From: Okeania sp. SIO1I7
GTDB taxonomy: Bacteria > Cyanobacteriota > Cyanobacteriia > Cyanobacteriales > Microcoleaceae
Length of the DNA stretch: 32,000 nucleotides
Reading direction: 5' to 3' (one strand)
NCBI RefSeq assembly: GCF_010672585.1
Contig: NZ_JAAHGF010000042.1
Positions 1 to 32,000 of this stretch are shown here, in pieces (the first letter of the stretch is position 1; each line of letters begins with the position of its first letter). A program made the position numbers and the translations under genes. The notes under the pieces are model-generated. The model ran no database searches, had not been told where the DNA came from, and worked only from the letters and a program-made list of their open reading frames with translations.

Positions 1-221
1 AGAAGAAATTCTGTTTGAGCGTTGTCAAGTTCTTTTAACACAGCAATTTGCAATCAAGGCTATAACCCAGTACCATTGGTGGCCGAAAATTCAGGTTTAA
101 TTACTCCGATGCTACCGGATTTGATATCAAGCCTCCCCTTTTAAGGGGATGAAAAAAAATCAAGTTCAATATTTCAAGCCTCTGACTTTCCTGCGGAATG
201 CGGAGCAAACAGGCAGAGGTG

Positions 222-246
222 CTGATAACTGATAACTGATAACTGA
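222..246. repeat. STRR-type heptamer tandem repeat (CTGATAA x3.5)
   Basis: Direct reading: ctgataa ctgataa ctgataa ctga. Confidence 0.85.
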
Positions 247-296
247 AATGACCAGAGCCAAACAATCGCGCATTCATACTTCAATTCAGCAACGCC

Positions 297-480
297 AGAA
301 AAACTAAGACGTTATAGTTTTTAGTGCCTGATTTTCCACCACCACAACAGAAAAACTAAGACATTATAGTTTTCACAACCTGATTTTTCACCGCCACAAA
401 AGCTACAACAATAGAAAAACTAAAACGTTGTAGTTTTCACAACCTGATTTTTCACCGCCACAAAAGCTATAAAAACAGAA
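297..480. repeat. Three tandem copies (52, 64, 64 nt) of a hairpin-containing unit AGAAAAACTAAGACGTTATAGTTTTCACAACCTGATTTTTCACCGCCACAAAAGC...
   Basis: Copies start at 297, 349 and 413, with a partial fourth start at 477. Each holds an AAAACTA...TAGTTTT stem. There are no unique spacers. Confidence 0.85.
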
Positions 481-502
481 CTTTCTTAATTCAACCAAAC
501 TT

Positions 503-640
503 AGAGCTGATTTATAAAGTAAATATTAAGAGGCTGAGTTTCTCGCTATACTTAGGTTTGGCAAATTATCGCTCTGTAGACCCCAAATTCCTGAAAGCTA
601 GGTGATGTAAGACTTTTAACTAAGTTTATAAATCAGCTCT
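503..640. repeat. MITE-like element: perfect 16-bp inverted repeats flanking 106 bp
   Basis: AGAGCTGATTTATAAA at 503-518 is the exact reverse complement of 625-640. No ORF inside. Confidence 0.6.
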
Positions 641-666
641 TACAAAAAATTCTGATACTTTTACTT

Positions 667-747
667 CTCCCCCGCTCCCCTACTCCCCTACTCCCCCACT
701 TCCCCACTCCCCCACTCCCCTACTCCCCCACTCCCCCACTCCCCAAC
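667..747. repeat. Octamer tandem repeat (CTCCCC[T/C]A, about 10 units)
   Basis: Direct reading. Lies immediately 3' of the kinase gene on the minus strand. Confidence 0.85.
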
Positions 748-757
748 TCGTTAAACT

Positions 758-1840
758 CTAACTAACCAATGCTTGCAAAGCCTCCCTGAGTTCATCCACC
801 GTCGTAGTTGCAGTACCAAATATACGCACTACCAAACTAGCAGCCAAATTTCCCAAAACAGCCGCTTCCCAACTAGAAGCACCCATACTCAAAGCCAAAG
901 TCAAAGCAGCAACAACCGTATCACCAGCACCAGTAACATCAAAAACATCTGTCCGGTTAAAAGCTGGAATATGCCAACAATAAATCGGAATATCGCCAGT
1001 ACCAGAAAAAATAAAAGAAGGTGAAGGAGAATTAGAACTATTCACGCGATCAAACAGACTCATCCCCTCCTCACCACGAGTAATCAAAATTTGTTCTGCA
1101 TCCGTTAACCTCAAGAGGTCAAACCCTGCCTGATATAGAGTCTCAGAATTAGTAATAGCATATCCCACTGCTTTCTCCGCTTCAGGAAGATTAGGAGTAA
1201 ACAGAGTAGCACCCTTGTAACGTTGTAAATCTTTCTGAGTATCCACTATAGTTCTCTGTGGATGAGATATTGCCGCCTCTATAACAGGAGCAGTCAAAAC
1301 ACCATCTCCATAGTCTGAGCAAATTACAGCATCCACCGTAGCAACTTGTCGTTGAATATACCCTGCCAATTGCAACTGCAAATCAACTTCTGGCAGATCC
1401 TCAGATTTTCGGTCTACCCTAACAATTTGTTGAGTTACAGACTGACGAGCGTGACCAGAAATTCTAGTTTTAGTTACCGTCGGGCGATTTGGATCGACTA
1501 AAATTCCAGTAGTATCAACTCTAGCCGCTTCAAAAATACGACGCAGTGCTTTACCTTGCTCATCCTTTCCCAACAAACCTACAACCTTAACTTGAGCGCC
1601 CAACTTAGCAAAATTATAAACCGCATTAGCTCCCCCACCAGGTACTTGCTCCGTAGTTTCGTGACGCAGAATTAATACAGGTGCTTCACGAGAAATGCGC
1701 TCTACCTGACCAGTCATAAATTCATCCAGAGTCAAATCTCCCACTACTAAAACCTTAACCTGAGAAAAACCTGCAAGTAAATCAAATAGTCTAGGTGTAG
1801 CAGCTTTTAGTTGAGTAAGAAATTCTGAATCTAATACCAT
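758..1840 (-). CDS. PfkB-family carbohydrate kinase (RfaE/HldE domain-I-like, heptose-7-phosphate-kinase-like)
   Basis: 360-aa ORF. It has an N-terminal VLVVGDLTLDEF...REAPV motif, a GGGANA di-glycine motif and a C-terminal DVTGAGDT anion-hole motif typical of ribokinase/PfkB kinases. Confidence 0.8.
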   Translation of the reverse strand: MVLDSEFLTQLKAATPRLFDLLAGFSQVKVLVVGDLTLDEFMTGQVERISREAPVLILRHETTEQVPGGGANAVYNFAKLGAQVKVVGLLGKDEQGKALRRIFEAARVDTTGILVDPNRPTVTKTRISGHARQSVTQQIVRVDRKSEDLPEVDLQLQLAGYIQRQVATVDAVICSDYGDGVLTAPVIEAAISHPQRTIVDTQKDLQRYKGATLFTPNLPEAEKAVGYAITNSETLYQAGFDLLRLTDAEQILITRGEEGMSLFDRVNSSNSPSPSFIFSGTGDIPIYCWHIPAFNRTDVFDVTGAGDTVVAALTLALSMGASSWEAAVLGNLAASLVVRIFGTATTTVDELREALQALVS

Positions 1841-2063
1841 AATTTGTTTTTCTTTGAATCAAGGAGTTAGGGGAGAACAAATTCGTCAAATTAGTCAAGT
1901 ACAGAGCAATATCGATAAATTATATCAAGTTAGTTTAATTGTACATAGATCCAATTTATACTGATATGGAATAGAAATAGTAAAATTCCGAGCAATACTA
2001 AACGTTTCAGAGTTTAGCATCCTCTACTAAATAATTACTAATAAATTGAAGTTAGGTTGTTCA

Positions 2064-2184
2064 ATCAGATTTGATATTATCAAAATAATTGAGTCTAAAA
2101 CCCCGCCTTTTAAGGCTATCGGGTTTTTGGAGGCTTGCTCAAATCCCCACAAAAATAACTTCTGACTTCTGACTTCTGACTTCG
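2064..2184. repeat. Dispersed ~120-nt repeat family, copy 1 (A-run/hairpin/T-run module plus CTTCTGA heptamers)
   Basis: The reverse complement aligns by eye with 6411-6524 and 8201-8263. It contains AAAACCCCGCCTTTTAAGGCTATCGGGTTTTT (2097-2128), a bidirectional terminator-like hairpin about 140 nt downstream of the response-regulator stop. It ends in 3 CTTCTGA heptamers. Confidence 0.7.
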
Positions 2185-2264
2185 TTAACCCCAGAATATA
2201 TCAATATTCCAGGGTAAAAAAAATACCAGAATGATCGATAACCAATATTTAATGACTGATTTCA

Positions 2265-2819
2265 CTACTTCAACTTTTGTTTCATAACAGTCACAAGTTT
2301 CACAAGTTGAGCCATTTGCTTTTTCAATGCTACAATTTCATTTTGCATTTTCTTAACTTGAGCTTGCAACGCCTTAACATTAGCAGAATTCGGCTCCGGA
2401 GCAGGAACTTCCATTGCCTCTGCCTCGCTAGGACGTATTTTGGCCAATTCAAAGGCTAACTTAATAGCTGCAGTTAATTCTTTTTTCTCAAAAGGTTTTT
2501 CTAGAAAAGCAAAAAAATGTTTCTCAAAAGGTTCAGGAATTTTATCTGTCACCTCTTCTTTACGACCTGACATTAATACCAATGGAATCTTCTTGAGTTG
2601 AGACTGGGATTGAATTTTTTGGAACACTTCCCAACCAGTAACTTTTGGTAGTAGAAAGTCCAACATAATTAAATTCGGGCGTTCCTTACTAATAAATTTC
2701 AGTCCCTCTTGGCCGTCCTTTGCCTCTATAACATTAAAGTTTCCTTGGGGAAGCATTTCTTTGACTCTTACCCTAATAACCTTACTATCATCAATAACTA
2801 AAATTTTGTGTCCTGCCAC
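2265..2819 (-). CDS. Single-domain CheY-like response regulator with C-terminal coiled-coil tail
   Basis: 184 aa. Receiver signature present: DD at residues 10-11, phospho-acceptor context IMLDFLLP, MSGR, and conserved K in LEKPF. The tail is heptad-like (QAQVKKMQNEIVALKKQMAQL). Confidence 0.85.
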   Translation of the reverse strand: MAGHKILVIDDSKVIRVRVKEMLPQGNFNVIEAKDGQEGLKFISKERPNLIMLDFLLPKVTGWEVFQKIQSQSQLKKIPLVLMSGRKEEVTDKIPEPFEKHFFAFLEKPFEKKELTAAIKLAFELAKIRPSEAEAMEVPAPEPNSANVKALQAQVKKMQNEIVALKKQMAQLVKLVTVMKQKLK

Positions 2820-2939
2820 GACTAGCTCCTCCAGTTATCAGTTAGTTTTTTCAAATTAATCTTATTAATCTTATCTATATTCCTGTCATCAGCCATTAAA
2901 GATAGCTAAATCACGGCTTCTACATTTATTTGTTCTAAT

Positions 2940-3150
2940 TTGACATCCTCCCGACGCTGCTCTGTGAGACAGCGCAGGATTCCCATCCATCAATCAAACA
3001 GACGCTCGCTGAAGGAATGACTCAGGGTGGGTTGACACATCATTGGAATCTGCTGGCTTTTCAGTCTGACGTTTCCTCCGTGTCCGATAAATAATCGACC
3101 GTTGACCCTCGGCGACTTCATTGAAAAGTGATAGCTGTACAGGATTTTTT
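2940..3150 (-). ncRNA. Predicted TnpB guide RNA (omegaRNA/reRNA) scaffold overlapping the tnpB 3' end and right end
   Basis: By analogy with characterised TnpB systems, the RNA spans the 3' end of tnpB to the right end. Terminal stems are visible (ATCCT.../...GGAGGAT and GCTGTCTC-ACA-GAGCAGC). The 5' boundary is a guess. Confidence 0.4.
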
Positions 3151-4571
3151 GCTACTGTTCCTTTGGCTATTTCAACCTTGGTTTTCGGTTGAACAGCTTC
3201 TAAAATATTAACTGCTGCATTAATATCTCTGTCGTGAAACGTGCCACAATTTAAGCAAGTCCATTCTCTAACATTTAGCTCTTTTTTGCCTCCTTTGAAA
3301 CCACAATTAGACCACTTTTGAGATGTAGGCTCCCACCTAGAAATAGTTCTAAATTCTCTACCATATTTCTCGCACTTAGCCTCAGTTAAAGTTCTAAATT
3401 GCCTCCAACCTAAATCACTAATTGCTTTCGCTAATTTGCGGTCTCTTGGTGCGCGTTCCCTCTCTTGGTCGGCATTCCCTCTCTTGGTGCACGTTCCCTC
3501 TCTTGGTCGGCGTTCCCTTGCGACTGGCGTCGTCGCGGGGTCGCACCGCTTGCGACTGGCGTCGTCGCGGGGTCGCACCGCTTGCGACTGGCGTCGTCGC
3601 GGGGTCCGACCGCTTGCGACTGGCGTCGTCGCGGGGTCGCACCGCTTTTTAACCATGCCGGAAACATTTAAGTCTTCTAATACGATAGTATCGTAATTTA
3701 TGGCTAAATCAGTTGATAGCTTGTGTAGAAAATCTGTACGTTTGCGCAGCATTCCGTTTGCGTTTGCGTAGCATCCCGTAGGGAAGCATTCCGAAGGAAA
3801 GGAAATGTCTTTGACTTTTGCGTGTTTGCGCAGCATTCCGAAGGAAAGTTTAGCAACTCTAACCCTTGCCTTTTCACGACGTTTGCTACCTAGCTCAGTT
3901 TTGGCAAATTTACGTTGAAACTTACCTAATTTCTTGAGGTTTTTTTTAAGAGGTAATGATAGCTTAAACTTCTCACCATTACTCAAAGTTGCAAAAGTTG
4001 AAATGCCCAAATCAATACCTATTGAGTTTTCAGTCTTAGGTAAATTTTCAGCACAAGTTTCTACTACAAAGCTAGCAAAGTAACGTCCTGCACTATCTTT
4101 AATTATAGTAACTGAGCTAGGATTGCTAGCTAATGGTCTTGACCAAATAATTTTAATTTTTCCTACTTTTGGGAAATAGATTTTATCTTGACCAATTTTG
4201 TAATTAGCTCCGACAAATCTAACTGCTTGTCTAGACTTTCTACTCTTGCATTTAGGAGGTTTAACTTTAATTCCTTTACGTTTTCCAGTACAACTATTAA
4301 AGAAATTCCTGTAAGCTTGGTCTAAATCTTTGAGAGACTGTTGCAATGGAGTAGATGCTACTTCCTTTAACCAAACTAATTCTCTTTTAGCTTGAGTTAT
4401 AAATTGTTTGGTTAAGTCCACATAGCTAGGTCTCTTGTGACCATTAGTATACAATTGGTTACAGTGTGCTAATGCACTATTCCAAACATATCTGCAACAA
4501 CCAAATAGTTGATTTAATTTGATTATTTGAATATGATTTGGATATATGCGATACTTGTATCTGGCTTTCAA
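2994..4571 (-). CDS. tnpB: IS200/IS605-family RNA-guided endonuclease TnpB with in-frame repeat insertions
   Basis: 525 aa. N-terminus is YKYRIYPN..Q...LNQLFGCCRYVWN. RuvC-I is IGIDLGIS and RuvC-II is LEDLNVSGM. Zinc finger is SNCGF...CLNCG, and RuvC-III is HDRDINAAVNI. The protein is about 100 aa longer than usual because of insertions at 3443-3646 and 3741-3845. Confidence 0.9.
   Translation of the reverse strand: MKARYKYRIYPNHIQIIKLNQLFGCCRYVWNSALAHCNQLYTNGHKRPSYVDLTKQFITQAKRELVWLKEVASTPLQQSLKDLDQAYRNFFNSCTGKRKGIKVKPPKCKSRKSRQAVRFVGANYKIGQDKIYFPKVGKIKIIWSRPLASNPSSVTIIKDSAGRYFASFVVETCAENLPKTENSIGIDLGISTFATLSNGEKFKLSLPLKKNLKKLGKFQRKFAKTELGSKRREKARVRVAKLSFGMLRKHAKVKDISFPSECFPTGCYANANGMLRKRTDFLHKLSTDLAINYDTIVLEDLNVSGMVKKRCDPATTPVASGRTPRRRQSQAVRPRDDASRKRCDPATTPVARERRPREGTCTKRGNADQERERAPRDRKLAKAISDLGWRQFRTLTEAKCEKYGREFRTISRWEPTSQKWSNCGFKGGKKELNVREWTCLNCGTFHDRDINAAVNILEAVQPKTKVEIAKGTVAKNPVQLSLFNEVAEGQRSIIYRTRRKRQTEKPADSNDVSTHPESFLQRASV
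3443..3646. repeat. Composite GC-rich tandem repeat inside tnpB: 4 x 19 nt then 4 x 32 nt (204 nt)
   Basis: 19-nt units (CTCTTGGTSSRCRTTCCCT) start at 3443, 3462, 3481 and 3500. 32-nt units (TGCGACTGGCGTCGTCGCGGGGTCGCACCGCT) start at 3519, 3551, 3583 and 3615. The ORF track shows ORFs in all six frames across it. Confidence 0.95.
3741..3845. repeat. Two SDR-like GC-rich mini-insertions inside tnpB (66 nt at 3741-3806, 21 nt at 3825-3845)
   Basis: Both begin with the identical 16-mer TTTGCGCAGCATTCCG. They bracket the codons for HAKVKD. Lengths are multiples of 3. Confidence 0.7.
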
Positions 4572-4712
4572 TGTTTTAGCCTGTTACTAATATTAAGCAG
4601 TATTACTATAGCATGGGTTGGCATTCCCATACGACGCTCCCCTACGGGATAGCGCGGGTATAAATGCCAACATTTAGATAAAAGCGCACAAAATTGTTAT
4701 TTTTAACTTTTT

Positions 4713-5672
4713 ATGGCTACAAAAAATGGTCGGTCAATATCAACTCAGGTCAATACTTCTGAGATGAAAGCCCAAATTCAGAGTATGCCAAAGTGGCTGC
4801 GTCCTTCTTTAGGGAAGGCTAGTGATATTTCTACTGTACAGAAAATTATAAAGCAGCGTCAGCTCCATACTATCTGTGAAGAAGGTCGCTGTCCTAACCG
4901 AGGCGAATGTTATGCCCAGAAGACAGCTACTTTTTTATTGATGGGTCCCACTTGTACACGGTCTTGTGCTTTTTGTCAAGTGGATAAGGGTCATGCTCCG
5001 ATGCCCTTAGACCCGGAGGAACCACAAAAAGTAGCTGAAGCTGTGGAATTATTGGGTTTGGAGTATGTAGTATTGACTTCTGTTGCTAGGGATGATTTGC
5101 CAGATGGCGGTGCTAGTTGGTTTGTAGCAACAATGACAGCTATTAGACAACGGAACCGAGAAACGAAAATTGAGGTTTTGACTGCTGATTTTTGGGGTGG
5201 TCAAGATGGACTTGGGGTTGAGAAGTTATCTGTTTCTCTAGCTGAAAGGCAAAAGCAGCGGATAAAGATAGTCATAGATGCTGAACCTGCTTGCTATAAC
5301 CATAATATTGAAACAGTACGACGATTACAAGGCCCTGTACGTCGTGGGGCAAAATATGAGCGATCGCTTGATGTATTACGGATTGTTAAGGAGTTAAACT
5401 CTAATATTCCTACTAAGTCAGGGCTAATGTTGGGACATGGAGAAACAAAAACTGAAATAATCGAGGCCATGGCAGATTTGAGAAAAGTAGAATGCGATCG
5501 CATTACTTTAGGCCAATATATGCGTCCTTCTCTAGCCCATTTGCCCGTACAAAAATATTGGACACCAGAAGAATTTGACGAGCTTGGAGCGATCGCTCAA
5601 CAAATGGGCTTTTCTCATGTGCGTTCTGGCCCTCTAGTGCGTAGTTCTTATCATGCTGGAGAAAGTGTTTAA
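4713..5672 (+). CDS. lipA: Lipoyl synthase (radical SAM)
   Basis: 319 aa. Carries both LipA cysteine clusters: [12 protein letters not shown] and [10 protein letters not shown] (the CxxxCxxC radical-SAM motif). The true start may be the downstream Met in SMPKWL. Confidence 0.92.
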
Positions 5673-5711
5673 CCCACGTTCGGCACCACAAAATGTAGTA
5701 TGGAAGAAGGA

Positions 5712-5790
5712 GTCAGGAGACAACCCACCCCTAGCCCCTCCCAACCCACCCCTAGCCCCTCCCAGGAGGGGAGGGGGAGACAGGAGACAG
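5712..5790. repeat. GC-rich palindromic repeat cluster (CAACCCACCCCTAGCCCCTCC x2 + CAGGAGGGGAGGGG) flanked by CAGGAGA heptamers
   Basis: Direct reading. Related units occur at 11927-11971, 22236-22470 and 24800-24850. Confidence 0.8.
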
Positions 5791-6094
5791 AATTTTAGAA
5801 GAAAATCATAGCTGCCGTGATTGAGTAATCATCAGAGCAAGTATTTATGCGTAAATTTTTTACTCGGAATTTGATGAACTAAAAAAGTAATTGAGATGAT
5901 TTACATAGTATAAATACTTACCAAGCTACAGATTTATATACTACTTTTAATAATACGCTCTTGAAGTGCGTGTGGGTGGGCAAGAAGTAAAAAGAGAACA
6001 AATAATTTCCTATTCTTTAAATGTTTGTATAATATTGAATCAATTGCATGATAAGATTTTCTTGATCCCAAAAAAAGGCGGTAGTTCTCATCGT

Positions 6095-6215
6095 CTCTGT
6101 CTGCGGAGGGTTAAGTGGTTGCACTCCCTATGTTCGCGCAGCGTTGCGCCAGCAAAACAGAAAGCCCTATCCGTGAGGTTGGGAACCCTACATCATAATC
6201 TTTGATTTGATGTAG
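6095..6215 (+). promoter_or_regulatory. Candidate structured 5' leader upstream of a 29-codon ORF (class unknown)
   Basis: Hairpins are visible: GCGCA-GCGT-TGCGC, and a 9-bp stem CCTACATCA...TGATGTAGG just before the GGAGA Shine-Dalgarno. I matched no riboswitch consensus. Confidence 0.25.
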
Positions 6216-6250
6216 GAGAACGTCACTAAAATAATGGAGAATAAATTTAG

Positions 6251-6340
6251 ATGAAATATTCTTTTCGTGCAAGTTGGGCTTTATTACTATTGGCTATCAA
6301 CTTGGTTGTTGCGGGCTACTATTTCGGTATTATCCAGTAG
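6251..6340 (+). CDS. Small hydrophobic peptide (29 aa, MKYSFRASWALLLLAINLVVAGYYFGIIQ), one predicted TM helix
   Basis: ATG is preceded by GGAGA about 10 nt upstream and followed by a strong hairpin terminator. Absent from the ORF track because it is under 60 aa. Confidence 0.4.
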   Translation: MKYSFRASWALLLLAINLVVAGYYFGIIQ

Positions 6341-6368
6341 TCTTCAGGCTTTTATTTAGCAAATCTGT

Positions 6369-6407
6369 GCCACTCTTGTGATACTCTATTCTTAAGAGTG
6401 GCGCTTT
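6369..6407 (+). terminator. Hairpin terminator candidate after the small ORF
   Basis: Perfect 9-bp stem GCCACTCTT (6369-6377) / AAGAGTGGC (6394-6402), followed by GCTTTAAT. Confidence 0.5.
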
Positions 6408-6410
6408 AAT

Positions 6411-6524
6411 GAAGTCAGAAGTTAGAAGTTATTTTTGTAACGGGAATTTTGAGCAACTCTCCAAAAATATTTCGCCTTAAAATACGGGGTTGCGCGACCC
6501 AATTACTTTGATAAAGATATATCT
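6411..6524. repeat. Dispersed ~120-nt repeat family, copy 2 (opposite orientation to copy 1)
   Basis: GAAGTCAGAAGTTAGAAGTTATTTTTGTAACGGGAATTTTGAGCAACTCTCCAAAAA...CCAATTACTTTGATAA aligns with the rc of 2064-2184. Confidence 0.7.
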
Positions 6525-6744
6525 ACGATGTTGAGATAAAAAGTTAATTCTGTGATTTTCTCCTAATAATCAACCTCAAAAACAGTATTAAACTGAACTA
6601 TATTAAATATTATCGCTACTTAATAATTCAGATTTACCTCCTAATATTTTTATGTTGGTTCCGCTTCTAAGATAACTCTGACTACTTTCAAAATCGACTA
6701 ATTTCTCTTCAAAAAGCGCATCCTAAAAATAAGAAATCATAACT

Positions 6745-7149
6745 TTATCCACAAGATTTATCTCGCCACTCATCCTCTAATAAACTTAATAACCTTTCAT
6801 CTCCTTTGGCCTTAGCTATTAAACGTCGCCATTGTAATATATCGCAAATATTTGTTCCATTTACCTGAGCTATATTTTTTGGCTCAACCTGTTTCTCTTT
6901 TACTATTTGAGCAACATTAATAGTTTGTTTTTCCTGAGCTAACTCATCATCTCTAGCACAACACAACTTTTGAGAAGGATGCTGAGGTATAGGAATATGT
7001 TTAACGTAAGGATAAGTCCATCCTTGGCCTCTATGTTGTCCCCTGTATTCCTCCACTACTTCCCCCATCATCATATTAATAGTAGGAAGTTCTTGTCGAT
7101 TACGCTGATAGTCATTATTTAGTTTCATATCATCAGACCCTTTTCCCAA
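6745..7149 (-). CDS. Hypothetical protein (no recognised domain)
   Basis: 134-aa ORF from a TTG. A more likely ATG start at 7128 gives MKLNNDYQRN.... Lies in AT-rich context with no motif recognised. Confidence 0.45.
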   Translation of the reverse strand: MGKGSDDMKLNNDYQRNRQELPTINMMMGEVVEEYRGQHRGQGWTYPYVKHIPIPQHPSQKLCCARDDELAQEKQTINVAQIVKEKQVEPKNIAQVNGTNICDILQWRRLIAKAKGDERLLSLLEDEWRDKSCG

Positions 7150-7220
7150 AAAACTTTTTTATTTCTGTATCTATTTTTACATTTTACTCAAAAATATTCT
7201 AATTTTTGACAAAAGTTTAC

Positions 7221-7241
7221 TATTCCCTATTCCCTATTCCC
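7221..7241. repeat. Heptamer tandem repeat (TATTCCC x3)
   Basis: Direct reading. Confidence 0.85.
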
Positions 7242-7610
7242 TAGCGCTATAATACTTTTTTTGAAAAAAGTGACAGAGATAACTGACAAATAGAAACAAG
7301 TGGTGTACATAAAACAATTCTTCTGACAAAATTACTCTTGAATTATGACTACTGTACGTTGCCAATTTGACGGTTGCCAGACTTGCCTCATTAAACTCTA
7401 TTATTGAGCTTCTCTATTCTCTAATATTGAAAAAATTACTATCCATAATCTATTCTAATAATGGGCAATTATCATTGATTTGTTTGTGTAAAAAATTAGC
7501 TTACTATTATATGTTGACAAAATAGCCAAGTATTATTTAATATAGAATTATAGACACATAAATAAACAAATACGGCCCAAAAAAATATATATAAACTTAA
7601 GGTAGATTTT

Positions 7611-8066
7611 ATGAAAAGAACCATCAAAAATCAATCTACTTCTGCTCATCCATTGGGTAGATTTGTAACTAGAGACGCATTAGCATTTCATTTGGGAATT
7701 AAATCAGATAATATCTACAAAATAAACTGTTGGAAATATGTAATTCATGTTGTAGGGAAAGGTAAAAGTAGGTTTGTAAGTTATGCCGATATGCCACCAA
7801 TTTTGGGGGTAGAACCACCAAAAAAATCAGATTTTACTAAATGGAGAAAGCGAATAAAGGCTAGAAAGCAAAAGTATGTCCCTAAATTTTGGGCACAATT
7901 TTATGTTGATAAAATTCAGAAATCTAATTCAATTTCAATATTACATAATTGGGAAAATTTAGTTAAACAATGCAAGTCATTAATATCATTAGAAGGAGTC
8001 AAAAAAATAGACATTGCTTTGATTCAAGAAAAGTCTAAATTAGAAAAATTAGTTTCTCATAGTTAG
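7611..8066 (+). CDS. Hypothetical lysine-rich protein (no recognised domain)
   Basis: 151-aa ORF with an ATG start and an A-rich upstream region. Divergent from 6745-7149. No motif recognised. Confidence 0.5.
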   Translation: MKRTIKNQSTSAHPLGRFVTRDALAFHLGIKSDNIYKINCWKYVIHVVGKGKSRFVSYADMPPILGVEPPKKSDFTKWRKRIKARKQKYVPKFWAQFYVDKIQKSNSISILHNWENLVKQCKSLISLEGVKKIDIALIQEKSKLEKLVSHS

Positions 8067-8200
8067 TCAAAATAACTACGATTGAATATTGATTACTATC
8101 TCACGATTGTCACGTTTGAGTAAGATATAAATTGTATTTATTTTAGTAATATGACCTAAAAGTAAGATGGCGATCGCACAGATATCAAATTCTATCAAAA

Positions 8201-8263
8201 ATTGTTTTTGTAACGGAGATTTGAGTAAGCCTCCAAAAGCATTTCGTGTTAAAAGCCTAACGG
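8201..8263. repeat. Dispersed repeat family, copy 3 (truncated)
   Basis: ATTGTTTTTGTAACGGAGATTTGAGTAAGCCTCCAAAAGCATTTCGTGTTAAAAGCCTAACGG aligns with 6430-6490. Confidence 0.6.
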
Positions 8264-8330
8264 CAGTTATATCCTACTAGATATGGTATTTCTGTGTAAG
8301 TTCTGTGAGTGCTAATAGACATCTGTTTAA

Positions 8331-8364
8331 TAATGGATAATTGATAATGGATAATTGATAATTA
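8331..8364. repeat. 14-nt tandem repeat (TAATGGATAATTGA x2.4)
   Basis: Direct reading. It underlies the spurious ORF at 8277-8471. Confidence 0.85.
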
Positions 8365-8618
8365 CCTCTCCCTAATAAGGAAGAGAATTGAATAAAAGGA
8401 AAATTTTTTCTTGTTTTTCCTTTAAAGGAGAGAATTTTTACCTTAATTATTCGATAAAAATCAAAAATCAAATCAATTATTTCTCCCTGTTGCCAGATGA
8501 GCTGTTGCCCTTTTCTGGAGATGTCTAATAGTTACCAGTAAGGCAACATTGACTCCCAAGATTGACCAAATTGCTTCACAATAAAAAGTAGATATAGTCA
8601 AGGAATAAGGAGTAGACC

Positions 8619-9059
8619 ATGCGACTACTACACACAATGCTGCGAGTCAACAACCTAGAAGAATCCCTAAAATTCTACTGCGATGTCCTCGGCATGAAAT
8701 TATTACGCCAAAAAGACTATCCAGGTGGTGAATTTACTCTAGCCTTTGTTGGTTATGGCGATGAGTCAGACCACACGGTACTTGAATTAACATATAATTG
8801 GGGCAAAGACCAATACGACTTGGGCGATGCTTATGGCCATATTGCTTTGGGCGTTGATGATATTTATGGCACTTGTGAACAAATAAAAGCACAGGGAGGA
8901 AAAGTGACCAGAGAACCAGGGCCAATGAAACATGGCTCCACAGTTATTGCCTTCATTGAAGACCCAAATGGATATAAAGTAGAACTAATTCAATTAAGCT
9001 CTCGTAGTAGCAATTTAGAAAAAGAAGTTGCAGCTAGCAGTGACGACTCCACGCACTAA
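8619..9059 (+). CDS. gloA: Lactoylglutathione lyase (glyoxalase I)
   Basis: 146 aa. N-terminus is [24 protein letters not shown]. The motifs [28 protein letters not shown] and GYKVELIQ are the classic GloA/VOC signature. Confidence 0.92.
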
Positions 9060-9089
9060 CGGCTATGCCTTTCAGTGTGGGCTTCTTAA

Positions 9090-9325
9090 GAAGTCTCGTC
9101 ATTAGCCTCAGATTTTCGCACTGGCCAGAAAATCTACGTTCATTAGGAATACATAGACACCTTGGGGTGTAGGGTTGGCATCCGTGTTCTAGCTCCAAGC
9201 TCTGTGGTTGCGATTAAACATCGCTGTGGGAGAGGCGAAGTGTCGTAACATCAAAACCCTAAATGAACATTGGCGAAGAACACCACAGCCTTCGGGCTGA
9301 ATCCTTTGAAGTTAAGGATACACAA
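9090..9325 (+). ncRNA. Candidate IscB guide RNA (omegaRNA) in the 271-nt ORF-free gap upstream of iscB
   Basis: Multiple helices readable. 9110-9117/9128-9135 is 8 bp. 9138-9147/9258-9268 is long-range. 9157-9161/9166-9170 and 9210-9214/9220-9224 are local hairpins. 9202-9208/9282-9288 is long-range. 9286-9290/9295-9299 has a TTCG loop. 9301-9306/9314-9319 covers the AAGGA SD. Position and size fit known IscB omegaRNAs. The ends are not determined. Confidence 0.6.
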
Positions 9326-9330
9326 ACATT

Positions 9331-10572
9331 ATGAAAGTTTACGTTATCAACAAACGGGACAGACCTTTAATGCCTACTACGGCCAGAAAAGCTCGACTTC
9401 TACTTAAATTTGGTAAAGCAACCATCCATCGTCGAGAACCTTTCACTATTAAATTAATTTATGGTTCTACGGGCTACACTCAACCAGGCAATTTGGGTAT
9501 TGATGCAGGTTATAAAAGCGTCGGCTTCAGCGCCGTCAACTCCACAGAAGAGTTAATTGGCGGTGAAGTTAAGCTACTTGAGAGAATATCAGAGCGATTG
9601 GCAGAACGTCGTCAATATCGTCGTCAAAGACGAAACAGACTACGCCACCGTCAACCCAGATTCAATAATCGCTGTCGTCTGAGAGGGTGGCTAGCTCCTA
9701 GCATCCAACATAAACTTGATAGCCATCACAAGATTATCAAGCTGGTTAAAGAGATTCTACCTATCAAAAAGGTAACGGTTGAGGTGGCCAGCTTCGATCT
9801 CCAAAAAATCAAGAATCCTGACATCGAAGGCAAAGGTGATCAACAGGGAGAGCAATTAGGGTTTTCTAACTTGCGAGAATACATCCTCCATAGGGACAAC
9901 CATAAATGTCAGAATCCCAACTGCAAAAACAAAGCAAAACAACCAATTTTACAAGTTCATCATCTTGGTTTCTGGAACCAAGACCGAAGTGATAGACCCA
10001 GTAATTTAATTACTCTGTGTTCAAAATGCCACACGCCTGCAAACCATAAACCAGGCAAATTTCTACACGGATGGAAACCAAAACTTAAAAGTTTCAAACC
10101 AGAAACATTTATGACCTTGGTCTGGAGAAAGTTAACAACTGATGTAGGCTACGAAGCAACTTATGGCTACATCACCAAAGATGTACGGAGAGAATATCAA
10201 ATTGAGAAATCCCATCACAATGATGCCTTTGTAATTGCAGGTGGAACAAATCAACGAAGAATCGAACCGATAAAATATCAACAAGTTAGAAGGAATAAGC
10301 GTTCAATAGAGCAATTCTATGATGCCAAATATATTGATTTACGAGATGGAAATATAAACTCAGGTACAGAATTATTTTCTGGACGACGAACTAGAAATAA
10401 GAATGAGAACACTGAAAACTTAAGAAAGTATCGAGGTCAGAAAGTAAAACAAGGTCAAAGAAGAATTAAAGTACATCGCTACCCGTACAGTCAACATGAC
10501 TTAGTTCTTTATGAAGGTAAGGTGTTTTCTGTGATTGGAATGCAGAACAAAGGCAAAGGAGCTGATTGCTAG
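9331..10572 (+). CDS. iscB: IscB-type RNA-guided endonuclease (PLMP domain + split RuvC + HNH), IS200/IS605-associated
   Basis: 413 aa. RPLMP lies at aa 11-15 and RuvC-I LGIDAG at D58. The Arg-rich bridge helix is RRQYRRQRRNRLRHRQPRFNNR (aa 93-114). RuvC-II is VTVEVASFD. HNH is CQNPNC...VHHLGFW...NLITLCSKCH (aa 193-234). RuvC-III is SHHNDAFVIA. The C-terminus may be shortened. Confidence 0.9.
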   Translation: MKVYVINKRDRPLMPTTARKARLLLKFGKATIHRREPFTIKLIYGSTGYTQPGNLGIDAGYKSVGFSAVNSTEELIGGEVKLLERISERLAERRQYRRQRRNRLRHRQPRFNNRCRLRGWLAPSIQHKLDSHHKIIKLVKEILPIKKVTVEVASFDLQKIKNPDIEGKGDQQGEQLGFSNLREYILHRDNHKCQNPNCKNKAKQPILQVHHLGFWNQDRSDRPSNLITLCSKCHTPANHKPGKFLHGWKPKLKSFKPETFMTLVWRKLTTDVGYEATYGYITKDVRREYQIEKSHHNDAFVIAGGTNQRRIEPIKYQQVRRNKRSIEQFYDAKYIDLRDGNINSGTELFSGRRTRNKNENTENLRKYRGQKVKQGQRRIKVHRYPYSQHDLVLYEGKVFSVIGMQNKGKGADC

Positions 10573-10674
10573 TATCAATATCTATGGCAATTTCCGGCAA
10601 TAACTGACACATCTGATAGGGATTTTTTTGACAAGGCCAAAAAATAGTTGACAATGTGCTTGGAGGTGATTTGA

Positions 10675-11910
10675 TTGTACGCCAAAAAATTTGAATTAAA
10701 ACTCAGTAACCAGGAGCGCTCAAAAATGGCTCAATGCGCTGGTTATGCTCGTTTCGTTTACAATTATGGCCTCAGTATGGTTAATGGAACTTCTGCCATG
10801 ACCAAAGTTAACAAACGTGGTCAGAAAGTTAGCTTGAGTTACACATTACGAATTTTAGAAGCTAAAAAAGTCTTTACTAACTATGTAAAGAAGCAACCAG
10901 AATATGCCTGGACAAATAATTATTCGTCTCGCATTTATCAAAGTGCTTTTCAACATCTAGGTGAAGCATTTAAACGGTATAAAGAAGGAATTAGTAAATA
11001 TCCTAAATTGAAAAAGAAAAAAGACCGCCAATCTTTTACTGTTTATGACAGTAATGGAAAAGTTACAATTAGCTCTGGTAAAAAAATTAAAATACCAACA
11101 TTAGGGACTTTTCGATTATGGGAATCAATTCCTTGCACCACAGCAAGTCAGACTTTTACTATTAGCAGAACAGGGGAAAAATGGTTTGTTAGTTTTAGTA
11201 TTGAAGCTGAGAATTTGCCAGTTAATCCACTATTAGATGGACGTGTTCAAGAAACTTTTGGTATAGATGTTGGGGTCAAACAATTTGCCAGTATAGCAAA
11301 CCAAAAAAAGGCGGACTCCGAAGTTTTCAGTCTCCCAGACTCTATTAAACTAGAGCAATTAAAAATTGCTAAGTTTCAATGGCGTAATCGGAAGAAACAA
11401 CTAGGAGGTAAAGGTAAACCACCTTCAAAAAATGCTATTAAATATTACAAAAAACTCGCGAAGTACCATGACCGTGTGAAGAACGTGCGCAGGGATTTCA
11501 TAGAGAAAACTACTACAAAATTAGTGGGTAAAGTTAAGCACGTCTGCTTAGAGAGTTTAAATGTGAAAGGGATGATACAAAATGGTAAATTGGCAGCATC
11601 AATAGCAAGGCTTGGATTTTATGAATTTAGAGAACGATTGACAACCAAAATCGTAAGCTCTGGTGGGACAGTAGTGCTAGCTGACCAGTGGTTTCCATCA
11701 TCCAAAACTTGTCATAATTGTGGTTGTATTAACCAAGAATTAAAGCTAAAAGACCGTACTTTTAACTGCCCTCATTGTGGAATGAGAATAGACCGGGACC
11801 TGAATGCAGCACTGGTGCTATCTCAGTATGGAGAAATTAATCAAAAAAATAGGGTAGGCTGTACCCGAATTTACGCTTGTGAACTGGACGAGGGCGGCCT
11901 CCCAGGTTGA
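10675..11910 (+). CDS. tnpB: IS200/IS605-family RNA-guided endonuclease TnpB
   Basis: 411 aa. TTG start with GGAGG 8 nt upstream. N-terminus is KFELKLSNQ....CAGYARFVYNYGL. RuvC-I is FGIDVGVKQ and RuvC-II is LESLNVKGM. Zinc finger is CHNCGC...CPHCG, and RuvC-III is DRDLNAALVL. Confidence 0.9.
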   Translation: MYAKKFELKLSNQERSKMAQCAGYARFVYNYGLSMVNGTSAMTKVNKRGQKVSLSYTLRILEAKKVFTNYVKKQPEYAWTNNYSSRIYQSAFQHLGEAFKRYKEGISKYPKLKKKKDRQSFTVYDSNGKVTISSGKKIKIPTLGTFRLWESIPCTTASQTFTISRTGEKWFVSFSIEAENLPVNPLLDGRVQETFGIDVGVKQFASIANQKKADSEVFSLPDSIKLEQLKIAKFQWRNRKKQLGGKGKPPSKNAIKYYKKLAKYHDRVKNVRRDFIEKTTTKLVGKVKHVCLESLNVKGMIQNGKLAASIARLGFYEFRERLTTKIVSSGGTVVLADQWFPSSKTCHNCGCINQELKLKDRTFNCPHCGMRIDRDLNAALVLSQYGEINQKNRVGCTRIYACELDEGGLPG

Positions 11911-11926
11911 AGCAAGAAGCAAACAT
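11760..11926 (+). ncRNA. Predicted omegaRNA scaffold of the second TnpB (3' end of gene to right end)
   Basis: Positional analogy only. Both boundaries are uncertain. Confidence 0.3.
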
Positions 11927-11971
11927 CACCCACCCCCATCCCCTCCTGGGAGGGGAGCTAGAGGGGTGGGT
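11927..11971. repeat. GC-rich palindromic repeat (ACCCACCCCCATCCCCTCCTGGGAGGGGAGCTAGAGGGGTGGGT)
   Basis: The arms ACCCACCCC/GGGGTGGGT and CCCCTCC/GGAGGGG pair. Same family as 5721-5775. Confidence 0.8.
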
Positions 11972-12249
11972 CAGGTTTTACCGAGTTTTGCCGGAATTGT
12001 ATAGGTATTGTACAGCAGTAGCAAATAAGGTTGTCAAACCGAAAGCGGTCAAATCAATCAGAAGAAACGGAGGTTTAAGTCGTGTTGTTTAGTAATCAAG
12101 ACCCCATCGGCGATTCATCCACATAGACTCCTGACTTCTGAGTTATGACTCCAGCAGCCAAAAGCACAGCAAAGATACCATATTCTATATAAATAGTTTT
12201 ATTTAACCACCAGAAAAAATTTCAAAGGAAAAAATTTAAAATAGTCCAA

Positions 12250-14967
12250 ATGCAGCCAACCGACCCAAGCAAATTTACAGAACAAGCCTGGGATGCTATA
12301 GTCAAATCCCAGGACGTTGCCCGACGTTACCAAAACCAACAACTAGAAGTAGAACACCTAATCATTGCTCTTTTAGAACAACAGGGGACAGCTAACAAAA
12401 TTTTAAACCGCGTTGGTATAGAACCAGAAAATCTCCTCCAACAAATAGACTCTTTCGCCAAACGCCAACCCAAAGTTGGTAGTATTGAACATCTCTATCT
12501 AGGACGTAGTCTGGAAATTTTTCTAGACCTAGCTGATGAAGCAAGAGAACAATGGGAAGACAAATTTATTGCTGTCGAACACCTCCTACTAGCTTTTTAC
12601 CAAGACAAACGCCTTGGTAATAAACTCCTCGGTGGAGGTACTCCCCAACTACCAACTCGTCCTGGTTTTGAGCGCCCCCAAACCTCACCCAAAGTTGAAT
12701 TTGAACAACTAGAAGCAGCAATTAAAGCAGTTCGTGGTAGTACCAAAGTCGAAGACCAAAACCCAGAAGCTAGTTATGATGCTTTGGCAAAATATGGGCG
12801 CGACCTGACAGAGTTAGCTAAAGCAGGCAAACTTGACCCTGTTATTGGTAGAGATGAAGAAATTCGGCGCGTGGTTAGTTGTTTATCCCGTCGGACAAAA
12901 AATAATCCTGTACTTATTGGAGAACCAGGAGTTGGAAAAACAGCGATCGCTGAAGGTTTAGCTCAACGCATTGTTAATGGTGATGTACCAGAGTCTCTCA
13001 AAGAACGACAACTCATTGGTCTTGATATGGGAAGTCTCATCGCAGGGGCAAAATTTAGAGGGGAATTTGAAGAAAGGCTCAGATCGGTTTTGCGAGAAGT
13101 AACCAACTCTGATGGTCAAATTGTTCTATTTATCGACGAACTACATACTGTTGTTGGAGCAGGTTCTAGTGGCGGTACGGGTTCGGGTGTAGATGCAGGT
13201 AACCTCCTCAAACCAATGCTTGCTCGTGGAGAATTGCGTTGTATTGGTGCGACAACTATTGATGAATATCGTAAACATATAGAAAAAGATGCTGCTCTGG
13301 AACGTCGGTTTCAAAAGGTAGAGGTTGGTCAACCAAGTGTGGAGGATACTATTTCTATTTTACGGGGGTTAAAAGACCGTTACGAAACTCACCACGGTGT
13401 AAAAATTACTGATGCTGCTTTGGTAGCTGCTGCAACTCTTTCTAACCGTTATATTTCGGACCGCTTTTTGCCAGATAAGGCAATCGACTTGGTAGATGAA
13501 GCTGCTGCTCAACTAAAAATGGAAATTACTTCTAAACCTGAGGAACTAGAAGCTATTGACAGACGTATTATGCAGTTGGAAATGGAGAAACTTTCCATCG
13601 AGGGAGAGTTGCAAAGCAGCAAAAAAGATCAAAATTCTGAACCTACCCCACCTGCAAAAGTTTCTCCAGCATTGCAACGCATTACAAATGAAATTAATGT
13701 CTTGAAGCAAAAGCAGGAAAAATTTTCTTCTAAATGGTCGGGGGAAAAAGAATTGTTAAATACAATTAATTCTCTCAAAGCAGAAGAGGATAAATTAAAA
13801 GTACAAATAGAACAAGCAGAACGAGCTTATGACCTGAATACCGCAGCTCAATTAAAATATGGCCAACTCGAAACAGTACATCGCGATCGCGAAGCTAAGG
13901 AGGCAGAATTATTAAAAGTTCAAGCTCAAGGTTCGTCTCTTCTTCGGGAACAAGTTACGGATGCTGATATTGCCACTATCGTAGCTAAGTGGACTGGTAT
14001 TCCAGTAAATCGTTTATTGGAGTCGGAACGCCAGAAGTTACTACAGTTGGAAAAACATCTACATCAACGGGTTATTGGGCAGTCGGAAGCGGTGGAAGCT
14101 GTGGCGGCAGCTATTAGACGTGCTAGAGCAGGGATGAAAGACCCAGGGCGACCTATTGGTTCATTTATGTTTCTCGGTCCGACTGGAGTCGGTAAAACAG
14201 AATTGGCGCGAGCTTTGGCACAGTTTTTGTTTGACCGAGATGATGCTTTAGTCCGCATTGATATGTCTGAATATATGGAAAAACACGCCGTTTCTCGGTT
14301 AGTGGGTGCCCCTCCGGGATATGTGGGTTACGATCAAGGGGGTCAATTATCGGAGGCAGTAAGGCGACATCCTTATTCTGTGATTTTGTTTGATGAAGTC
14401 GAGAAAGCACATCCAGATGTATTTAATGTATTACTGCAAGTATTAGATGATGGTAGGATTACTGATTCTCAAGGAAGACTGGTTGATTTTAGTAATACTG
14501 TAATTGTAATGACAAGTAATATTGGCAGTGAGTATATTTTGGATGTAGCGGGAGATGATTCTAAGTATGAGGAGATGTATAAGCGAGTGATAGGAGGATT
14601 GAGAAAACATTTCCGCCCAGAATTTTTAAATAGGGTAGATGAGATTATATTGTTCCACACTTTAAGGAAGAGTGAATTACGTCAAATTGTGGAAATTCAA
14701 GTGAAGAGAATTGAGAGATTATTAGGGGAACAAAAGATTAGTTTGAAGTTAACTGCTGCAACATTAGACCACATTGCTGAAGTTGGATATGACCCGGTTT
14801 ATGGAGCGCGACCTTTGAAACGAGCAATTCAAAAAGAATTAGAAAATCCTCTGGCAAATTTGATTTTAGAGAATAAATTTGTTGGTGGGGATATTGTGGT
14901 AATTGATTGTGTAGATGGTGGTTTAGTGTTTGGGAAAAAAGAGGAATTGGAATTGGTGAAAAGTTAA
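12250..14967 (+). CDS. clpB: ATP-dependent chaperone ClpB (Hsp100 disaggregase)
   Basis: 905 aa. Clp N-domain present. NBD1 Walker A is GEPGVGKT. A coiled-coil M-domain follows. NBD2 Walker A is GPTGVGKT with Walker [11 protein letters not shown]. The [10 protein letters not shown] sensor motif is present. Confidence 0.95.
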
Positions 14968-14979
14968 TTTGATAAGAGT

Positions 14980-14996
14980 GCGAGCTTCTAGCTCGC
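14980..14996 (+). terminator. Hairpin just after clpB (GCGAGC-TTCTA-GCTCGC)
   Basis: 6-bp perfect stem 13 nt after the stop. No T-run follows, so terminator function is uncertain. Confidence 0.3.
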
Positions 14997-15057
14997 CAGT
15001 ATAATTGAATGATAAATTTTAGATATTTATTGGTAGTGATAATGTACCACCTATTTA

Positions 15058-15701
15058 ACTTACCCGGCGGGAAGTACCGCGCTCTCCCGTAGGGGAGCGT
15101 CGTATGGGAGAGCCGGGCTAGGGTGTGCGGTTTTCCTATAGTCCTGTTTGCTATAGCTATTGACAATTTATTAACACAGCCATTATAACAACTATTTGAG
15201 AAATACAGGTAGATTCTGCCATCCTACTGAAATATAAGGTCCTTGCTCAAGCCACATAAAAATCAAGCGGTGATTATATCTAACTGGTTGTCCATGGCAA
15301 GGAAGCAATATAATTACCGTTTAGCTGAAAGGTTAAACTGGTTTGAAGCCACGCGCACACCAGTACAGCATTGTCCTTTGAATGTTTCAGTAGTGCCAGT
15401 AGAAAGAATTTATCAGAATATCCCTGAGTTTCTCGTACAAACACGAGATGGCAGAAAAAAATACAGTAATGGTAATCCAATAACCAAGAAAGGGGATAAG
15501 CATCCGATCAGAGCGCTGGCATTCTTGCCCTAAATGCGGACAAGAACTAGATAGGGATTATAACTCAGCCCTTCTGATACAAAAAATCGGATTATTATCA
15601 ACACAGGGGGAGGACATCACCTCACATAAAACAGCGGTCAGGGTTTCCCCGGCTGAAGAATCCTGCGTTGTCCCGTAAGGACAGCGTCGGGAGTATGTCA
15701 A
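15058..15701 (+). mobile_element. Internally deleted (~640 bp) IS200/IS605 mini-element retaining both ends
   Basis: The left-end motif CCGCGCTCTCCCGTAGGGGAGCGTCGTATGGGA matches the rc of 4625-4660. The right end GAATCCTGCGTTGTCCCGTAAGGACAGCGTCGGGAGTATGTCAA ends at 15701 and matches the right end at 2940-2990. Confidence 0.75.
15243..15678 (+). pseudogene. tnpB: tnpB pseudogene (N-terminal ~90 codons fused out of frame to the C-terminal zinc-finger/RuvC-III part)
   Basis: The N-terminal part is LKPHKNQAVIISNWLSMARKQYNYRLAERL.... After about 15510 a different frame reads RWHSCPKCGQELDRDYNSALLI. No ATG, and the RuvC-I/II core is missing. Confidence 0.8.
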
Positions 15702-15869
15702 TGGAACACTCCTAGGTGGAATGATAGCAATGAGGGCTCAGGTATTTACAAGGCCTAGCTCAAAGTTCATTCTAGAAAAGGTGTACAAAAAATAATATGT
15801 AAATATGCCAGGGCAAATTGCTATAAAATAAAGTTATTAAAAAAACAGAGTTCAAAGAAATCGAAAGTC

Positions 15870-16820
15870 ATGAAAATTATATTAATCATCATCTACTTTG
15901 GAGAATGGCCAGTCTGGTTTCCAGCTTTCTTGCAGTCCTGCAAGTATAATCCAGATGTCGATTGGTTATTTTTCACTGATTGTCCAATTCCTGAAACTCA
16001 GATTAATAATGTTAACTTTATTCCCTTTACGATTAAAGAATTTAATGAATTAGCATCCCATAAACTTGATTTTCCAATCTCTTTATCGGCTCCTTATAAG
16101 GTTTGTGATTTCAGACCTTGTTATGGTCTTGTGTTTGAAGAATATCTTGCTAATTACGATTTCTGGGGACATTGCGACCTTGATATTATCTGGGGACAAA
16201 TCAGAACATTTATCACAGACAACATTTTGTTGAATTACGATATTATCTCTGCCAGAAAACATAACTTGTGCGGTCATTTTACCTTATATCGGAATACATC
16301 ATTCACCAATACTTTGTTTAGAGAAAAGCCAAATTACCAAGCTATGTTACAGTCAGAACAATCCTTTGCGTTTGATGAAACTCAAATGAAACCTGTGGTT
16401 CAGCGTTTAGAACAACAAAAGCGTCTCAAGGTTTATTGGCCTAAATTTTTACTTAACTTTGCTCATCAAATCAGTGAAGCTCCTTCTTTCTTAGGAGAAT
16501 TTAAAGATAGATGGTATTGGGAACGGGGTAAATTGTATGAAAGAGGAGAAAGGAACAATCGTCAGGATGAAATTATGTATCTTCATTTTATGACGTGGAA
16601 GAAAACCCTGAATAAATGCTCTTTTGATGAGTCTAATCCTTCTGAAGCTTTTTATATTTCTTATTTTCAAATTAGTAACACTCAATTCACTATGGAACCA
16701 ATATGGGTTAGATTAAACTATTTTTTAAACTATTTTTTAAAGAAGTTCATTAAAGTTGCTCTGTCAAAAAAAACAATAATCCGCAAAATAATCCCCAGAA
16801 AGGGTATAAGAAAACTGTAA
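15870..16820 (+). CDS. DUF6625-like protein (putative polysaccharide-associated glycosyltransferase-like protein)
   Basis: 316 aa. The N-terminal YFGEWPVWFPAFLQSCKYNPDVDWLFFTDC and YDFWGHCDLDIIWG motifs are recalled from DUF6625-family proteins. The assignment rests on memory of the family only. Confidence 0.6.
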   Translation: MKIILIIIYFGEWPVWFPAFLQSCKYNPDVDWLFFTDCPIPETQINNVNFIPFTIKEFNELASHKLDFPISLSAPYKVCDFRPCYGLVFEEYLANYDFWGHCDLDIIWGQIRTFITDNILLNYDIISARKHNLCGHFTLYRNTSFTNTLFREKPNYQAMLQSEQSFAFDETQMKPVVQRLEQQKRLKVYWPKFLLNFAHQISEAPSFLGEFKDRWYWERGKLYERGERNNRQDEIMYLHFMTWKKTLNKCSFDESNPSEAFYISYFQISNTQFTMEPIWVRLNYFLNYFLKKFIKVALSKKTIIRKIIPRKGIRKL

Positions 16821-16974
16821 TTTGACTTGCTCTGTTTGATTTTGTACCGGTCTAAATTATCAACTAAATGATAGTTTAATGGCTCATAAAAAGTGGCATT
16901 GTTTGCGAGAGATGACAAATAAAGAGTATAGAAAGGTAGAACTCGTTTGATACCTAGCAGTAATTAAAGATATT

Positions 16975-17152
16975 CTTTAGCTGTGTCTGCTGTAGCAGCA
17001 GCTATTAGGAGAGCCAGAGCAGGAATGAAAGACCCAGGACGACCTATTGGTTCGTTTATGTTTTTGGGTCCGACTGGAGTTGGTAAAACTGAGTTAGCCA
17101 GAGCTTTAGCAGGATTTTTATTTGACCGGGATGATGCTATTGATACTTCAAT
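16975..17152 (+). pseudogene. clpB: Orphan clpB fragment (NBD2 Walker-A region, ~58 codons)
   Basis: It translates to [54 protein letters not shown]. This aligns with clpB 14095-14270 at roughly 85% nt identity by hand alignment, and almost all differences are synonymous. Confidence 0.85.
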
Positions 17153-17859
17153 CAAGATTAAATCAAAAGAAAGGTCCGTGTTTATATGTCTGCCCTAATA
17201 AATATTTAGTAGAACAAACAGCTCAGGAAGCAGAGAAATTTGGTATTGGATATGTAACTATTGATGATTCTTTACCTGATGAATTTTTAAACTCAGAAAA
17301 AATCCTAATAACTCATGTTCAAAAAGTTTTTAATGGAAAATCAAAGTTTGGTGTAGGTGGTAAATTTCAGAAAGTCAATACAGTTATCTTGGATGACTCA
17401 CACGCTTGTATAGACTCTATAAATGATTCATTTAAAATTAAAGTAAATAATGAACATCAGCTCTATAAAAAACTACTTCAACTAAATGATTATTTTATCT
17501 TTGAGTGTAAAAGTAAAGTTGAAGACTCACGCAAAGAAATAACCAAAACTGAAACAGGTCAGATGAATAATCACTGTGGTTGGTTTGATCAAGAATACAA
17601 TGCAGAACAAGTAAAAAGAATATTAATTATTCCAACAAAAAATGTTTCCCATCAAGGAAACTTTACTCATCATGTTGAGATTATGAGAAAAGGAAAACTC
17701 AAACTTTTGAGAGATAACGTCAAGTCTTTTTTTAAAGAGTTTAAAGATTATCAACTTGATGAAATTAGTGATTATAAGATTCAAGAATGGATTCAAATTC
17801 ATAAGCTAGATGTTGAATCTTTAAAAAGTGAGTATTCTGAGGACTATTATCAAAAATAA
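17153..17859 (+). pseudogene. Remnant of a superfamily-2 helicase/nuclease-type gene (defence-like), N-terminally truncated and internally deleted
   Basis: Motif Ia-like [16 protein letters not shown] and motif II-like VILDDSH are present. No Walker A and no motifs III-VI. The C-terminal part has an IFECK (E-x-K) nuclease-like motif. The ORF opens inside the clpB fragment. Confidence 0.5.
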
Positions 17860-18083
17860 TATAAACGGAAAAAGCAAAGTTATGAAAAACGTGAGACATC
17901 ATAGCCGGATTAGATATCAACTGTTTGTCATGCTTGGTATAAGTAACTATGCAAAATTAATTACACATTCTGGCAATCCTCTATTGCATCAGTACTTTCC
18001 TCAATTAGGAAATTTATTTTGCACGACTACTTACAATACTCAAATCTTGAGTAAAGTTTTAAGATGTAATTTAAATAGAATTG

Positions 18084-18605
18084 CTATATCAACTCATCAA
18101 TATTAATCTTATTAATCTCCCACATCTCCTCTTCTTCCCACATCCACCTACTATCAACTCTATAAACACTACCGTCAAAATCAAACACTGTCGCCGTTGC
18201 CAAAGTCTCAATCCAAACCGTAGCACCACAAGTGTGAGGTTTTTCCGGCCGATAAACAATTCGACAAGGACCGTGAATCTCAATTTCGTGACCTGTAGCT
18301 AAATTCTTGCTGCCCCGTTTTGCAGAAACCACATCAAGATTGGTATTTTCCTCTCTTTGATTGATGCCAATATTAGGGCGATTAAAATGAATAGTATTCT
18401 TTCCACAGTGTTTACGAGAATGCCAACGGGGTTTTGGACCACGTTTTCTGCCGGAGATTCTAGGCATACCTTTGTATAAAGGAATCACCCAAGTCCGACC
18501 ATTAATTTTTCTAGCCCCTTGAATTCGACCTTCTTTGAGCAAAACTCGGACTCGTTGAGCAGAAATACTTAATAGACTTGCTGCTTCAGTAGTGCCAACA
18601 AACAT
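18084..18605 (-). CDS. Helix-turn-helix DNA-binding protein (excisionase/MerR-like N-terminal HTH), function unknown
   Basis: 173 aa. The N-terminus TTEAASLLSISAQRVRVLLKEGRIQGARKINGRTWVIP is a typical HTH_17-like motif. A basic linker GRKRGPKPRW follows. The C-terminal domain is unassigned. Confidence 0.65.
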   Translation of the reverse strand: MFVGTTEAASLLSISAQRVRVLLKEGRIQGARKINGRTWVIPLYKGMPRISGRKRGPKPRWHSRKHCGKNTIHFNRPNIGINQREENTNLDVVSAKRGSKNLATGHEIEIHGPCRIVYRPEKPHTCGATVWIETLATATVFDFDGSVYRVDSRWMWEEEEMWEINKINIDELI

Positions 18606-18688
18606 ATTTTCTTACTATTGCGTATATCAGAATAATACTTTCAACTACAAAAAAAATACACTCCTATAGAAGAAATTTGGGATCTATA

Positions 18689-18786
18689 TTAGGGTTTGCG
18701 TATGGAAAGTCTTTTTGCTCTTTGTAGGAGACAGGAGATAGGAGACAGAATAAATGGGAATGAGTGAGCAGGTAGGAGTAAGAAGT
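18689..18786 (+). repeat. Dispersed repeat with TTAGGGTTTGCG terminus (one end only), family of the 27545-27826 element
   Basis: TTAGGGTTTGCGTATGGAAAGT...GGAGACAGGAGA...AAATGGGAATGAGTGAGCAGGTAGGAGTAAGAA aligns with the rc of 27690-27826 and with 22196-22240. Confidence 0.7.
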
Positions 18787-18844
18787 GTCCCTTGGTTTTT
18801 CTGCCCAACTATGCGCCTAAAATACTAACTTTTTGAGTATAAAG

Positions 18845-19022
18845 AGCTGAAAACCATGCACTTTGAACCTGAACGTCAGCTATATTTACAGTTCTATCTG
18901 AAACTTATCAGGTATTTTTTAGACGACAATTAATTAAGAAAATCACCTAAGAACAACAACTTAAATTTATTGCTTATGAACCTGTATCGGAGGTAGTTCA
19001 ACAATGGATAATATATATAGAT
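18845..19022 (+). pseudogene. xisH: xisH remnant (C-terminal part, frameshift and in-frame stop)
   Basis: The frames read EPERQLYLQ...RYF and LIKKIT*EQQLKFIAYEPVSEVVQQWI. This resembles the XisH C-terminus, which normally overlaps the xisI start as it does here. Confidence 0.5.
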
Positions 19023-19231
19023 ATAGTAAGTTAATTCAAAAACTATTGAAAGAATCTGCTCGCTATAAACCACTCAATCAAATATAATCACAATTTGTTT
19101 TTGATACAGAAAACCATAACTATTAAATTGTAAATATAGGTTAGCAAAATCAATTTATAGTTTATGGATATATTCTACATTTAGATATCAAAGAGGAAAA
19201 TTTTTGGATTAATCAGAATAAAATTGAATAG
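19004..19231 (+). pseudogene. xisI: xisI pseudogene (three in-frame stops, 3' truncated)
   Basis: It translates to MDNIYRYSKLIQKLLKESARYKPLNQI*SQFVFDTENHNY*IVNIG*QNQFIVYGYILHLDIKEENFWINQNKIE*. This is colinear with XisI (MD....YR.LIQKLL.EYA...P......E.IFDTE.DHYQ.VNVGW......YG...H.DIK.GKIWIQ.N). Confidence 0.8.
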
Positions 19232-19582
19232 CCCTACTTTTTATAATATATGTAATTAATATAAATTGTTTATCTTGATTATTTATTGATTTATTGATTT
19301 TTCTTCCTTCTTTACCCTCACTATTGTGGTATGCCTTGATCGCCCTTGATATTAATATTACAACTGCTTAGGTAGTGAAATCCGAATCAGATGTTTGGTG
19401 CAATCCCTGTTTAAAAAAAAGACTCAATAAATCACAATCATTAAATAGTATCGAGCAAGAAATCTAGGAGTAAATGGCCAGAACATTTCTATGATTTTAT
19501 ATTTATCAAGAGAAAACAAACCTGGATAACTACCTAAATGCTCAAGTCAAATTAATTTCCATAGATAAAATACATAAACACG

Positions 19583-21592
19583 ATGAGTACAACACTAGAA
19601 AAAGGTAAGATCAGTATCCATACTGAAAATATCTTCCCAATTATCAAAAAATCTCTCTATACTGACCATGAAATTTTCTTAAGAGAATTAGTTTCTAATG
19701 GTGTAGATGCTATTGCCAAACTTAAAATGGTGGCTCGAACTGGAGAGTATAGTGGTGATGTTACTAATCCAGAAATAGAAATCAAAATAGACAAAGAAAA
19801 TCAAACTCTCTCCATTACTGATAATGGAATTGGGATGACCGCCGATGAAATTAAAAAATACATTAATCAAGTGGCTTTCTCCAGTGCTGAAGAGTTCATT
19901 GAAAAATATAAAGGTGGCGAAGAGGACGCAATTATTGGTCACTTTGGTTTAGGGTTTTACTCCTCCTTCATGGTTGCTAAAAAAGTAGAAATTGATACCC
20001 TTTCCTATCAAGAAGGTGCAGAAGCAATTCATTGGAGTTGTGATGGTTCTCCAGAATTTGAATTATCAGATTCTCCCCGCACAGAAAGAGGTACAACTAT
20101 TACTTTAACTCTCCAAGATGAAGAACAAGAATATCTGGAAACTACTCGCATTAAACAGTTGATTAAAACCTACTGTGATTTTATGCCAGTAGCAATAAAA
20201 TTTGAAGATGAAGTAGTTAATAAACACAAAGCAATCTGGCGAGAATCTACTCAAAATGTTACTCAAGAAGACTACCTAGAACTATATCGTCATCTTTATC
20301 CTTTCCAAGAAGAACCTCTATTATGGGTGCATCTCAATACTGACTATCCTTTTATTGTTAATGGAATTCTTTATTTTCCTAAATTAAAGCCAGATGTAGA
20401 TGTTACCCAAGGTAATATAAAACTATTCTGTAATCAAGTATTTGTCACCGATCATTGTGAAGAAATTATTCCTAAATTTTTAATGCCTTTACGAGGAGTA
20501 ATTGATAGTACAGATATTCCTCTCAACGTCTCTCGTAGTTCCCTATTAAGTAATAGAACTGTCAGAAGAATCGCCGATTATATAGCCAAAAAAGTAGGCG
20601 ATCGCCTGAAAGAAATTTATCGCGATGAAAAAGATAAATATATCAGTTGTTGGCAAGATGTAGGTACATTTGTTAAGTTTGGTGCCTTAAATGACGATAA
20701 GTTTAAAAAGCAAGTAGAAGATATAATAATTTTCCGCACTACAGCCAAACTTAACCAAACTGAAATAACTGAAACTGAAGCCAAACCAGCAGTAGAGGTA
20801 CAAGTAGAAGGAGAAGATGTTTGGCAAGAAGTAACTCCAGAAAATTCTGAAGCTAAAAACACTGATGAACAAGGTTTTTATTACACCACTCTCAAAGAAT
20901 ATTTAGAACGTAATAAAGAACGCCATGAAAACCGAGTCTATTATTGTACTGAACCTGCATCTCAAGCAACTTATGTAGAGCTGCATAAAAATCAAGGTTT
21001 AGAAGTTTTATTTCTTGACTCTTTCATCGATACCCACTTTATTAGTTTTCTAGAAAGAGAATATCAAGATGTTAAATTCTCTAGAGTAGATTCTGATTTA
21101 GATGAGACATTAATCGACAAGGAAAATCAATCAGAAATAGTCGATCCAGCTACCAATAAAACTCGCAGCGAACAAATTAAAGAACTATTTGAAAAAGCGC
21201 TGAATAAACCCAAAATAAACGTTAAAGCTCAAGCATTAAAATCAGAAGATGCCAAAACCACCCCACCAGCAATGGTATTGTTGCCAGAAGCTATGCGACG
21301 CTTAAGGGATATGACTGCTATGTTGCAGCAGGAAAAATCAGAATTTCCAGAAGACCACGTTTTAGTGGTAAATACAGCTCACCCACTGATTCAGAATCTG
21401 GCCAATCTTAGTCAAGGTAGTATTATTCAGGGTAGTGGAGAATCTCCTTCAGCAGAATTGGCCAAACAAATCTGTCATCATGTTTATGATTTAGCTTTAA
21501 TGGCACAAAAAGGTTTTGATGCTGAGGGTATGAAAGAATTTGTCGAAAGGTCTAATCAGGTCTTGACTCAGTTAACTGAAAAAGTAATTTGA
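19583..21592 (+). CDS. htpG: Molecular chaperone HtpG (Hsp90)
   Basis: 669 aa. GHKL ATPase N-domain motifs are present: IFLRELVSNGVDA, ITDNGIGMT and IGHFGLGFYS. The middle and C-terminal domains are colinear with HtpG. Confidence 0.95.
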   Translation: MSTTLEKGKISIHTENIFPIIKKSLYTDHEIFLRELVSNGVDAIAKLKMVARTGEYSGDVTNPEIEIKIDKENQTLSITDNGIGMTADEIKKYINQVAFSSAEEFIEKYKGGEEDAIIGHFGLGFYSSFMVAKKVEIDTLSYQEGAEAIHWSCDGSPEFELSDSPRTERGTTITLTLQDEEQEYLETTRIKQLIKTYCDFMPVAIKFEDEVVNKHKAIWRESTQNVTQEDYLELYRHLYPFQEEPLLWVHLNTDYPFIVNGILYFPKLKPDVDVTQGNIKLFCNQVFVTDHCEEIIPKFLMPLRGVIDSTDIPLNVSRSSLLSNRTVRRIADYIAKKVGDRLKEIYRDEKDKYISCWQDVGTFVKFGALNDDKFKKQVEDIIIFRTTAKLNQTEITETEAKPAVEVQVEGEDVWQEVTPENSEAKNTDEQGFYYTTLKEYLERNKERHENRVYYCTEPASQATYVELHKNQGLEVLFLDSFIDTHFISFLEREYQDVKFSRVDSDLDETLIDKENQSEIVDPATNKTRSEQIKELFEKALNKPKINVKAQALKSEDAKTTPPAMVLLPEAMRRLRDMTAMLQQEKSEFPEDHVLVVNTAHPLIQNLANLSQGSIIQGSGESPSAELAKQICHHVYDLALMAQKGFDAEGMKEFVERSNQVLTQLTEKVI

Positions 21593-21604
21593 TCGAATTA
21601 AGTT

Positions 21605-21749
21605 GGAGGAAGAAGGTTGATTAATTTTAGGGAAGCGCTGATAACGCAGTTCCGAGCATAGGAGACTAGCTGACCACTAAATGCTTACACTTTTTTTACT
21701 TTTAACTTTGGCAAAGTAGCTGATTTTAATCAACTCTTACTTCTTCCTT
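21605..21749. repeat. MITE-like inverted-repeat element (~145 bp)
   Basis: Left arm GGAGGAAGAAGGTTGATTAATTTT (21605-21628) pairs with right arm ATTTTAATCAAC-TCTTAC-TTCTTCC (21723-21747), with a 5-6 nt indel. Confidence 0.5.
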
Positions 21750-21892
21750 TCTGTAACAGAAATTGACAGAAGTCCTCATCTAAAAAAGTCTGATTTTTAG
21801 AGGGGATAAGCTGTTTCAAATTTGAATTAATTTTGTACAGATACTTAGCTATATAATAAATAGGTTGTAAAAAAAATCTAGGTAGACAAATC

Positions 21893-22129
21893 ATGGGTCG
21901 TAAATGTCAATTGACTGGAAAGAAAGCTAATAATGGCTATGCAGTTTCCCACTCCCATATCCGCACCCACAAGTTGCAGCAAGCAAATCTCCAATGGAAG
22001 AGAGTTTGGTGGCCTCAAGGTAATCGTTGGGTGAAACTGCGACTATCGACTAAAGCAATTAAAACTTTAGAAAACAAAGGTGTACAAGCTATGGCTAAGG
22101 CCGCTGGCATTAACTTGAATAAGTGCTGA
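21893..22129 (+). CDS. rpmB: 50S ribosomal protein L28
   Basis: 78 aa. [37 protein letters not shown] is the L28 signature. Confidence 0.93.
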
Positions 22130-22157
22130 TATATTTTTCTTTATACTCCTCTTATTT

Positions 22158-22198
22158 AGCTCTGTTCTCATCAATTGTAGGACAGGGCTATTTATTTA
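22158..22198 (+). terminator. Rho-independent terminator candidate for rpmB
   Basis: 10-bp stem AGCTCTGTTC (22158-22167) / GGACAGGGCT (22180-22189) including 2 G-U pairs, followed by ATTTATTT. Confidence 0.5.
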
Positions 22199-22470
22199 GG
22201 GTTTGCGTATGGAAAGTATGAGTGGTAGGGGTAGGAGTCAACCCACCCGCAGGCCCCTCCCCTCCTGCAGGGTCTATTTATTGTCACGCGAGCGAAAAAT
22301 TTATGGGGGGATGGGAACCTACCCCTAGCCCCTCCCAGGAGGGGAATGTGGGGGGATGGCCAGATGGGAGATGGAGATATTTGTATATTTGCACAATTAA
22401 ATGTACTTCATATTAATATTCTCCCCAGGCAATGAATTAGCCCTGCTCCCCTCCTGGGAGGGGAAGGACA
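22196..22470. repeat. Repeat cluster: TTAGGGTTTGCG-family fragment plus three GC-rich palindromic units
   Basis: 22196-22240 matches 18689-18730. The units CAACCCACCC...CCCCTCCCCTCC, CCTACCCCTAGCCCCTCCCAGGAGGGGAA and CTCCCCTCCTGGGAGGGGAAGG belong to the 5721/11927 family. Confidence 0.75.
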
Positions 22471-23681
22471 GAGTCAGGAGAAACGGGGAATTTATAGAAG
22501 GTAGGAGTAAGAGTTGCTGCTCTATAAAACTGATACAAAGCGTCACATAATGTGACAAATTGATGTGTACGGACGCCCTTATGCAACGTCCCTACCTGCT
22601 TCTTGTGAGGCCGTCGGCGGTTACTCATCCACAGGCATTCACGGTCGAGCCGACCGCATCTGTTGAGTCATGACCTACATTTAAGTCTTTGTCAATCAAC
22701 ATCAGAAAAAATCCTCAAACCCTGAGTGCGCCGTTTTAGCCTAGGGAGCGGGATTTCTTGTGAAGTCTATGTCTATATAGATAGACTGCCAGAAATGTTT
22801 AAGTCGCGATTAGTGCAGAAGATACAAAACGTCACGATCGTTACTACTTGCGTGTGAGAACTAGTGTATTATATCGCGCTCCGTATCGCAAATTGTTAAC
22901 TAAGTCGAAATTCCTCAATTTTTCTGTCCTTAGTTTTGCCTTTTATGCTAACTTTTTGAGGGTTTTATACCAATTTGATAAATATTTGTTACAAATGGTA
23001 GAAGTAAGAAAGAAGGAAGAAGAGGTAAATATTGAAAAAAATGGAAAAAAGATAGAGATAACTATCTTAAATGAACTGGAGCAGCTATTTTTAAGCATAT
23101 CCGATCAATATCTACCTTTTTGTAGCATTCTTTTTTCAAATCGGTATTAGACTAAAAGAAGCGCATTTTTTGGGAATACAAAAATGCTCAAAGCTTTATC
23201 TGTAAATAGTTTTAGCATTAATCAGCAAGCCCTATTTATTTTTTTCTAATTTTTTCCGGATTCTTTTTGATCGAGCTGTATTAGTTAATTTAATGGCTTT
23301 GTTTAAGCCTACGAATAATAAAATTTTCAGCCAGGAGGTATAAATATTAAAGAGTGATTACTGCTAAGGATTTCCAATTTTTGTATTCATGGCAAAAAAG
23401 CTCTCAAGAGGATTAAGTTTATAGAAGTCTATTGAAATTGACTTCCACGATGCAGCCCTAAACATCATTTCTGGATAGTTTTGGGAAATTTTTCTTTGTC
23501 TATTGTCTTATCCACCTCTGAAATTTTTACTGGTGTACTTTATTTGTATAAACAACCTCTAAGTCCTGATTTTTTCCTAGAAAATTTGGTAATGCATTAG
23601 TAAGTTACGAAAAAATACTGTTGCCGAATCACGAAAATATTGAGTATATTTTACATAGCTAGGGTGAAAAAAAAGTAAATT

Positions 23682-24698
23682 ATGATCACTAACTTTACTA
23701 TCGCAATTCCTACTTATAACGGAGCTGAACGATTACCATTAGTGCTAGACAAATTACGTTCTCAAATCGGAGTAGAAAGACTATCTTGGGAAATTATTGT
23801 TGTAGACAATAGCAGCACAGATAATACGAAAAAAGTTGTTATAGAATATCAAAATAAATGGCATCAGCAAATTAGATTAAGATACTGTTATGAAGCAAAA
23901 CAAGGTGCAGGATTCGCCCGAAAAAAAGCAGTAGAATTAGCCAATTCTCCTTTAATTGGTTTCCTTGATGATGATAATATTCCAGCACAGAATTGGGTGG
24001 CAGCAGCTTATGAATTTGCTCAAAAATATCCAAAAGCAGGTGCTTATGCGAGTCAAATTCATGGCGATTTTGCTGGAGAACTACCACCTGATTTTGAGCG
24101 AATTAAATCATTTTTTGCCATTACTGAAAAAGGAGACGAACCATTATTATATCAACCTTTAATGAAGGTAATACCTCCTTCTGCTGGATTAGTAGTTCGT
24201 CGGGAAGCATGGTTAAAGAGTGTTCCAGAACAATGTATATTAAGTGGTAGAGTACCGGGTTCAATGTTAACTGCTGAAGATACGGAAACTATTAGTTATA
24301 TTCAACAAGCAGGCTGGGAAATTTGGTATAACCCAGCAATGGAAGTAATCCACAAAATTCCTCAACACCGAACACAAAAAGATTATCTAATTAAATTTTT
24401 CCGTGGTATTGGTTTGAGTCGTTATGTTACTCGAATGTTAGGAGTTAAACCATGGTTAAAACCATTGGCTTTGTTAGCTTATACGGCAAATGATACTCGG
24501 AAAATTATCCGCCATTTACTTAAATATAATCTAAAGTTACGAACAGATGTAGTAGCAGCTTGTGAATTGGAATTATATATCAATAGCTTGAAAAGTCCTT
24601 TCTATTTGTGGAAGAATGGCTATTTGAATAAAGTTGAAACAGACTATACTTCAGTAGTAAAATCTCAAGTAAGTTTCGGTGGGATTGATTGTCGTTGA
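23682..24698 (+). CDS. hpsE: Family 2 glycosyltransferase, HpsE-like (hormogonium polysaccharide biosynthesis type)
   Basis: 338 aa. The N-terminus is the GT2 motif FTIAIPTYNGAERLP.VL..L..Q, followed by VVDNSSTDNT and the DxD motif FLDDDN. The C-terminal GWEIWYNPAMEV.HKIP...FFRGIGLSR..., VAACELEL and SPFYLWKNGYLN are recalled from HpsE proteins. Confidence 0.8.
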   Translation: MITNFTIAIPTYNGAERLPLVLDKLRSQIGVERLSWEIIVVDNSSTDNTKKVVIEYQNKWHQQIRLRYCYEAKQGAGFARKKAVELANSPLIGFLDDDNIPAQNWVAAAYEFAQKYPKAGAYASQIHGDFAGELPPDFERIKSFFAITEKGDEPLLYQPLMKVIPPSAGLVVRREAWLKSVPEQCILSGRVPGSMLTAEDTETISYIQQAGWEIWYNPAMEVIHKIPQHRTQKDYLIKFFRGIGLSRYVTRMLGVKPWLKPLALLAYTANDTRKIIRHLLKYNLKLRTDVVAACELELYINSLKSPFYLWKNGYLNKVETDYTSVVKSQVSFGGIDCR

Positions 24699-24800
24699 TA
24701 TCCTCCCTGGCCTAAAGGCACGGGGATTCCTAGGGAGCGTGAGCTTCCTAGGTGGGTTGACGTTTTGCTGGTTCAGAACTTCCGCTAACACAGGCTGCTA
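24695..24800 (-). mobile_element. Solo IS200/IS605 right-end remnant (tnpB 3' tail + omegaRNA-type terminus) fused to the GT2 gene
   Basis: The minus strand reads ...CCTAGGAATCCCCGTGCCTTTAGGCCAGGGAGGATATCAA. Its terminal TCAA is the rc of 24695-24698, which contains the GT2 stop codon TGA (24696-24698). Confidence 0.65.
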
Positions 24801-25112
24801 CACCCACCCCTCTTGCTCCCCTCCCGGGAGTAGATGGGGGTGGGTTATGATTCTTGACCATGTTTTTTATTGCCAAATCCTCACCTACTATCGTTCGGTT
24901 TTCTGTAATTAGTTGAAAGGAAAAGCAGTTTGTAGATGCCTCAAGCCTTGTTGTAGTAATGGGACACTACTAAAACAAATTTAGATGTTCCTTTTGACTC
25001 CCATGTACTTTTCTCGGTTATATTGACTACTACAAATTAGCAATGTCATAATTTTATAAATATCAACAACAATTAAATTGGGATGTGGTAGTAAAAACCG
25101 GTAAACAGCTAT

Positions 25113-26366
25113 TTATGGATTTACTTTGAACTTAGTAGTTAGTTTCCCGTATACAAGCTTAATTGTATGACGAATCAGATTAATTCTAGGTTGGAAATTT
25201 TGCGAGTCAATCCCTTGTAACTGATGTGTTGCAAACTTTAAAATTTGATCGGCACGTCTGTCCCAAGTCAAAGTTTGAACCTTTTGAAAAGCCTTCTTAG
25301 CAAGACGTTTACTCAAGGTTCGATCTTTTAACAATTGAGCGATCGCTTCTTTCCAGGCTTTGGGTTCATCTGATTTAACTAGAAGTGCGGTTTCTCGATC
25401 TTCTACTGTTTGCATAATCGTTGGGAGAGCTGATGCAATAATCGGCCTGTTTGTGGCCATGTAATCAAATAACTTCAGTGGTGATGTGGTTTGAGCTAGT
25501 GCCCAAGTTTGACTTGTGGGTAATAAAAAAATATCAGAGGCATATAAATATGTTGCAAGTTCAGATTGGGCGACATGACCTGTTAATTGAATATTTGTTA
25601 AATGCCTCTGTTGACAAGACAAACGCACTCTCTCAACATCTTTTTGCCAGCCACCCACCAAAAGAAACTGGCATTCGGGTAAAAGTTGAGCTATTTCTAG
25701 GATAGTAGGAATTCCTTTATAATCGTATAAATGTCCAGAATACACAACAATTTTTGCATCTTGTGGTAACCCTAGTTTCTGGCGAGCTGCTGTCTTACTT
25801 TGAGCAGGTAAAAAAGTGCTAATATCTGCAGCACTAGGGCTAATAAACACTTTATTCGGATTTATTTTAGACTGGAGTAAAGAGTCCATTAAATAGGGTG
25901 ACAAGGTGACAAAGCCAATTAAATAGTTAGAGCTCAGGAGTGGTACTAATGGAGAATTAGGCTGTATTGGTTCATGCCATTCCCACATTACAGGAATCCC
26001 AAATTTTGTCATTAAGCCTACAATCTCTGGGCTACGAGTATAAATCAAGGAGGGAAACTTCCAACAAGCATATAGAGCTGCAAGTCTAAAATATGAGTAG
26101 TTTCCATAAGATTTAGAAAAAGGATAATTTACTTGAATGTGCATAGGCAGACGGACTAGATTATAAGGTCTTTCCAAGCTATACCAGGCTTGAAAATCTT
26201 TATCCATTCCTCTGAAAGCCGAACAGATATCTCCACTGGTCACCAGTTCAAAATGCTTTAGTTTTTGAGAAAAAGCTTGAGACATTTTTGCTGTCTGTAC
26301 TGTATTTGCCCACAAGGAGGGTAAATTCCCTGCAGAAATGTAAATGAGTGACTCAAGGGTAGTCAT
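25113..26366 (-). CDS. Family 4 (GT-B, group 1) glycosyltransferase
   Basis: 417 aa. The C-terminal half carries the GT4 signature: VGG...DIFLLPTSQ....SPLKLFDYMATNRPIIAS (an E/Sx7E-like motif). Confidence 0.8.
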   Translation of the reverse strand: MTTLESLIYISAGNLPSLWANTVQTAKMSQAFSQKLKHFELVTSGDICSAFRGMDKDFQAWYSLERPYNLVRLPMHIQVNYPFSKSYGNYSYFRLAALYACWKFPSLIYTRSPEIVGLMTKFGIPVMWEWHEPIQPNSPLVPLLSSNYLIGFVTLSPYLMDSLLQSKINPNKVFISPSAADISTFLPAQSKTAARQKLGLPQDAKIVVYSGHLYDYKGIPTILEIAQLLPECQFLLVGGWQKDVERVRLSCQQRHLTNIQLTGHVAQSELATYLYASDIFLLPTSQTWALAQTTSPLKLFDYMATNRPIIASALPTIMQTVEDRETALLVKSDEPKAWKEAIAQLLKDRTLSKRLAKKAFQKVQTLTWDRRADQILKFATHQLQGIDSQNFQPRINLIRHTIKLVYGKLTTKFKVNP

Positions 26367-26394
26367 ATTAATTTCTCCAAGTTGTATAATATGA

Positions 26395-27357
26395 TTAATA
26401 TTGCTTAATGCCTGTCCAAATTAAAAACTCTTTGAGACAAACTTTTACAGATAGAAATATTTTCCAGAACAAACCTAACATAGTAACAACTACTCTGGAA
26501 TGGAGCAGCTCATAGCTTTCCAGAAGTAAATCTTGATGAGAAACTACTTCAAAAGCCAAAATTTCTCTATCTGATAAATCCTGTTGCCATGCCTCAATAC
26601 GATCAACTAAAGGTTCTTTATGGATATTTTGATGTAAATCTTTGCCATAGCGATCAGGAATAGAATATTGATTATTAGTTTCAGAACTTTTGATTCCTAG
26701 AAATTGACATAAGGTTTTTACAGTTGCTTCTGGTTCCTGAATCATCTGCTCATATTGGACAATAGCCATCCGTCCAGGATAATTCTGATCGACTTCTCGA
26801 ATTAATTTGAGAATTTTCGACCATTCTAATGCCGCTGAGTAGGGGTTGGTTTCAAAAGGTTTACCAGTTACAGAGTAAATACTATTTTTTTTGGAGTTAA
26901 AGACAGCTCTACCATCCCTAACAATACTAATAAACTTAGACTGGGGAAAGAGTTTATTTATTGTTCGATGTAGTTTTAAATAAGTTGACTTTTTGAGACC
27001 AAATACTTCAGAATCTGGAAATTTTTTCTCCTTATATAAGGTACAAATTAGTAAAATAAAATCGCGTATTGATGTAGGAGAATTAAGCTGAATATACTTA
27101 TATATTTCATCACAATCCAAATTCCAATCACTAAATTTTTGATCGCTAAATGTAATTTCTAAAATGTTTTCTAAATCTTGTTTATCTGTAATTATTTTCT
27201 GACGGTAATTCTGGATAATAGCGCTGATAAAATCACTTTCTGGTGCTATAGCAATCGGTGCAGACTTAACGAGTAAATTTGATAGGAAAGTGGAACCGGA
27301 TCTAGAATCGTACACAAGCAAAAAAGGATCTTCTATTAGTGACTTGTTAATAGCCAT
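26395..27357 (-). CDS. Sulfotransferase (PAPS-dependent family)
   Basis: 320 aa. The 5'-PSB-like loop is DSRSGSTFLSNLL near the N-terminus. The 3'-PB-like motif is FISIVRDGRAVFNS. Confidence 0.8.
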   Translation of the reverse strand: MAINKSLIEDPFLLVYDSRSGSTFLSNLLVKSAPIAIAPESDFISAIIQNYRQKIITDKQDLENILEITFSDQKFSDWNLDCDEIYKYIQLNSPTSIRDFILLICTLYKEKKFPDSEVFGLKKSTYLKLHRTINKLFPQSKFISIVRDGRAVFNSKKNSIYSVTGKPFETNPYSAALEWSKILKLIREVDQNYPGRMAIVQYEQMIQEPEATVKTLCQFLGIKSSETNNQYSIPDRYGKDLHQNIHKEPLVDRIEAWQQDLSDREILAFEVVSHQDLLLESYELLHSRVVVTMLGLFWKIFLSVKVCLKEFLIWTGIKQY

Positions 27358-27544
27358 AAATCACTCAATTTAAAACTTTGCAATGTATAGCAATTATACC
27401 ATTTTTTAAAACAAGAAGAAAAAAAACTAGGTAATATCAAATTTGCTCGGGTTCGGTATAAAAAAATGTTTCATCTGAGCGCCAAAGCGCAAATCTTTCT
27501 AAATTCTCTAATCTCTCCTGACTCGTGACTCCTAATTAACTATC

Positions 27545-27826
27545 TAATTAGGGTTTGCTGATTAAATCTAAAAGTATTTATAGATAAAGGTTTTAGCCTT
27601 TTTGAGTATCAAAAAGTGCGAGGTTTTAAGTGGTAATGGTTCAATTTAGGAGCGGATTTTGGTCAAGATTTGGGCAGAAAAATCATTCTTACAATTCTTA
27701 CTCCTACCTCCTCGCTCATTCCCATTTCTCCTGTCTCCTGTTTTCCCCTCCACGGTCTGGGTTAGGGGTGAGTTTTCTCCTGTCTCCTCCTCCTACTAAA
27801 AGACTTTTGAGCGCAAACCCTAATTA
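27545..27826. mobile_element. MITE candidate (282 bp) with perfect 14-bp terminal inverted repeats TAATTAGGGTTTGC
   Basis: 27545-27558 is the exact reverse complement of 27813-27826. The interior is homologous to 18700-18786. It occupies the gap between the two sulfotransferase genes. Confidence 0.65.
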
Positions 27827-27905
27827 TACAAATGCTACCGGATTTGATATAATACCCTTGTATTATTTGCATTAGTCTAAAGTTATGAAAAATTGTCTTT
27901 GATTG

Positions 27906-28817
27906 TTAATAGCGCTTGAGGGAATAACCAAAATATTCTAATTCATTTTTTGCTAGTACTGTACCTATCCACCATTCCCAAAAAGACAGTTTTTCAAGAT
28001 ATTTAATATCTTGCTTAATCGTTTGGTTTGGCTTCATTCGCATACGATTTCCTGAGATGTTATGATGCTTAAATTTATAAAATTCTAACTGACTTGGTTC
28101 AAAAATTAGATTCCATTTTTGCAAGATTTCGTTAATAGTATTTTCAGGAGAACTTACCAAATCTTCATATCTTAAAAGATGATAATTTGGCAAATGACCA
28201 AATTTCTTGTGGCATTTAAGATTAAAATAACTCCAATCTCGAATAGTGCTATAAAAATTGTACTTTTTGTACTTTCGGTCGAGAAGTTTATACTTGATTC
28301 TTAGGAATAGGTTTTGATTAACCTCTTCTAATTCAGACAATATTCTTTGATATTTAGACTTAGAACTAAAACCTACTGCACGACCATCCCTAATTAAGTG
28401 AATAATCTGAATTACAAATAAGTTAGACCTAAGAAAATTTTCAAGTCTAGGAATACTTTTAGAACTATCCACAAAAATAGATTTTCCTGATATATCAAGA
28501 ATTGTTTTAATTAGCTGATAATTGTGTTTAGTAAAGTTATCTCCAAGAACATTAATTTTGTTAATAACTGATGGACTTAGTTTTGTTTTTACACTCTGCC
28601 AATACTGACAATGATCGACTAAAGTACCACAAGTACAAATCCTATTTTTATTAGGAATATTAGAGCTATCAGAAAGATAACTAGAAAGTTTGAAGATTTC
28701 CCCAACACTTTCAACACAACTATGAGATCCTAGAAGCAGATCGGTTAAGGTACTGCCACTATGACCAGAACTCAGGATATAAATTAGATTTACAGGAGAA
28801 ACATTATCTTGAAACAC
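27906..28817 (-). CDS. Sulfotransferase (PAPS-dependent family), second paralog type
   Basis: 303 aa with a GTG start. The 5'-PSB-like motif is LSSGHSGSTLTDLL and the 3'-PB-like motif is IIHLIRDGRAVGFS. The gene is AT-rich. Confidence 0.75.
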   Translation of the reverse strand: MFQDNVSPVNLIYILSSGHSGSTLTDLLLGSHSCVESVGEIFKLSSYLSDSSNIPNKNRICTCGTLVDHCQYWQSVKTKLSPSVINKINVLGDNFTKHNYQLIKTILDISGKSIFVDSSKSIPRLENFLRSNLFVIQIIHLIRDGRAVGFSSKSKYQRILSELEEVNQNLFLRIKYKLLDRKYKKYNFYSTIRDWSYFNLKCHKKFGHLPNYHLLRYEDLVSSPENTINEILQKWNLIFEPSQLEFYKFKHHNISGNRMRMKPNQTIKQDIKYLEKLSFWEWWIGTVLAKNELEYFGYSLKRY

Positions 28818-28920
28818 TTGATTTTCAAACTTGAGCCAGCTTACTTTGATTGAATGAAACTATTCTATTATATAGAGTTTTTAATTTTGGTTGTACAGAA
28901 AAATATCATAGTGAAAAATA

Positions 28921-29892
28921 ATGTTAGACTTTACCATTGCGATACCAACCTATAATGGAGCTACTAGATTACCCATAGTATTAGAGAAACTACGTTCGCA
29001 AATTAATACAGAGAATATTTCTTGGGAAGTAATTGTAGTTGACAATAATAGCAGTGATAATCTTACTCAAGTTGTTAATAGTTTTCAACATGAGTGGCCA
29101 GATAACATACCACTGAGATATTGTTTTGAAGCAGAACAAGGGTTAGCATTTGCTAGACAAAAAGCAATTGAAGAAGCTAATGGTAATTTTATCGGTTTTC
29201 TTGACGATGATAACTTACCAGAACCAGATTGGGTGATTGAAGCTGTTAAATTTGGTCAAGAACATCAAACAGCAGGTGCATATAGTGGTAGAATAATAGG
29301 CTATTTTGAAGCCGAACCTCCAGAAAAATTTGATACGATTCAAGCTTTTTTAGCTATTAGAGAACATGGTTCTGAAACCTGCTTATTTGAACCAGAAAAA
29401 TTAAGGCTTCCTCCTGGTGCTGGATTAGTAGTTAGAAAGCAAGCATGGTCTGAAAATGTTCCTACTCGGTTAGCTTTGGTGGGAAGAGTTGGAAATTCAA
29501 TCGTTGCGGGTGAAGACTATGAGGCTTTACTTTATTTACATAAAGGAGGGTGGAAAATTTGGTACAATCCAACTATGTGTATTCACCATAAAATTCCCAA
29601 GCACCGCTTAGAAAAAGAATATCTAATTCCTTTAGCAAAAGGTATAGGTTTAGCAACTTTTCAACTACTAATGATTAATGCTAAAAGTTGGCAGAAACCC
29701 TTGATTTTTCTGAAGACTATACTAGGAAATATTAAGCGAATTTTATTACTTTTAATTAAGAACAGGTTTCAGGTGAAAAAAAACTTAATTGCAGCATTCA
29801 AATTTGAATTTTTATGGGGAAGTTTGCTTAGTCCTTTTTATTATTTAAAAAAAATGGTGACCAAGAAAAGCGGGTTTCAAGCCCCGTCCTAG
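28921..29892 (+). CDS. Family 2 glycosyltransferase, HpsE-like paralog
   Basis: 323 aa, about 50% identical by eye to the 23682-24698 product. It shares FTIAIPTYNGATRLP, VVDNNSSDN, FLDDDN, GAGLVVRK, GWKIWYNP and HKIPKHR. The last ~10 codons appear to read into IS left-end sequence. Confidence 0.8.
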   Translation: MLDFTIAIPTYNGATRLPIVLEKLRSQINTENISWEVIVVDNNSSDNLTQVVNSFQHEWPDNIPLRYCFEAEQGLAFARQKAIEEANGNFIGFLDDDNLPEPDWVIEAVKFGQEHQTAGAYSGRIIGYFEAEPPEKFDTIQAFLAIREHGSETCLFEPEKLRLPPGAGLVVRKQAWSENVPTRLALVGRVGNSIVAGEDYEALLYLHKGGWKIWYNPTMCIHHKIPKHRLEKEYLIPLAKGIGLATFQLLMINAKSWQKPLIFLKTILGNIKRILLLLIKNRFQVKKNLIAAFKFEFLWGSLLSPFYYLKKMVTKKSGFQAPS

Positions 29893-31260
29893 AAGGACGG
29901 TCAACTTAAATAGAGTCCCCAAAATTGGACTAAACGTGCTACAATCTTAATCTACTCTAAGCAAGGCAGTATCGGAGTTATGATTGTCTACGAATTCAAG
30001 GTCAAAGGAAAAACTCAGCAATATCAAGCGATTGATGAAGCAATCCGGACGGGTCAATTTGTCAGAAATTGCTGCTTGAGATTTTGGATAGACAACATTG
30101 GGATAAGCAGAAAAGAACTGTATAGGTACAACACTGAACTGCGTGCTATGTATCCCTTTGTGAAAGATTTAAACTCCCATGCTTGCCAGGCATCTGTAGA
30201 ACGATTTTGGTCAGCAATTGCTCGTTTTTTTGACAATTGCGAGAAAAACATCCCAGGTAAGAAGGGATACCCACAGTTCAAAAAACGTAGCCGCTCTATT
30301 GAATATAAAACATCTGGTTGGAAGTTGTTAAATCCCAAACACATTGAATTTACCGACAAAAAAGGGATTGGTAGACTCAAACTAATTGGAACCTGGGACT
30401 TAGCATTCTATCCGGTTGAGAAGATTAAACGAGTCAGACTGGTCAGACGAGAGTCACGGGTACTACGCCCAATTCTGTATCAGTGTAGAAGTGAAAGTGG
30501 AAACTCAACCCACTAAAAAGAATGTAGGGTTGGATGTTGGACTCAAAGAATTCTACACCGACTCAGATGGCAAAACTGAACCATGTCCACGATTCTACAG
30601 AAAAAGCGAGAAACGAATGAAGTTCTGTCAACGTCGTGTTTCTCCCAAGCACAAAGGCAGTGCCAACAGCTTCAAAGCCATCAATAAACTAGGTCGAGTA
30701 CACCTCAAAATAAGTAGGCAACGTGAAGAACACGCCAAGAGACTGGCGCGTTGCGTAGTCCACTCTAACGACGTGGTAGCTTATGTAGACGCGGAGCGGC
30801 GCGCCGAAGGCAGATTTGAGGATTAAAAATTTAGTCAAAAACCACTGTCTGGCCAAGTCTATTAATGATGCAGGTTGGTATCAATTCAGGAAATGGGCGC
30901 GAGTATTTTGGTCATAAATTTGGCAAGGTAACGGTTGCAGTTAATCCAGCCTAAAAAGCGCCAAAATTGCTCAAATTGTGGAACAACGGTGAAGAAATCA
31001 CTATCAACTCGAACTCATGTTTGTCAATGTGGATGTGTTTTAGATAGAGACCACAACGCCGCAATTAATATTCTCAATTCTGCCTTAAGTACGATGGGGC
31101 ACATCGGAACTTGGCTCAATGAGTCAAACGCTAGACTCGCTAGACTCGTCATGCTCCGCAAACGGGAGATTCTGGCACTACTGAGGTTGGAGAAATCCTG
31201 TCTCAGCAACCAGGGTCATAGAACGAAGAATCCTCCGTGCTTCAGCCGGAGGATTGTCAA
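29865..31260 (+). mobile_element. tnpB-only IS200/IS605-family element, degraded
   Basis: A left-end hairpin CCGTCC-TAGAA-GGACGG lies near 29880. The right end GAATCCTCCGTGCTTCAGCCGGAGGATTGTCAA ends at 31260. The left boundary is approximate. Confidence 0.7.
29980..31245 (+). pseudogene. tnpB: tnpB pseudogene (at least 3 frame disruptions plus a 33-nt in-frame insertion)
   Basis: Three ORF pieces make up the gene. 29980-30516 gives MIVYEFKVKGK.QQY.AIDEAIRTGQFVRN. 30416-30826 gives VGLDVGLKEF...HAKRLARCVV. 30935-31312 gives CSNCG...CQCGCVLDRDHNAAINI. Stops or shifts lie near 30470, 30825 and 30950. Confidence 0.85.
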
Positions 31261-31322
31261 AGGAAGCAAGCAAGTTATGATGAAAAAATACAAATCGTTC
31301 TCTCAGCAGTAGAGGCTAAAGT

Positions 31323-32000
31323 ATGTCCACAACTCAAACCCATCTAGCTATACATATCCGCTTCTTATATGGTGGTGGTGCAGAGCGTGTACTCGTAAAT
31401 TTAATGCCAGCTTTTATTCAACAAGGGGTAAAAGTAGATTTAGTGATGAATATGGCAGAAGGACCATATTTATTAGAAGTACCACCAGAAGTTAGAATTA
31501 TTGACCTTAAGACTAAGAAAACTTTAGCAGGTCTTCCCAAGTTAGTGCGTTATCTACGGCAGGAACGCCCAAAAGTTTTGCTTTCCTTTTTGCATTATCC
31601 TAATGAAATAGCTATTTTGGCAAAGCTTCTGGCCTTTGTAAATACGCGAGTAATAGTTTCAGAACGTAATGCTTTATCAATGCACGCTGGAAATGAACCC
31701 AGTAGCGAGAAGTGGTCAACTATTAGTACAAAACTTTTATATCCTCTGGCAGATGGCATTCTCGCAAATTCTAACGGCGTAGCTCAAGATTTAGCTAATA
31801 TTACTGGTATTTCTCCAAAGCGCATCAAAGTTATTTACAACCCCACTATTACTCCTGACATATTTGAAAAATCGCAACAAACTTTAGACCATCCTTGGTT
31901 TCAGCTAGGGCAACCACCTGTAGTGCTTGGGGTCGGGAGATTAGATCCACAAAAAAACTTTTCAACTCTAATCAAAGCTTTTGCTAAAGTGCGTCAGACA
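31323..32000 (+). CDS. Family 4 glycosyltransferase (5' partial, runs off the window)
   Basis: Open frame of 226 codons from ATG 31323 to the window edge, with GAGG 8 nt upstream. The N-terminus LAIHIRFLYGGGAERVLVNL, and later VGRLDPQKNF, are typical GT4 motifs. Not in the ORF track because it has no stop. Confidence 0.8.
   Translation, partial: MSTTQTHLAIHIRFLYGGGAERVLVNLMPAFIQQGVKVDLVMNMAEGPYLLEVPPEVRIIDLKTKKTLAGLPKLVRYLRQERPKVLLSFLHYPNEIAILAKLLAFVNTRVIVSERNALSMHAGNEPSSEKWSTISTKLLYPLADGILANSNGVAQDLANITGISPKRIKVIYNPTITPDIFEKSQQTLDHPWFQLGQPPVVLGVGRLDPQKNFSTLIKAFAKVRQT

Follow-up and report, generated by a model that had tools for sequence, protein, structure and literature searches.

A 204-nt array that interrupts, in frame, a tnpB gene of Okeania sp. 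SIO1I7 is most probably a selfish, structured mini-element of 51 nt, stacked in nested copies and carried as a passenger by a probably decaying tnpB, in a loop that tolerates insertions. We analysed the array within a 32,000-nt stretch of DNA (hereafter the window). Among the three options offered by an earlier note on this DNA, namely a tolerated passenger, a regulatory insertion or a hypermutable length switch, the first fits best.

The host tnpB and its IS element

The host gene is ORF P0001 (525 aa; 2994..4571, minus strand), which matches ISDra2 TnpB (PDB 8EXA/8H1J) with E=5e-49 and three Pfam families, all above their curated cut-offs: HTH_OrfB_IS605 (9e-17), OrfB_IS605 (RuvC; 2e-20) and Cas12f1-like_TNB (5e-21). 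It belongs to a tnpB-only IS200/IS605-type element (IS1341-like; 2940..4682, minus strand) with conserved left and right ends. Homology to congener copies that are 96-97% identical begins and ends at these two positions, and both ends, including the conserved right-end sequence, align with the paralogs C26, C66 and C37. Rfam, searched up to E = 1, gave no match, nor was a terminator-like site found in 2800-4800.

The RuvC triad D-E-D is present in P0001 (D187, E299 and D449), in columns that are invariant or near-invariant. By alignment to the ISDra2 TnpB chain, the codon of the RuvC-II catalytic glutamate, E299, lies at 3675..3677 (minus strand), and we take this residue to be the equivalent of E278 of ISDra2. 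P0001 shares with ISDra2 TnpB (PDB 8EXA/8H1J/8BF8) the three Pfam domains, the triad and the conserved IS ends, but differs from it by about 96 extra residues in three in-frame mini-insertions, the largest of which is in the lid region, and by a Trp in place of the first zinc-finger Cys. It is also about 96 aa longer than the insert-free copies of the same IS, which measure 433-443 aa from stop to stop.

The array is absent from near-identical copies

The insert occupies 3442..3645 (plus strand), or 3443-3646 given a 1-nt ambiguity, bounds that are set by the empty site GGTTAAAA|ACCGCAAA in near-identical IS copies. It encodes residues ~309-376 of P0001 (68 aa), starts 9-10 residues downstream of E299 and falls between LEDLNVSGMVK and RKLAKAISD. 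Its length is exactly 204 nt, in agreement with the in-frame position within the 525-aa ORF that had been claimed for it.

Several comparisons show the site unoccupied. First, GMVKNRKLAKAISD is unbroken in IS copies of three congeners with 96-97% nucleotide identity, and also in the paralogs C26, C55 and C66 of the same genome. Second, when public contigs from related organisms and metagenomes were aligned to the window, a contig was found to join 3441|3646, free of mismatches over 201 flanking nt. Third, the canonical 13-residue spacing at this site is kept in 96 of the 108 database homologs that could be scored. The second tnpB of the window (10675-11910), which the earlier note had described as contiguous at this point, indeed reads LESLNVKGMIQNGKLAASIA without interruption. 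Because the congener copies, the paralogs and the public contig all lack it, sequence comparison indicates that the 204-nt array is a recent insertion; the view that it truly interrupts an ordinary TnpB at this point was thus upheld by the alignment with empty congener copies and paralogs. No target-site duplication was found when the filled site was compared with the near-identical empty ones.

The insert site maps to K287/N288|R289 of ISDra2. From this alignment, it would fall within the lid, the subdomain that controls access to the active site, or else where the lid begins. In the predicted structure, pLDDT falls below 50 for residues 303-376, compared with 85-95 for the core, so that the low-complexity loop previously placed next to the catalytic centre is not only borne out but also predicted to be disordered.

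A 51-nt hairpin that nests in itself

Both direct reading and Tandem Repeats Finder recover the four 19-nt and four 32-nt units from which the array was said to be built: the program reports a 19-nt unit repeated 4.1 times at 3442-3518 (also as period 38, 2.0 copies, 94% matches) and a 32-nt unit repeated 4.1 times at 3517-3647. The four 19-nt arms, here called a (3442..3517, plus strand), have the form TCTCTTGGT-NNN-NN-TTCCC with alternating cores GCG, CGG, GCA and CGG. The four 32-nt modules, here called B (3518..3645, plus strand), are made of an inner hairpin GCGAC-N7-GTCGC, a GGGG and a tail, and they contain the palindromes GCGAC/GTCGC and TGCGAC/GTCGCA that had already been pointed out. 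The tail of each B module is complementary to an a core, the tails being CGC, CGC, CCG and CGC in the window. The a-to-B direction is antisense to tnpB, and the GC content of the insert is 70%. Among the units, a1 resembles a3, a2 resembles a4, and B2 and B4 are identical; the units differ from each other at diagnostic positions, which anchors their order.

The 19-mer and the 32-mer are the halves of one imperfect hairpin element of 51 nt, in which a is the 5' arm and B the hairpin-plus-arm module; pairing between the two arms is limited to about 6 + 3 bp. Since fold energy alone is uninformative for such GC-rich sequence (z = -1.75 on the plus strand and -1.9 on the minus strand for the whole array against dinucleotide shuffles), we used covariation in its place. 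First, core and tail are complementary in 34 of 44 single aB loci (GCG:CGC in 25 and CAG:CTG in 9). Second, in aaBB loci the arms follow nested pairing in 24 of 34 arm pairs, compared with 3 of 34 for parallel pairing. Third, the inner hairpin covaries (TA 22, AT 16, CG 11), and the observed pairing was reached in 0 of 2000 shuffles. The arrays are nested (a^n B^n), with copies stacked at the a|B junction, and not tandem. In the window, four concentric stems form when the tnpB-sense strand is folded, and the four layers correspond to two 102-nt aaBB composites, one within the other, although the innermost layer is unpaired (a core CGG, B tail CGC), which makes the nesting imperfect here. As each layer measures 51 nt (17 codons), a balanced array keeps the frame without selection. 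Hence, in the earlier puzzle of two unit lengths that are not divisible by 3 and yet sum to an open frame, the lengths stand but the coincidence does not, the frame being intrinsic to the 51-nt element of which both units are parts.

Openness in all six frames had also been highlighted. All six are stop-free across the insert, but this holds for 46% of the arrays built from shuffled 19-mers and 32-mers (0.8% when the whole insert is shuffled), so that the six-frame openness is no more than chance given the repeat structure and GC content.

The array could instead have grown in place by replication slippage, as two adjacent and independent tandem repeats whose frame was kept by selection on the ORF. 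Taken alone, the window array would be explained equally well by a 38-nt plus a 64-nt duplication, the product of which would be precisely the unit likenesses described above (a1 with a3, a2 with a4, B2 with B4), and Tandem Repeats Finder scores both tracts as clean tandem repeats. The genome also has unbalanced forms, namely 18 aaB loci, 9 aBB loci and 2 aaaB loci, and one unbalanced copy, C21 (70 nt), breaks a tnpB frame. However, the forms recorded as the commonest are balanced, aB (51 nt) at 23 loci and aaBB (102 nt) at 9, a cores and B tails are complementary and covary across loci, and one 102-nt event accounts for the frame without two coincident duplications. Moreover, a congener tnpB of another subfamily carries at the same site an a3B3 array (153 nt, in frame) whose three stems all differ and stand in mirrored order (GCG, CAG, CGG | CCG, CTG, CGC), which is impossible to obtain by duplicating each half. 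We therefore regard growth by slippage as unlikely.

The element is dispersed in the genome and the genus

We counted 92 composite loci of the 51-nt element in this genome. Of the genomes searched, the 6 others of the genus all have the 32-mer, as does one related genus; another gave a single hit, and the remaining 32 genomes gave none. The nearest named homologs of the element are in Okeania (Microcoleaceae), Trichodesmium and Dapis.

Many of these copies sit in coding sequence. Twenty-three loci are within open frames of 150 codons or more, including proteins of 2362, 1836, 1818 and 1439 aa, and the lengths of the copies in these frames are mostly divisible by 3. Among the proteins in which the peptide of the element recurs, Okeania records included, are kinases (a histidine kinase and Ser/Thr kinases), a response regulator and a group II intron reverse transcriptase; in-frame copies are also present in a TPR protein, in membrane proteins and in other tnpBs. 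What had looked like an unusual arrangement inside a nuclease gene thus recurs across the genus, in frame in genes as different as those for the kinases and the membrane proteins just named. Orthologs of one kinase in genomes G006 and G003 lack the 96-nt copy, which gives an empty orthologous site, and no target duplication was seen there between filled and empty orthologs. The element accounts for Arg/Pro/Asp-rich low-complexity loops, such as KRCDPATTPVARERAPR, that recur in unrelated proteins of these genomes. Together, these data describe a 51-nt hairpin family, mainly of one genus, that nests in itself and colonises coding sequence in frame.

The interrupted tnpB copy shows signs of decay

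Two more mini-insertions interrupt P0001 in frame. The second, of 63 nt (SFPSECFPTGCYANANGMLRK; 3741..3803, minus strand), belongs to a different, 21-nt element family and is absent from the congener copies and the paralogs, a contig joining 3740|3804. The third, of 21 nt (SFGMLRK; 3825..3845, minus strand), is left out in the public contig and in other IS copies. In addition, homolog alignment shows that TGG (Trp420; 3312..3314, minus strand) replaces the first Cys of the CxxC...CxxC zinc finger. The window reads KWSNCG where 101 of 104 matched homologs have the Cys, in a column that is at least 90% conserved, and contigs from other sequencing runs read a Cys codon at 3312; the second pair, CLNC, is intact. 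Because C420W and F108C both fall in near-invariant columns, and because of the two extra mini-insertions, this tnpB copy is probably decaying. Against decay, no stop codon interrupts the 525 codons of the ORF and the RuvC D-E-D triad is complete, and the protein may retain some residual nuclease function. Among copies of this IS family, pN/pS is 0.12-0.40, indicating purifying selection on the whole family, while the changes specific to the window are too few to prove relaxed selection on this copy. In our preferred reading, the insert would be a passenger without function for the nuclease, one that would persist thanks to a loop tolerant of insertions and a tnpB copy already escaping selection.

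A role for the insert in the nuclease is unlikely

The insert might instead act for or against the nuclease, either as a lid extension that gates or disables RuvC, or as a length-variable on/off switch. In the switch version, single 19-nt or 32-nt changes would shift the frame; in the disabling version, a hyperparasite would disarm the IS nuclease. The position in the lid region is in line with this idea. The same codon boundary is filled by a 51-, 153- or 204-nt aB array, by a 21/42-nt element or by a 24-nt element across tnpB lineages, and with at least four kinds of mini-element found there in different tnpBs, the site could matter beyond mere tolerance. Also, C25, an intact-looking ORF of 406 aa, keeps a 17-aa insert at this place.

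Other observations weigh against a role. First, in a second assembly of the locus, which is 99.3% identical over 7.5 kb, the array and the 525-aa protein are unchanged, whereas two heptamer repeats (at 221 and at 6406-6431) in the same 7.5 kb changed copy number. In this single comparison, the unit number of the proposed hypermutable switch did not vary while the heptamers did, which speaks against that idea. Second, the insert-bearing C21 and C44 are frameshifted, and in the window copy a zinc-finger Cys has become Trp. Third, C25 and C44, which both carry the 51-nt insert, have one and the same central block, the insert included, so that the insert would have spread by gene conversion rather than by repeated selection. 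Finally, the element resides in many unrelated proteins. A function of the insert in the nuclease thus seems very unlikely to us. The same degree of doubt applies to the bolder proposal that the 51-nt unit is an undescribed, self-nesting and frame-neutral micro-element whose copies are hyperparasites gating the TnpB lid, with unbalanced changes toggling the frame.

Two further readings are scarcely credible. One, for which we found no support, takes the segment for an ancestral domain of the TnpB subfamily; we rejected it since near-identical IS copies, paralogs and most database homologs (96 of the 108 above) lack the segment. The other takes the array copy number for an assembly artefact. 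Although short reads do not easily resolve 204 nt of short repeats, GCA_010692435.1, an independent assembly (contig of 19,787 nt, compared with 49,879 nt here), has the identical array, and the diagnostic differences between units anchor their order.

The loop after the RuvC-II glutamate is a site of repeated natural insertions, from 7 to 68 residues. It is a possible lead for lid engineering, for example by domain insertion, with the caveat that most carriers look degraded.

Comparison with known repeat families

Small dispersed repeats, SDR1-8, were reportedly described in Nostocaceae by Elhai et al. in 2008 (Genome Res 18:1484). Like these repeats, as they are treated in PMC5861425 and PMC3116915, the element described here is very small, GC-rich, structured and dispersed in the genome of a filamentous cyanobacterium, is associated with heptamer tandem repeats, and occurs inside other repeats and genes. 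The SDR unit is 21-27 nt, compared with 51 nt here (halves of 19 nt and 32 nt), a comparison made by description; the co-resident 21-nt element falls within the SDR size range. According to PMC5861425, no SDR-like repeat occurs outside Nostocaceae. This restriction fails for the present element, found in its own genus and one related genus, with a single hit in another. The parallel with Nostoc drawn in the earlier note is right as to the class, small dispersed repeats that invade ORFs, but the nearest named homologs are in Okeania and not in Nostoc. We found nothing specific in the literature on repeats of such a kind in Okeania or Trichodesmium.

Rickettsia palindromic elements (RPE; Ogata et al. 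2000), as far as they are summarised in PMC10969869, are a second relevant case. In that summary, they resemble the present element as palindromic selfish DNA that lies in frame in many unrelated genes and encodes a peptide loop seemingly compatible with the fold. They differ from it by their length (~100-150 bp) and their host, an alphaproteobacterial intracellular parasite, and the summary reports no self-nested stacks, whereas the element here has 51 nt and grows by nesting. What defines an RPE-like element, a hairpin repeat in frame in many unrelated ORFs, was found here, together with the empty site in the kinase. The best reading is that the element is a further case of a known kind of genome parasite, SDR- or RPE-like, and no new feature of the nuclease.

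The element also resembles REP/BIME and REPIN (RAYT) sequences, being a short hairpin repeat that forms composite mosaics, and at the tnpB site no duplication of the target is apparent. REPs are extragenic, whereas the elements here are often intragenic. Of 10 matches to PF01797 (Y1-transposase) in the genome, none lies within 1.5 kb of an element, so that a RAYT/Y1 link was not found within that distance. The mirrored, covarying stems are a clear signature with which to seek the mobilising enzyme.

As for MITE features, neither the tnpB site nor the kinase site has a target-site duplication. A matching heptamer is present on both sides at 32 of the 92 loci and is absent at the tnpB insert, which also has a G instead of the usual C at position -1. 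Since it lacks the flanking heptamer and has this G, the tnpB insert may have arrived differently from typical members of the family. As to the way in, a preformed composite may have inserted, or the array may have been copied by recombination from another array. The group of cyanobacteria to which this genome belongs has the highest MITE diversity among the prokaryotes surveyed in PMC11602168.

Insertion of a repeat array in tnpB

The 525-codon tnpB ORF on the minus strand (2994-4571), whose product has three TnpB Pfam domains and aligns to structures of ISDra2 TnpB (E = 5e-49), contains a repeat tract made of a 19-nt unit (x4.1, 3442-3518) and a 32-nt unit (x4.1, 3517-3647). Tandem Repeats Finder and the sequence letters agree on this array, which bears out its description in an earlier note. 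Far more than a hundred tnpB-like matches occur in the source genome, and the closest paralogs (on contigs C26, C55 and C66) span the insert site in alignment with a clean 204-nt gap. Copies of the IS at 96-97% nucleotide identity are found at other loci in the congeners G006, G003 and G001; these are insert-free and read ATGGTTAAAA|ACCGCAAATTAGC = GMVKNRKLAKAISD. By comparison with these empty sites, the insert is bounded at 3442-3645 (1-nt ambiguity), is 204 nt long and has no target-site duplication. Contigs from public runs of related organisms also join 3441 to 3646, with 0 mismatches in 201 nt of flank, and the second tnpB of the window (10675-11910) is contiguous at this point, as the note had stated, reading LESLNVKGMIQNGKLAASIA. 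Moreover, of the top 120 database homologs, 108 were scorable, and 96 of these show canonical spacing. The insertion point proposed earlier is thus correct. Judging by these comparisons, the array is a recent insertion. An ancestral domain, which would give all orthologous tnpBs an equivalent segment, is contradicted by the empty paralogs, congener copies and database homologs.

The unit is a self-nesting 51-nt element

The 19-mer (a) and the 32-mer (B) are scattered genome-wide, usually together and with B directly after a. By parsing, we found 92 composite loci, among them 44 aB, 17 aaBB, 18 aaB, 9 aBB and a single a4B4, the window array. First, a variable triplet in the core of a (GGT-NNN) is complementary to the tail triplet of B (NNN-ACC): in single aB units (n = 44) the core:tail pair is GCG:CGC in 25 and CAG:CTG in 9, and the arm pairs of aaBB loci show nested pairing in 24/34 and parallel pairing in 3/34. 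Second, the middle pair of the inner hairpin of B (GCGAC-N7-GTCGC) covaries (TA 22, AT 16, CG 11), and the observed pairing was reached by 0 of 2000 column shuffles. Third, the window array folds, on the tnpB-sense strand, into four concentric stems with a side hairpin on each. Therefore, the repeat unit is one 51-nt structured element (19 + 32), stacked in arrays of the form a(n)B(n).

Since 51 = 3 x 17, every balanced array is frame-neutral, and the puzzle of units of 19 and 32 nt, neither divisible by 3, adding up to 204 nt in frame dissolves into layers of 17 codons. The tract indeed lacks stops in all six frames, as previously claimed, but this is not remarkable: 46% of simulated arrays (shuffled 19-mer x4 plus shuffled 32-mer x4) were likewise stop-free. 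Unique sequence in the tract amounts to only 51 nt (70% GC), and both the frame sum and the open frames follow from the nested hairpin element.

A tnpB of another subfamily in G003 (contig C24) carries a 153-nt a3B3 in frame at the lid site occupied in the window tnpB. Its three stems differ and run in mirrored order (GCG, CAG, CGG | CCG, CTG, CGC), which favours nesting over slippage. Taken alone, the window array, whose innermost layer is unpaired, could have grown by a 38-nt plus 64-nt duplication.

Any single 19-nt or 32-nt change would cost the array its frame, and elsewhere unbalanced arrays do occur. A hypermutable length switch, as the earlier note had suggested, nevertheless finds no favour in the one comparison available: in a second assembly record, GCA_010692435.1, the same locus (99.33% identity over 7.5 kb) has an identical 525-aa protein and array, while two tandem arrays of heptamers within these 7.5 kb differ in copy number (+7 nt at 221, -26 nt at 6406-6431). 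This points away from hypermutability of the array, and the identity speaks for the 4 + 4 copy number of the assembly. The length-variable tracts here are the CTGATAA and GAAGTTA heptamer repeats (222-246 and 6406-6431), not the 19/32-nt array.

Recurrent insertions at the presumed TnpB lid

In alignment, the insert maps between K287/N288 and R289 of ISDra2 TnpB, 9-10 residues past the catalytic Glu, which we take to be E278. The array, rightly placed beside the catalytic centre before, would more precisely lie in the lid region. The TnpB lid obstructs the RuvC site and acts as a sensor of the guide-target heteroduplex (bioRxiv 10.1101/2025.02.11.637750; PMC13639567). AlphaFold2, given 58 homologs, modelled the core confidently (pLDDT 85-95), and residues 303-376 fell below 50, as did residues 250-276, the place of the other insertions.

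The same codon boundary also holds one aB in C25, C44 and the Okeania protein P0099, an aaB with a frameshift in C21, the a3B3 of G003, a 21-nt element (SYGMLRK) in C30, in C37 and in seven database proteins, with a further protein holding two copies, and a 24-nt element in one protein. The copies C25 (64100-65600) and C44 (323880-325400) have an identical central block with the lid insert and differing flanks, which suggests gene conversion between them, so that part of this recurrence would come from conversion among paralogs. Both the self-nesting architecture and the repeated insertions at the lid loop are worth following.

In another tnpB subfamily, a variant aB-like unit (CTTCTTGGTGGGCGTTCCC + hairpin + GGGTTCCCATCC) separates NIL from AAG in frame, close to the C-terminus (G000:C25:65393, C44:325196, C44:539327, C24:47425, C84:972 and C2:42437), a region that usually overlaps the guide-RNA scaffold.

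State of the tnpB copy

The RuvC triad of the window TnpB is intact. By homolog comparison, the first zinc-finger Cys is replaced by Trp (TGG, 3312-3314); of 104 matched homologs, 101 have Cys there, and a Cys codon is also read in contigs from other runs. The near-invariant Phe108 is also changed, to Cys. From its sequence, this copy is probably inactive or impaired. For the IS family as a whole, pN/pS is 0.12-0.40, the window-specific changes being too few for a copy-level estimate.

Two further in-frame inserts, of 63 nt (3741-3803) and 21 nt (3825-3845), are absent from near-identical congener copies. They belong to a different family from aB, TCCTWCGGAATGCTGCGCAAA, coding S[FY]GMLRK, whose 21-nt element is present three times in paralog C37, at homologous sites. 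A four-residue patch (EAPK to KLSL, 3959-3970, codons 203-206) is common to C37 only, unlike the rest of the gene, which is closest to the congener copies, hinting at recombination between tnpB copies.

Movement and kinship of the element

The same heptamer (TGTTGCC, TTCTGAC, TGTTCCC and others) stands on both flanks at 32/92 loci, with T after the element at 84/92 and C before it at 66/92. The tnpB site (GCGG|TTTTT) is atypical among these and lacks a duplication; here the array may just as well have come in as a preformed composite, or through recombination, as by canonical insertion. We found no Y1 transposase near any element in the source genome, and searches for Rfam families and for terminator-like signals were likewise negative. 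Closest in kind are the Nostoc small dispersed repeats (SDRs) and the in-frame Rickettsia palindromic elements (PMC10969869). The earlier interpretation holds in part: the array is probably a passenger of the small-dispersed-repeat kind, one of the options offered there.

Distribution in genes and genomes

Of the 92 loci, 23 lie within open frames of 150 codons or longer, among them those for a 2362-aa TPR protein, an 1836-aa protein, an 1818-aa kinase and a 1439-aa membrane protein, as well as several further TnpBs. Insert lengths in the frames of at least 150 codons are mostly multiples of 3 (51, 102, 96, 153, 108), and these genes read the element antisense to a-to-B, in any of three frames, as KRCDPATTPVARERAPR-like peptides. 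The only two 'same-orientation' loci in frames >200 codons lie upstream of likely start codons. In G006 and G003 the kinase ortholog has an exact empty site where the 96-nt copy would be, again with no clear duplication at the insert by comparison. Used as a query, the 70-aa loop matched a hypothetical protein at 90% identity, and its peptide also turned up in a histidine kinase, a response regulator, a pair of Ser/Thr kinases and a group II intron reverse transcriptase; of three named records among the matches, Okeania accounts for two.

With up to 3 mismatches, the 32-mer is present in each of the 6 other same-genus genomes searched, in G017 from a related genus and once in G022 from another genus, and was not found in the other 32 genomes searched. 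Named TnpB homologs in the database belong to Okeania, Trichodesmium, Dapis and Hydrocoleum, which makes the host an Okeania-like marine member of the Microcoleaceae rather than a Nostoc. According to a published survey of prokaryotes, conserved MITEs are most diverse in two Okeania genomes (PMC11602168). The element is thus a habit of the genome and genus rather than a feature of TnpB.

Antisense reading is near-universal in real coding sequences genome-wide and gives hydrophilic, Arg/Pro/Asp-rich peptides; sense reading would yield Cys/Trp/Leu-rich ones. Either selection or an oriented insertion mechanism could account for this bias.

Finally, the 1439-aa membrane protein (G000:C55:155334-156184) carries in frame a 159-nt mosaic block, missing from its G001 ortholog, that combines a run of heptamer repeats with an aB unit and a third module. 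This last module, which codes for KKWMGTQTPTNCQHPVEGGVLNPKEK, is found again in several other large ORFs (C99, C16 and C33).

Follow-up and report, generated by a model that had tools for sequence, protein, structure and literature searches.

A 413-aa protein encoded at positions 9331–10572 (+ strand) of a 32,000-nt stretch of Okeania sp. SIO1I7 DNA, the whole of which is here called the window, was described in a first-pass annotation as a compact IscB with the full architecture of its family and an omegaRNA encoded just upstream. Does this locus encode a compact RNA-guided nuclease, or is its product what remains of a larger one? The account that we regard as highly probable is that an IscB element inserted into the end of gloA and was later truncated, both by a TnpB element and by loss of its far end. 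Read this way, the locus is a mobile element in ordinary decay rather than a new compact enzyme.

The IscB protein and its omegaRNA

The predicted ORF is present, and its product matches Pfam RRXRR (197 bits, cutoff 25) and HNH (29.7 bits, cutoff 21.4) as well as the NCBIfam equivalog guided_IscB (325 bits, cutoff 175). Its best matches in the PDB are IscB structures. The motifs that had been read from the letters were all found, and they fall on columns that are invariant, or nearly so, in the homologue alignment: RPLMP (aa 11–15), GIDAG with D58, the Arg-rich stretch (aa 93–114), E151 in VEVA, the HNH residues C193, C198, H210-H211, N225, C230, C233 and H234, and HHND (aa 295–298). The RuvC and HNH catalytic residues D58, E151, H210/H211, H295 and D298 occupy such columns in both the 10- and the 30-sequence alignments. 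The identical protein from Okeania sp. SIO1I7 carries the NCBI annotation IscB, in GenBank and RefSeq, without a pseudogene flag. The IscB–omegaRNA system at this locus is of a known kind, as the first-pass annotation had also held, and its protein is annotated already.

A covariance-model search of the upstream DNA found the Rfam family HEARO (RF02033) at 9040–9288 (+), covering model positions 1–211 of 211 at 98.3 bits (E 3e-19), above the gathering score of 83. All 20 related loci that were tested have HEARO upstream of iscB; in 10 of these the match fell just below the gathering score because the RNA of the family has longer variable loops. The RNAalifold consensus of 11 loci contained 59 pairs and was 95.6% paired, compared with 38–45% when the partners were slid, and compensatory changes on both sides were present in 35 of the 59 pairs; none of 500 shuffles reached the observed values. 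A structured RNA upstream of iscB, as had been proposed, is thus supported far beyond chance by the HEARO match and by covariation. Together with the guided_IscB match, these results strongly support the proposed class, a transposon-borne IscB nuclease with an upstream omegaRNA and a flank-derived guide; by sequence criteria, 9331–10572 encodes an IscB, and the omegaRNA of this protein is encoded upstream of it.

The omegaRNA scaffold spans 9040–9319 (+) and comprises the HEARO core (9040–9288) and two 3′ hairpins, at 9286–9299 (+; CAGCC-TTCG-GGCTG) and 9301–9319 (+; ATCCTT-TGAAGTT-AAGGAT), both of which recur in about 30 loci with differing stem sequences. The last hairpin had been thought to sequester the ribosome-binding site. 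The hairpin itself exists, but such a role finds no support in the relatives, in most of which the 3′ arm is not Shine-Dalgarno-like; the omegaRNA family has two conserved 3′ hairpins that covary, and this is one of them. The RNA thus resembles HEARO in its full-length match above the gathering score and in helices backed by compensatory changes, and differs from it in the two extra 3′ hairpins (9286–9319) and the longer variable loops. The RF02033 model lacks downstream elements (Meers et al., 10.1101/2023.03.14.532601), in agreement with the extra hairpins.

Alignment of 11 IscB elements placed the start of conservation exactly at 9040, the same position as HEARO position 1, with the 20 columns 5′ of it unconserved. 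This sharp boundary is the omegaRNA-side end of the element (RE in the convention of Meers et al.), and it lies 20 nt inside gloA; the RNA does not, as had been assumed, lie wholly after the gloA stop codon. The gloA gene (lactoylglutathione lyase; 8619–9059, +; Pfam Glyoxalase, NCBIfam glyox_I) encodes 146 aa and has a chimeric 3′ end, in which native codons reach about 9038 and the last six codons and stop (SDDSTH, stop) are read from the first 20 nt of the scaffold. Orthologues of gloA encode 142 aa with the C-terminus ...EVAASAN. In comparison with the orthologous locus L163, homology ends at 9038 and picks up again at 12214.

Because conservation and HEARO both begin at 9040 and the 5′ flank is unconserved, the guide is placed at about 9024–9039 (+; GAAGTTGCAGCTAGCA), in the gloA flank just outside the transposon end, with a predicted length of about 16 nt and a boundary uncertain by 1 nt. 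The stretch previously suggested as the guide, 9085–9105, is instead scaffold: it forms the 3′ strand of helix P1 and pairs with 9040–9047. A guide 5′ of the scaffold and outside the transposon end is the known arrangement of IscB elements, in which the scaffold derives from the transposon RE and read-through transcription is required for the omegaRNA (Meers et al., 10.1101/2023.03.14.532601). A promoter scan, in which sites were fewer than expected by chance, gave no consensus-like site just upstream of the omegaRNA. A match to the guide with two mismatches at 21970–21985 is without the (G)CTAA motif and was taken as chance.

Truncation of iscB by a nested TnpB element

The native part of the iscB ORF is 9331–10561 (aa 1–410 and the first base of codon 411). 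The ORF departs from the homologue alignment after ...GMQNKGKG (aa 410), and DNA homology to the related loci L001, L002 and L169 breaks off at 10561; positions 10562–10572, which supply the rest of the final residues ADC (aa 411–413) and the stop codon, are the left end of a TnpB element. Most IscB relatives have 441–448 aa, the intact allele L169 has 442 aa at 97% nucleotide identity, and among the best 120 homologues all those outside the 413-aa cluster have at least 426 aa. The supposed compact variant of 413 aa is thus an artefact of the nested TnpB insertion sequence at 10562–12018, and of the "full IscB architecture" the motifs stand but the C-terminal domain, cut at aa 410, does not.

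The detached 3′ end of iscB lies on the other side of the insertion, at 12021–12092 (+). It holds 23 codons (ANKVVKPKAVKSIRRNGGLSRVV) and a stop codon, matches homologue C-termini, is 97% identical in DNA to L169 and 83% to L001, and is in frame with aa 1–410 once the TnpB element is taken out. Compared with L169, 24 nt (VKLASYPG) are absent between two AGGAGTA repeats. That these missing 23–24 nt of iscB had merely diverged inside the TnpB left end was excluded, since about 19 copies of the TnpB element start at 10562, and likewise by the two AGGAGTA repeats in L169.

The insertion itself (10562–12018, +; 1457 nt) is an IS200/IS605-type non-autonomous element with tnpB and no tnpA, starting with CTGATTGCTAGTATCAA and ending with ...GTATTGTACAGCAG. 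Its boundaries were set by aligning 19 left and 21 right ends of copies drawn from a metagenome scan: in about 19 other copies homology begins a few bases before 10562, inside a shared target motif, and in about 20 it ceases at 12018, with flanks that differ in every copy. Of 19 copies, 12 carry AGGAG as the five bases 5′ of the left end and most of the remainder carry GGGAG, GAGAG or AAGAG; the flanks upstream of this motif are unrelated. At the present locus the TAM-like AGGAG (10557–10561, +) directly abuts the left end, belongs to the iscB coding sequence and is already there in the uninterrupted allele L169.

The tnpB gene (10675–11910, +) encodes 411 aa from a TTG codon (394 aa in RefSeq, from the ATG at 10723), and a consensus-like promoter site lies upstream of it at 10628–10655. 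TnpB matches Pfam HTH_OrfB_IS605, OrfB_IS605 and Cas12f1-like_TNB and NCBIfam guided_TnpB (229 bits, cutoff 100), aligns end to end with the structures 8IAZ and 8EXA (residues 5–382) with RuvC residues D198, E293 and D373, and has relatives at 80–90% identity in Okeania and Hydrocoleum. With its intact ORF, catalytic triad and sharp ends, the nested element looks functional. Its omegaRNA scaffold is predicted at 11800–12018 (+), made up of the 3′ end of tnpB and the 108-nt right end, with approximate limits; the region is conserved to 12018 in 18 copies, and the next 20 nt are unconserved. Compensatory changes occur in 7 of 30 consensus pairs, which lends weak support to the predicted structure, and an Rfam search of the region gave no family match. 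TnpB elements have their guide 3′ of the right end, which here would be TAGCAAATAAGGTTGTCAAA (12019–12038, +), iscB coding sequence that occurs once in the window. One OMEGA element is thus nested in another, with the guide of TnpB specified by the coding sequence of iscB. In a test of whether such nesting recurs, none of 81 TnpB loci had an IscB, and one distant TnpB occurred among 81 IscB loci. A search of the insertion for a group I intron or other RNA family, which could point to an IStron-like rescue, found none. No Y1 transposase (TnpA) domain was found in any ORF of at least 110 aa in the window; IscB and TnpB elements that are non-autonomous usually lack tnpA (Meers et al., 10.1101/2023.03.14.532601).

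What the truncation would cost the protein was judged from a predicted structure. The 442-aa allele extends 32 residues beyond aa 410, which in the 413-aa protein are replaced by three foreign residues, leaving the C-terminal TAM-interaction domain (TID) incomplete. For an intact homologue (P0002), the AlphaFold model is poor overall, with a mean pLDDT of 56; its sole long confident stretch is residues 381–435 (70–89), and it was used for this confident C-terminal domain only. The domain comprises strands at 391–394, 397–405, 410–413 and 430–433, in a predicted barrel (about 388–435) that matches Tudor/KOW/SH3-like barrels. Sequence and profile searches against the PDB left the last 55 residues of IscB unaligned to solved IscB structures, so that the truncation is not mappable onto OgeuIscB residue by residue, and the domain is equated with the OgeuIscB TID by its position and fold class. 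On the model, the truncation removes over half of the C-terminal TAM-interaction domain. OgeuIscB from which the TID has been deleted binds single-stranded nucleic acid exclusively (PMC13284715).

The far end and the history of the element

The IscB element has also lost its other end. Its far-end (LE side) remnant occupies 12093–12125 (+) and stops at ...ATTCATCCACA (about 12125), within the 5′ arm of the terminal hairpin. Loci L169, L001 and L002 run about 50 nt further, as CCCACACTGAC...CAGATGTGGGGCTTCTCGCCG.TAA.GCTAA, and the layout of a far-end hairpin with AGCTAA is common to about 20 other cyanobacterial IscB elements. The intact arrangement, a subterminal hairpin with an adjacent target motif, is therefore broken off here at about 12125, and the missing hairpin or remainder of the element was not found elsewhere in the window. 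The gloA-to-clpB spacer differs among orthologues, so the size of the far-end deletion is not measurable from them. A join of 9039 to 12126, which would rebuild a gloA end reading ...AASIDS, was rejected as the native state, given that orthologues end in ...AASAN and that the far end is truncated.

Okeania sp. SIO3H1 carries the same composite, 97.7% identical over 9.2 kb; it is therefore not an assembly artefact, and the two assemblies share it by inheritance. Between them there are 2 differences in the 1522 nt of the IscB element and 8 in the 421 nt of gloA, which does not look like free decay of the element, although the counts are too small to interpret.

These observations are best explained by the following history. 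A non-autonomous IscB element of the IS200/IS605 type inserted among the final codons of gloA, co-oriented with that gene. With the omegaRNA-side end at 9040, the guide would be copied from gloA and fused to the scaffold, giving an omegaRNA of a gloA-copied guide (about 9024–9039) and a scaffold of about 280 nt (9040–9319), produced, we infer, only by transcription reading through from gloA. While the element was intact, IscB–omegaRNA would have cut the empty site regenerated on excision (the gloA end followed by (G)CTAA), and repair off another chromosome copy would then have restored the element. The 1457-nt TnpB element later inserted after AGGAG, at iscB codon 411, splitting off the last 23 codons, and 24 nt of iscB were lost between the two AGGAGTA repeats. 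The resulting 413-aa product lacks over half of a small C-terminal β-barrel, the TAM-interaction domain, on which engagement of double-stranded DNA depends. A deletion has also removed the far end together with its terminal hairpin and flanking motif, so that TnpA could no longer excise the IscB element. TnpB, guided by iscB 12019–12038, would be expected to cut those iscB copies that had lost the insertion. The locus is probably immobilised and its IscB probably inactive on double-stranded DNA; some activity is nevertheless conceivable, as the truncated protein retains all catalytic residues and an intact omegaRNA.

Alternative accounts and known systems

The reading with which we began, an intact compact IscB of 413 aa that is active on double-stranded DNA, with an omegaRNA lying wholly between the gloA stop and the iscB start and a guide at about 9085–9105, could appeal to the complete set of catalytic motifs, the full-length omegaRNA and a database annotation free of any pseudogene flag. 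We nonetheless consider it extremely improbable: the best 120 homologues outside the 413-aa cluster reach at least 426 aa and mostly 441–448 aa, the ORF parts from the family alignment at aa 410 to enter a conserved TnpB left end, and the missing C-terminus is encoded in frame 1.46 kb further downstream; the scaffold, moreover, starts at 9040 inside gloA, and 9085–9105 pairs with 9040–9047 (P1). Acceptance of the truncation leaves room for a residual function, in which the truncated IscB and its omegaRNA form a complex that no longer reads a TAM and whose binding or cutting is confined to single-stranded DNA or RNA complementary to the guide from gloA. An engineered IscB without the TID forms a stable RNP restricted to single-stranded nucleic acid (PMC13284715), the Okeania protein retains its catalytic residues and its omegaRNA is intact, and the truncated allele is nearly unchanged in two assemblies. 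Yet the truncation is an IS accident and no conserved architecture, with no other short homologue among the best 120, the two remaining strands of the small barrel may misfold instead of behaving like a clean domain deletion, such an activity has no evident target, and the two assemblies are too close to reveal selection. We regard this function as very unlikely, and give only a slim chance to the further idea that the IS-truncated IscB persists as a natural TAM-independent complex on single-stranded DNA or RNA, like R-IscB. If that were true, it would be a natural snapshot of a change of substrate class in a DNA-targeting OMEGA nuclease through a transposon accident.

An unlikely alternative of a different kind is a reversible switch between IscB-off and IscB-on states, in which precise excision of the TnpB element by TnpA acting in trans restores an active, in-frame iscB of 434 aa, minus 8 residues. 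The ends of the TnpB element are sharp and family-typical with an AGGAG target motif, the join GGAG|TAGCAAAT is in frame to the native stop codon, and the region of the 8-aa gap is variable in some homologues, one of which (P0119) has a 3-aa gap. Against this, no tnpA is present in the window, and the predicted TnpB guide would direct cutting of exactly the restored site and thus select against the excised state. The 8 absent residues are predicted to include a C-terminal β-strand (410–413 in the P0002 model), and a restored IscB would still sit in an element without its far end.

As a discovery the locus carries little weight, IscB and its omegaRNA (HEARO) being already well described and this protein already annotated as IscB. 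It does expose an annotation trap: the 413-aa "IscB" of GenBank and RefSeq, in two Okeania assemblies, is a truncated product of which the intact member has 442 aa, and it is not worth mining as a compact variant for genome editing. The locus also yields sequence-derived predictions of guides and target motifs, with flank comparisons suggesting (G)CTAA as the TAM of the cyanobacterial IscB family and AGGAG as that of the TnpB family.

Set beside known IscB–omegaRNA elements (OgeuIscB, PDB 7UTN/7XHT; GstIscB of ISGst, Meers et al.), the Okeania element has the same catalytic residues; the same PLMP/RRXRR, RuvC-I, bridge helix, RuvC-II, HNH, RuvC-III and C-terminal domains in its family; an omegaRNA upstream in the same orientation, with the scaffold 5′ end at the transposon end; a flank-derived guide; a co-oriented upstream host gene; and no tnpA, as befits a non-autonomous element. 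Unlike them, the Okeania copy is without the last 32 residues of the 442-aa allele and without the far transposon end, and its target motif, (G)CTAA, is deduced from flanks. The intact cyanobacterial family, at 441–448 aa, is also smaller than OgeuIscB (496 aa). R-IscB, the engineered TID-deleted OgeuIscB (PMC13284715), is likewise an IscB without a complete TAM-interaction domain; it is, however, a clean deletion with proven single-stranded binding, whereas the loss in the Okeania IscB is partial and accidental, and its effect is a prediction.

The nested element resembles TnpB–omegaRNA elements (ISDra2 TnpB, PDB 8EXA/8H1J; IS1341-like) in its HTH, RuvC and zinc-ribbon (TNB) domains and D-E-D triad, in conserved ends with a short motif 5′ of the left end, and in a conserved non-coding tail that runs to the right end and is followed by unconserved flank at the guide position. 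It differs from them in a putative target motif that is purine-rich (AGGAG) and not of the TTGAT/TTCAT type, in its location inside another OMEGA nuclease gene, and in a 44-nt host palindrome in the omegaRNA region. This palindrome (11928–11971) stands where other copies of the TnpB element have a short hairpin, and its family is also present in the window at 5743, 22316, 22435 and 24805.

IscB protein and omegaRNA scaffold

The locus is an IscB-omegaRNA OMEGA element within an IS200/IS605-type transposon of Okeania, a filamentous cyanobacterium of the Microcoleaceae. The iscB open reading frame (9331-10572, + strand, 413 aa) was confirmed as first annotated, and its product matched Pfam RRXRR (197 bits) and HNH, as well as the NCBIfam equivalog "RNA-guided endonuclease IscB" (325 bits; cutoff 175). 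The closest solved structures were IscB proteins. All the motifs listed for the protein in the first-pass annotation were present. In homologue alignments, the columns holding RPLMP (11-15), D58, E151, HHND (295-298), the Arg-rich helix and the Cys, His and Asn residues of the HNH were invariant or almost so. An identical 413-aa sequence is found in GenBank and RefSeq, labelled "RNA-guided endonuclease IscB [Okeania sp. SIO1I7]".

A covariance-model search revealed a single Rfam match in the whole window, HEARO (RF02033), at 9040-9288 (+) over the full model length (98.3 bits, E 3e-19; gathering score 83). HEARO is now recognised as the IscB omegaRNA (Meers et al., 10.1101/2023.03.14.532601). 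The earlier class call of IscB with omegaRNA was right, with Pfam, NCBIfam, solved structures and HEARO in agreement. We retrieved 80 loci encoding IscB relatives and scanned 20 of them. Each of the 20 had a HEARO match directly upstream of iscB, in the same orientation; 10 matches reached the gathering score and the other 10 scored 58-83 bits (E <= 3e-9). Homologous copies carried a covariation-supported structure: the consensus from 11 aligned regions contained 59 pairs, 35 with compensatory double changes, and 95.6% of cells were paired, vs 38-45% with the 3' partners shifted by 1-3 columns. In 500 column shuffles the observed values were never reached.

Two conserved hairpins (9286-9299 and 9301-9319) lie 3' of the Rfam model, which does not include downstream elements (Meers et al., 10.1101/2023.03.14.532601). 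Both recur in ~30 loci with different stem sequences, marking the second as a conserved omegaRNA element and not, as first read, a hairpin that sequesters the ribosome-binding site; AAGGA occurs in its 3' arm only in the small clade of the window element.

The locus has the protein family, catalytic residues, omegaRNA and omegaRNA-side end of such elements, and lacks a complete TAM-interaction domain (TID) and an intact far end. All of it belongs to known kinds: databases already carry the annotated protein, Rfam includes the RNA as a family, and insertion of one IS into another is commonplace.

Element ends and predicted guide

Aligning element copies, the check proposed at first pass, placed the boundary inside gloA (8619-9059): IscB elements are conserved from exactly 9040 onwards (GTGAYGAC...) and show no conservation in the 20 columns upstream. 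Homology to L163, the nearest orthologous locus (96% nucleotide identity), in which clpB follows gloA, runs to 9038 of the window and resumes from 12214. Since gloA orthologues encode 142 aa ending in ...EVAASAN*, the element has taken the place of the stop and the final two codons of gloA, and the window gene ends in SDDSTH*, encoded by the 5' strand of omegaRNA helix P1. The scaffold of IscB elements comes from the transposon end, with the flank 5' of the scaffold serving as guide, and omegaRNA transcription must originate outside the element (10.1101/2023.03.14.532601). By this rule and the start at 9040, the predicted guide should lie at ~9024-9039 (GAAGTTGCAGCTAGCA), in an omegaRNA that would be produced by read-through from gloA. 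The guide position given at first pass, around 9085-9105, does not hold: this region is the 3' strand of helix P1.

At the other end, the iscB stop in L169 (a Logan contig with an intact IscB allele), L001, L002 and ~20 other cyanobacterial elements is followed by ATTCATCCCACRCTGA, a hairpin, CAGRYGTGGGGCTTCT and AGCTAA, past which the sequences diverge. Positions 1-23 of L169 (TCAGACGTGTGCTCTTCCGATCT) are presumably Illumina adapter sequence, so its 5' end, and hence its omegaRNA start, is not genomic. The window tracks L169 to ...ATTCATCCACA (~12125) and diverges beyond, and no remainder of the far end was found elsewhere in the window. The empty site in L163 (GCAGCTAGC|GCTAATTGA) indicates that the GCTAA beside the far end is target-derived, and our candidate for the target/TAM motif of this IscB family is (G)CTAA, positioned 3' of the protospacer. 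With its far end missing, the element would no longer be excisable by TnpA; tnpA was absent among window ORFs of at least 110 aa. Positions 12126-12208 (83 nt) have no match in the IscB element or in the spacers of orthologous loci; those spacers are variable and contain other IS insertions. Among genomic relatives, L002 has the IscB element closest to that of the window (85% protein identity); near its iscB stop, a 140-nt insertion (3113-3252), in which CTGACTCCTGAG-type repeats are abundant, alters the protein C-terminus.

Truncation of iscB by a nested TnpB element

The 413-aa length, first taken for a compact variant, reflects truncation by a TnpB element. The best homologues are 441-448 aa long; the window protein departs from the alignment after ...GMQNKGKG (aa 410) and finishes ADC*, and a small downstream ORF finishes AVANKVVKPKAVKSIRRNGGLSRVV*, the missing IscB-family C-terminus. 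DNA homology to intact IscB elements ends at 10561 and picks up again at ~12018. Between the two iscB parts lies a TnpB-family nuclease gene (10675-11910), whose product matched Pfam HTH_OrfB_IS605, OrfB_IS605 and TNB and NCBIfam guided_TnpB (229 bits), and aligned end to end with solved TnpBs, with D198, E293 and D373 present. An intact allele (P0362, 442 aa) belongs to the same 90% protein cluster, on a contig of 97% nucleotide identity. Its uninterrupted site reads GGCAAAGGAG-TAAAGTTAGCCTCTTACCCAGGAG-TAGCAAAT, and the window keeps the first AGGAG, followed by the TnpB element and TAGCAAAT. Compared with this allele, the window has lost 24 nt (VKLASYPG) between two 7-nt AGGAGTA repeats, either before or after the TnpB insertion. 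Once the TnpB element is removed, the iscB parts are in frame (434 aa).

We compared ~20 other copies of the TnpB element, one on a Logan contig and the rest on Okeania-like metagenome contigs. They share sharp ends, at 10562 on the left (CTGATTGCTAG..., with AGGAG or a close variant just before) and 12018 on the right (...GTATTGTACAGCAG), with different flanks in each; on this sequence evidence the insertion is a 1457-nt non-autonomous IS200/IS605-type element. The presence of AGGAG in the uninterrupted P0362 allele supports it as the putative target/TAM motif. In 18 copies conservation extends to 12018 and the following 20 nt are unconserved, which fits a predicted omegaRNA guide at 12019-12038 (TAGCAAATAAGGTTGTCAAA), here iscB coding sequence. 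Under the established TnpB homing model (Meers et al., 10.1101/2023.03.14.532601), the element would cut an iscB copy without the insertion. Structure support for the TnpB omegaRNA region was modest (compensatory changes in 7 of 30 pairs), and the Rfam scan of the window gave no match there. In the window copy and in L083, a 44-nt palindrome (11928-11971) takes the place of the short hairpin that the other copies carry. Related G/C-rich palindromes of 30-51 nt (CACCCACCCC..CCCCTCCYGGGAGGGG..) occur at 5743-5772, 11921-11971, 22316-22345, 22435-22464 and 24802-24852, that at 11921-11971 within the predicted TnpB omegaRNA.

By profile alignment, aa 387 of the window protein lies opposite OgeuIscB residue 433, where the P1-interaction domain ends, immediately ahead of the linker leading to the TID (PMC13284715). 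The AlphaFold model of an intact homologue (P0002) was poor overall (pLDDT 56) and confident at residues 381-435 (pLDDT 70-89; strands 391-394, 397-405, 410-413 and 430-433); besides IscB structures, it matched Tudor/KOW/SH3-like barrels of ~53 residues. On this model, the break at aa 410 would retain two strands of the C-terminal barrel. Without its TID, OgeuIscB loses its preference for double-stranded DNA and binds single-stranded nucleic acid only (PMC13284715). We infer that the 413-aa protein would be unable to read the TAM and most likely has no activity on double-stranded DNA; that it serves in nature as a TAM-independent binder of single-stranded nucleic acid seems very improbable.

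Recurrence and genomic surroundings

The gloA-IscB-TnpB-clpB composite is not an artefact; it is also present in Okeania sp. SIO3H1 (L170) at 97.7% identity over 9.2 kb, encoding the same truncated IscB (413 aa). The two assemblies differ at 2 positions in the IscB part (1522 nt), 8 in gloA (421 nt) and ~58 in the TnpB element, clustered at 11026-11530, which suggests gene conversion between TnpB copies. None of 81 TnpB loci encoded IscB and one TnpB, a distant relative, lay near an IscB gene in 81 IscB loci, so the nesting is not recurrent.

Besides its one IscB gene, the 32-kb window contains three TnpB genes. The second TnpB-family ORF (2994-4571, - strand, 525 aa; HTH_OrfB_IS605, OrfB_IS605, TNB) carries in-frame 19-nt and 32-nt tandem repeats (3442-3676) between its RuvC and zinc-ribbon regions, and the third gene (29980-31312, +) is in pieces, with OrfB_IS605 in 30416-30826 and TNB in 30935-31312. 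Related genomes (L164, L166, L167, L168) show an insertion hot spot around gloA: TnpB fragments lie upstream of gloA in L164 and L166 (635-2151), and a different TnpB element, whose hairpin CCCGACGCTGAC..CAGCGCGGGCTTCC resembles the IscB element ends, begins directly after the gloA stop in L167 (2930-3000) and L168 (1429-1500). In the Microcoleus genomes L007, L008 and L010 (~35-1830), the IscB element follows directly downstream of an array of ~15-20 tRNA genes, which are on the opposite strand. Upstream of gloA, a 151-aa ORF with no Pfam match (7611-8066, +) is conserved in position in related loci (151-152 aa in L163, L165, L167 and L170). Elsewhere in the window, a tandem array of ~13 copies of an 8-nt unit (CTCCCCNA) occupies 659-762.
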